Shown in pieces: positions 1-64,000 of a stretch of 64,000 bases of DNA. Position 1 is the first letter of the stretch, and every line of letters starts with the position of its first letter. The notes beneath the pieces were generated by a model. The model was not told where the DNA came from. It saw nothing but the letters and a program-made list of their open reading frames with translations, and ran no database searches. The translations under genes and the position numbers were made by a program. The DNA is from Stegostoma tigrinum (lineage: Eukaryota). The stretch covers positions 99,682,472-99,746,471 of the forward strand of contig NC_081355.1 of assembly GCF_030684315.1 (NCBI RefSeq). The letters run 5' to 3'.

Positions 1-943
1 CGTATGGCTGTGTGGGACAATTGGGGATGAAGGGAGTGTGGACCAGGGTGTCCCAGAGGGTACGGTCCCTGTGGAAAGTGGGCAACGGAGGGGAGGGGAA
101 TGTGTGTCTGGTAGTGGCATCTCACTGGAGGTGGCAGAAGTGGCGTTTGATGATCTTTTGGATGTGGATGCTGGTGGGATGGTAGGTAAGGACAAGGGGA
201 AGCCTGTCGCTGTCACGGGAGGGAAGGGGTGAGGGTGGAAGAGCAGGAGATGAGTCGGGCCCGATTGAGAGCCCTGTCAACAATAGTGATGGGGAGTCCT
301 CAATTGAAGGTGGTGGTGGACATTTCAGAGGCTCCCTTGTCGAAGTTGGCCTCATCTGAACATATACAAGGGAGGCAGAAGGACTGAGAGAATGGGATGG
401 AGTCTTGAAAGGAAGCAGGGTGCGAGGATGTATAGTGCATGTCACTGTGAAAGTCAGTGGGTTTATGGTGGATATTAGTGGCCAGTCTGTCTACAGAACT
501 GGAAACAGATGTCAAGGAAGGAAAGGGTGGTGTCAGAGATATACTAGGTGAACGTGATGGCCAGGTGGAAGTTGGGAATGAAATCAATGAACTTTTCCAA
601 TACCAGACAAGAGAGGGAAGCAACACTGATGATATCAGATATATCAGAGAAAGGATTGTGGGTGGGGACCAGAATAGGCCTGAAACAATGAATGTTCTAC
701 GTACCCCACAAAGAGACAGGCATAATTGGGCCCGAGCGGGTACCCATGCTCACCTCTCTGAGCTGAAGTAAATGAGAAGAGTTAAAAGAGAAGTTGTTGA
801 GCCAAGCAGAGGGAGGTAAGGGTGGATGGTGGCAGTTCAGATCTTTGCTCTATGAAGAAGTGGAGAGCCCTAAGACCCTCCTTGTGGTGAATGGGCGTGT
901 GAAAGGATTTCCCATCCATGGTAAAGAGGTGGTGGTTGGAACC
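1..943 (-). mobile_element. Penelope-like element (Neptune-type) fragment, RT C-terminal/linker region, decayed; runs off window start
   Basis: Minus ORFs 300..626 (…LATNIHHKPTDFHSDMHYTSSHPASFQDSIPFSQ…) and 122..445 (…RLPLVLTYHPTSIHIQKIIKRHFCHLQ) are homologous to the PLE peptide at 36826-37448 in this window; frameshifted. Confidence 0.85.
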
Positions 944-1200
944 AATTTTTTTTCCCCCAAGGTTCTGTTGCCTTCTTTGATTTGTTGCTTTTCAGATGTG
1001 GGGGGAAAAAAAATTGAAATGGTTAACTCCCACACTTTTCTTTGGAAATTATAAATAAAATACTATTTTGAATGCAAATGCCTTTTGTGTATTTCCTCTT
1101 CATTTTCCACAGAGATTATATTATGAAATACTGATTAATTGTGTGGTTTGATAGTAAAATCACCTACAGAAAAAACTTTGTGCAAAAAACACACAGCTAA

Positions 1201-1500
1201 GGTCTTTTCCTCAAGTTAGGGGACTCCAAAACGAGACAGCATAGGTTAAGGTGGCAGGGGAAATATTTAAAAGGGACCTGAGGAGCAACTTTTCAGACAG
1301 AGGGTGGTGTCATACATGGAATTAGCTGCTGGAGGAAGTGGTGGAGGCAGGTACAATCACAACACTTGAAAGACATTTGGATAGGTACACAAATTGGAAA
1401 GCATACAAGGGAAATGGGATTAGTTCATTCAGGAAACATTGTGGGCATGGACATGTTGGGCTGAAGGGCCTGTTTCCATGCTGTATAACTTCTGGCTCTA
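1201..1500 (+). mobile_element. CR1 (HER1-like) LINE 3' fragment
   Basis: Typical shark CR1 3' end: …aaaagggacctgaggagcaactttt…gaggaagtggtggaggcaggtacaat…gggctgaagggcctgtttccatgctgtataactct; similar to 11140-11452. Confidence 0.85.
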
Positions 1501-1600
1501 TGTCCATATGAACAACATTCATTGACTTACCCCAGTCTACCACCTTTGTCACCTCTTCAAAAAGCACTACGAGGTTTGTCAGACATGACCTACTCTTCAT
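1501..1600 (-). mobile_element. CR1 RT fragment
   Basis: Translates to KSRSCLTNLVVLFEEVTKVVDWGKSMNVVHMD, the CR1 RT segment before the DFxKAFD motif. Confidence 0.85.
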
Positions 1601-1821
1601 CTGACCACCATGTACTCCTAGCCCACCATCCTTACTTGGAATTATATTTCTCTTTCATGCTTAGAAAATGCCCTATAACATTGAAACTGGATTGAAACTT
1701 TCATGGGGAATATCAAAATTCCACTGTATTTTCTGTGAAGTCTATGCAGAACAGTTTTAGTATTTGCTGTATTTTCTTATAGATAATTTATTAATAAAGT
1801 ATATTTTTGAAATAAAAAGAA

Positions 1822-1987
1822 ATCATTCCTTCATTGTCACCGTGCCAAAATCCTAGAGCTCCCTTCCTAATATCTCTGTGGGCGTCCCTACATCCCAAAG
1901 ACTTTACAGCAGTTTGAGAAGGCTGATCATTACCATGTTCTCCTGGGAAATTTGAGATGGGCAACGGATGCCACCCTAGCCAGTGAT
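1822..1987 (+). mobile_element. 3' end of a CR1/L2-group LINE whose tail is shared with the SINE at 45946-46302
   Basis: …aaaatcctagagctcccttcctaa…cagcagtttgagaaggctg…gatgggcaacggatgccaccctagccagtga resembles caattagggatgggcaataaatgctgcctagccagca at about 46240-46276. Confidence 0.6.
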
Positions 1988-1989
1988 AG

Positions 1990-2842
1990 GTCAAGTGAGT
2001 AGGCAAAGATCTGGCAAATGCAGTACAATGTTGAAAAGTGTGAAATTGTCCATTTTGGCAGAAAAACTGAGAAAAAAAGAAATATCATCTCAATGTGAGT
2101 AGTTGCAGAGCTCTGAGATGTAGAGAAACCTGAGTGCCTTCATTCATGAATCACCGAAAGCCATGTTGCAGGTGCAGCAAGTAATCAGGAAATGTGATAA
2201 AATGTTATCATTCATTGTGAAAGGGATTGAATGCAAAAGTATAGAGGTTCTGCTTCAGTTATACATGGAATTGTGACTATATTTGGTGGACTGTGTATAA
2301 GACCGGTCACCACACTTATTGAAGGATATTAATACATTGGAAGCAGTTCAGAGAAGGTTTAATACCTGGAAATACCAGCTAATACCTGGAATGACCGGAT
2401 TACCTCATAAGGAAATGCTAGACAGGGTAGGCCAGTATCCTTTTGAGTTTAATTAGAGTCAGAGTTGACTTAATTGAAACAGATATGATACTGAAGGGAC
2501 TTGAACAGGTGGATGGTGTTGGCATGTTTCCTCTTGTGGGAGAATCTAGAGCTGAGGTCATAGCTTAAAAGGGGGTGGCCATTTAAAACAGAGATGATGA
2601 AATATATTTCTCAAAGCATTGTGGGTCTTTGGAATGCCCTTCCTCCAAAAGGAGTTGGTGCAGAATCTTTAAATATTTTTAAGCAAAGTTAGATAGATTC
2701 TTGATTAGCAAGGGGATGAAAGATTATCAGGGTTGCACAACAATGTAGAGTTGAGGTTAAAATCAAATCAACTATGATCTTATTGAATAGCGAAAGCAGG
2801 CCCAAAAGGGCAGAGTGGTTGACACTTGTTCCATGTTTGTAT
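1990..2842 (+). mobile_element. CR1 LINE 3' part (RT C-terminus and 3' UTR), decayed
   Basis: tggcaaatgcagtacaatgttgaaaagtgtgaaattgtccattttgg (WQMQYNVEKCEIVHFG); ttggaagcagttcagagaaggttt (LEAVQRRF); 3' UTR atgatcttattgaatagcgaaagcagg. Confidence 0.85.
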
Positions 2843-4092
2843 CATTGGACATTGTACTTTTTGTTGAAGGGTGTAAGCTTCTCGTTATCAATCTCATCAG
2901 ATTCTTCAAACTTACTCACCAGTGCCCATGCCGTTCAGGGCCTGGCTGATTCCAACCATTGCATAAGGGAGAAGCTGGTGAATTATTCTGTATGGTATAA
3001 GTGTGGCAAACAGCAGGGCTTCAGACCTCCAGGAAACTGAAGGTTTTCTGTTGCTACCAGGATGTAACTAAAGCTGTAGGTTTCACTGATAACTGCATGT
3101 TGAAAAAATGCTATGGGATAAAACAATAGAGCTGTAGCTGGTTAGAAGAAGAAACTGCTTTACAGTCAATGAGTGAAGGAGTCCAGAGGCAACAGAGAGG
3201 CTGTGCTGCATTGGAAACCCAAGATGTGAAGGAAAATAGGTTAAAGCAATAAAACGAGGCCTGAGATTAGACCTGTGCAAAGATAAGCAAACTGATTTCT
3301 TGAGCTGAATGTAATTTCTACGTAACTCTGTGCAATCAGCAATGTTCACTGCAATATTATTTGCCCACCATGTAAGTAACAAAAAACAATTCATTATTTT
3401 ATGCCCCCATAATGGTTGAGGAACACTTTCAAAAAAATGTGATAATAAATGGTAAAATGAACTAAACCTACAGCAAAAAAAATCAGAACGTACTGCAAAC
3501 TGAAGGGTAGTGCCCGTGTTTTGCTGAAATACAAAATTGGAGATATGCAGAACAGTTATTTTCAGCCTCTGTCTATATTATCAAAGCAAGCTGTCACATA
3601 ATCACTATAACAAGAGGGTGGAATTTGTAAAGTTCTGTCAGAGGAACGCTGACGTGAATAATTGCTAGCCATTCATTTAAATTAACTTAATTTTTAAGAC
3701 TGAAAATTCAAGTGCAGAACTAGCCTTGCTCCCATTCTACAATACTTGAGTCCTGTCATACAGCAACCAGGTTTTGACAGTATATAACATAAAAGAACAC
3801 TGAGCAAAGAAAAAAGATTAAACATCTAACAGAAACTAGTGAAGCAGGGGCAAAGCCTGATTTATACGCTATTGATCTTGCTAGTTCTTAGAATGACCAC
3901 CGTGAATATTCAAGGCAAACAGTGTCAACCTGATATCGGTAAATGGAATTTTATTTCAAAAGATAGCCCACGCGTGGATTTGGTGAAATCCTATCTAGTT
4001 TACAAAAAAGCACAAGCCAGACCAGTAATCCATTTGATTAACCCTCTGGATATAGTAAAATTATAAGGTCAAGCTCTGGCAGTTTGGGGCAC

Positions 4093-4304
4093 TTTAACTC
4101 AGAGTAGTAAGGGAATGGAACGCTTTGCCTGCAATGGTAGTAGATTCGCCAACTTTAAGTACATTTAAGTTGTCATTGGACAAGCATATGGACGTACATG
4201 GAACAGTGTAGGCTAGATGGGCTTCAGATTGTTGTGCCGACCTGTCATACCATCGAAGGCCAAATGGCCTGTACTGTGCTGTAATGTTCTATGTTCTATG
4301 TTCT
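4093..4304 (+). mobile_element. CR1 3' end with (ATGTTCT)n tail
   Basis: …ggcctgtactgtgctgtaatgttctatgttctatgttcta terminal repeat. Confidence 0.85.
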
Positions 4305-5269
4305 AACTCACTTGCGATGGTTAGCTTGATTTCAATGGCCATCAGCCACACCATGCTACAGAGTGCCCTAAAGGCATAACTGATTATGTTAAAGGTAATT
4401 TGTAAGTGTAAATCATTGTTGCAAGAAAGAGAAAATTTACAACATTGGCTTACATTTTTTGATTTTGTCTTCCTGCAACCCTTTTCGAATAACTTGACTG
4501 AGGGATCAAAACCTCAGGAAGATTGAAGATCTTTCAAGGATCGAGAGCAGAAAAAAATAGTAAATCAGTCAGTTCATCTTAACCTGCAGACACATTCAAA
4601 ACCTGAAACTTTACACTTTATCAATGAACAAAAGAGAATGTCTTTGGCAGCTTTGGGTCCAAACAGTCTAAATGAATGTTTTAAGATTGATCCTAAAATC
4701 AAAAGGTTTATAATTACAACAGAAATACTAAAACTCTAACCTTCACAAACCAATTCATACACACCAACTCAAAACAGCCTGCTAACAGCTGATGATTGAA
4801 AAAATAACCTCGAATTGAAAATAGTCCATCCCGTAAAACCATGGCTAAATCAATTGCTTTGAGGTAACCGAACAAACCAAGTTTCTTTCTGAGGATCATT
4901 ATAGTTCGTGATGATAACTCAACAATTTGATTTCCCTTTTCTGATGTGAGTCCTTGAAACACAATAGCCTTATCAATGATAAATGAACTGGCAAAACATT
5001 GAGTGTTCCTTGGTCTCACATCTTTACAATGGGCTATTATTCCATCTGTTATTCTTTCCTTTATTTTAGTGACAAATATGATGATGACTCTCAGAATAAT
5101 ATGCTGATGGGTGGTATGATTCTTGGTTGGAAGTGTTTCTATACATATGTTTTCTGACTTTAAAAAAAAATCAGTCCAATTTTTTTTCAAAACTTCAAAT
5201 CTAAATAAAAAACATATTTCCATAAACTGTTAATCAAAACAAAGTATCTTATTTTGTCCATTTCAGACA

Positions 5270-5495
5270 ACTGCACACCTCTAGGCACCTTCCTTGTTTC
5301 TTTGCTCCTTTTCTTGACCCAACCCCTCACTCCTTGATTCTGGAAGACCAATTCTTCCACCATACAATTCCCATTATCTTCCACCCTATCACAAACGTTG
5401 AGTTTGACTTGTCCCACCCAACCGTGGCTCAAAAGCACAAAAACATTATTTTCTTCTCAGTTCTAATGATAGGTCACAGGTCTGAAATGTTGAGT
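5270..5495 (+). mobile_element. Old PLE terminal (pLTR) remnant with a degenerate hammerhead motif
   Basis: ttctcagttCTAATGAtaggtcacaggtctGAAAtgttg at about 5454-5492. Confidence 0.5.
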
Positions 5496-6858
5496 GTAAT
5501 TTGTTGAGGTGTTATTTTGTCCTGCCTGTTGGCTGCAGAGCCAGTGAGATACCTATGCTGCCTCTTCTCAGAAAGCAGCACTGACCCACAAACCAGAGGA
5601 GTGATGCCATTGTCAGTGCCACACATTCCGCTGGGATCGAGACACAGCAGGTGGAACTGCCTCCTTTCAAGACCTGATGGCTAGTAAGAGACAAACAAAT
5701 CTTGTGCACTTGGGGCCCTGGCTGTCACCAGAAAGACAGACACCAGAGTATCAGAAATGCAGAGCGGTCGAGGCCACAGGAAATTGATTGGAAGGAGGGC
5801 TGGCTTTGTGGGCTGGAGGTCAGGGGAAGCTGAGTTCAGCAGCAAGTGTGGTGGTGATTCACTGTCAGTGAGTCCTCAGTACCCTGATGTCCAGGCTTTG
5901 AGAAAATTTATTCAAAGGACCCCCTTTCCCCAAAGTGAGAAGTTGCAGCTTTTGGTTGCATGGATTTACCTGCAGTGCATGGTGCGTGGTGACCAATTAA
6001 CCTGCCTGCAACAGGGTGAATCCTAGCAGGACAGGCATAAAGCCCTTGCATATGGTCACCTAAGGCTTCAATTGGTACTGTGGTCCCCAGAATTCAATTC
6101 TGATGAAGGCAGGAAGGTGGCAGGGTCAGAAACACCATCATATCGCCTAATTAAATCCCTTCTTGCCTCCATGCTCACCACTAGTAGTATGAGAAGACTG
6201 CTCGGTTTTCTCTTTCTCTGCGCAAATGCTGCCAAAGCAGCCTAGTATTTACAGTACTTTCAGTTTTTATTGTAGTGTTCCAGCATCCACAGTACAGTAC
6301 TTTGCTTTGGGATTAGGAAAGGTTTGAACCTGGTTTGGTTCAATCAAAGCCCCAGAGTTTAAGTGTAATAGATTTGTGGTTTGCTTCAATGGGCATTCTA
6401 ACATGGAGAGAGACCCAGCAATGAAATTATACTGATATTCTGGCTGGAGGAGGTTGAAAACAACAAAAGGCTTGCAGAGAGAAAAGAAAACAAGTTCACC
6501 AGATCAGAAAGGTCTTCAAATATTGCTTTAGCTATTCAGAATATCAAACGTTTTTATTCTTTTTATATCACCTTTTCAGATCAAACATCAAAAAGTAGAA
6601 GCAATGCTTGCTTTAGAAATACTTTTCTGGAAAGATGAAATAATATCAAAACTGCTGGCACAAGTAATGAAATCACCTATTCTAAGCTGCTTATAAAAAC
6701 CAAGACTGCAAATGCCAGAGACCATAGTGTGTAGCTTATTCAATAAATCACAGATGGCTTTTTCATCCACCAATTGACAGTGCATGGCATAATACAACAA
6801 TGCAGGGGTCCAAAAATCTCTGAACTCAAGAGTCACTGCATGTTATGAATTCAAAATT

Positions 6859-7195
6859 GCACCAGAGTTGTTGGGTTTGCAAGCAGTAAAGTCATGGATG
6901 AGGATGAGAGAGGTGAAATTAAGCGGTCTTAGTGAGGGAAGCATTCTTCTTTGCATATGGAAATAAATGCACAGGATACTTTTCCATTGTAGTTATGCTT
7001 TGAAATAAAATCAGTGTATCATAAATGAAAACTGTGAAGATGTGTCGGTATCGAAAAAGGGAAAAAAAAGCGTTGAAATTTTGCAGATTTGCCCTTTATC
7101 AAAACTAGGCTTTGGGCCTGAAATATTACCTTGACCCTTCCCCTTTTTTTATTGTTCATAGACTGGCTACATTGAAAGGTTTCTTTGTAGATTCA
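6859..7195. repeat. Left arm of a ~335-bp inverted repeat (partner 8012-8343)
   Basis: Reverse complement aligns with 8012-8343 at roughly 85-90% identity by eye, e.g. aaaactaggctttgggcctgaaatatta vs taatatttcaggcccaaagcctagtttt. Confidence 0.95.
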
Positions 7196-8011
7196 AATGA
7201 GCTTATAAAGCTGCATTTAACACAGAAGGTGCTGGAATTTCTGCGTATGTGAGGTGGCATTGATTTTATGCATCAAATTAATGATAAATTATCTAATGAC
7301 ATAGAGTAGACAAATGAAATCAAACTTTGTTCACATAAGACATTCAGGGAACAGATTTAACAGAGGTCTGCTGACAACTAGGACAAGCTTCCTTCCTGTG
7401 TCTGTGCTGAATGGTTTATAATCCTGATAGCTCCAGCTGAGGGGATAAAGGGCAAAAAAGGTAAAGTGAGGGAATGCAAGGCAGGGATGCTATAAACATC
7501 CAGTTAGGCTCAGATTGACTGAGCACAATGACAGACAGCAGAGTCTGGAGACGCAGCCTGCTCCAGTCCAATACCTGGGTGTGTGTCTCTGACTTCACAC
7601 TCTCCTTGCTGAAATATGGTGATGTTAGACCAAGGTGCAGCATTTACATGCAATTGTATTCTGCAAGTCGATCAGAGATTTGCCATCGCTCCTCCTTGAT
7701 TAGCAACTCACTGCTGGCTGTTTAGTGAGAAATTCATTGTGCTAGTTTTGTGCATAACATGAAAGAAGAAGTGAGATGCTTCCCATGTCAAAATTGGCCT
7801 TGCTACACTTCCCGATCAACTGCTTCACAAACCTTGTTGGATCCAATGTCATGCACACTCTATAGGAATCCAACTGTAATTTCTGTTGTAGTTTACAAAA
7901 TACAAAAAAGTTTCATACACAGAAGTTTTAAAAAGGGAGGCTTTCTTTGCACTTAAAGTAGAATTATAGAAAGCACTGAATTAAAGCATATTTTTCTTCA
8001 ACTCTAATCTG

Positions 8012-8343
8012 TGAACATACAAAGAAACCTTTAAATGTAGCCAGTCTATCAACAATGAAGAAAGGTGAAGGGTCAAGCTAATATTTCAGGCCCAAAGCCT
8101 AGTTTTGGTAAAGGGCAAATCTGCAAAATTTCAACTTTTTTCTCTTGTTGACACCAACACACCTGCACAGTTTTCATTTATGACACACTGATTTTATTTC
8201 AGAGCATAACTACAATGAAAACGTCTCATGTGCATTTATTTCCATCTGCAAAGAAGAATGCTTCCCTCATTAAAACTGCTTAATTTCACCTCTCTCATCC
8301 TCATCCATGACTTTACCACTTCCAAACCCAACAACTCTGGTGC
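8012..8343. repeat. Right arm of a ~335-bp inverted repeat (partner 6859-7195)
   Basis: See left arm; its distal end runs on into an old L2-like fragment. Confidence 0.95.
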
Positions 8344-8790
8344 TATTTTAAACAATCTGCCACCTTCAGCCATCCAAACAAAGTCATCTAAAACAGTTAA
8401 TCCAAGTACCTGCTAATTATAACCTACCGTGTACAAAATCGTGCAAGCTCCCATCACACCAATATTCACTTGCCCACACTAACTCTTATCCTTGTGTTGA
8501 AATTATTTTGTGGCTTTACCTCTTGTGATTTATTTATAACCATCCTTCATCCCACAACCCCCAAAGAATTGTATACCTCTCCAATTCTGACCTTTTGTAG
8601 GTCACCCACATCCTTTGGCAGTTGCATCTTCAACCCTTCAGATCCCAGACACTAGTATTTCTTCTAAGACTCTGTCTTCAAAAACATGCCACATTGACTG
8701 AGCTTTTTGCTATCTTCCCAATAATTCAACGCATTCTTTTTTGCCCACATGAAACTTGTAAAAGCCTTTGGATATATTTATTTGTAAATG
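8285..8790 (+). mobile_element. Ancient L2-like LINE 3' fragment
   Basis: ctcatccatgactttaccacttccaaa (LIHxFxTS-like), catccaaa, cccatcacacc: degenerate L2 RT C-terminal landmarks. Confidence 0.5.
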
Positions 8791-10131
8791 GTGCCATATA
8801 GTACAAATTACTGATGCTATAAAACTATTTAATTTACTATATGGAAAAAGGCTGGATTTTCTCCCCAAAAGGGAAGTAGCATGAGTCATTAAATTTGCCA
8901 AATTGGCAGAGCTGCCTCAGCGTTAGACCCATTTTCTGCTCCAGGATTGACAATATTGGGATAGAGTCAAGCCCACCAACCCAAAAGTAGATAGTTCCGC
9001 CCCGATGGAGGCAAGTGGGTGCCAAGGCAGGTCGACATTTGTGACATATAAACAGATCTTAGTCACACATAAATCATATTTCCATTACCTTCAGTGTTTG
9101 CATCTGGCACTGTGAGCGAGGGTCTTTGGAAGAGGCAAATTAGGTTGTGTTTGAACTTAGCTCTAAGTTCAAATGGCTTTGCTGATTATGGGTTTCTTTC
9201 CTATGTGAAGTATATTCCACTCTGTCCCTTTTCACCCACTGACTACATTTGGATCTGTCAGATCTCTACTCTGAAAATGTAACCCAAAGTTTAAATTTCC
9301 TTTATCACACCAGTTTTGTCCCTTCATTGTGATAAATTCAGAGATCATGGTTATAATCTGATATTTCATTCCAGAGGTCGTTATGCATATATAAAGGTCA
9401 ACAATAAATTTCAGCAGCCTAATTGCTTGAGGCCACAAAACTGAGCCAGATGTGGATTCTAACAGAAGTTCACTAAATACTCATCTTCGCATGAATACTG
9501 GATAGCATCTGGTGTATAACCTTGATTTGCTTTCTTATTCCCAGATGGAATTAAACCAAACGTTGAATGATTGAATGGCACTGTTGCTGAGATCAGATGG
9601 TTTCATGCAGATCTAGCGTGGAACATTTGGCTCAGATGTTCAATGGATGAAGGACTTATTGAACCATCCGATGAGTTTTTTTGGACAATTTTATGCACTT
9701 ATTCTAAACTTACATTTTGCTGACTCGCTTGAATTTGCAACTGAATACAATTATTGTCACATCAAGTGATGGCAATCTGCAGTACACAAAATCTTGGGTT
9801 TTGTCTCATAGTTATTTGCTACACATAAAACAAACAGAATGGGCTCAAAATAGTAATTGGTTTTAAGATAATTAACTAAATCAGACTCTCTGGCTTTTTT
9901 TAAAGATAGGCTGGGTATTGAAATGAGAATTCGTAACATTTTTTGAGGTACAACCGTGATGAAACCTGAGGGGTTTGGCACTTCATTTTGCAGTCATAAT
10001 GATGGATTTATGCCAATCCTGCAATATTACCGTGGCTGGACTTTGGGCATCTGGGTCATTGCCACAGTCTGTGGCAGGAAACAAAGGAAAATCAAAGAAA
10101 GGCTGGTGCATCATATCTGTATCATCGATAG

Positions 10132-11452
10132 CCACTGGTGAGGGGCTAGAAAACCAAAGGTTAGCTAATGTGGTGCCACTATTTAAGAAAAGTTGTAAGG
10201 AAAAGCCAGGAAACTAAGACAGGTGAGCCACACAATCCAGCAAGTTGTTGGAAAGAATCCTGAGGGGCTGGATTTACGTGTATTTGGAGAGGCAAGGACT
10301 GATGAGGGATAGTCAATGTGGCTTTGTGTGTGGGTAATCGTGTCTCACAAACTTGACTGAGCTTTTTGAAGAAGTAACAAAAAGAGGGTTGATGAGGGCA
10401 AAGCGGTAGATGCGATCTGTATGGACTTCAGTAAGGTTAATAAGGTTAGATTACATGGAATACAGGGAAAACCAGCTATTTGGACATGGAACTGCTTGAA
10501 GGTAAAAGACAGAGGGTAGTGGTGGAGGGTTGCTTTTTAGACTGGAAGCCTGTGACCAGTGGTGTGCTACAGAGATCAGTGCTGGGTCCACTGCTTTTCG
10601 TCATTGATATAAATGATTAAGATGTGAACATTGGAGGAATGGTTTGTAAGTTTGCAGATGACACCAAAATTGGAAGTGTTGTGGACAGTGTAGGTTACCT
10701 CAGAATACAATGGGGTGGAGTTTAATTTAGACAAAATGTGAGGTGCTACATTTTGGAAAGATAAATCAGTTCAGGACCGATACATTTATTGGTAAGGTCC
10801 GGAGCAGAGTTGCTGAACAAAGAGACCTTGGAGTGCAGGTTCAAAGTTCCTTGAAAGTGGAGTCGCAGGTAGATAGGATAGTGAAGAAAGCATTTGGTGT
10901 GCTTGCCTTTATTGGTCACTGTATTGAGTACAGGAGTTGGGAGGTCATGTTGCGGTTGTATGGGACATTGATTAGGCCGCTTTTCGAAAACATTTACAAG
11001 TGTGTTTCTAGGTTTGGAGGGTTTGAGCTATCGGGAGAGGCTGAATAAGCTAGGGCTATTTTTCATGGAGCTTCAGAGGCTGAAAGGTGACATTATAGGG
11101 GTTTTTTAACATCAAGAGGGGCATGGATAGGGTAAATAGACAAGGAATTTACCCTGGGGTGGGGTAGTCCATAACTATAGAGCAGAAGTTTAAGGTGAGA
11201 GGGAAAGATTTAAAAAAGGACCTAAGGGCAACTTTTCATGCAGAGGGTGGTACGTGTATGGAATAAGCTGCGAGAGGTGGTGGAGGAGGCTGGTACAATT
11301 ACAACATTTAAAAGGCATCTGGATGAGCACATGAATAGGAAGGGTTAAATGGATATAGGCCATATGTTTGCAAATTAAATTAGGATATCTGGTCAGCATG
11401 GATGAGTTGGTGCAAAGGGTCTGTTTCAGTGCTTTAAATTTCTATGACTCCA
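10132..11452 (+). mobile_element. CR1 (HER1-like) LINE, RT to 3' end, 5'-truncated with internal deletions
   Basis: Translated landmarks ANVVPLFKK, SCLTNL (tcgtgtctcacaaacttga), MDFSK, KFADDTK (aagtttgcagatgacaccaaa), VKKAFGVLAFI; 3' tail tctatgactc. Confidence 0.92.
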
Positions 11453-13182
11453 TCTACCTATCTGTTATCTATCCTTTTACATTATAGGCCCAGCTTTACA
11501 GACATTCAATTTGATGTGCAGGCTCATTTTGTTTCTACTCTGCGCTGATTTTGTCACTTCAACCCCAATTTGGTTTTTCTCCCTTTTTCTGATCTCCACA
11601 CCTTTCACCCCATCACCTCCTGATCACTACCACTGAATATCCCTGATCTCTCAATCGCATTACATCACCCCTCCCATTGCTAGCTTAAGACTTGCCTGAG
11701 GGAAGCTGCAATGAAGGAATGACCTGAATTTTAAAATTTATTGTGAGGATGCACAACAAGCATTAGCAAATTACTATTCTAATTTAATTAAGGCTTTGGG
11801 CCTATCTGATCACGTTGGCAGTTCATATTCCCAGTTTACATTGGCAGACCCTATCCTTTGTGGTCACTGTTATATCCTGGATCATATTTCAATATTCTAT
11901 CATTTATGTTAATACATTAAATCTAATCGACATTCATATATAATTCCATTATTTCATGACAACTCATTTTTCTCATTAACTGTTATTAATGTGCACTGAT
12001 TAGAATTCCCCAATGCATTATTAAATGAATAATTAGGAATTGTGTTATTTAAAATTAAATTATCCCCACCTATTGCTCACATTTGATGCCTGCTGAAAGA
12101 CTTAGAATGCTCAAAATATGAGTGGAAAAGCAATTTTATCTTTTGAACAATAATAGATTTCTACAATGTACATAATTAACCATTATAAATCGGTTTATGT
12201 CTCACTTATCTGAGTGTAGTTTCAGATATGAAATGGATAAGGAATAAAGAAATATAAATCTAAAAATGTCTGTGTATATCATAAATCTGCCCTAAAATTC
12301 TTTCAATTTGTACCAGATTAAAGGAGTTTTGCTCACAGTAGGCACTTTACAGAACATTGTGGGTATCTTGGCCACCATTTTCCATTCATTAATCTCAACA
12401 TGTGGGAAGTCATTAGCTGTGCATTACAGATTCGCCTATAAACCACACACTGCATGATATTCCTCACTTATGTGAAACATTTCAGAAAACTTTGTTCAAA
12501 ATGTTAAAAATCAAAACGTTCAAGAGGCACGTTCTCTCAGATTTCTCCTCGGAAAGTAGTTCCAAACTCTCAATGCACAATATAAGGTCGGCAAAAGAAA
12601 GAAAATAACAGGAAGTCTCAAATCTCATATCCGTGTATAAATCCAATCCGGCAGTTTCTTGGCTGGTGAGTGCATCACGTTTATTTGTTGATATTTATTT
12701 GTTTATTTGTTGAAGGAATTCAAATTCCTTCCACATACTGCAAATCCACATCTTTCAGTTGATAAAGTTGGTTTTAAAGTTGTAACTAACAATACCGGGC
12801 TTATTATTTAATATAATTACAGGGAGAGCTGTAACTAGGCGAGATATTGAAAGTGCTGAGGCTGGTCACGTTCAACTCCAGGAATTTACAGATTTTTATG
12901 TGCCAGTAGATAATAAAGCATTTACCATGTCATGATTGCTTATAAGGGATAGAAATAAGTTTATGGAATAGATCTCCAAAACACAATCACGGAGCAGTTG
13001 CTATGAATGATAACTATATGAAAATCCTAGAACTTTCCTTGTTGCCCACCTAAACAATCAGACACTTAACTTTGGCTGCTGTGATAGATAATGATGATCA
13101 GTGTGTGCTTAGACTTATGCCAGATATAAATAAGACGTTCCACTAATGCAGAATCACACACTGTAGGTTCGTATTCCAATCC

Positions 13183-13482
13183 ATGATGGAGGAGGAATAG
13201 GGGGCCTGTGCCAGAGGTCATCCACTCCAGCCTTTCTTCCTTTTCTTATTTTTACCCCTCTCTTTCCTGTCTTTAATCTACTTACCTTGTCCTGATCTTG
13301 GACAGCATCGGCCATGCTGAGAACTCAGTGCACAGGCAGGGCTAATGGATTCTCTTCAAACTACATATTTTTTTCCATATTCTTAAATCATTCAAAATGG
13401 TGCCATTTCGAGGCAACAAATTAAAGCTTTTCACTGTATTTTGTTGTATTTTTACTGTAAAATACAATTTACAATAAAAATC
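13183..13482 (+). mobile_element. Probable short non-autonomous element with a Rex1-like 3' tail
   Basis: Ends aaaatggtgcc…aaagcttttcactgtattt…acaataaa, resembling the Rex1 tail near 63895-63920; recalled similarity only. Confidence 0.4.
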
Positions 13483-15332
13483 AAGATAATTGCATGTTCA
13501 AATTCCCAGTATTCATTAAATGCTTGGCAAGGTCATTGCAGGGAGTACAAATCCATGGGACTGGATTCTCCCTTTCCTGCAAAGAAATTTTGGAAACAGG
13601 AATGGGAATGAAATCAGCAAAGAGTGTGTTGGATTAGTTACTCGACATGTCTCTGCCCTCTGAATGATCTGGTTGAAGGTGGGGTGAGTGCAGCATATGC
13701 TCACAACTGACAGTGAGTGGTAGCCACTTCAGTCTCCACTCGACTAATAACAGGTTAATGCTTCCATCGGTGGGAACATCTCAATAGCAACCTTCCCCTA
13801 TGCGGAATCCTGAAGCCAGCTGGAGGTAGTCTCCACGCAGTGGTGGAGGAAGGGGTGAGGATCACATTTATGCCTTTTCTTCGTCACCACAGCATTGACT
13901 CACTGAGATGCAAGGTGACAGCTGCATCTTCAGGCTGAAGCGTGATCGCCTGAAAGCTGTGCCCATTGTAGTCAGTTTTAGGCAGACAGCCCTTGCACCT
14001 GAAGGTGCCCCCATGGCTTCTTGCTTGCTTCATCATTGCCTATCTCTACCAGACAGGCTACCAGCTGGACATTGCAGCAAGATGGCTGATTATGTCTCTC
14101 ACATAATTACAGAGTGCCTTCAGAAGCACCTTCATTGGCCACCTTACTCGAGATCACAAGTCATGTCCTGCTACAGTAACCAGACTCTTTATTTGGTTTA
14201 AGGCCAATGTCAGATCTCAATACAACCAGGTAAGTCCAGCTCATGAAGTCTACTTTGCTAAGCCATTGAAATGTCAATTTTAATTGATTTACATTTACAG
14301 ATTTTATGTACTTTACAGTTAACTTTGCAATAAAAAAAGGACAAATGCAGTTCTCACACTTGGTAGTAATAGTATACTGATTGATGTTATTTGCAACAAG
14401 ATCCCATTGTCTAAGACCTGGTGGTGCCCAACCCATAACCAAAAACACTGATTCACTGCCAGTTGTAAACATGGCTGAATCAGTGCCAATCAAAATTACC
14501 AGGGCACTCTAAAATCTAAGAGACAGAGGTGGGGAGTCTGTTATGAGTATTATTGTACAATAAGCTTTATTATAAGAGTCAGGCAGCTTTAGTAGTTCCC
14601 TCCAAAGAGGGAATCTGACCTCCCTGAAGTAGGGCTTAAACAGTTAGATGTGAGAATCATTAGCTTTGATTTTGCTCCTTTCTTTGAAATCTCTAATAGC
14701 CCCTTAAAGTCAGAGATATCTGCTCTCCTCTAATTCTGGCCTGGCATGCATCTCCAAATTTAACTGACTAGGTGCAAGACCCTGGAGTACTCTCCCTACT
14801 GTCCCCTGACACTCTGTCATTATCATCCTTTAAGAGATGCCTTTTTGACCAACATTTTGATCATTTTACCTAATGTCCCCTGAGGTGGTTCAGAACAGTT
14901 GAATGGAAACTTACATTAGGAAACAATACATCCTTGTTTTTTTTTAAATCACCAATTTTTGTGATTGGTTAAGTGATTTTAACTTGTTATTGTTCATCAA
15001 AGGAGCATCACAGAAATAACTTTTCTTTAAATTTTCTTTTCAATACATATTTCAAGTCTTTGGTATTCTTTGATTCGAATATTATACTATTCATCTCACT
15101 AAAATCAAATGTCAAACATTTTATTCTTGCTTGATGATGCTGAAGGCATTCAATTAAGCTAAGGCAATAGCACTTAAAAACATTTGAAAAGGTCATTTAA
15201 TCAAATGTCGTGTGATAAAATATTACATTATGAAATCCCCTCTTAAAAATGAATCTGTATTGGTGTTTTTGGTGCTTCCAAAAATTAGATTCGATCCAAT
15301 TCTGTCTAAAACCTAACAAAACTTATTGACTA

Positions 15333-15962
15333 TGTAGAAATGTAGAAACATGCAAAATAGGTACAGGAGCATGTCATTCAATCCTTCCAGCCTGCTTCAC
15401 TATTTATTATGATAATGACTGATCATCATCTCAATAGCCTATTCCTACTTTTCCGCCATATTGTGTGATCCCTTTTGCCCCATGTGCTATATCCAACCCC
15501 TTCTTGAAATCCTGCAGCATTTTGACCTTGACTGCTTTGAGTAGCAAATTCCATAAGCTCACCACCCTTTTGGTGAAGAAACTTCTTCTCATCCCAGTCC
15601 TAAATGTTTCAGGACTACCCACCTTTGGGAACATCATCTTTCCTGCATCTGCCCTGTTTAGTCCTGTTAAAATCTTTAGTTTATTCTCTGTGATTACCAC
15701 CCCCCACCACCCACCACCCCATCATTCTTCTGAACCCCATTAAATATAATCCCAATGAATTTGATCTCTCTTCATTCATTAGGCCTGTCATGCCAGAAGT
15801 TGGTCTGGTAAACCTTTGCTGCACTCCCTCCACAGCAGGAAAATCCTTCCTCAGACGAAGAGACCAAAGCTACACATAATATTCCAAGGCCCTCACCAAG
15901 GCCTTGTATAATTGCAGCAAGACATCCCCGTTTCTAGACTCAACTCTTCTCACTATGAAGAC
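15333..15962 (-). mobile_element. CR1 LINE 3' part
   Basis: Minus ORF 15431..15700 …KILTGLNRADAGKMMFP…RRSFFTKRVVSLWNLL…FKKGLD is CR1 ORF2 C-terminus; tail tagaaatgtagaaacat. Confidence 0.88.
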
Positions 15963-16514
15963 CTGCTTCGTGATTTAAGGAGATTCATAAAGTTAACCAC
16001 AAAACACAAAGTGATTCATTTCAGCAGTAACTGTATTATAAATTAAAATGGGACAAATGACAACTTGACAGTGTATGAAGAAGGGTCAGTGGACCTGAAT
16101 CTCTTTCTCTCCACAGATACTGCCCAACTTTCTGAGGCTTACCAGTAATTTTTGTATTTGTTTGTGATAATTTGCGATATTGAAGGTAAGGCTCAACACA
16201 GAAATTGTATGACATTTATCACTGCAGTATGACGTTTTGATAATTAAAAGAAACAGAAAACAAACTCACGTTAAGAAGGAGGAGTTCAACATCAACATAA
16301 ATGTGAATTGTTGTGTACTGCATTTACAGCAGGGATTTTCCAAATACCTCAGCTTTAAATATGGATCTAGCCAGCTTACTTAACGTTATGAGATTTGGAG
16401 TAAATCCGAGAATGAAATGCTCACACAACAATACTGATACAATTTCAGACTCTTTTGCTGTTTCGTATTTCATATCATTCTACAGATCACTGCTACACAG
16501 AAGTAGCATTGCAG

Positions 16515-16915
16515 ACATCTCAATGGACAACCTCACAACAACCTGAACTGAAAGCTTCATATCAACAACTTGCATTTGTGTAGTACTTTGACTACAACAA
16601 GACATCTCATGACATATCAGAGAAGCATTATCAAACAAAATTTTCAACTGAATGACTTTAGGAGCTTTCCAGTCAGTGGTCAAAACTAAGTCAAAAAGGT
16701 AGTTTCATGAGGTACATCAATAAAGGCCAGAGGTAGAGAGAAGAGGAGGTTTAGGGAATGGATTCCAATCCTTTGGACCTTAGCTCAATCCTTAGTTCAA
16801 GACCTGTTCACCAATGACAGAACAATTAACATCAAGGATGCGCAAGAGGCCAGAATCAGAAACATAAAGTGGTCCCTGCAGGTGATAAGAGTTACAGAGA
16901 TAAGAAGGGGCAAAT
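16515..16915 (-). mobile_element. Old L2-like 3' end
   Basis: caacaacttgcatttgtgtagtacttt…gaggaggtttagggaatggattccaa…gggatg-like/gcaagaggccagaat: reverse complement of the L2-type 3' end also seen at 34290-34720. Confidence 0.55.
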
Positions 16916-19141
16916 TCCTATCCACATCTTGCATGGATAGCTGCTAATCTGACATTTTGCCAATTTCTAAGGAAAGGTGAGGCAGAAAGGTTAAAAAAAA
17001 ATTAAAATAAGAGTCAATCCACAGGGTTATTTCAGGTAATGTTTCAAACCTCTGGACAGAAATTTGCAGATGGGGTATTTGAAAATTTCTGATCTCACTT
17101 GGGATGTCTGGCACAGGAAATTTAACCCACAGAACAAACTTTACAAAGTAAAGTACCATCCACACGATAGATTCTTCCTATTTGCATGGTTACAAATATC
17201 ATCAACCTAATTACAACTGTGTCAAATTTTGTCCCTGTATGTATCTACATGTCTGCACTTCCTGCCAATGCCACTCAAATACATACCAGAAGGAGCACAT
17301 ATCCTTCCATTTTCTTACCAGAACATGTCTGGCACGTGTACAATTATGCTTTCGAGAGGGTTAGCACCATGAAAAAAATTGTTCAATCCATAAACTAAAT
17401 CCTGCAATCTTGCTTTCAACAAATGTTCCCTCTAATTTTACTTCAATGTGCATAGTCAGATTGTTACACTGTATTGTCCCTTTAAGATATTTCATGTAGC
17501 CATACTTAAGTGCATCTAAAGGGACCACTGTATACCTTGTTTATCACCAGCACTTGTCCCCAATCCCCAACATAGTTCTGATTGCTGCATACACACATAG
17601 CTTGGAGGGAAGGTATACATTTTGTGTTACCTTACACCCGTTCGTTCTAACGGTTGTGCCAGAATAAGGCCTACCTGAAAATCCATTCCATTCATTTTTG
17701 ACTGATCAACAAATTTCATCAGATTTGAATGTCCCATTAATACAATGAGAGAGCACAATTCCTATTCTGGTATATATTATTATGCAGTGACCTTGTATGA
17801 TGCAGAGTAAGGGACTAGACATCCAGAGCCAGCAGCCTTTAAGAAATGCTGGAACAGTTTTTTTAATTTCAAAAGTCTATGAAATAGGTGCAAACATTCA
17901 GTTGTCAGGGGTGCAGTCAAGCTCGAATGGTTACTATCCCTATTATGCAGACACCAAACATACAGGGTATAACAGGTACTTGACCCCGCTCTTATGATCT
18001 TTGTCTGGGTTTCCAGAAAAATTAAGAAAAGGCCCAATACATGAACTAATTAGCTGTGTACTGAAAATGTATTTTCATCTGCTGTCAAATTTGAAGAAAT
18101 TGCTTTTCCAACTATGTGTGCAGATACTATCACTTCCATTGTATGTACAATCTCTCAGAGCCTTGCAACAACATGTCAATGTGACATGTCTTCCATGGCT
18201 GAACATAAGATACTGGGTTGTCACTGTGATCAATGACATGATCCATGGTAGCAAGACATGGGTCCTCTGCAATGATTTTCTTTCATTAGTAACCAGGGCT
18301 AGGCTGGTCTTATTGCACTGCAGCTTAAGTTTTATTTGCCGTACAATATCACACTTGTGATAAATTCTCTGAAAAATGTTACTTTCGTGACATTTTGCAA
18401 CCAGGCAACACAAAAAAAATCAATTCTCTGTCTATAAACTTTGGACAGTAATCATACATATTCTGCAACAGCTCCAGCAATAAGATCAGCAACCTTTGCT
18501 GGCCTCTTCTTTCAGCTTGAGTCACAATGAACTTAATCACTGTGGTTAGACTACCTCATATTTTTTCTTTTATTTATTGTTCATATCACATTCACAGCAT
18601 ATTTTCTCTCCAGGTCAGTTGTGTCTCTAGAATATAATAACTTCTTTCTGAAGAAACTGCATAGATTCTGGTTGTCATTTCTTTCTGGTTAAAAATCCCA
18701 GATATTATTTTCAAGGGTGTATTTAGCATTAGTTAAACACCATGAGTCTTGGTAAAATGCCATTATTTTCTGACAGCATATCCAAGTCACGATTTCTTTG
18801 GCACAACTTCTCAGGTTTGAACTAGTTTACAATAAATATAAGATAGTCCCAAAGGCTCTACTGAAGCTTTATATGATGCCAAGCTGTTTTAATATTAGAC
18901 AGAATACTTGGCGATTTGAAACTGAGTTATGGAGAAATACAGTGGGAACACAAAAAAGGTCTTTAGTGCAGTGTTTATGACTATGGAAATTATATAAATA
19001 ATACCAACGTTTTACAAATATATTAAGGGTTTTGAAATTAATAAAGTGGGTGAAAATACTCCTACCTTACACTAAGTTTGTATTTTGTTCTAAAGAACCA
19101 AAAATCAAAACATGAAATGAATTGAATCCACAATCATGGGA

Positions 19142-19354
19142 TCTAATTAGAGGAGCAATACTCTTCAGTTTAACTTCCCAGAAAGTACTCTAGGCCCAAA
19201 TAGAAACAATAGTCCCTCTCACAACAAAATGCATTTCTGCTGCCGAAGACAATACAAAATCAACTTTGATGCAAAGGTTTTGGAAACATTAACCAAAAAA
19301 TTCAGGCCCATCTTGAGCACAAAATTATTATAATTTAAAGCCAAATCTGTCCTC
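19142..19354. repeat. Source arm (213 bp) of an inverted duplication
   Basis: Reverse complement matches 19760-19972 without indels; about 23 mismatches by hand count. Confidence 0.95.
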
Positions 19355-19759
19355 AATCAATTTTTTGAACTTTCTGTTTTTTTTTGTGAATTATAAAAGA
19401 TATTCTGAGCAGATAAAATATATCCGGTTGGCAGATAAGGAACAAAGAGTAGGAACAAATGTTCTTTATCTGTCTGGCAGGCAGTGACTAGTAGTATAAC
19501 AGGAGTCAGTGCAAAGACAACTGCTATTTACGTATACATTAATAATTTAGATGAAGGAAATAAATGTAATATTCCCAAGTCTATAGATGACACAAACCTG
19601 AGTGAGATGTGAGGGTGCAGAGATGCTTCAATGTAATTTAGACAAGCTGAGTAAGTGGGCAAATGTATGACCAATGCAGTTTCATGTCGATAAATGTGAA
19701 GTTATCCACTTGGGAGCAAAAACAAGAAGGCAAATTATTGTCAGAGTGGCTACAAATCA

Positions 19760-19972
19760 GAGAACAGATTTAGCTTTAAATTATAACAATTTTGTGCTCA
19801 AAATGGTCCCGAATTTCTAGGTTAAAGTTTCCAAAACCTTTACATCAAAGTTGATTTTGTACTCCCTTAGGCAATAGAAATGTACTTTGTTGTGTGAGGG
19901 ACTATTATTTCTCTTTGACCCTAGAGTACTTTCTGGGAAGTTAAACTGAAGAGTATTGCTCCTCTAATTAGA
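19760..19972. repeat. Inverted copy of 19142-19354 inserted into CR1
   Basis: CR1 reads …ggctacaaatca before it and gagagagagatatgtgcaatga… after it. Confidence 0.93.
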
Positions 19973-20251
19973 GAGAGAGAGATATGTGCAATGAAACTTA
20001 AGTGTTCTTGTGCATCACTCACTGAAGATAAGCATGCACGTTCAGCAGGTGACAGAAGGCAAATGTTACATTGGCCTCTGTTGTGAAAGGATGTTTTGCT
20101 GCAATTACACAGGGCTTTGGTGAGACCACACGTGGAATATAAATATGCAGTTTTGGTCTCCTTATCTGAAGAAGGATGTTTTTGCTATAGAGGGAGTACC
20201 GCAAAGGTTTACAAGACCAATTCCCATGATAGCAGGACTGATATGGGAGGA

Positions 20252-20560
20252 GACGGCACAGTGGCTCAGTGGTTAGCACTGCAGCCTCACAGCACCAGGG
20301 ACCTAGGTTCAATTCCAACCTTGGGTAACTGTCTGTGTGGCATTTGCACATTCTCCCGTGTCAGCGTGGGTTTCCTCCAGGTGCTCCAGATTCCTCCCAC
20401 AGTCCAAAGATGTGCAGGATAGGTGGATTGGCCATGCTAAATTGCCCGTAGTGTTCAGGGGTGTGTGGCTTATAGGAGGATGGGTCTGGGTGGGATGCTC
20501 CAAAGGGTGATGTGGACTTGTTGGGCCAAAGGGCCTGTTTCCACCCTGTAGGGAATCGAA
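20252..20560 (+). mobile_element. HE1-type V-SINE, full length
   Basis: tRNA-derived head (A box tggctcagtgg, B box ggttcaattcc), V-domain gtgtggcatttgcacattctcccgtgtcagcgtgggtttcctcc, CR1-type tail gggcctgtttccaccctgtagggaat. Confidence 0.92.
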
Positions 20561-21599
20561 TTAGAAGTTGAATTGGGTTAGGATTATGTTCAGAAGAATG
20601 AGGGGCAGACCTGATAAAAACTACAGGGTAGATGCAGCAAGGACGTTCCTACGACAGAGTCCAGAACCAGCACTCTTAGGAGAAGCAGTAATCAATTTAG
20701 GACTGAGATGAGGAGACATTTCTTCACCCAGACAGTGATGAGCCTGTTGCTATCACCAAATGCATTCAAGGCCAAGCACTGCATGATTTCAAGTAGAAGT
20801 TGGATATAGCACTTGAGGCTAAAGGGATCAAAGGGGATGGTGGAAAAAAATAGGAACAGGGTTAGATTGCTGAGTTGGATGATCAGCCATGATCATAATG
20901 AATGGCAGAACGGGTATAGGGAGCCGAATGACCTCTGCTGCTCTCTGTGTTTCTATGGCCTTTTCCCATCTCCATCATACGTGCTGAGTTTCTTCAAGCA
21001 AAACTAAAATAAAATTCTGCAGTTACATAACATGTTGCACAACTTGAAGATGTTTCATACCCCTTCAGTGTGGTTGCTTGTGTTCATAAAATGAAATTGA
21101 TCTCTAATATGATTACAATAAAGTTTTAAAAATATTAATCATCATCTTTGGTGCTTGGCTCCTCACTTCATATTTGTCTTCCAATGTCTCTATCTTGTGT
21201 CATTTTTTTTCCCCTCTTGACTATAACTTCTCTCAGTTTCAAGCCAACCAACATTGACATTCCCTTTTTTTCTTCTTAAGAGTTTGTCTCCTCATAAAAT
21301 TAGCTATCCAGTTTCTCCACCCTTTTCCTAATTATGTTTAGCAAATTTTCATGTATATTCATTTTATTAATCAACCCAACGAAATAAGAATAAGACAGAA
21401 GGTACACATTGAAGAACTAAAGTACATAAAAAAGAAAAACCTGAAGTTAATGAGCTGGAAGAAGATGGTAAAGTTACCATCAATTCATCGGACCAGAAAT
21501 ACCATGTTGAGATAAGAGCAACCACAAATGAGATAACAACTGGGAAAGCAGCTGGAGTAGACAAATGACATGGGAACAAACATAATATTAATAATTACT

Positions 21600-21900
21600 A
21601 AGCTGTGCAATGATATTTACTTATTGGAGAATGGCCAAGGAATCCATGCAAATAATAATGATAATCACCTGAAGAAAGAAATCAAAGACATGATAAGAAT
21701 CTCCCTGTTCTTCTGAAAATAGCACCATAGGCTGTTATTGGTTTAATGAAAAGGCTGAAGAGGCTGCAGCTGAACAAGTCTTTTAAAAGATGGCACTTCT
21801 GACAGTGCTAAATTGAAGTATCAACCTAGATTATTACTTAGGCTTGGTCGAGGCATTGAACTCAACTTCCTTACTCAACGCATTGAGGTTGAGCTAAAAC
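21600..21900 (-). mobile_element. Degenerate Deu-domain SINE (SacSINE1-like)
   Basis: ctccctgttcttctgaaaatagcaccatagg…aaaagatggcacttctgacagtgc…caacctagatt…ttgaactcaac resembles the reverse complement of the recalled Deu core. Confidence 0.5.
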
Positions 21901-24900
21901 ATAAGACAGTTACTTGAGGATATGTCTGAAATAGTTACTGGCTTGAGAAAACAGTTTGTATTTTCTACAGATGAAACCGTCTTAAATCTGAAATGGTACA
22001 TCTAAAAAGGCATTTGTTTCAGTTTATTTTTTACATCTTCCTTCACAGGACTATTGAGATAGGGCTGATGGGATCATTAAACTATGATTCTCTGTTTGTA
22101 TGTTGTTGGATAGTGTAAGTGTTATATAACACAATACTAGATCTATTTATTTATGTTACAAAAGACATGGAATAGCCCCCCCCCATAGGCGTCTGCCTTC
22201 CTCATTCATTGCTATGTAAAAGTATTTACTTGAATGAGAAATTCCCTATTGACAACACTTCAATGGAAATTTTATATGGGCAGTGCCTGAGCAAGTAATT
22301 AAAACTGAGAAATGCTAGTACAAGGAATCTAAACATCATTTTGTTACATCTATTGTTGATTATTAGCATTGAACCACACCCCAGTTTAGCAGGGACAAGG
22401 GAAATATTGGAGGAGGTGAAGATCATGAATTGAAGTGAACTTGCAACATACACTCGGAATTTCGTTTCAATTAGGAAGCGCCAATCTCACAAGGTGTATT
22501 TAATATTACGGTAATATTTCTTATTTCTCATGCAATATAAAACATGCAACATTGGGAATGTGTTACAGAATAATAATTTTGGTTAAGAATGAGAACTTAA
22601 TGGGCTGAATTTTATTGTGGTAATGGCAGCAAAACTGTCAAAGTGCCATGGTATCTCAGAAGCCAGCAGCAGCTACTGGGATGTAGATTACGCAGAATAA
22701 TGTTAAATTTCACTATTAATTAGTCTGTTTCTCAATGTGTTGGAATTGTGTCATCAGCTAAGTAGAAAATTCTTGCATTGAAAATTTCATCAATTAAATG
22801 CTGCCTTTACCACCACACCCACTAAAACATTATTCTAAATGAATGTCACAGTGAGTTCAGACATTGCAGCTTATCTACCAGTAACCACATCTAGTTTTAA
22901 TATTTTGTTTCTCCAATTACTTTTATTAACTTCAGACTGGACATCAAATTAAGAAACAGAACCTCAAAGGTAATCCGGTATAAGGGAAGTAAGTTTGGAG
23001 AAATGAAGGTAGCTGAAGTGGTGTGAGAGTGCGGGGTCTGGTTTGTGGGCACTGGTACCAGCAGTGGGGAAAGTGGAATCTGTATTGATTGGATAGTTTA
23101 CACCTCAACCACATTGGGACTGATTGTGTTAATAACTGCATAAGTAGAAAAGTAGAACCAGTTTTAAACTAGACAGTCAGGGGAAGGGTCCAAATTTGGG
23201 AATTTGTGATGAATCAAGGAGTAGGGAAACAACAATGGAAGAAGGCATTAATGTGAAAAATAAACACACAGTCATTGATAGGACATGACAGGACAGGACA
23301 AAGAATACAGCTCTAAGACTAAAGGTTACAGAAACAAAATAATGAGAAAACTTAAGGCATTGTATTTGAATGCAATCAACATTTGAAATAAAACAGATGA
23401 ACTACTAATACAAACTGAAATAAATATGAACTAGTGGCCATAGAGTGACTTGGTTGTAGGAACCTGCATATTGAAGGGTATGCAACATAGAGGAAGAACA
23501 GGTCGTAGGAAAGGCTTGAGGAGTGGTTTTGTTAATTAAAGATGATATTAGCACAATAAAGCATGACTACCTAAATTCAGAAAACCAAAATATAGAAGTG
23601 GTCTGGGTAGAGATGCGGAATGATAAAGGCAAGAAATTATTTATGGTAGTTGGCAACATTAACCCCATGGTAGGACAAGGTATCAAGGAAGAAATAGTTG
23701 GAGCTTGCTAAAAGAATATAATGATTATTCTGAAGAATTTTGACCTACATATAGACTGGAAAAAAAATCAGATGAGAAAACGCAATCTGGATGAGGAATT
23801 CATTGAATGTTTTTGGACATTGTTTTGTAACCAACATGTTGTGGGATCAACCAGAGTGTAGTATATATCGGGTCTGTTTTTTTTAAAAAAATCAACATGT
23901 TGGGATTAATTCCTGATCTCAGAGAAAGAACCCTTAGGTACTAGTAACCATAATATGACTGAATTACACACACAGTTTAAGGGAGAGAAGTGTTGGTCAA
24001 AGACTACAATTTGAATTTTATCAAAGGCAATTGTGAAGGCATGAAAACAGAGCTAGGAAAGTGAACTGGCAATTTATGTAAAAAGATAACTCACTGAAAA
24101 AGCAACAGGAAGCATTTAAAGAGGTATTCTAGAAAGCCCAGGATAGAATTCCAGCCATTGGCGGTTAACTAAGAAAATCAAAGGTCTTATCACAGTCAAA
24201 GAAAAAAAAACTTATAATTCAGCAAGATGTGTGTCAGGCCAGAAAACTGGACAGGATGTAAAAAACCGCAGAGAATTATTAAAAAATTAATAAGGAGGTA
24301 ACAATTAAAATGAGAGAAAGTTGGCAAAAATATAAAAACAGATAAAAAAGTTTCATCAAATATTTGGAAAACAGATAAGAGTTAACAAAGTAAGTGTTGA
24401 CCCCATACGAAATGAGTCTGGACAATTAGCAATAGAGGTTAAAGAGTCGGTAGATGAATTGAACAAATATTGCGTATCAGTCTTTCCTAGAGCGCAGCAG
24501 AGGAACATCCCAGAAATAGCTGTAAATCAGGAATTGAAAGGGAGAGAACTACTCAAGAAAATTACAACTACCAGTGAAGTAGTACTCAGCAAATTGTCAG
24601 AACTGCAAGTTGACAAGTCCCTGGGACATGATGGATTTTATCCTGAAGTAGCAAGTGAGACAGTGAAGCTTTGGCCTAATTTTCCAAAACTCATGATATT
24701 CAAGAGAGGTTCTTTTAGATTGGAAATAGCTAATGTAACTCCTTCTTTCAAAAAAGGTGGTGCTAGAAAGCAAACCACAGGTCAGTTAGCTTAACATCTC
24801 TCATAGAAACTATTATCAATGTTTTCATAACAGGGCACGTGGATAAGTTCAAGGGAGTCAACATGATTCTGTCAAAGGAAAATCATTTTCCAACTAATTT

Positions 24901-24929
24901 ACTGGAATTCTTTGAAGAACTAATTTATT

Positions 24930-25210
24930 CATAGAATCCCTACACTGTGGAAACATGCCATTCAGCCCAACAAGTCTAGACTAAACTTTAGAGCATCCCA
25001 CCCAGACTCCATCTCCCAATAACCCACCTAATCTACACATCCCTGAACACTACGGGCAATTTAGCTTGCCACATCTTTGGACTGTGGGAGGAAACCAGAG
25101 CACCCGGAAGAAACCCACGCAGGCATGGGGAGAATGTGCAAACTCTACATAGACAGTCGCCCGAGAGTGGAATTGAACCTGGGTCCCTGGTGCTGTGAGG
25201 CAGCAGTGCC
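24930..25210 (-). mobile_element. HE1-type V-SINE (slightly 5'-truncated) inside CR1
   Basis: catagaatccctacactgtggaaac…gaaacccacgcaggcatggggagaatgtgcaaactc…gaattgaacctgggtccctggtgctgtgaggcagcagtgc. Confidence 0.92.
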
Positions 25211-25498
25211 ATGTTTATGCTGTGGATAAAGGTGAATCAGTGGATGTATTACACTCAGATTTCCAGAAGGCATTTGGTAAATTGCCCCATCAAAATTTAT
25301 TGCAGAAAATTAAAACTCATGGAGTTGTTGATAATGCGTTGGCATTATTGGCTGGCTAACAGTAAGCAGAAAGTAGCAATAAATGGGTCTTTTTATAGAT
25401 TGACAGGATGGCACAAGTGGTGTGTCACAGGGGGCCATGCTGGGGTCTCAACACGTTACAATTTATTGGAAAGATCTAGATGAATGAATTAACGGTCT

Positions 25499-25807
25499 CA
25501 TACAATCCCTACAAGTGTGGAAACAGGGCCTTTGGCCCAACAAGTCCACACCGACCCATGGAGCAACCCACCCAGATCCATCCCCCGATAACCCACATAC
25601 CCCTGAACACTACGGGCAATTTAGCATGACTGATCCACCTAGCCTGCACATCTTTGGACTGTGGGAGGGAACTGGAGCACCTGGAGGAAACCTGCGCAGG
25701 CACAGGGAGAATATGTAAACTCCACACAAATAGTCACTCAAGGCTGGAATGGAACCTGGGTCCCTGGTGTTGTGAGGCTGCAGTGCCAGCCACTGAGCCA
25801 CCGTGCT
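25499..25807 (-). mobile_element. HE1-type V-SINE, full length, inside CR1
   Basis: catacaatccctacaagtgtggaaacaggg…cactgagccaccgtgc; reverse complement resembles 20252-20560. Confidence 0.92.
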
Positions 25808-26559
25808 ACACTGGTAGCTAATTTTTTTGTGATACAAAGATAGGCATGAAAGTGGGTTGTGAGGAGAATATGAGCAAGTTACAAAGGGAGACAGATATAT
25901 TAAGTGATTGGACAAAGATCAGGCTGTGGAATACAATATGGAAAAGTATTGTCCACTTAGGCAGAAGGAATGAAAAAGAAGCATAAAATTTAAAGAGTGA
26001 GAGGTTGCAGAGCACAATACATCTGCTACAAAGACATCTGGGTGTCTTTGTGCATGAATCACAGAATATTAGTATGCAGTTGTAGCAAGTAGTCAGGAAA
26101 GCTAATAAAATGTTATGATTTATTGAACAGAATGCAAGAGCAAGGGAGATTATATTTCAGTTATCAAGGGTATAGGTGAGATTCTATCTGGAGTACTGTG
26201 TACGCTAACAGTCACCATACATATGGAAGGATGTTAATGCATTGGAAGCAGTTCAGAGAAATTTACTTGACGGATGCCAGGAATGAGCAGATTGCATAGT
26301 GTGTGAAAGCTTTATAAGCCAGGCTTGTTTTGTCTGGAATTTATAACAATTACAGGTGACTTACTTGAAACATGTGCTCCTGGGGTCACTTGATACGGTG
26401 TATGTAGAAAAGATGTTACCTCTTGTGGGGAGAAACTAGAGCTGGGGGTTATTGTTTAATAATAAGGAGGCGTCTATTTAAAACAGAGATGAAGACTTCC
26501 TTTTTTCTGTCAGAGAGTTGAGAATCATTGGAATTACCTTCCTCAAAAAGCAAATAATT

Positions 26560-27570
26560 TTTGATCCACTCTTCTCTCATTCAAACTCAATGTGAAATTC
26601 AATCATGTTATGATCACTGCTAAATTCAGACATCTTTACTTGAAGGTTATTATTAACCCTAGCTAATTACACATTACCAGGTCAAAACTAACCTGCTATC
26701 TGATTGGTATGCTGCAGAAATGCAATGAAAAACTGCCCCAAAACACAATAAACCCATCTTTTATGCATCCTTTGCCATTTTGATTTGTTCAATTCATATT
26801 CAGGTTAAAATCACCCATAATTATCACCATATCTTTATTACAAGACTCATTATCTTTTCCTATATATACGCCGTTCAGGCCCTATGAACTAATCCAACAA
26901 GTGGCATTTACAATTTCTTAACTCTACCCAAACTGATTTTGCAATATAATCTTTAAAACAAAGATAATCTCTCTCCAATATTATTAATGTCATTCTTAAT
27001 TAACAGAGCTACCCTTCCACCACTTCCTATCTTTAGACTTTATCTGCTCATACATTCTTAAGTTTGTCACTTCCTGCCATGCTCCAATTACAATTTCCCT
27101 TGTTGTTACTCTGTTGTCTTGTCTTCCCTCTTTCTATTGCATCCTCTTCCTGCACTTGATCCACTGCTGCCACCATTTATTTCGAAGTCCTCCCTACCCC
27201 CAGTTATACAACCCACCAAGATAATTATCACAGCATAGTTCAGGTGAATACGATCCCAATGGTCTCACTTTCCCCAGTATCCCCAGATTCCACATGAATA
27301 AAAACCAGTTTATCCTACAATCATCTATGGGTCACACATTTATCTCTCCAGTCTTACTTACTCAATGTTAATGCCTTAGTGGCTTAGGTTACAATTATTG
27401 AAAGAAATTTTACAAGAAAAATAAAGGAAGACTTATGGCATCAAAATTTCACAGTGTTAATCCAGAGATTATTACCTTCGTAGTTCTGCTTTCTAATTCA
27501 GCACCTAACTGCTAATTGTCTGCCTTGGAACTTTTTCTCTAGTCGTATTTCTGTTTTTGGTCCCTACATT
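26560..27570 (-). mobile_element. Old CR1 5' part (ORF1 end and endonuclease)
   Basis: Reverse complement of tcaaactcaatgtgaaattcaatcatgttatgatcact gives SDHNMIEFHIEFE; aaaatcacccataattat gives IIMGDF. Confidence 0.75.
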
Positions 27571-30500
27571 CAGCACTGGCTCACCCACCTATTTCTCTTA
27601 CTCTTCTACAAAGGCCATAAAGATGCTCTAGGATTTTGCATTGCAGCAACAAAAGCATGGACAACACATTGAACATATTGATGTTATGCTGGAGAGCATC
27701 AAACTTATCCAGAAACTGTATGCTAAGAGAAGAAAATTATGGAATTTTTCTGCAGCTATCATCTGACATTTTTCAATGCAACACTTCAAATGGTTACATG
27801 GGCAGGCCATAGCAAGGTGTGAACAAACATTTCTGTGCGTGAATGGGGTCCCTCAGTTATCGCTGTGCTTTCCTTCATGCAAATTTGATGCAACTATCAG
27901 GGATTTGACTGTACTTTCAACACTGATATTTTGCACTTATTTTCAACGTTTGTCATCCAGTCCTGCACATCATCATTGTACAGACTGCCACCTTTGGTTC
28001 ATCAACTTGAACTTGATCTATCACGTGTTTTTTTAGCCTGGGAACTGGGTAGGTGACAGCTCTGATTATGCACAGCTTTAAAATATTCTTCAGGTATTTG
28101 GGGATTAATACTCACTGATCAGCACTAGCTAATTGCAGACGTTTGTATTACGTTCAGAATGTCGCGCTTTGATCAACCCTGTTAACTAAAGATGATATTT
28201 TGTAGAAAAGGATATGATTTCAAGGTCGTACAATGTTTTAAAGCACTTAAACTTAGCTGAGAACTACATGGTTGACTTCCTCTTTTGCTTTGTGCTTCAT
28301 GAAAATCAACTGTTCCATATTTGATTTGCTATTTCTTATTGTATTTAAATAGTTAGAAACCAAAGACACAAAGCAACAGAATGAGAAATGGCTTATTGGT
28401 GCATAAAAGCTATTTCTTCTATAGATAATGTTAAAACGTTAAGCAGGGCTTGGGTTAGACAATATTTGGAGAGTAAGGCTGGAACAGTATCTTTTGACTT
28501 ATAGTTCTCCTTGGGATAAATGATCCTTGTGTTTGATTGGCATTCCTGGTAACAGTCTCATATCGACTGGAACCTTTTAGTAAATGATCAATAATCAGAC
28601 CCAGATCTTTTCTTGTTACCACTGACTGCAGGAGACCATGCCATTTTATTCATATAATTGTTAACTCTTCTCATGGGCATTATTTTCCATTTATGTGCAG
28701 TTCCATTGTAAGATCCATTATTAGCTTGCTCAATGGTCCAGATATTTGTAATTACTGTTTATCTCTTTTATAGTTGCCATCAAGTTATAGTTTGTATTGA
28801 GAGCAAACAGTTTCCCATAAGAAATTCTCCCCACCAAGTTATTTATGAATGTTGGGAACAAAAAGGAGATTTAGTAAGAAAAGGAATAGAAAAGGCAGCA
28901 TCTTGGCAATTCTACCATCATCACTTGCTTCCTATTGTAAAGAAGATTTTTGTTACTGCTTGCAAATTTGCCAAGAATTGCTTGATCTTCAAAAATTCCA
29001 TTAAAATGGTCATTCCAGATGACATAATTCCTTCACTATATCATTCTATGGAAACCATACTTGATCCAGACTCTCCTTCCAATTGCAGGTATTATTGTGA
29101 AATGCAAATATTAAACACACACACACACACACACAATTTTTATTACTTTTAGGCTGAGTTTCCTATACAGGTGACGCAAAAAGCAGAAAGCAAACTGATG
29201 TCATTTTCAGGCAATGGGAAACAGCTACATGTCCAAAGATGACACTGCAGCATGTAAAGTGAAGTCTCTTGCATGACAGAAGGAAATTAGTTTGTTTCAT
29301 TTTCTCTTAACAGATGTCTCCACAACACCCTCACTTCACACCTACCCAACCCTGTGGCCTGCCTATCTTCCCCAGTACAAAAAGGTGGCTGTCTCCCAGT
29401 GCAGGCCTTCCCACACTGCCCAGTGGTACAGAAACCTACCTCACTTCACTCCATCCAGCAACTCTGTGCAGGCCTCTCCTCCAACTGCAGGCTTTATTTC
29501 CTGCTGTTCCAAGTGCAGGCAGGCTCTGCACACTCAAATCCTGGCCTTTGTCCCTCCCCATAAAGCACCCAAACTCTGCCTCAGCTCCTGTGGTCTGTTT
29601 TATCATGGTCAGGTGGTGTCACTGGCCATGTCTGTAAACACAATGTCCACATTGCATTATAAATAATCTCTCCTTTATCATGCATTGCTTGTTGTATAAA
29701 GAAAGTAAGTGATACTATAAGTAAGTATGAAATAGGCTGCCATTTAGGATGGTGGTTAATCTGATGTCAGCACTTTCCCATTGGATGGGTTAGATTGAAA
29801 TAGCACTTATTATCACTCAATTGTCATTTGGAAAATTGCTGCAGTGCAGTCAGAGCTAGTTCAGTCCCTCAGTTGGCCTAATACTCATTGACTGACAAAC
29901 TGCCTAATTAACAATATATAAAGCACATGTACATCATTCAGAATCAAAGAGCTGTAGACAGCTATATCTTTCATAAATACACCATCTTAAAAACAGTTCA
30001 TAAGTTGAGAATTGTCAATGGTCTAAAATATATGCCTATTTTTATGATCCAATTGTTGTACTCTGCCATTCCTCGAGTCATACCAAGTGTTGAGAGTGTT
30101 TTGTTTGAAAGTGCACACAGCTCCCCAACTTACCTGACCTTCAGACACAAGTTGAGGAAAAACCATGGACCAGGTTTCTGTACCAATGAAGAATTTTTGT
30201 TTGTTACAAGTAATTAGAATGCAGCTACAGGTAAATAGATACATACCACCGGCATATAACAATACTGGCTACTGGCTGAAACTCTAATCCCCTTAATAAC
30301 ACACACACACACAAAGTAAAAAACAAAAATAGATTATGGATGGAGGCAGAAGAATTAGAAAGTCAGTTCAGTGGTCTTTTCCTCCTGGTTCCTATGTTGA
30401 GATGATCCTTCCTTGGCACAGCTTATAATATCTGCTGTAAGAAAAGTAACTTGGCTTTCTTCAAGGTTAAAATGGGTTTCAAATTCAGGGAAGAGGTAGC

Positions 30501-31529
30501 CTCTGGGCTGGGAGAAAATATGCTCTCACTTTCTATCTACCTCCGTCACTTGTTTCTAGCTCCAAGCAATTCAACCACCTGAGTACCAATCACATAGGTG
30601 CTGGCAAGCAAAGGTCTCTTGAATTGGTAACTGTAATTGTCACTTATCTCCAGGCCAATCAACATCTTGCTACCAGCAAAAGCTGCATTAGTGCATCCTC
30701 TCGGCTCTCAATAGACTGCGATCTAAACTTCAATTACTGTATTTTGAAACAATTCATTAAAATGCCTGCTATAGGTATCGGGTCACTTGCTTTCAAACTG
30801 CAGCCAAGCTATCAAAAACTAATTTTAAAACAGTATTCTTTTTTCTCAGTCCGTGTCCACAGCTTTTAAAAACACAAAACTAAAAATACCTAGCTTTCAC
30901 ACAATCTGCACTGAATAATCTGGTATTGCCACAACATAATACATTATGACCAAACAACTTCAATACTTCTGTATCCCGTACATATTAGCATTTTAAATTT
31001 TCTTTTGATCTGAACCATTCTCATGTATTCCAATACGTTTTACCCATGAAACTGTTGTGAATTTTCCTGTTGCTTGCAGAAACCAGTGTAATTTGGTAAA
31101 TAATCCAAAGTCAAAAACGCTTTGCACATCACCATAATTGACAAAAGTCCCATCCATCCATAAAACAAATATAATTTTGAATACATTTTTGAAGAATTGT
31201 GGAATTTACTTTATCACATTCTAATATGCCAGTTGACAGATCCGACAATATGGCATACATGGTGAGCAAATGTTTAGAATTAAAATGCTGAGTGCATAAT
31301 GCACCAGGTCACAACCCTACCCTTTCACACCAGGTTGGAATCTACTCAAGATTTATGCAATTAGCATCTTAAATGTTGTAACTGCAAAGTGAGATGACAT
31401 TCAGCATTCCAAAATCTCATGGGGCATATCTCAAGATAAACATGCTTTAATTTAGAAGTAAATACAGTGACCCTGAGCTTCCAGTCATATGCCTATTCTC
31501 ACCTCAACCTCAGCTTCCTCCACTGTTTC

Positions 31530-31865
31530 CAAAAAGCTGAATGTAATCTCCATGAACACCACTTTCAGTTAGGCACCCTACTGCCTTCTGGACCCAACAT
31601 GGAGTTTGTCAAACCAAGATCCTAGCCTTTATTTCAATTTTGTAAACTGCAGATGTTTGTCACGATTCTTTACTTGTTTCATTAGCATCTTGTTTTATCT
31701 TACAGCATCATCAATTTTGTCACTTAATCTCCATTGCCTTCCACTGTATCACAGACGTTCCTTCTGTTCTTACTTCCCATGCTACCCATCCATTCCTATT
31801 TCATACCTATTACATTGCTAAAATTTCTCAGTTCTGAAGAAAGGCATTTTAACCTAAAATGTTGT
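31530..31865 (+). mobile_element. Old PLE 3' end/pLTR remnant
   Basis: ttcagttaggcaccctactgccttctggacccaacatggagtt (RLGTLxPxGxN-like), ending ttctcagttCTGAAGAaaggcattttaacctaaaatgtt. Confidence 0.6.
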
Positions 31866-33384
31866 GCTGGATTATTCATCCAGAGTGGGATCCCCACATC
31901 CTCACTTACATTTTGTGGGTGACTCTGCTTTCATTTGGCTAGCTCTCCTAATTTTAACTTTTCATGCAATGTCCTTTTAATTCACAAAAGAGGGGAAAGA
32001 CCAGTAAATTGGTGACAGAGACAATCTCATCCACATAGTCTTGCGGTTATTTTCTTCAACCAATTTGGATATGCAGTGACATGTGGGGCTTGAACCTAGA
32101 TCTTTTAGATCAGGTCTCTCAGTTGCACCTAAATATTAATGCTTACAAGCTTCCTCTAAACATTTTGCACAAATTCAACACCTTAACTTCTAAAACATAA
32201 TGCAAAATGTTTTAGCTATAGTTTATTTAAGTTTTTTTGTTTCTTTTAATCATTTCAAAGGCGCTTTGAGGACTGGAAAATATAATGAAGAGGTTTTCAG
32301 TTACAATTATAGTGCTTCTAAGCTTACAATTTTACAAGGGGCCTCAGGGTCCTCTGATCACCATTCGTGCTACTGTGAAGAGACAAAGGTAGTGGAATTG
32401 GGGAACTGCTACAGTATTGATGGATGGCAGACTGCAGATCTAGATCAAGAAAGTTGTAAGATTTAAGATCTGGAGGCCAGTGTAACATAATATAGGCAAT
32501 TAATTTCAAAATAATTTATTGAGGAGCAGCAGTTTAGATATACACTAACTAAGTGGACAGGAAAGCTATACAGCCTGTCACAGTTAACAGTACTGAAGAA
32601 AAGTGATATTGTGGGACTGAACCCAGATCTTTTGCAAGAGCTGCACTGAAGTTTTAATGCTTGCAGACTTTTTCTAAGCCCTACACATGATTGCAACACT
32701 TAGATTCTTTCACATTCAAAATGTTAGTTTTGTTACTCATTGTCTGTAGATACTGCCAGACCTGCTGATTTTCTTTAGCTTTTTCTGTTTTTATTTCAGA
32801 ATGAAATAGACTGGGGTCCATGGCCCATAATTGCTGAAATATATGTCCGGGACACAATCACCTAGAAGGAGGCCTGATAAGGCCCTGCCTTTGTGTTCAT
32901 TATTGTGTGAAGAGTGGCAAGTGGATTCACAATGCTGCTGGTCCAGTGGGAAAAGGTTGGAATGTCAGAGAAATTCAGCTCTGGGAATCTATTATAGCAC
33001 AGTTGATCCTATGTCATCTTTCACGGCCCTGCCACCCTGATTCAGCAGAATGGGATTGTACTAGCCTGATCCCATTGTTATATTCCAGCTGGTATTAATG
33101 CTGAACAAGTCAGATCCCAGTCTGAAATCTGATTTGATGGGTCAAATTTTATCTTTTTTCAAATAAGATTGTCTTTCATTGAACTAGAAACATACAATGT
33201 TGTAGATTTAGTTTTAACAAACAGAAGTTTGTTATACAATAGAAATGAAGAGAAAATTGAATAAAGCAAATGAGCTTCATATATATTTGAAGATTTTAAA
33301 ATGTCCACTGAATATATAATTCCATTTTTACTCTATTCAAACTAGAGAGAATGCTCCTCTCTATCCTACTTAGGGTTTGACTTG

Positions 33385-33525
33385 TGATCAGAGATAATGG
33401 GAACTGCCGATGCTGGAGAATCTGAGATAACAAAGTGTGGAGCTCGATGCATACAGCAGGCCAAGCAGCATCTTCTAAGATTCTGCTTGGCCTGCTATGT
33501 TCATCCAGCTCCACACATTGTTATC
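33385..33525. mobile_element. Miniature palindromic PLE-terminus insertion with 14-bp TSD
   Basis: Inverted arms about 33425-33472 and 33476-33526; unpaired tail 33391-33424; direct repeat tagggtttgacttg at 33371-33384 and 33526-33539. Confidence 0.9.
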
Positions 33526-34289
33526 TAGGGTTTGACTTGGTTGTGGTTCCAGTTCCTGGTCATAAAAACTTGGTCGCCTCTTCTGTGGTTTGTTACAGAG
33601 ATAAGCTTTGACTTTCTCCACCTGACACAATACATTAATGGTTTTAACAAGATACTTCTGGTCTGGAACTACTACTAAACACCTCACACTGAGTGAAACT
33701 TTCTCATCATTTCAAATTATCTTCTTTCCCCATAAGCAACAGCAATAAACATCCAGCTTCAGCTAAGCATGATGTAGAACTATGTAAACTGAAGCTAAAT
33801 AAACTTTCTTTTTTTTGGTCACTGGTCTATGGTATTTGCTCTAAACGCTAAAAACAACTCTAGAACCTTCTATTTGAAAACTTAACGCAGGAAGCTTTTT
33901 TTTTGTAACTTGCGAAGTCTCCTAAAGTAATTACATTTCCATTAGCCTCTGAAATTACCTCTTTTAGGCTCTAGTTTTTCAAAGAAATCCCCATGGTTAC
34001 AGGATTATGATTAAGTCAACCACTAAAAACCTCTAAACACACAAAAAATCTATGTCACCATTTCAAAGTCAAAAGGACAAATAAAAAATGCTACTAAAAT
34101 ATATATAAATTGCACACCTTACATTACATTAATTTTAGCTGTCTATTAGTAGCCATAGAATAACCTGTCACGATTTTTGTTTTGCTTTACATAGTTGACT
34201 TTGTGGTTGACATTCAATCCACCATTGGCCACTGTTTTCTCATCTACACTTAAGATCTAAAATTCTATTGCATGTGTACTGACTTAAAG

Positions 34290-34720
34290 AAATTCTGTTT
34301 ATCCATCACTCCTCTACTTGCTGATGAACACTGTCTCTTACTTAAACAATGGTTGATTTTAAAAATTCTTACTCTTGTTTACAAATTCATCTGAGATCTG
34401 TCCCCTTTCTATATCTGTAATGTCCTAAGCCACCTAACCTTTTCAGATGTCTGCATTTATCCGGCCACTTGAATAACACAATTATAATTGTTCCTCCAGT
34501 GCTGGCTGCATCTTCAGCTGCCTATAAGCTCTAAATCTTTCCTTTCCAAAGCTGCTCTGTCACTTTACCCTATTTGTTTTTTTAAGACATTCATAGAAAC
34601 CTATTTCATGAACCAAACTTTTGTAATCTGCCTTCATATCAGTGCCAAAATACCAAATGCTCGAGAGAACTGCCTTGAGATTCTGTTTTAAGTTAAAGGT
34701 ACAATATAAATACAAATTGA
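34290..34720 (+). mobile_element. Old L2-like LINE 3' end
   Basis: ccatcactcctctacttgctga…gattttaaaaattcttactcttgttt (FKILxL)…ttcagctgccta…gttaaaggtacaatataaatacaaattg. Confidence 0.6.
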
Positions 34721-35337
34721 TGTTGGTGAGTGTGCAATGTTTATGCATTGCAAGAAAAGGTGGGGTTGGTTACTAACAGTTTTACAATGAAAGGCAGAAT
34801 TGAAATATCAGTGAGATTCTTATACTGAATCTACAACTGAGAATAATTCATCTCAGCTACAATTATAACATACTTACATCTTTCTGAAGTAACTTTAAGT
34901 ACTCCGCATAAAATTAGTCACATTGACTTTATGTTCCTGAATAATTCAAAGTTTTCCCTCTTCTATTACTCAAACTGCTATTTAAAAACATATAGTAAAT
35001 AAAAATTTTGAATGAGTGCTTTGCAGCATACAATCAGGTACATCAAGCACCATCAAGTGTGGTTTAAGACTGCCTTAATTGTTTCAAAGTGAGAAAACCA
35101 AGGCTTGTTTTACAATTCTGAGATCCTGATGATGAAAGGGATAAATAGGGCATACCTTTTCTTTACAATGTATAAAGCAATAATGGTTTTTAAAAGCATG
35201 TACAAAGGATCAAAACTTAAACATGGCTCTGCTATTTGGAGTGAAATAAAAAAAATGGGGTGTGTAGATAAATAAATGCTAACTTTTATAAAATTTTGAG
35301 GTTGGTGACTTGCTCACTGAGCTGAGTTGGTTTTGTT

Positions 35338-35376
35338 CAGACGTCTCGTCACCATGCTAGGTGACATCATCAGTGG
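35338..35376 (-). ncRNA. Minimal type-I hammerhead ribozyme motif (PLE-associated), one core mutation
   Basis: Minus strand: cca CTGATGA t GTCACC tagcat GGTGAC GAGA C GTC tg; perfect 6-bp stem II; GAAA replaced by GAGA. Confidence 0.8.
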
Positions 35377-37493
35377 AGCCTCCAATGAAGCAATGTTATT
35401 CTACTCTGCTTGGAATTTATACTGTCCGGTCTGTTATGATGAGTAGCGTCATTTCCGTTTTTGATCCGTATGGGTTTGTATATGGGGTCCAATTCTATAT
35501 GTCTGTTGATTGAAGTATGGGTGGAGAATCAGGCCTCTAGGAATTCGTGTGTGTCTATGTTTGGCTTGGGCTACTATGGTTACTTTGTCCCAGTGAAACT
35601 GATGGTCCTCATTGTCTGAATGTACAGATGTTAAGGAGAGTTCATTGTGCTGTTGTGCTGCCAGCTGATGTTCATGTATTCTGATGGATAGTTTCCTTCC
35701 TTCCTGTCTGTCCAATGTAACGTTTGTGGCAGTCGTTGCATGGTATTTTGTAAACCACGTTCGCTCTGCATGTTGTGGGAAGGGGGTCTTTAATCCTTGT
35801 CAGTGTTTGCTGTAGAGTGGCTATGAGCTTGTGGGCCACCATGATTCCTAGTAGTCTTATGAGTCTTGTTCTCAGTTCTGATATGCTCTTGATGTGGAAC
35901 AGTGTGGCCAGTGTGTTAGGCCATACTGTGTCCTCCTGTTGTTGACAATTGTGGACGAACTTGTGGGGATATTCGTTTAAAGCAAGAATCTTGTAGAAGT
36001 GTTCTTCCTCTTTCCTGCGTAGTTCTGGAGTGTTCTGAGTGTTGCGGTATGTCCTGGCCCTTTAAAATAGTGTCTTAATGCAGTTTAGTTTGTGGACATT
36101 GGGGCGGTTGCTATGGAAGTTGAGGATTTGATCAGTGTGGGTTGCTTTTCTCTGTACTGAGGTTTGGAACTCCCTGCTTGTCAATCATTCTACCTTAATG
36201 TCCAGAAACAGAAGTGGATTGTTGTTTTCTTTTTCCCTTGTGAATTTAATCGCTGTAAACAAGCTGTTGATAAGGTCATGAGTCTCTTCTAATTTGTTGT
36301 GTTTAATAATGGCAAGTGTGTCATCTCCGTACCCGATCCATGGTTTAGATTGAATGTGGGGGAGGGTGATGTGTTCCAGTCATTGCTTCTGCAATGAGTC
36401 CTGAGATGGGTAACCCCATTGGTGTACCGTTAATCTGTTTGTGTATCTGACCATTTTAGACAAAGTGTGTGGTGAGGCAGAGGTTGAGTAATTTAAGTAT
36501 GTTGTCCTTGTTGATGAAGCTGCTGGTCTGCGTTGCTGTTTCCTCTAGGAGTGTAATCACTGTTTCCTTGGCTTGTGGGATGTTAATTGATGTGAATAAA
36601 GCTGTGATGTCAAAGGATACCATAATCTCGTTGTCACTGATTTTCATGTTCTTGAAGGTATCGAGAAAATCTTGGATTAAGTGGATACAAAGATTCATTG
36701 GCTAGGTGTATCAATCTCTGTTGTAGGTCTTTGGCCAGTTTGTATGATGGTGTGCCCGATAGGGAAACAATGGGTCTGGGAGGGATGTCTCGTTTATGTA
36801 CTTCAGGCAGTCCATAGAAGAACGGGCTCCCCAGAGGAGCTCGTACAGTTCATCCACTTCACCAACACCTTCCACACCAACCTCAAGTTCACCTGGGCCA
36901 TCTCCAGCACATCCCTCACCTTCCTGGACCTCTCAGTCTCCATCTCAGGCAACCAGCTTGTAACTGATGTCCATTTCAAGCCCACCAACTCCCACAGCTA
37001 CCTAGAATACAGCTCCTCCCACCCATCCTCCCAATTCCTCCGCCTCCGCCGCGTCTGCTTCCAAGATGAGGCATTCCACTCCCGCACATCCCAGATGTCC
37101 AAGTTCTTCAAAGACCGCAACTTTCCCCCCACAGTGGTCGAGAACGCCCTTGACCGCGTCTCCCACATTTCCCGCAACACATCCCTCACACCCCGCCCCC
37201 GCCACAACCACCCAAAGACGATCCCCCTCGTTCTCACACACCACACCACCAGCCTCCAGATACAACGCATCATCCTCCGACACTTCTGCCATCTGCAATC
37301 CGACCCCATCACCCTAGACATTTTTCCATCACCACCCTTGTCTGCTTTCAAGAGAGACCACTGTCTCCATGACTCCCTTGTCCGCTCCACACTCCCCTCC
37401 AACCCCACCACACCTGGCACGTTCCCCTGCAACCGCAGGAAGTGCTAGACTTGCCCCCACACCTCCTCCCTCACCCCTATCCCAGGCCCCAAG

Positions 37494-38030
37494 ATGACTT
37501 TCCATATTAAGCAGAGGTTCACCTGCACATCTGCCAATGTGGTATACTGTATCCATTGTACCCGGTGTGGCTTCCTCTACATTGGGGAAACCAAGCGGAG
37601 GCTTGGGGACTGCTTTGCAGAACACCTCCGCTCGGTTTGCAATAAACAACTGCACCTTCCAGTCACGAACCATTTCAACTCCCCCTCCCATTCTTCAGAT
37701 GACATGTCCATCATGGGCCTCCTGCAGTGCCACAATGATGATACCCGAAGGTTGCAGGAACAGCAACTCATATTCCGCTTGGGAACCCTGCAGCCATATG
37801 GTATCAATGTGGACTTCACCAGCTTCAAAATCTCCCCTTCCCCCACCGCGTCCCAAAACCAGCCCAGTTCTTCCCCTCCCCCCACTGCATCACACAACCA
37901 GCCCAGCTCATCCCCTCCCCCCACTGCATCCCAAAGCCAGCCCAGCCTGTCTCTGCCTCCCAAACCTGTTCTTCCTCTCACCCATCCCTTCCTCCCACCC
38001 CAAGCTGCACCTCCATTTCCTACCTACTAA
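37494..38030 (+). pseudogene. PLE GIY-YIG endonuclease domain remnant (in frame with upstream RT part, separated by TAG at 37446-37448)
   Basis: VVYCIHCTRCGFLYIGETKR motif from the ORF track; 5'-truncated, so not an intact gene. Confidence 0.85.
37840..37950 (+). repeat. 39-bp tandem repeat, about 3 copies, within the Neptune PLE
   Basis: ccccactgcatcccaaaaccagcccagctc.. units encoding PPTASQNQPSSSP; mirrored at about 55815-55925. Confidence 0.85.
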
Positions 38031-38190
38031 CCTCATCCCACCTCCTTGGCCTGTCCGTCTTCCCTGGACTGACCTATCCCCTCCCTACCTCCCCACCTAT
38101 ACTCTCCTCTCCACCTATCTTCTTTTCTCTCCATCTTCGGTCCGCCTCCCCCTCTCTCCCTATTTATTCCAGAACCCTCACCCCATCCCC

Positions 38191-38226
38191 CTCTCTGATG
38201 AAGGGTCTAGGCCTGAAACATCAGCT
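38191..38226 (+). ncRNA. Minimal hammerhead ribozyme motif in Neptune pLTR (two CpG-type mutations)
   Basis: ctct CTGATGA a gggt ctag gcct GAAA c atc agc; sister copies give gccc GAAA cgtc. Confidence 0.75.
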
Positions 38227-40399
38227 TTTGTGCTCCTGAGATGCTGCTTGGCCTGCTGTGTCCATCCAGCTTCACACTTTATTATCGGGGTGTCTCTGCC
38301 TTCTGGCTTCATTCTCATGAAGTCTCTCTTGGTTATCTGCCCTGCATTCATTAGTCACTTCAACGTCTGGGTGATCCTATTACCCAGCTGTGGGGTTGTG
38401 TCTATCGCCACCTATTGGTAAGTGCTTGTACCTGCAAGTAATGTCTGCGCTTTCCTAACATACTCTGTGGTTTGTTTATAATGACAGTCATGAGCCCTTT
38501 GTCTGCTGGTAGGATCATGACGTTCTTGTCTTTCTTGAGTTTATCCAGTGCCTTTCCCTCTGCTGTGTTCAGGTTGTCCTCTTTGTTCCTTCTGTGTAGT
38601 CTGGGGATTATAGTTTGTCGAATGGCTTATTGTGTTTCGTCTGTGAGTCTGTTATCCTTTTAATGTATTCAGCCACGAGGTCTGTTCTGTTCACATCTTT
38701 GTGGTTATAATTCAGTCCGTGTAATAGGACAGCTTTCTTAGTTTCTGTGAGTTGTCTGTTGGATAGGTTTCTTATCCATGTGTCCGGTTTGTGGTTGTCC
38801 TTGCCTTTGTGGTGAATCCGTTTGGTCAGTTTCTCCTGTAACTCATGTCTCTTCTTAGTTTTGGTTTTTTGTTGATTGATGGTGAAAGCCTGTTCCAGAG
38901 CTGTAGTCCGTTGCTAGTCCGTGGACTTTAGATACTAAGTTTTGACACACAATTTCTCACTCGTACCTGTGGAATCAGTTTTCGGCATCATTAATCATTG
39001 CTCATAGCATTCTGCCTCCGTGCTGTTCAGCTATTTTATATGCCTGTGAGTTGTTAAGTGGAGGTATGTATTTCACACTGTGGGGCAGTAGTACCTCGTT
39101 CCTGAGGCATTCGCGGAGGAAGTGAAGTTGTTCGCAGGTAGAGTTCAGTCGGTTGGCAAAAGATTCCCATTGTCTGGCAATTTTGGCAACCTGAGCTACA
39201 GATCTTTGCCAAAACTTTGTAAAGTCTTATATGCATTAAGTTTAAGATGATCAGATTTACAGCCTTCAATACTTTTCATCTTTTTTCCTTTTCGTAGCAC
39301 TTTTCTTGCACCACACTGCTGTCCTTAATATTTTACATACACAGGAGTGAAGAAGCTTGTTGGTTGCTGAACTCAAAGAAAGCCTTGCTGAGAGATCCAA
39401 CAATCTTCTTCTCAACACGGAGGTTAATTCTTGGCACAGAGAACTGTTTGTAGAGTTTAATGGGGATTCACAGCATCAAGATGCTGTGTGACACCTAGCT
39501 GTATAAACAACCAATCACTTTAAAGAATTCTCATGGTCATCTAAAAATCAAATCACTTCTAAACAAATGTATTACACAGAATGAAGTAAAGAATGCGATA
39601 CATGCGCGGGCTGAAGGTAGAGTATCATAAAATTATTTTAAACAATCCGTTTTTTTCAAATATATTAATCATAACAGAGATATTTAGCAACACTCCACGT
39701 AGATTTTTTCAAAGCTAGGATGTTCTCACATTCATTGATTTGACCAGTTGCTGGCTTGGTGGCGGGTTGGGGATTGTTGAGGGGTGTACACACCACAGCC
39801 TTTGGCAAAGCAGTGAGTGACAGAATGCAATTTCAGGAATTTCGCTTTCATCAGTTTACACTAATCCTGAAGCTGGTAGTCAGATGCAGAGGAGTAATAA
39901 TTGAAAATGCTGACAGCACTCTCTCAAAAACCTCACTAGTTCTGGGTTCCTTTCATTTGACCGACAGGTAATGTCACCTCAAGCCGTCATGTGGCAACAC
40001 TTCACCTTGCCACTTACATGAACATTCCAATCCATCTTTGGATTTTAGCATGTGACAGATTAACAACTTGCAATTGCCGGGACACAAATATATTTCCCAC
40101 ATTTAAATTGCACCCTCTCCCTCCATGAATACAAATTGCTCTATATGGAGACATTGATTGCTGCCTTATCATTTAATTACTTTTCGTAGGCTACTTTTAA
40201 AATATTGATTCTGAATACTATTTTCACGTAAATACAAATCTGAACATCTTATGCACTGTTTTATCTTAATTAAAATTGTAAATAAAACTATCCATTCCCT
40301 TTCTTAATTGCAGAGAATTGAATGTAGGGATTTAGAATTATCATCTTGTGCCATTTAATTTCAGGACTGCCACCAGACACCAAACTATAGTTCCAAAGT

Positions 40400-40490
40400 G
40401 ATGATGTGGAGGTTGGACTGGGATGGAGAAGGTCAGAAATCACACGACACCAGGATATAGTCCAACAGGTTTATCTAAAGACACAAGCTG
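40400..40490 (-). mobile_element. PLE terminal fragment (same family as 58720-58815)
   Basis: gttggactggg…gtcagaaatcacacgacaccaggatatagtccaacaggttt…acacaagct. Confidence 0.7.
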
Positions 40491-41204
40491 GGTAGCTTCA
40501 TTTTTAGATCATCATTTTGAGCCATTTCAGACAGATATGTGATGGTTGTGATATAGCATGACGCACCACAGTCTGACATTTTATGCTGACCTGGTGTTCT
40601 CCTTCTGTAGTTCTCATTCCAACAGTCACAGACCATATCTCATCCATTGACTTGATTGAACCAATCTGTTGTAAAGTGTATTGTTCTTTCATTAGCGGTA
40701 CACTTGTGTGCACATTGATACAGCCTTCTGCAGTGGGGACACTTCTTTCCCTTGTTGAACATGCCTGCTTCCCTTTTGTGTGGGGTGTTGCACAGTCATT
40801 GCAGCCTGACCTTTGCCTTTTGTCATTCTGCCCTGTGTGTTTGGAGGATTATTAGCATAATTCAAGACCTGCATAATTCAATTCTGCCATGAATATGCTC
40901 TGTTGATTTACAACCTTGGCATTTCTGTTCTCTTGAGTACACTTTTGCCTTCTCTCAGTGGGTGTGCTCTCACTCTTGGATCTCTCATTTTTAATACAAC
41001 CTTGGCTCTAATTAGCTCATCCTTCAATTGTTCAAGTTCACAAGGATGTCAGGAATTGACCAATGGACACTTTTTCACTTTTTCCATACTATTTGAAAAT
41101 GTATAATCTTCATTTGAATTAGGAGCATGACTTCAAAACTTTTGAAATTTCTGCCATTCACTTTTTTGTCTGCTCTGTACAGAGACCCAGGTTATTTGGG
41201 CCTC

Positions 41205-41335
41205 AGACACAGGAGCAGAAATTAGGCCATTCAGCCCTCAAGTCTTCTCTGCCATTCAATCATGGCTAATAAGTTCCTCAACCCCTTTTTCCTTCTTTCT
41301 CCCCATAACCCTTGATCCCCTTGATAATCAAGAGC

Positions 41336-41364
<29 letters not shown>
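41205..41364 (-). mobile_element. CR1 3' end fragment followed by (TATC)7 microsatellite
   Basis: aggagcagaaattaggccattcagccc…gccattcaatcatggct…cccttgataatcaagagcc then tatc repeats at 41337-41364. Confidence 0.8.
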
Positions 41365-41367
<3 letters not shown>

Positions 41368-42874
41368 AATACATGTTGAAAAGTGTCCTCTCAACAGTGA
41401 TGAAAGTGCAAATCCTGTTTGCTTGACAAATCTATAGCTGCTACATAATTCTACCATTGTTGATGGGCCTGCTTTTGGCTTGGTCTCGTATCCCCAGTCA
41501 TTTGAAGCTGGTGGGGAAAACTTACAGCCATTTTCTAAATATTTTCACTGCAATTTTTGTTTCTTTTTCCATGGCAGTTCACAGCTCTGCAGCTGTGCTT
41601 TCTACTTCAGCACAGTGCATTCACAATGTTGAAAGCATGTTTTGAGTGTACAATGCAGTAAATGAGGACTTTATTGAATTGAAGCTTCAGAGGTCTGACT
41701 ACAAAGTGTGAGCCTCATGATAGAGGCCACATGACTACAGAAGACTGGAATGGACATAAGTACATGACTACATTTCAATCCAAACAGGGATGATCATTCC
41801 TCCCTAACTAAAGCCTCCTTCCCTGTCCATAACATCCACTATTTGTCTCTACTACTAGATAGCTGCATACCATATGACTCATTAGTAAATCACACCCAAG
41901 TCTTCCTTCTGGCACTTCTTCCCCTTTGGAGTTTTGTTCCATGCCTATCACATAAAATCCTCATTCTCTACCATCCATTCAGCTATCACAAAAAAGATTC
42001 TCTGAGTTATCCTTCTTCAACATCTACCCACTCACTGCTCCTAACATTTTAATCATAGAAATAGTCAACCTTGCACTACTTTCGTGTATCATTCATCATC
42101 TACATCCACTTCCTTCTCACAACAATACCTTCTTACGTATCCATCCTGACAGAAAACTCTCCCCTAATTAATTGACAACCACACCGTTAAATTCCCAACT
42201 GTCCAGCATTGGTCATCCATTCACCATGAAATTTCGGCAACAAATAATTTTCTCAACTACTCCCTCCAATCCACTTTAAATCTCCTCTATCAATTAAAAC
42301 CATTGATCTTGCTCACACTTGCGTCCACTTCAAGGAGGCAGACCTGAACACATATAGCAATAAATAGTTTTGCCATTCACCATCAGATGTGGTTAGACCA
42401 AAAATGCCAATATCAGCTCCTACTCTCATCAGTTAAAACTGCTGCTGTTCCAGGATCATACTGGATTGCAAAGATAACCACTGATTTCTTTTCTCTGCTA
42501 CAAATCATCCAGATATCCTGTTGCCGCCTCTTCCACCCTTAGACCCAACAAGAAGTATACAGAGCTCATGAATTTCATTGTCATTTTGAACTGGGTATTA
42601 AAATGTCCATGAAGGCAAGGTCAAGTGCAGCCACGCCCAGTAAATCCTGCTCCCAGGTGACATTTCAGCTTTCCACACTGGAATTCTCAAAGTGAATGTG
42701 GGAAGGTAGGTGGAGAAGAGTTGACAACTTGTTCAACTCCAGTTGACTGCTAGTTAAACTTGTGGAGAGCTTCTTAATAGCCAAGAGAAGGTCAGACGGA
42801 AATTTTCAAAATGACAAACAGAACGAGATGGCTTCGCACATATTTGTGTGCACCTTTCAGAAGTGGTTAGTGAA

Positions 42875-43075
42875 TGTAATGAAGTCAGCCAGCTGGATTG
42901 GGGTTGTTAATCTGGTCCAATCAGGGAGCATTGGCTAACATAAAAGGGTGAATGTCAGGGATATTGAGCTACTGAATGCCTGGCTCATCAAGAGGCAGTG
43001 CTATTATAAAAGGCAATGCATTTGTACATAAAGGGTGAGTGCTGATGGGATGCTGGCTTCGGAAGAGTTATTTCA
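42875..43075 (+). mobile_element. Probable solo LTR (TG…CA)
   Basis: tgtaatgaagtcagccag…ccaatcagggagc…taaagggtga…gatgggat…gagttatttca; related copy at 49635-49830; no clean TSD seen. Confidence 0.6.
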
Positions 43076-44635
43076 AACATTGAGAGTTGTAATGTAATGT
43101 TGCAGCTCAATACAAATGTATGAAGAAAGGGTTGCTCCAAAGGTTGGACAGAATAAGACAACCACTTCTTGTTTTAGTGGTGAACCCTTTGTGTACACCT
43201 TAACCCTCTGGTCTCCTGCCTACATCAACCTGGATGGCAACAGCAAGAGTAATCTTACACCTGCCTTCCAGCATCAGAACCACTCTTTTACTCTCAGCAG
43301 CCACCACTAACTGGGAGCTGAGCTCTCACCTCCAACTTAGTTCAGGACTTTGCACATTAAGCTAGAGGGTCAGTAACACAGAATCACCTTTATTTTCAAT
43401 ATGCCCTAGAAATGATCCGATATCAGACTGAAAATCTGACTCAAAGATTGAAATGCTTAAATTACCTGCCCCTCCACTATTTTCTCTTCCCCCAGCCCAC
43501 CAAGCCAAACCTTCCTCAAGCTCTTTATAACTTGACAGCTTGGTAATTCTACACACATTTCTTAAACATTTATGACACCTCCATGAACTTATGACTCACA
43601 CACTGTGGATTGATACCCTTGCAACACTGTAAATGGGAATAAGTTTGAACTAAGCATGGAATTCAAATAGCCCTGCTGTGTTCTGGGTTTCTCTCAGGTA
43701 TGAGGCACATCACTCCCCTTTACCCTTACCAAAAATATGAGGTCTGTTATAATAGGGTGGAGGGGATATTCTGGATCGATGGCCCATCTGCCCCATTTGT
43801 GAAGCTGTAAGGAGTCTACAGGACTCTGCAGAAATCTTGTCCATTGTTCTCAATTCCCAGTAGACATTCAATTTCCATATCACCGACTCTATCCTCTCTG
43901 TCCCTGCATCCGTAAATCAGCTGCTGAAATCAGACTGGGAGATTTCAAGATGGCTTTCAGGTTGAAAACTTTACTGTCAAAACCGAAAAAATGCCACCTG
44001 TTTTTTGGGAGTTAACATTCCAGTCATGGTATTTCAGAGGACAACTTAATCCAATGTGCCAACTGTTTCATCAGCGACAATAAAATAAAGGCTTAGCAAC
44101 AGTCGGAAGACACCAAGTGTTCCCAATCACATTTGCCCCTTCAACCAAAATCATTAGAAGCAGTTACATATTCTAGTGCTGTTATTGGATCTTGATACAT
44201 GTAAATTAACTTCTCAGTTTCTATTGATTGCAATATTGAAGACAATTCAAAAATACTTAATTGACTGTGATGTGCTATGGAAATGTGAGATTCTGAGAGA
44301 TTCGAAATAAGTGCAAGTTGTTTTTCTCCATCTATTATGAACTTATCATCAAAACAAGACTTAATATGAAATCATTGGTTACATAATGTAAATGAACAAT
44401 GTGGCACCCGTTTATTTCTATTCATATTTGCTTCAAGCAGCTCTTGAAGATTCATAGAACAAACAAAATATCGCAGCTGATAGCTACATTGTCAATGTGC
44501 TTTTATAAGATAAACTTTCTAAAAATTGGACAGAGTTTTTGTGTAATCAATCTTACACATGCACAAAATATTAATGCTGCATGACAGATGTAACATTTTA
44601 CATTTGCCAACTTGCTTTGAAATAACTTCTAGTAA

Positions 44636-44770
44636 CAGCAAGAACTGCTGATGCTGGAGTCAGAGATAACACAGTGAGAAGTGGAGGAACACAGCAGGCC
44701 AGGCAGCATCAGAGGAGCAGGAAAGTTGACATTTTGGTTTGGGATCCTTCTTCAGAAATGGGGAGGGGGA
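44636..44770 (-). mobile_element. Short PLE pLTR insertion with probable 9-bp TSD
   Basis: agaactgctgatgctggagtcagagataacac…ccttcttcagaaatgg; aaataactt at 44620-44628 and 44771-44779. Confidence 0.8.
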
Positions 44771-44944
44771 AAATAACTTTTGTTCCCTCTTAGCAGTAGT
44801 CATATTGTAAATTGTACATCAAATTTGGAAGTTGGTTTGTGTTTTGCGGCTGATGAGGCAGAAAAAGCAAGTACTTACTTCTGGTTTTACACAGTTCATT
44901 TCTCCTGAAGCAGATTGCTAGCCTGAAGCCAGGGCCTATTGCTT

Positions 44945-45152
44945 AAGGGGTGCCACTCTGTATCAAGCATGACTGAGCAGAAGTCTCTTCTGCTGTTGTC
45001 ACCTGCAACAAGCCTGGTGGGAGGATCTGCAGGTTGACCATCAACCGGTTGTTCATGCAATGCACACATCTTCTGTGCTCATCAAGTCCTGGAGTTGGAT
45101 TCAAACCCTGAACTTCTATCTTAATCGCAGGGACACTGCACCACAAGACCTC
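44945..45152 (-). mobile_element. tRNA-head SINE
   Basis: Minus strand starts aggtcttgtggtgcagtgtccct…gggtttgaatcc (A/B-box-like). Confidence 0.6.
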
Positions 45153-45945
45153 TTGTTTCTTGTAGGAAGTCCCCTTACATCACTCATTTCTTCATCTGAT
45201 CAAGTTCTGAACTCTAAGTTTTTGAACAAAATATTGTGAAGTATTGCTATATCAAGCGCATGAAATTTAAAACTTAAAAGGATGAAAACAAAGAAAGAAA
45301 CAGATAAATAATGTATTGACATAGTTCCCACAACTGTATTTTGTCATTGAATAATAGCACTGACATCTTTGTTTGCTCAAAATTGTAATTACATATCTCA
45401 CGAGTGCAGCTCTCTGAGTTATTATAATTGGTTTTTGATGTCTTCAGCTCATTAAAAGGTATTTTACACATATAACATTATAATGCTATTTGTTAGAAGA
45501 GTGGGAAATATCACTAGATTTCATTGTAATTTTCATTTTAATTAAAAACATTCTCAGGGCTGCTGACAGTATTAACTGCAGCTTTTGCACTGTTGACTTT
45601 GAGTTATTACATAATGTCAATATTCTTAAAATATGTATGATGTGTCTAAGTCAATCATCATTGTGCTTTCCTTAATTCAATACAAAGGGATTATAGTACA
45701 CATGTCATCGTTAGAAGTGACAATGAATTACAAGAATGTTTGCCTTGAAACAGAAAACTGCTTTTTTAAAGTTTGCAGCACATTAACTTCCAGCCGCGAC
45801 AACAGTGCGGTGTGGGAAGATATATTATTGCAGGCAGTTAGAAGTTTCTAAGCACTTGAATTGACTTGACAACATGGGTGTGGAAAAGAATTTTCCTGTG
45901 TGGTTGAGCCACTAGCCGAGGAACACTGTTTTAAGACTAAACATT

Positions 45946-46302
45946 GGGGGAGGTGATGGCCTAGAGGTATTATTGCCGGACTTTTAATCCAGAGGCCCAG
46001 GTGATATTCTGGAGATCCAGGTTCAAAATCTGCCACGGCAGATGGTGGAATTTGAATTCAATAAAATATCTGGAATTAAGAATCTAATGATGACCATAAA
46101 TCCATTGTCAATTGTTGAAATAACCTCATCTGGTTCACTTATGTCCTTTAGGGAAGGAAACTGCCATCCTGACCTGGTCTGGCCTATGTGTGACTCTAGA
46201 CCCACAGCAATGTGGTTGACTCTGAACTGCCCTCTGAGCAATTAGGGATGGGCAATAAATGCTGCCTAGCCAGCAACACCCTCATTCTGTGAATGAATAA
46301 GA
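45946..46302 (+). mobile_element. tRNA-derived SINE with a conserved core and LINE-derived tail
   Basis: A box tggcctagagg, B box ggttcaaaatc, core catctggttcacttatgtcctttagggaaggaaactgccatcc…gacccacagcaatgtggttgactct, tail gatgggcaataaatgc…tgaatgaataa. Confidence 0.85.
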
Positions 46303-46582
46303 AATCACCATTTTAGGACCGAGATGAGAGAAAATATTTTCTAATAGGGTTGTACACCTTTTGAAATGCCCGTCTCAGAAGGTAGTAAAGGACTGATCAT
46401 TGACTATTTCCACAGTGGAGGTGGATGGGTTCTTGTTAGGTAAGGGAATCAAAGGTTATCAAAGTTGATGTGAATGCAGAATTCATCGCACAAACAGATC
46501 AGCCATGATCTTATTGAATGGCGGAGCAGTCTTCAGGGGCCAAATGATTTACTTCTGCTCTTAATTCGTATGTTCTTATGTT
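46303..46582 (+). mobile_element. CR1 3' end fragment
   Basis: ttttaggaccgagatgag…gatcagccatgatcttattgaatggcggagcag…ttcgtatgttcttatg. Confidence 0.85.
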
Positions 46583-46944
46583 ATATTGTTGTGTGTCAAA
46601 GAACTTTAACACCAAATCACAACTGACACTGCTTTACCATAACAACCCCTTACTTCATAAACCATGTTGCTTTGTGGAGTCTTGTGAAAATAGGTGCAAG
46701 TGAAAGAATGTCTATGCTATCCACCTTGTACATAACGTCAAGATAGAAATTAAAAAGACATGTCATGACACTGCAAGTATTTCCCCGTGATAATAATAAC
46801 CTAATTACAAAATATTTGCATATGCAATATAGATTTTATACCAAATAAGCCAACTGTCCTGTTGTTTGTAATGCATCTATAATGATATTAGATGCAATAT
46901 TCATGGTTTATGTCAACTACAAACATTTAACAATTACAATTTTA

Positions 46945-47260
46945 AATAATGTCCTGGAGAAACTCAGCAGGTCTAGCATGTGAGGAAAGGAAAACCGAGT
47001 TAATATTACATATCCAATCACTTTCTTTTGGAACTGAAATGAGTTGAAATTTGATAGTTTGTATGACAAAGCGGTTGGTGAAGTGACTGGAACAGATAGT
47101 GAGGATGCCCACAGCAAGACAAAGGGAGTGCTAACGGTAGTAAAAGATACAAAAGAACAAAACAAATTACACAAAGCTGGCATGAGTAACATGTGAATCG
47201 TAGAAAACAGATCAGTTCTGCTGAGTACGAATCCATGCAAACAAAACATGAGGTGAGGAG
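46945..47260 (-). mobile_element. Old PLE pLTR fragment
   Basis: ctggagaaactcagcaggtctagcat…gagttaatatt matches the pLTR terminus also seen at 51170-51255. Confidence 0.6.
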
Positions 47261-47265
47261 ATAGT

Positions 47266-48090
47266 GAAAAGTAGAAATGCTGGAGTCAGAGTTAATACAG
47301 CGTGGAGCTTGAGGAACATAGAAGACCAGGCAGCATCAGAGAAGCAGGAAAGTTGGCGTTTTGAATCCGGAAGCTTCTTCAGAAATGGGGGGTGGGAGTG
47401 GGGGGGGGAAAGTGAGCTCAAATAAATAGGGAGAGGAGGCGTGGGGCTGGGGAAGGTAGGTGGGCTGGTGATAGGTGAGTGCAAGTAGGCAGTGGTGGGG
47501 ATTGGTCAGTGAGGTGGGAGGGGTGGATAGGTGGGAGAGAAGATAGACAGGTTGTGTCAGGTCAAGGAGGTGGGGAGGGTTGGTCATGGGATGAGGCTGG
47601 ATGTTGGGAGATTTTGAAACTGGCAAAGCCCACATTGAGGCCATTGGTCTGTAGGTTCCAAGATGGAATATGAGGTACTGCTCCTCTAGTCATTGACACT
47701 ACCCAGAAACTGGAACCTCATATTCTGCCTTGGGAGCCTACAACCCAATGGACTAAATGTGGACTTTACCAGTTTCAAAATCTCCCCACCTCCAGCCTCA
47801 TCCCTTGACCAACTCTCCCTCTCATCCCCTTCTCTTTGACCAGACTCAATCTGTCCATCTTCTCTCCCACCTATCTGCCCCTCCCATCTCACTGCCCAAT
47901 CCCCACCACTGTCTACCTGCACTCACCTATCAGCGTCCCACCTACCTTTCCCAGGCCCACCGCTCCTCTGTCAATTTATTTCTGAGCTCCCTTCCCCTCT
48001 CCCATTTCTGAAGAAGCATCCCGACCTGAAATGTGAGCTTTCCTGCTCCTCTGATGCTGCCTGGCCTGCTGTGTTCCTTCAGCTGCATAC
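47266..48090. mobile_element. Inverted pair of Neptune-type PLE 3' ends (about 400-bp arms)
   Basis: Minus arm about 47266-47685, plus arm about 47713-48090; degenerate hammerhead CTGAAGAagcatcccgacctGAAAtgt at about 48008-48034. Confidence 0.85.
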
Positions 48091-48094
48091 TATG

Positions 48095-48410
48095 AGGGAA
48101 GGAGGTGCAGGAGTGAGAGTTTTGAGCAAAATAGAGGACGCTGTTCATGCTCTGAGGTTGTTGAAATCAACATTGATTCTTGAAGCTTATAAAGTGCCTA
48201 AGAGGAAAATCAGGTGTTATTTCGCAAGCTTGCAATGGCTTCAGTGCAACACTGTAGCAGGACCAGGATGAAGATGCTAGAATTTCAGTTCCAAAGAACA
48301 ATTACTTGTCTCAAAATGTTAACTCTCTTTCACTCTCCTCAAATGCTGCCCGACCTGCTGAATTTCTCCAGCACTTTTATTTTAGATCTCAAGCATCCTC
48401 AGTATGTTGC
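48095..48410. mobile_element. Additional PLE fragments (minus GIY-YIG end, plus pLTR end)
   Basis: ttgaaatcaacattgattcttgaagcttataaagtgcctaag (minus LGTLxxxxINVDF); aaatgttaactct…atgctgcccgacctgctgaatttctccagc. Confidence 0.6.
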
Positions 48411-49249
48411 TTCTATAAAATTTTACAATTGTCAATTACAACTAATATATGTGCTTTCTCAAAGATAATGTGAGTTGCATATCACAGTCATTAAAATATA
48501 AGAATGAGAACCAGACTGGTTTCAATGCAAGCACGTACAATTTACAAAACGACTGGAGAAAATTCCCAAATTATGTATCCCCAAGCTAGATTTCTTGACC
48601 AATGTAATTCTTTTTTCCCTGCCTGTACTATCCGTTCCCTTCAACATTTTGAAAGCTTCTATCAAATCAGTCTAGCATTCTAATTTTCAGGAAATACATC
48701 TCTAGTTTATGTAATCTCTCCTCAAAACTGAATCCATTGAAACCCCCAGTCATTCTGTTAAACATACATTGCTCTCTCTTGAAGGTCAACGCATCATTTT
48801 TCAGGCTTGGAACTCAAAATGGCTTGCTTTACTTGTGTGAGGCTTTTTTTATAGCTGGTGCATTATTTTTTTCCTCCTTGGCATTCCAATGCCCTAAATG
48901 TTCCCTCCCTGATAGGAGATTTGTCAATACAGTTGGCAATAAAACCAGCTCCTGACCTCATAAGATTCTGGTAAGGCAGCCCAAAACCATTGTGCAGGAC
49001 ACAATTTCATCCAGCATTATACGTATGACTGCTTCCTGGAAGTGTCTAAAATAGGATAATGGATTACCTGTTACTCAGATCATTATGGATAACAGCTTCA
49101 ATATCTGGATCAATGATCCCTTGGTGTGCTTATTAGTATACCAATACCTCAAGGTGACAGAAAGGAGGTATATCTTTGAGAACTAACCATTACAAAATTC
49201 TGAACTATAAATCATTTGGATAACATATTTGAAAAAGAAAATCTTGCAT

Positions 49250-49625
49250 GTTCAAAGCACTTTACACAGCCATTGAATGTATGAAAGAATTTAATGGCCA
49301 ATATGGTGTTTTTTATTATGTGACTGCAATCACAACACAAGCAAATTTCAATCAATTTGTAAACAGCAGTCTCCCACGTTTGTAATAATGACTACTGTGA
49401 TAATATGATAACTGAGCGATAAATATTGGCAAAGTCTCCTGAGCTATGTCCATGTCGGATCATCGATATCCATTTGATATGGTAGGCAGGGCATCTCTAA
49501 TGTTTGATACAAAATATAGCACCGGTAACAGTGCAGCACACTCACAGTTCCTCACCGCAACACCAGTCTTGATATTTATGCTCAGGTGCTGGAGTGAAAT
49601 TTGAACCTGGAACCTTGCAATAGTA
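49250..49625 (-). mobile_element. Deu-domain SINE (SacSINE1-like), degenerate
   Basis: aaagcactttacacagcca…gataaatattggc…acagtgcagcacactcacagt…gctcaggtgctggagtgaaatttgaacc resembles the reverse complement of the recalled Deu-SINE consensus. Confidence 0.65.
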
Positions 49626-49634
49626 AGATGGAAC

Positions 49635-49830
49635 CATGGCCAGGTAGCTCTCATGGGCTATGAGATCCTTGACTGGGGGTTGTAAACCTGGGCCAATCAT
49701 GGAGTTCTGGCTGACAAATATAAACAGGAGATTCAGAAGGAATCTTCCGTCTACGGGCTGGTTACAGCTCATTGACAGTGCAAATGTAAACAAAGGGTGA
49801 TTTGGTGATGGGATACTGCCATCTCTGCAT
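49635..49830 (+). mobile_element. Probable solo LTR, same family as 42875-43075
   Basis: ccaatcatggagttctggctgacaaatataaacagg (CCAAT and TATA-like boxes)…aaagggtgatttggtgatgggatac. Confidence 0.6.
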
Positions 49831-50804
49831 TTAGTACATTAGATGAGTGTTTCTTTTGAAGCCACAGTTAATACAGAGTTTAAACTGGAAATCCCGACCA
49901 GCTTAAATGGTTAATAATTCCCAGTTTCCACATATATGTACAACTGACAATTATAACACTCAGCCAGTTCTCAAATTTGCTTTGGGAAGATTACCGACAT
50001 TTGAAAAAACACAGTGAAAAGCATAAACTGCCGCTGCCTAAAATCCAAAAACTGTCAATCATTCTTCTCCCACCAGAATGGGTGCCTTAAATGAGGCACA
50101 AACAAATGCAGGGTTTTAGAAGGCCATTTCAGCATCCATTGAACATGCTGTTTATGCATCAACAAATGGGGCATTGACTCTATGTCTGTACATTTTATGA
50201 CGACCTGCAATTGAGAAGCATAATTGAAAAGCTATTAATCCTTACTCAATTAAACTATATCATCTTCTCCAGTGCAGTGACAAATTATAAATGTCTGTGG
50301 TGGGAGTTAGAGTTGGTATAAAAACGCCCAGAATAACGAAAAATTTTATTAATGAGACACCGGCTTTCAATCCTTTGTGAGTTTTAGCAGATCGGCCGAA
50401 CTGAACACAAACAATGCTTCTGATGTTGCTAAGTTTTGTTTTATGTGCCAGACATTTGTCTGCATTTTTTCAGGTGACTGAATACAGTAAAATTCGGTTC
50501 AGACAGCTAAATGTGGTTAATCTACCTGCCTCATACTTGAACAGAATAATGAAAAACACGTTAGAAATCATAAGCCTGAACAGCAAACCAACTAAAATTA
50601 CACCACCGTACTCACACTGTGGCTGATTAATTGTATTGAATGGCAAAGTACAGATCAGAAGAATTTGCAGTCTGGTCTGAATTACCAATATTCATGAGGA
50701 CAACAACGCAGTTTATGACTGCTCCCAGAAGCCCAGGGGTAAGACAGGAGGGAAGGAAGACAAATGAACTTTCTCCTGACTGCTATTCTTACCTTACTTG
50801 TGTT

Positions 50805-51100
50805 GCTCGCAAGGCCAGTGTGTACTGTGCATTCCTAATTGCCCTTGAGCAATTAGAGGATGAGTGACTGCGTACATTTCTTGGTGATTTTGGAATACGT
50901 TCAAGAATCAATTGTATTAGTATCGGTCTGGGCACACGTCATCCTCGCTGGGCAAAGATCACAGATTTCCATTTCTGATGGACAGGACAGAACCAGATCT
51001 GGTAATCTTTATGGGAATCCAATAGTTTCATAATTAGTTTTGTCCATACTTTTCAATTAATTTATATTCAACTCTGCAGCTTTCAAGCTGGAATTTTGAC
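50805..51100 (-). mobile_element. Degenerate copy of the 45946-type SINE
   Basis: aaggccag…ttcctaattgcccttga…cagatttcc…gaaccagat. Confidence 0.5.
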
Positions 51101-51120
51101 TTAATCTCTCTTGAGCGTGC

Positions 51121-51450
51121 AAATAAAACAAAAGTGTTGTGGACGGTGGAAATCTGAAAGAAAAGCAGAAATTGCTTGCTAAACTCAGCAGGTCTGGCAG
51201 CATCTGTGGAGAGAAAGTGAAGTTAATGTTTCGTGTTAAGTGACCCTTCTTCAGAAATATTATTAGCCAGGAAAAGGCCGTATACATGTGGAAGATAGGA
51301 AGTGGGTTGGTGAAGGAGTTAGACTAGGTGGATATGGAGACCAGAAAGAGAAAGACAGGCAGACAGAATGATTGATAATGGTAAGCACAGGAAAAAGAAA
51401 AGTTGGTAATGGAGACCATAACAAGGTGAAAATGGATTGGAAAACATTTA
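51121..51450 (-). mobile_element. PLE pLTR fragment
   Basis: aaactcagcaggtctggcagcatctgtggagagaaag…ttaatgtttcg…gacccttcttcag; minus strand reads CTGAAGAagggtc…cGAAAcatt. Confidence 0.8.
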
Positions 51451-51489
51451 GAACCTGAACATTTTCCTCTGTGTCTTTTACGCATCTTG

Positions 51490-52230
51490 ACACCCAGACA
51501 CTGCCATGACATGGGGTGCTTTCAACAGAGACCTCCAAATAGTAGCCACATTGTAGGAAAGGATATAAGCCAACAAATAATACATATACAAAGAATGTAG
51601 CAATTTTTATGTGTTACTTTAATCTTCATTGGGTTAATTGAATTGGAAAGGGTAGCTATGACAACGGATTCATACAGTGCATTAGGGATAGTTTTCTGGA
51701 GCAATATTTCATACAGCCCAGCAGGGGGCAAGCTGTCTGGTAATTGGTAATGGGGCAGGTTTAATGAATGACCTCTGAGTAAAGGATCCCCTCCGAAGTA
51801 GTGATCATAACATGACGGAATTTAATATTCAGTTTGAGAGAGACATAAACTTGGTTTGGAAACAACTATAGTTAGCTTAAATAAAATGAATTACAGTAAA
51901 ATGAGTGCAGAGCTAGCTAAAGTAAACTCGGTGGATAAATTAACAGAAAAGATAGCAATCAAGCAATGGCAGACACGTAAGGAGGTCATTCACAACTCTC
52001 AGCAAACCTACATCCCAGTTAAGGAGGAAGGATTCTAAGAGAAGAATAAACCGAAATGACTAACCAAGGATGTTAAGGAGAGTATTAAATTGAAAGAAAA
52101 TGCATATAAAGAGGCAAAGGTCATTGATAGCCTTGGAAACTGAGATAAACTCGGAATCCAGCAAAGGAGGACAAGAAAGACAGAGGAAATAAATCACGAG
52201 GGCAAACTAGTTAGGAATATACAAACTGAC
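51490..52230 (+). mobile_element. Old CR1 endonuclease/linker fragment
   Basis: agtgatcataacatgacggaattt (SDHNMxEF); ttttctggagcaatatatttc-like (FLEQY). Confidence 0.7.
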
Positions 52231-52344
52231 ATTAACAACAAACTTGCTGGATAGGCTGAAAAGGTCTGGCAGCATCTGTGAAGGAAGAAGCAGAGTTAAT
52301 ATTTTGGGTCTGAACTGAGGACCTGAAACGTTTCCTGGAGACAA

Positions 52345-52705
52345 ATGATTCTTAAGTGACTTGACAGGGTAAATGTTGAGAGGATGTTTCCTCATGTGGG
52401 AGAGTCTAGGGCCAGAGGGCGTAGTCTCAGATTATATGGTGCCAATTTAATAGGTGAGAAGGAATTTCTTCTCTCAAAGTATTAAGAGTCTTTGGAACCC
52501 CTTTACACAAAGCACTGTGGAGACAGAGGCCTTGTGTATATTTAAGGCTGAGATAGATAGATTCTTAATAAGTAAAGAAATCAAGGATTACAGGGAAAAC
52601 ACAGGAAAGTGGTTTGAGCAATTTTGGATCAGCCATGATCCTATTGGATGGCAGCGGCTTGACAGGTTGAATGGCCTATTCCTGTTCTTATTTTGTGGTC
52701 TTATA
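52345..52705 (+). mobile_element. CR1 3' end
   Basis: RRNFFSQSIKSLWN…FKAEIDRFLISKEIKDY; gatcagccatgatcctattgga…aatggcctattcctgttctta. Confidence 0.85.
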
Positions 52706-53389
52706 GAATTAAAAGTAAAAATATCTACAAATGCTTTCGGGTTCTGATGCATCATTATAACGCTGTCGCAGAAGTACAAGCATTAAGGGAAAAATAAATT
52801 TTCACAAAATTCTAGACAGAAATAATGGGTTATAGACAGGCAAAACTGTTACAAGGAAAACAATCTCATCAATCACAATGATATTGGGGGATCATACCAT
52901 GTTGCACATATATTCTTAATGGTGACTGACAGCAACTTCAAAGTTACAGTGATGTTTTCAGGAATGACAACTGCATTGTACAATATAAAATCCTATTTCA
53001 AGATCTTCCCACATTCACTGACTTGCATCTCAGCTCTGCGCTTAGTTCTTTCACTGTCAGCACTGACTATAGTTGCTGATCATCAGTGACAGATAGGTAC
53101 CTTCAAAACTTCCTCTGGAGAAACTGCAAACTCATATTTTAACCAGTCTGATTTCTTGCAAAGAGACAACAAATTCTGGTTACCTTTAATAGCATTGTTA
53201 GGATATTTTTTATTCTTCAGTAATATTTCCATTTAACAAGATAAGAATGACACACTAGCGCAGCTAGTACATTCTGTCAATTACATGTTTTATATATCGT
53301 ACAAATCGTAAAAATTGATCACAATATTATGGGCTCTGGCATATGTACTATCAGTTGTGGTCTTCTGTTGTTTTGAGTATCTGACAGCC

Positions 53390-55248
53390 ATAGAAAAGCT
53401 GCAGCAGAGAAAGAGGCATTCAGTCCAATTAACTTATGACTCATTCTAATTCTACTTACCAGTACCTGTTCCATAGCTTTAGAAGTACACTACTTCCGCT
53501 CTGATCCAGGTACCTTACAGATGAATTTAGGTTTTCTGCCTCAACCCACGAACTGGGCAGTGAATTGCAAGCACCCAACAACCTCTCAGTGGGAAGGTTT
53601 CTCCCCTGTGTCCACTCTTATCTTTCTACCAATCATCTTATATCTGTGCTCCAGTAAATAACCTCTCTACTTGGAGAAACATATCTTTCTTGTCCACTGC
53701 ATCCAAGTTGCTCATTATTTTGCATGTCTCACTGTAGTTATCTCTCAGCTACCTGTACTCAACGAAAAGTAATCCTAGCCTATCCAACCTTCCTTCACAC
53801 CTGCAATTTTCAACCCTGGAAACAAAGCCTCGTAAATTTTCTCTGTGCTATCTCCAGACCAACTATGCCCATCCTGCCATGTGGTAACCAGACTGTATAC
53901 AAAACACCAGTTGTGGCCTGAACAATGTCTCAAATAGTTCCAGCATTGCATGTCTGTTTTGTATTCAATATCTTACCCAAAAAAGGGAAAGGGTCCCTTA
54001 CACCTTCTTCACCATCTGACCTGCCACATTCAAATGGCTTGTGTATATCGACTCCAATGTTTCTCACGTCCTCTATGCTTTTCATTATTCCCCTATTTAT
54101 TATGCTTAGCCTTCATTGTTGCTCTCTCCAAATGCACAATTGCGCAGTTTTCCAGATATTTTTTCTCCAAACACTCAACCAAACCACTGATGTCTTCCTG
54201 CAGTTGAAAGCCATACACTTCACTATCAAATATGCAGCTAATTTTAGTATTGTCTGCAAATTTTCCAATCGTACTTCCTTATTTAAGTCCAAGTCATTAG
54301 GTATATCACAAACAGCAAAGGGCTCAACACTAAGTTCTGTGGAGCACCACTGAAAAATGTTTTCTATTCACAAAACATCCTTTGGCCATTACCCTCTGCA
54401 ACCCATGGCTTCAATTCTTCTGACCAGGCTACTATGTGTCTTGTCAAACTTTTTCTAAAATCCATGTCAGTAGCATCTGTTGTGTTACGCTCATCAATCT
54501 TTCTTCTTACTTCCTTAAAAAGATACAATCAAGTTAGTGAGACACAATCCTCCCTTAACAAACCCTTGCAACAAATCCTTGCTAACTACCCCTGATCAAT
54601 AGGCGTCTTTCTAAGTAACAGGTGATTCTGTCTCTCAATATCGATCTGACTAATTTGCCCAGGATATAAGTCATACTGGTAGGATTATAGCTATATGCCT
54701 TAGGCCTCATGCCTTTTTGAATAATAAAATAATATCACAAGCCTCTAATCATCTTGCACGTCATCTGTATCTAATGAGGATTGGAAAATGAGAATCTATT
54801 GATTCCTCTTTGCCCTCCTTTAACAGTGGAGGTGGGTATAATTACAACATTTAAAAGACATCTGGATGTGTGCATGAAAGGAAGGGTTGAGAGGGATAGA
54901 GCCAAATGCTGGCAAATGGGATGAGAGATAATGGGAACTGCAGATACTGGAGAATCCAGTATAACAGTGTGAAGCTGGATGAACTCAGCAGGCCAAGCAG
55001 CATCTCAGGAGCACAAAAGCTGACGTTTCGGGCCTAGACCCTCTGCAATTCCTCTTGTCCTGTTGATTCATCTGCCATTAAAATGGTTACCTCCAGTATT
55101 GCTCTTCTAATTATGCATATTCTATCTAATATTTCAGACTCCTTCCCTTTGTTTGCATCATCACTTTTCCTTGTGAAGACAAAGTCCTCATCGAGGCACC
55201 TGTCTACATATTCTACACATAAGCATAAATTGCCATTTAGGTCTCTGG
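53390..55248 (-). mobile_element. Old CR1 LINE (RT to 3' end)
   Basis: aattttagtattgtctgcaaa gives FADNTKI; tcaaactttttctaaaatccat is MDFxKxFD-like; aatcaagttagtgagaca gives CLTNLI. Confidence 0.8.
54824..55042. repeat. 219-bp direct duplicate of 55347-55565 inserted into old CR1
   Basis: Same length, about 7 mismatches by hand count; includes the CR1/PLE junction ggcaaatgggat|gagagataatggg. Confidence 0.95.
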
Positions 55249-55250
55249 TA

Positions 55251-55445
55251 GAGTCATAGTCATAGACTCAGACCGCACTGAATCAGACCCTTTGGTCCAA
55301 CTCAACTGCAGGGTGGCGCGTTTCTAGAATGAGCTACCAGAGGAACCAGTGGAGGTGGGTATAATTACAACATTTAAAAGATATCTGGATGTGTGCATGA
55401 AAGGAAGGGTTTAGAGGGACATAGCCAAATGCTGGCAAATGGGAT
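55251..55445 (-). mobile_element. Short CR1 (HER1-like) insertion with 5' inversion
   Basis: 55251-55304 is the CR1 3' terminus on the minus strand; 55309-55445 is the upstream CR1 segment on the plus strand (compare 11241-11450). Confidence 0.75.
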
Positions 55446-55540
55446 GAGAGATAATGGGAACTGCAGATGCTGGAGAATCCAGGATAACAGTGTGAAGCTG
55501 GATGAACACAGCAGGCCAAGCAGCATCTCAGGAGCACAAA

Positions 55541-55576
55541 AGCTGACGTTTCGGGCCTAGACCCTTCATTAGAGAG
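55541..55576 (-). ncRNA. Minimal hammerhead ribozyme motif, core mutated (CUAAUGA)
   Basis: Minus strand: ctct CTAATGA a gggt ctag gccc GAAA cgtc agct. Confidence 0.7.
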
Positions 55577-57116
55577 GGGGATGGGGAGAGGGTTCTGGAA
55601 TAAATAGGGACAGAGGGGGAGGCGGATCGAAGATGGAGAGAAAAGAAGTTAGGTGCAGAGGACAGTATAGGTGGGGAGGTGGGGAGGGGATAGGTCAGTC
55701 CAGGGAAAATGGACAGGTCAAGGAGGCGGGATGAGGTAGTAGGTAGGAAATGGAGGTGCGGCTTGAGGTGGGAGGAAGGGATGAGTGAGAGGAAGAACAG
55801 GTTAGGGAAGCAGAGACAGGCTGGGCTGGTTTTGAGATGCAGTGGGGGGAGGGGACGAGCTGGGCTGGTTTTGTGACGCAGTGGGGGGAGGGGAAGAACT
55901 GGGCTGGTTTTGGGATGCAGTGGGAGAAGGGGAGATTTTGAAGCTGGTGAAGTCCACATTGATACCATTGGGCTGCAGGGTTCCCAAGCAGAATATGAGT
56001 TGCTAATCTTGCAACCTTCGGGTGGCATCATTGTGGCACTGCAGGAGGCCCACGATGGACATGTCGTCTGAGGAATGGGAGGGGGAGTTAAAATGGTTCA
56101 TGACTGGGAGGTGCAGTTGTTTGTTGCGAACCAAGCTGAGGTGTTCTGCAAAGCGGTCCCCAAGCCTCCGCTTGGTTTCCCCAATGTAGAGGAAGCCACA
56201 CCGGGTACAATGGATACAATATACCACATTGACAGATGTGCAGGTGAACATCTGCTTGATATGGAAGGTCATCTTGTTGCCTGGGATGGGGGTGAGGGAG
56301 GAGGTGTGGGAGCAAGTGTAGCACTTCCTGCAGTTGCAGGGGAAGGTGCCCGGTGTGGTGGGGTTGGAGGGAAGTGTGGAGCAGACAAGGGAGTCGCAGA
56401 GACAGTGGTCTCTCCGGAAGGCAGACAAGGGTGGGGATGGAAAATAGCTTGGGTGGTGGGGTCGGATTGTACATGGCGGAAGTGTCGGAGGATGATACGT
56501 TGTATCCACAGGCTGGTGGGGTGGTATGTGAGAACAAGGGGCGGTTGTGGCGGGGGCAGGGTGTGAGGGATGTGTTGCGGAAAATGCAGGAGACGCAGTC
56601 AAGGGCGTTCTCAACCACTGCGGGGGGGAAAGTTGTGGTCCTTGAAGAATGTGGACATCTGGGATGTGCGGGAGTGAAATGCCTCATCCTGGGAGCAGAT
56701 GAGGCGGAGGCGGAGGAATTGGGAATAGAGGGGTATGGAATTTTGGCAGGAGGGTGGGTGGGAGGAGATGTATTCTAGGTAGCTGTGGGAGTCAGTGGGC
56801 TTGAAATGGACATCAGTTGCTAGCTCAGCCCAGCTCGTCCCCTCCCCCCACTCATCCCAAAACCAGCCCAGCCTGTCTCTGCTTCCCTAACCTGTTCTTC
56901 CTCTCACCCATTCCTTCCTCCCACCTCAAGCCGCACCTCCATTTCCTACCTACCACCCCATCCCACCTCCTTGACCTGTCCATCTTCGCTGGACTGACCT
57001 ATCCCCTCTCTACCTCCTCACCTATACTCTCCTCTCCACCTATCTTCTTTTCTCTCCATCTTCAGTCCACCTCCCACTTCTCTCCCTATTTATTCCAGTT
57101 CCCTCTCCCCATCCCC

Positions 57117-57152
57117 CTCTCTGATGAAAGGTCTAGGCCCGAAATGTCAGCT
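57117..57152 (+). ncRNA. Minimal hammerhead ribozyme motif
   Basis: ctct CTGATGA a aggt ctag gccc GAAA tgtc agct. Confidence 0.7.
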
Positions 57153-59339
57153 TTTGTGCTCCTGAGATGCTGCTTGGCCTGCTGTGTTCATCCAGCTCTA
57201 CACTTTGTTATCTTGGATTCTCCAGCATCTGCAGTTCCCATTGTCACAAAAGCAAATATTGCGTTTGATTACATTAGTACGGGGTAGATTTTGTGCATTT
57301 TTTTCTGAATGTATTAATCAATTGTGAGAAAAGCTGTTCACAATTCCTCATAGGATATAGGGCATGTGAAGTCAATATGTCACGTGGGATTAGAAGATAA
57401 ATGTTATGAAAGGAAAGCGTATGGGGAAATTAACATTGCTACACACGTTTCAGTTAAAGCTTCAGTTACCAGTCAGATTAGTGCATGGAGTTTTCATAAC
57501 CTCATCAAAGGCTGGATTATATTGTTTTTGAGAGGCTACAGAGGTAATATTGAAGATTATTCTGGGTGTCTAAAATCTAGGCTATAAAGAAAGCTGAATA
57601 AAGTTAGACTTTTTGAGCAAAGAAGGACTTAGCAATTGTTTAGCTGAATACTTAATTGGTTTATAAAACTTGCTGTAGCAATTGAAACATGTTCATCCAA
57701 ATGGTAAAACAGTTAACAGTGGTGACTTCGGCATGATCATAAATTGGTCCAAGTGAGAATTAGAATGAAGAGGGATTAACAGACTTGTTGAAAATCAAAT
57801 GATCAAGCTGAACTATAAAAAAGACAGCGACATTGTGCATGTTCTTGAATTTATAAAACATAATAAGTTTAAATTAAAGGGAATGTGGTGGAAAGGAGGT
57901 GGCTGACAATGAAAACAAAGATTGGTGTCATGCATGCTGGTCAATGTCTCAATACACTGATCTCCCATGTATGAATCATCAGCTCACATCTATTGAAGCT
58001 CCACATCACTTGCAGAATCTTGCAAATTTTACACTGAAACATAATCATTCATTATTTAGAATTTCTATTTATACTATACATGTCTTATTCAGCAGTTTGA
58101 AACAATGCTTGTATATACTGTAATGCTTGGTAAAAGTAAATATGTTCAGTCTGCAAAATTCATCACCTCAAATATTTCAAATATCTTGGGTTTCAATCCA
58201 CATTTTAATTGATTTCCAACACCTTTTTGGAGCTATAACATTTCCAGACAGGAAACTGCCTGGGAGAGGAGTTCAGCTGACATTAGACACTGGTTTAATC
58301 AATTGATCATCTTGTTGAAGCATGAAGGTTTGGCGTTCTTCTCATTTCTAATTCCAAACTGGAGCCATCACTATCTGAAAATGCCATAACAGTTGATTTG
58401 TGCATTTGCCTCTACTGATTTCTGAGATGACTAGCAGCTTTCTTCATTGTCTAAGAACAATAGAAACATTGACTCGTACTGATTCTGCAATGTCAGTAAT
58501 TGAGCAAAGTATGAATTAAAATCGTGGAGTTACCTTTTCTGCAAAGACTGAAAAATTCATGTGCAGCATTTGTAAAAGGAGCAGTAAAGAAATGTATGAA
58601 TGTATTTTTCATAGAATAGAGCATTGCCAATATTTAACATTCTTAAACATTTTCTTCTTTTAGTCACCTCCTTGTATTGCTTTCCTTTCTGTGAACTTGA
58701 GCCTGTTGTGTAAGTGCTATGTTGGACTGACGTGGATAGGGTCAGAAATCACATGACACTAGTCCAACAGGTTCATTTGAAAACACAAGCTTTCAGAGTC
58801 TTAGTCCTTGTTCAGGAGTTAGTGAGAGAGGTTGTATCCTTCAGGTAGTAGCCTTCAGGACAACATCAACCACAACACTATACCATCCTGTCATGGCAAC
58901 CTCCGCAAGACATGTGAGATCATCGCCATGAACACTACCATCACATGTGGAAACACCGCCCACCACGTACACGGCAGATCCTCATGTGATTCATCCAATG
59001 TTGTCTGTCTCATACACTGCAGGCAAGAATGTCCCAAGGCATGATACATTAGCAAAACCATGCAGATGCTATGACAACAGATGAATGGACACGACACAAC
59101 ATTCGCCAGACTGGAATGTTCCCTCCCAGTGGGGGAGCACTTCAGCTGTCAAGGACATTTGGCCTTGGATCTTCGGGTAAACGTCTTTCAAAATGGACTT
59201 TGGGATAAAAAACAATGCAGAGTCACTGAGCAGAGGCTAATCGCCAAGTTCGGTACCTGTGAAGACGGCCTCAACCGGGACCTTGGGTTTGTGTCACACT
59301 ACATGTGATACACCACACCTATCCACTCTCACACATGAA

Positions 59340-59340
59340 T

Positions 59341-59382
<42 letters not shown>

Positions 59383-59474
59383 CCTCTCTCAGACACATAC
59401 TGTCTTTCTAACACAGATCCTCTCTCATACATACACTTTCTCTTCCTCCACACACACACACTCTCTCTCTCTCC

Positions 59475-59512
<38 letters not shown>

Positions 59513-60425
59513 CTGTCACATACCCTCTCTCAGATACATACTGTCTTTCTCACACAGATCCTCTCTCATACACACACTTTCTCTTCCCCCCCCAACACAC
59601 ACACTCTCTCTCCCCCACACACACACACAGACACACACACTCACACAAACACATGCTCTCTCTCTCNNNNNNNNNNNNNNNNNNNNNNNNNNNNNNNNNN
59701 NNNNNNNNNNNNNNNNNNNNNNNNNNNNNNNNNNNNNNNNNNNNNNNNNNNNNNNNNNNNNNNNNNNNNNNNNNNNNNNNNNNNNNNNNNNNNNNNNNNN
59801 NNNNNNNNNNNNNNNNNNNNNNNNNNNNNNNNNNNNNNNNNNNNNNNNNNNNNNNNNNNNNNNNNNNNNNNNNNNNNNNNNNNNNNNNNNNNNNNNNNNN
59901 NNNNNNNNNNNNNNNNNNNNNNNNNNNNNNNNNNNNNNNNNNNNNNNNNNNNNNNNNNNNNNNNNNNNNNNNNNNNNNNNNNNNNNNNNNNNNNNNNNNN
60001 NNNNNNNNNNNNNNNNNNNNNNNNNNNNNNNNNNNNNNNNNNNNNNNNNNNNNNNNNNNNNNNNNNNNNNNNNNNNNNNNNNNNNNNNNNNNNNNNNNNN
60101 NNNNNNNNNNNNNNNNNNNNNNNNNNNNNNNNNNNNNNNNNNNNNNNNNNNNNNNNNNNNNNNNNNNNNNNNNNNNNNNNNNNNNNNNNNNNNNNNNNNN
60201 NNNNNNNNNNNNNNNNNNNNNNNNNNNNNNNNNNNNNNNNNNNNNNNNNNNNNNNNNNNNNNNNNNNNNCTCTCTCGCACACACTCACTCTCTCTCTCTC
60301 TCTCCCACACACTCACACTCTCTCTCTCTCACACACACTCTCACCCCCCCCCCACACACAGACACACACATACTTTCTCTCCCACATACAAACCACACAC
60401 ACACACACACACACAAACACACACT
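59340..60425. repeat. (CA)n/(CT)n low-complexity array with a ~142-bp higher-order unit, spanning the gap
   Basis: ataccctctctcaga.acatactgtcttt…cacagatcctctctcatac occurs at about 59379 and 59520. Confidence 0.9.
59667..60269. other. Assembly gap (603 N)
   Basis: Run of N. Confidence 1.
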
Positions 60426-61932
60426 CAATCTATGAAGTGAATTTATATATGCAGATACATTCTATTTGGTTCAAAAAGCACACAATCTATACACAGTCAG
60501 TCAATCTGGTCTTTTATACATTCCTACTTTAGAAATGAAGCCAGTCTGACTCCAAACTAAACCACAAACAGATTCTACACAATGTCTCACACACAACAGC
60601 CATTGTCTGACCTAAAATGTTACCTCCTCTTTACTCTGATAAAACCTTTACTTCTCTCAGGACAGTGACTTGAAAGGAATTCAGGGATTTTCATATACAT
60701 ATTAATCATTAAAACCTCCTAACTGATTGAAGATTTAACAGCATATTAGATTTATTTACTACATCCTCATCAATGGTGTAACCCTTTGACTTTTTACATC
60801 TAAATTCTGTATCTAATACTACCTTTTGCACTAACACCTGACAAAGGAATAAGGCTCTGGAAGCTTGAGTTTTCAAATAAACCTGTTAGACTATAGCCTG
60901 GTATCATATAATTTCTTATTTGAGCCTGTACTGCTTTCCTGCTGACAAATCCAAACTCGAAACATTGCCGAATTGCAGACAATGTCTCTATGTGTATTCA
61001 GTATTCTTACCACGAATCTTGCTATCCTGTTAACTTGAATCCCAGTTCATGAGATTGCAAGGAACCCAATACAAATATAAGTTCCTTCTTACAGAGCATT
61101 GTATCATCCTCTTCTATAATCAATGAATATAATCACCAGACTGATGTGAAAATGGACACTTCTACCGTCATGTGCCACAAGAATATTATTGGGACATTGG
61201 CTAGCAGTGAAAACTGGTTCAATTACTCTACAAATATTGCCCTCTGTAAGGTGTGGACTAGTGACCAGTTATCAATAACTGAGACAATTTTTGTCTGCCA
61301 ACAACGATGCAATTGGTACTTAGGTAACCGAAAAGCCTCGGGCTGGGAATAAGTTACAGAGGCAAGTGTTTAGGAAGCCCCCAACTCAGGAGGAATCGCT
61401 ATTGTCTGCAGACAAAACTTACTGCAAATCTGAAGAAAACTATTTTATATTTCTTGCAACATTTGTTGTAAGCTGTGACTTTTAACTAATAAATGACAGA
61501 TCTTTTATAAATATCCAAAACACCTTGTATCTCTCTTCAACCAGTGGAAGAAATTGGAGAAAAACAACTGAAGAAAAGTAGTGGCCAGCAGAAAAGCCAG
61601 AAGGATCAGCTTAGTGGCAGTATTAGGGAACAAAGACTGCTGAACTGTCTTTCCAGTCTCTTCCCTCTGAGTATAACCTATTTTACCCGGCTTGTCTGTC
61701 TGGGTTTATGTAAGGGGTAGTTTACAGGTTTTTGGAGGTTTAATTAATACTATTAAATGCTGACTGTTTATAACTATGTGCATGTAGCTGCAGACTAATT
61801 TCTTTTTATGCAGTAATTCTTGTTCAGTACAGAAATGTGGTCTGTGTTTTCTATCAATCTGGTATGAAAGACAGATAAGTTGGATACTTTCTAGAAACTT
61901 AAACTTTTGTGATGACTTTGGGTATAGTGGGA

Positions 61933-62163
61933 ACAGAAACAAAGTTGCTGGAAAAGCTCAGCAGGTCTGGCAGCATCTGTGGAGGAGAAAACAAAGTTAA
62001 CGTTTTGGGTCCGGTGACTCTTCCTCAGTTCTAAGGAATGGTCACTGGATCTGAAATGTTAACTCTGTTTTCTCCTTCACAGATGCTGCCAGACCTACTG
62101 AGCTTTTCCAGCAACTTTGTTTTTGTTCCTGATTTACAGCATCTGCAGTTCTTTTGGTTTTTA
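61933..62163. mobile_element. Miniature palindromic PLE-terminus insertion with two back-to-back hammerhead motifs and 15-bp TSD
   Basis: Arms 61930-62028 and 62031-62129; tail 62130-62163; ttgggtatagtggga at 61918-61932 and 62164-62178. Confidence 0.93.
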
Positions 62164-62384
62164 TTGGGTATAGTGGGACTTGATTTCCATCAAGCTATCT
62201 ATCTGTGAGCTGTCAGGTGCCCTCAGGAGGAAATCCATGATTCAAAACTGCATTATTTGCTTCCAATAGCACCACTAATACCTTGGGTGAAAAAAAAATG
62301 TGCCCTCGATAAATGTGTGTGCAGTCACAAGAAAACGTAAGCAGAACACAGATTAGGAAAACGACAAAATCATGTTCCCGATCT

Positions 62385-63920
62385 GCTGTAGTCAGTGAAA
62401 TGATGTCACCTGCCCCAACAGCATCGGGTACTCCTTTACCCACTGCCACAGATGTCAGGTCGGCCTTCTTGGGGGTAAACCCATGGAAAGCCACTGGTCC
62501 AGATGGAATCCCAGCCAGGCGCTCAGATCCTTCCTGGATCAGTTGGTGTGAGCATTTGCAAACATCTTGAACCCACTTTACTATGATATGAGGTTCTCAC
62601 CTGCTTCAAACAGGCCACTATCATCCCAGTGCCAGAAACAAAAGAATCAGGCAATGCGCTTTAATGACTACTGCCCGGTGGCTCTGACACCCATTCTAAT
62701 GAAGAGCTGTGAGAAGTTAGTCATGGTACTCGTCAACTCCAGCCTCCCATATTGCCTTGATCCACTACAATTTGTCCACCATCACAATAGGTTCACAGCA
62801 GATGCTCTCTTCTGAGCACTACACTCATCCCTCAACCTTCTGGTTAACAAGGACACCTATGTCAGACTCCAATTTATTGACTTTAGCTCCACATTTCACA
62901 CCATAATTCAAACAAAACTCATCTCCAAACTCCAAGTCCTAGGACTCTGTTCCACCCTCTGCAACTGGATCTTTGACTTCCTCACCCACAGACCACAATC
63001 AGTAAGGATAGGTGACAACACCTCCTCCACATTGGTCCTCAACACTGGTGACCCACAAGGCTGCTTTACTACACTCCTTTATCAGCTCTAACCCCATTTA
63101 CAAATTTTGTGATAACACCACTGTAGTGGGTCAGCTCTCAAACAACAACAAGACAGAGTACACAAAGGAAATAGACAGCTTAGTGACATGGTGAAAAGGC
63201 AACAATATTTCCCCCATTGCCAGCAAAACCAAGGAGCTGGTCATCAACTTCAGGAAGCGGAGTGGAGAACACACTATGTCTACATTAATGATACTGAAGT
63301 GGAGGCAGTTGAGTGCTTCAAGCTCTTAGGAGTAGCTATCACTAATGATCTATCGTAGTCCATCCACGTCGATCCTACGGTCAAGAAAACACACCAATGC
63401 CACCACTTCCTCAGAGGTCCACCATGACCACAATGACTTGTACAAATTTTTATAGATGTACCATAGAAAGCATCCTATCTGCATGCACCACAATCTGGTG
63501 TGGCAACTGCTCTGCTCGGATCACAAGAAATAACAGAGGGCTGTGAAGGCAGCCCGGTCTATCAGAAAAACCAACCTTCCTTCCACTGATTCTATCTATA
63601 TTTCCGACTGCCTCAGGAAAACAGCCAACATAATCAAAGACACCCCCCTCCAACCCCTGTTATACTCTCTTCAACCCTCTTCCATTGGACAGAAAATACA
63701 AAAGTTTGAAAACACATACCAACAGATTTAAGAATAGTGTCTTCCCCACTGTTATCAGGAGTACTAACAGGCTTCTCATATATTAGAGGTGATCTTTTTC
63801 TGCACATTCTCTGTAGCTATAACACTATATTCTGCATTTGGTTCTATTACCCTGATGTTCTTACGTAAGGTATTATTTGTCTGGTTAGACACAAAACAAT
63901 GTTTTTCATTGCATCTCAGT
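62385..63920 (+). mobile_element. Rex1/Babar-clade LINE, 5'-truncated, decayed
   Basis: VNPWKATGPDGIP, NDYCPVALTPILMKSCEKLV, LDPLQF, FIDFSS, KFCDNTTVVG (KFADDTTVVG), KTKELVINFRK, YRCTIESILS; tail aaaacaatgtttttcattgcatctcagta. Confidence 0.9.
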
Positions 63921-63949
63921 ATTTGAAAATAAGGTCTTAGTAAAAATTT

Positions 63950-64000
63950 GTGGTCGAGTTGTGGATGCAGTTGTTTGTTAGCTCACTGAGCCAGTTGTTC
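63950..64000 (-). mobile_element. Possible 3' tip of another Poseidon-type PLE, cut by the window edge
   Basis: gctcactgagc and flanks resemble the terminus at 35297-35330. Confidence 0.4.

What the first reader, a model, noticed from the sequence alone, without database searches (positions are those of the whole stretch)
61918..62178. 231-bp palindromic, TSD-flanked mini-element folded back exactly at a hammerhead core
Seen: a perfect 15-bp direct repeat (ttgggtatagtggga) flanks two ~99-nt inverted copies of a PLE terminus plus a 34-nt unpaired tail. The symmetry centre is …tcctCAG tt CTAagga…, so both arms begin at the first base of the CUGANGA box. The cores read CTGAGGAagagtcaccggacccAAAAcgtt on the minus strand and CTAAGGAatggtcactggatctGAAAtgtt on the plus strand, so each has a core mutation. 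Related pLTRs at 5454 and 31826 show the native hairpin ttctcag-tt-ct(g/a)a. Established: PLE pLTRs carry minimal type-I hammerheads, and PLEs often insert as inverted pLTRs with a 30-40 nt tail. Inference: cDNA fold-back at this hairpin generates a defined minimal unit. This could be a non-autonomous, retrozyme- or MITE-like family that originally had a self-cleaving motif on both strands.
Basis: partly seen in the sequence, partly recalled or inferred. Interest (0 to 1): 0.72.

Follow-up and report, generated by a model that had tools for sequence, protein, structure and literature searches.

The report
Two-sided Penelope retroelement stub
This 231-base mirror-image insert is one of thousands of short stubs of a Penelope-type jumping gene, likely made when both sides of a DNA cut each copied the front end of the same RNA, so it is probably a dead footprint of how these elements insert rather than a self-spreading ribozyme element.

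Summary
The palindrome, 15-bp target duplication, 34-nt tail and two mutated hammerhead cores are real. The unit is the first 137 nt of a Penelope-like element (PLE) that is very common here (5,742 exact tail junctions). It is not a self-copying family. In 91 tail-anchored copies, half are single arms and half palindromes. Centres are heterogeneous (2 of 46 have this copy's centre) and there are no arm-specific marker bases. Arms, single copies and some long copies all begin at the same place, 29 nt below a TATAAA box on an initiator-like TCAGTT, 4 nt before CUGAnGA. The fold point is therefore most likely the RNA's 5' end, not a ribozyme event. In 18 of 46 palindromes the tail-less arm holds sequence that the tail arm lacks, which simple fold-back cannot make. 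The two arms share subfamily bases (28 of 30). Best model: both ends of the staggered cut prime cDNA at the two PLE start sites (about +101 and +137) on one RNA, and the products are joined head to head. Inverted pLTR plus tail is published; I did not find this mechanism in the papers searched. The scan has reported such stubs before on other DNA of this genome.

The parts
61918..61932 (+). Target-site duplication, left copy (15 bp). Its last 3 nt (GGA) also match element positions +101..+103 on the minus strand (microhomology at the left junction).
61933..62028 (-). Tail-less inverted arm: PLE positions +100 to +5 (A of TCAGTT = +1). Inferred to be the cDNA primed from the left target end at the first RT start site (about +101).
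   Evidence: start-site reading inferred and PMC11167929
62000..62028 (-). Minimal hammerhead core on the minus strand (CUGAGGA...AAAA): GAAA box mutated, one stem II mismatch, and the 5' strand of stem I absent (AGAA instead of AGUU). Predicted dead.
62025..62034 (.). Centre TCAG-TT-CT(A)A: an imperfect 10-bp palindrome spanning the parent's initiator-like TCAGTT. Likely the annealing point of the two cDNA 3' ends. TT and AA centres both occur with the tail on the same side.
62027..62129 (+). Sense arm, PLE positions +1 to +103, beginning at the inferred transcription start
62027..62064 (+). Minimal type-I hammerhead on the plus strand (stem I AGUU/AACU, core CUAAGGA mutated from CUGAGGA, damaged stem II, GAAA, predicted cut after 62060). 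Predicted dead.
   Evidence: architecture as in PMC4209133
62130..62163 (+). 34-nt tail, PLE positions +104 to +137: the stretch between the two inferred RT start sites. In long copies it runs on into the PLE ORF region.
62164..62178 (+). Target-site duplication, right copy. It begins TT, as does the parent's continuation after +137.

Best explanation
The element is a head-to-head pair of very short copies of the 5' end of a Penelope-like retrotransposon, likely built during a single insertion in which both 3' ends of a staggered target cut primed reverse transcription on one RNA. Shown: the 137-nt unit is the front of the parent PLE, just below a TATAAA box at -29; copies end at about +101 or +137 and start at about +1; centres differ from copy to copy; the two arms of a locus share subfamily bases. 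Inferred steps: (1) the parent is transcribed from the initiator A(+1), so the hammerhead is the first 38 nt of the RNA; (2) the RT/GIY-YIG protein cuts both strands 12-15 nt apart; (3) one end primes at +137 and the other at +101, on the 5' copy of these sites, so each cDNA runs off the RNA end after 100-137 nt; (4) the two minus-sense cDNAs are joined by end-joining with short microhomology, here at TCAG-AA-CTGA, repaired to TT. The stub lacks the upstream TATA box, folds into one long hairpin and has both cores mutated, so it is predicted to be inert.
For: 5' ends at -4..+6: 28 of 45 single arms, 22 of 46 tail arms, 31 of 46 inverted arms. TATA[AT]A at -28..-30 in 19 of 26 read-through copies. 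In 11 of 30 loci fetched with an ORF-front probe, a sense copy of the unit's 3' end (to +134..+137) lies 428-448 nt upstream of the probe; 3 of them start at 0/+2. Outer end of the inverted arm at +96..+105 in 30 of 46. 3' ends of 90 copies anchored at +1: 29 at +97..+105 and 32 at +134..+137. The tail-less arm reaches at least 10 nt further 5' than the tail arm in 18 of 46 (two hits look like one duplicated insertion), the reverse in 9, symmetric in 19. Clean AA centres with the tail on the right and none on the left: 21 of 30 loci examined of 40 genome-wide; clean TT: 6 of 30 of 97. Arm concordance at non-CpG site +51: 28 of 30 (p=2e-6), and 62 of 67 with the centre-selected sets (p=8e-13); CpG sites uncorrelated; arm-to-arm divergence 12.4% against 14.2% for shuffled pairs, 0 of 1000 shuffles as low. 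When one arm reads through into the 3' UTR, the other usually does too (9 of 11). Left junctions of palindromes rarely carry 3 or more extra bases (1 of 24), unlike 5' junctions of single arms (6 of 14; p=0.006). The anole PLE nicks and extends both strands, starts RT at two internal sites that bound the tail, and is predicted to be a dimer (PMC11167929).
Against: No RNA start data: the TSS is inferred from DNA ends and promoter motifs, and D. virilis Penelope has a TATA-less internal promoter (PMC2377424), so an internal promoter in the stub is not excluded. This copy taken alone (full arms, TT centre) is equally compatible with fold-back. Its arms are discordant at +51. Post-insertion deletion across palindrome centres could create some asymmetric copies, and gene conversion between arms could add to concordance (though CpG decay is uncorrelated). 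10 of 46 inverted arms end well short of +101 (+26..+84). When the 28 best BLAST hits are added, site +14 shows an arm bias (p=0.04), probably because the query carries that base. The unbiased sample is from one contig and needs an exact 28-mer. Only 38 of 91 copies had a TSD clear enough for the junction test.
Confidence: 0.72

Rival explanations
1. Fold-back or self-priming: one cDNA starting at the tail turns at the TCAG-TT-CTGA palindrome and copies itself, with the second arm trimmed near +101 by the endonuclease (the first reader's idea; close to the self-priming view of Arkhipova et al. 2013).
For: This copy fits it. Short 6-10 nt snap-backs at the centre occur in some single-arm copies. 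It predicts arm concordance. 9 of 46 palindromes have the tail arm reaching further 5'. Self-priming is the reading in print (PMC3846280).
Against: It cannot give a tail-less arm containing sequence absent from the tail arm (18 of 46). It predicts TT centres only, yet clean AA centres are at least as common. The hairpin has a 4-bp stem and a 2-nt loop. +101 is also the 3' end of plain single-arm copies.
Confidence: 0.14
2. A non-autonomous palindromic family (MITE- or retrozyme-like) that is transcribed and copied as a 231-nt unit with a hammerhead on each strand.
For: At least 40 near-full-length palindromic matches at 86-100% identity. TSDs flank the whole unit. Non-autonomous PLE derivatives exist (PMC8557442 passages; bioRxiv 2026.07.22.740005).
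Against: No fixed centre (2 of 46 TT, 1 AA, the rest all different); no arm-specific bases; palindromes arise in both +51 subfamilies; half the copies are single arms with the same ends; no tandem arrays of the palindrome were seen in the 91; upstream TATA missing; the RNA folds into one -157 kcal/mol hairpin that buries both cores; only 4 of 15 palindromes that cover both cores keep both intact.
Confidence: 0.06
3. Two-sided priming as in the best model, but the common 5' end near +1 is a splice acceptor, an RT pause or an RNA processing site rather than the transcription start.
For: The native sequence is pyrimidine-rich and ends in CAG before TTCTGA. In D. virilis the intron ends at helix I of the hammerhead (PMC4209133). 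Ends spread from -1 to +5.
Against: Many copies keep A+1 and G+2; no shared upstream exon is seen before +3 starts; TATAAA sits at -29; G is enriched just before +1 (1,873 against 2,204 for A and T together), as a copied cap would give, though terminal duplications explain part of it.
Confidence: 0.08

Closest known systems
EN+ PLE insertions with inverted pLTR, one-sided 30-40 bp tail and TSD (Adineta Pen2a, PMC3846280; overview PMC8557442; D. virilis Penelope, PMC2377424)
   Same: Head-to-head inverted terminal copies, palindrome at the junction, tail on one side (34 nt here), TSD around the whole, TATA and Inr-like motifs in the pLTR
   Different: No ORF at all: both arms stop at the inferred RNA 5' end. 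Thousands of copies allow junction statistics, which favour two primings on a sense RNA over the self-priming on an antisense template proposed in PMC3846280.
Poseidon of Anolis (PAc) in vitro, PMC11167929
   Same: Two internal RT start sites bounding the tail, about 100-140 nt downstream of the hammerhead; cleavage and extension of both strands; AT-rich targets
   Different: In the parts I read, that paper does not link two-strand extension to inverted insertions. Here the ORF appears to start after the tail (about +174) rather than in stem II, and junctions often show 1-5 nt microhomology.
L1 twin priming (Ostertag and Kazazian 2001; seen only as a reference entry, mechanism recalled)
   Same: Both target ends prime cDNA on one RNA, giving an inversion inside a TSD
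   Different: In L1 the two cDNAs cover different parts of the RNA; here they overlap almost wholly and start at two fixed sites, which needs strand displacement or re-use of the template.
Non-LTR retrozymes (bioRxiv 2026.07.22.740005)
   Same: Non-coding, pLTR-derived, type-I hammerhead
   Different: Retrozymes are direct tandem repeats with two same-strand hammerheads; this is an inverted pair on opposite strands that cannot form the dimeric active fold in cis.

Membership tests
EN+ Penelope-like element (parent and its insertions) | Linked ORF with RT and C-terminal GIY-YIG endonuclease | tested here: met
   Read-through copies carry decayed ORF pieces with KPADKG, YIDD and VYCIRC...YIGE motifs directly upstream of the unit. 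Atlas: endonuclease piece scores 0.96 to GIY-YIG clusters (Pfam on 42-51% of members); RT piece 0.91 to an RVT_1 cluster at rank 8 (32%). Pfam alone was weak: GIY-YIG E=0.25 in 1 of 4 pieces, 0 of 4.
EN+ Penelope-like element (parent and its insertions) | Same repeat (pLTR) at both ends of the ORF | tested here: met
   The unit lies downstream of the endonuclease and 428-448 nt upstream of the ORF-front probe in 11 of 30 loci.
EN+ Penelope-like element (parent and its insertions) | Optional 30-40 bp tail, inverted 5' copy and TSD | tested here: met
   Tail of 34-36 nt; 46 of 91 copies inverted; TSD mostly 12-14 bp.
EN+ Penelope-like element (parent and its insertions) | Clade (Poseidon, Neptune or other) by RT phylogeny | not tested
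   No reference RT set was at hand.
Minimal type-I hammerhead of PLEs | CUGAnGA + extra nucleotide + stem II + GAAA + palindromic 15.2/16.2 + UH, short stem I | tested here: met
   Majority bases give CUGAGGA-A-GGGUC/GACCC-GAAA-CG-UU with stem I AGUU/AACU. 45 of 86 arms covering the core keep it intact. Not met in this copy (one core mutation per arm).
Minimal type-I hammerhead of PLEs | Self-cleavage | tested here: inconclusive
   Genomic proxy only: 80 joints at the predicted cut (+35) against 46 at +37. Of 30 examined at +35, 15 were palindromic joints, many explained by the AACT microhomology with the other arm, 11 were internal changes and none was a single arm with a TSD at +35.
Non-LTR retrozyme | Direct tandem units, each with a same-strand hammerhead | tested here: not met
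   Inverted pair; single arms or palindromes in 91 tail-anchored copies.
Non-LTR retrozyme | Circular or monomeric RNA | not testable with these tools
   No run on record as RNA and only contigs offered.
MITE-like non-autonomous family | Uniform unit inherited from a master (fixed centre, arm-specific bases), terminal inverted repeats at both very ends | tested here: not met
   Heterogeneous centres, no arm bias, and the tail makes the ends asymmetric.

The most novel reading that the evidence does not exclude
PLEs insert by obligatory two-ended priming: a dimeric RT/GIY-YIG enzyme uses both ends of its cut to copy the same RNA from two fixed start sites, and the tail, the inverted pLTR and these stubs are one signature. 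The stubs are run-off cDNAs that map the PLE's capped start to the first base of its hammerhead, and the RT sometimes re-aligns at that end and adds 7-nt repeats in a telomerase-like way.
Probability: 0.4. Interest if true: 0.68.

Novelty: new member of a known kind. Interest (0 to 1): 0.42.

Why it matters
The origin of PLE tandem and inverted structures is described as still undefined (PMC8557442). These stubs give thousands of natural end products that separate fold-back from two-sided priming and make a sharp prediction for the existing in vitro PAc system. They also place the hammerhead at the very start of the transcript, which bears on what the ribozyme is for. The single copy in this window has no likely function of its own.

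Tried and rejected
Rfam at gathering score: nothing. RNA runs: no RNA holder listed, so nothing can be said on expression. Laying contigs of 4 runs on 61300-62800 gave no joint across the insert among the rows shown and no piece spanning it; the repeat swamped the table, so polymorphism and the empty site stay untested. No related genomes are held. Hammerhead cleavage as the cause of the centre: rejected, since the centre lies about 30 nt upstream of the cut. Cleavage-defined 5' ends: inconclusive. Selection on the core: 31 of 1003 changes against 275 of 5968 downstream, confounded by subfamily sites, not used. Cap-derived G: suggestive but confounded. One search used a pattern shifted by one base and its output was discarded (redone). 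Literature: searches found no paper on these palindromic stubs in sharks and none applying twin priming to PLEs (judged from listings and the papers opened); Repbase, Dfam and most subscription papers were not searchable.

Full report
Observation. The insert is as described: a 15/15 direct repeat at 61918-61932 and 62164-62178, inverted arms of 99 nt at 88% with 2 nt between them (87 of 99), and a 34-nt tail. Three of the 99 left-arm bases belong to the TSD. Rfam finds nothing in the window. The sites at 5454 and 31826 match this family only at the hammerhead start, barely above shuffles. I number positions from the A of TCAGTT (+1 = 62027); CUGAnGA starts at +5, the arm ends near +101 and the tail at +137. 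That the host is a shark is recalled and taken from earlier notes; no call names it.

Family size and parent. A genome search scored 40 of 5,696 candidates, all near-full-length palindromes, but that sample is biased to the query. An exact 28-mer across the arm-tail junction occurs 5,742 times. I fetched 93 of the first 100 listed places and dropped two (one locus hit twice, one failed alignment), leaving 91: 46 palindromes and 45 single arms. Copies that extend upstream run into a 3' UTR and decayed ORF pieces with GIY-YIG, YIDD and DKG motifs. The Atlas puts these with GIY-YIG (0.96) and, more weakly, RT clusters; Pfam was nearly silent. With a probe from the ORF front, 11 of 30 loci have a sense copy of the unit's 3' end 428-448 nt upstream, running on into the ORF region. 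The unit is thus the 5' end of a PLE, repeated at its 3' end.

Why the turn is at the hammerhead. 5' ends fall at -4..+6 in 28 of 45 single arms, 22 of 46 tail arms and 31 of 46 inverted arms, so the site is a boundary of the template, not a property of palindromes. Native copies read CCATC|AGTT (2,961 exact) and have TATA[AT]A at -28..-30 in 19 of 26; TCAGTTC fits the initiator consensus (recalled). TATA plus Inr-like motifs were noted in Adineta pLTRs (PMC3846280, passages), whereas D. virilis Penelope has an internal TATA-less promoter (PMC2377424, passages). The base before +1 is C 8,868, G 1,873 and A or T 2,204 times. The G excess would fit a copied cap, but 62 copies carry a 7-nt duplication of the terminus that also yields G. 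I infer that transcription starts at +1 and that the hammerhead, whose stem I begins at +1, is the first 38 nt of the RNA. No RNA data could test this.

Family or repeated by-product. Of 46 palindromes, 19 are symmetric within 10 nt; 2 have the exact TT centre of this copy, 1 has AA and the rest differ from one another. No site shows a left-right bias in the unbiased set (p at least 0.13). One site does (p=0.04) only after adding 28 query-selected hits. Palindromes occur in both subfamilies at +51. The 231-nt RNA folds into one hairpin of -157 kcal/mol (z -21), and both cores of this copy are mutated. A self-copying family is not supported.

Fold-back or two primings. A cDNA that starts at the tail and folds back can only copy what it already holds and gives a TT centre. 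In 18 of 46 palindromes the tail-less arm reaches at least 10 nt further 5' than the tail arm (two hits look like one duplicated insertion); the reverse holds in 9. Genome-wide there are 97 TT and 40 AA centres with a tail downstream; 6 of 30 TT loci and 21 of 30 AA loci examined were clean palindromes, and none of the 21 had a second tail. Both repairs of an A.A mismatch are expected if two minus-sense cDNAs anneal at TCAG-AA-CTGA. The inverted arm's outer end is +96..+105 in 30 of 46, and copies anchored at +1 end at +97..+105 (29 of 90) or +134..+137 (32 of 90). These match the two internal RT start sites that bound the tail in the anole PLE, which also nicks and extends both strands (PMC11167929, parts 1-2 of 4 read; its supplementary figures were not seen and may bear on this). 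The left junction of palindromes looks primed rather than patched: 3 or more extra bases in 1 of 24, against 6 of 14 at the 5' junction of single arms (p=0.006).

One template. The arms of a locus agree at non-CpG subfamily sites (+51: 28 of 30, p=2e-6; 62 of 67 with centre-selected loci; +46: 48 of 58) but not at CpG sites, and are closer than shuffled pairs (12.4% against 14.2%, n=98). Where one arm reads through into the 3' UTR and the other reaches +6, the other also reads through in 9 of 11 (8 loci, 2, 1). This points to one RNA, or at least one source locus, used twice.

Against my reading. This copy alone cannot be told from fold-back, and its arms disagree at +51. Short snap-backs do occur. 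Later deletions could make some asymmetric centres, and 10 of 46 inverted arms end short of +101. The sample comes from one contig, and empty sites were not seen.

Ribozyme. The family motif fits the minimal PLE hammerhead (PMC4209133, parts 1-2 of 4 read), which cleaves poorly and as a dimer. I found 80 joints at +35 against 46 at +37, but of 30 examined at +35, 15 were palindromic joints, many using the AACT microhomology that stem I itself creates, 11 were internal changes, and none was a single arm with a TSD there. Cleavage in vivo is neither shown nor excluded.

Comparison and verdict. Inverted pLTR, junction palindrome, one-sided tail and TSD are published PLE features (PMC3846280 and PMC8557442, passages); self-priming and endonuclease resolution were the explanations offered there. 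Retrozymes are direct tandems (bioRxiv 2026.07.22.740005, parts 1-3 of 5 read). Eight searches showed no paper applying twin priming to PLEs, within the limits of the library. The scan has eight earlier reports of such stubs on other pieces of this genome, several with a similar reading; my model was noted before that look-up. Verdict: an ordinary, probably inert PLE stub whose family gives good evidence for two-sided priming on one RNA with run-off at the transcription start. Interest 0.42.

Noticed in passing
L396-L425 (e.g. L399 about 1490-1525): 62 copies genome-wide carry a direct duplication of the first 7 nt of the unit, one of 30 examined with three units; about 2 expected from base composition by my arithmetic. 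Could be telomerase-like re-alignment by the PLE RT at the RNA end, or host polymerase-theta slippage.
   Followed up: partly
L365:1740-5645 (contains L291): A palindromic insertion of about 3.9 kb in which both arms run through 3' UTR, endonuclease and RT pieces and share an internal deletion; a 98% similar stretch lies in L367 on the same contig.
   Followed up: partly
tail-anchored copies L031-L120; window 61930-61932 and 62164-62165: Junctions often share 1-5 nt with the template (TT after +137, GGA at +101..+103), although PAc was reported to start at a site not homologous to the target.
   Followed up: partly
parent copies L380, L388, L392: A 30-codon upstream ORF spans +57 to about +149, across both RT start sites and in frame with the main ORF at about +174.
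   Followed up: no
window 51125-51300, 52234-52340, 48285-48383, 46954-47037: Older related PLE ends; 52234-52340 looks like a joint near hammerhead stem II.
   Followed up: partly
window 38226-38258, 44640-44737, 48023-48071, 54974-55018, 55458-55541, 57152-57237: Ends of other PLE-like families with a similar 3' part.
   Followed up: no
L048/L049; L061: A double-tailed palindrome followed by a partial repeat of itself, and two near-identical asymmetric insertions 2.3 kb apart.
   Followed up: no
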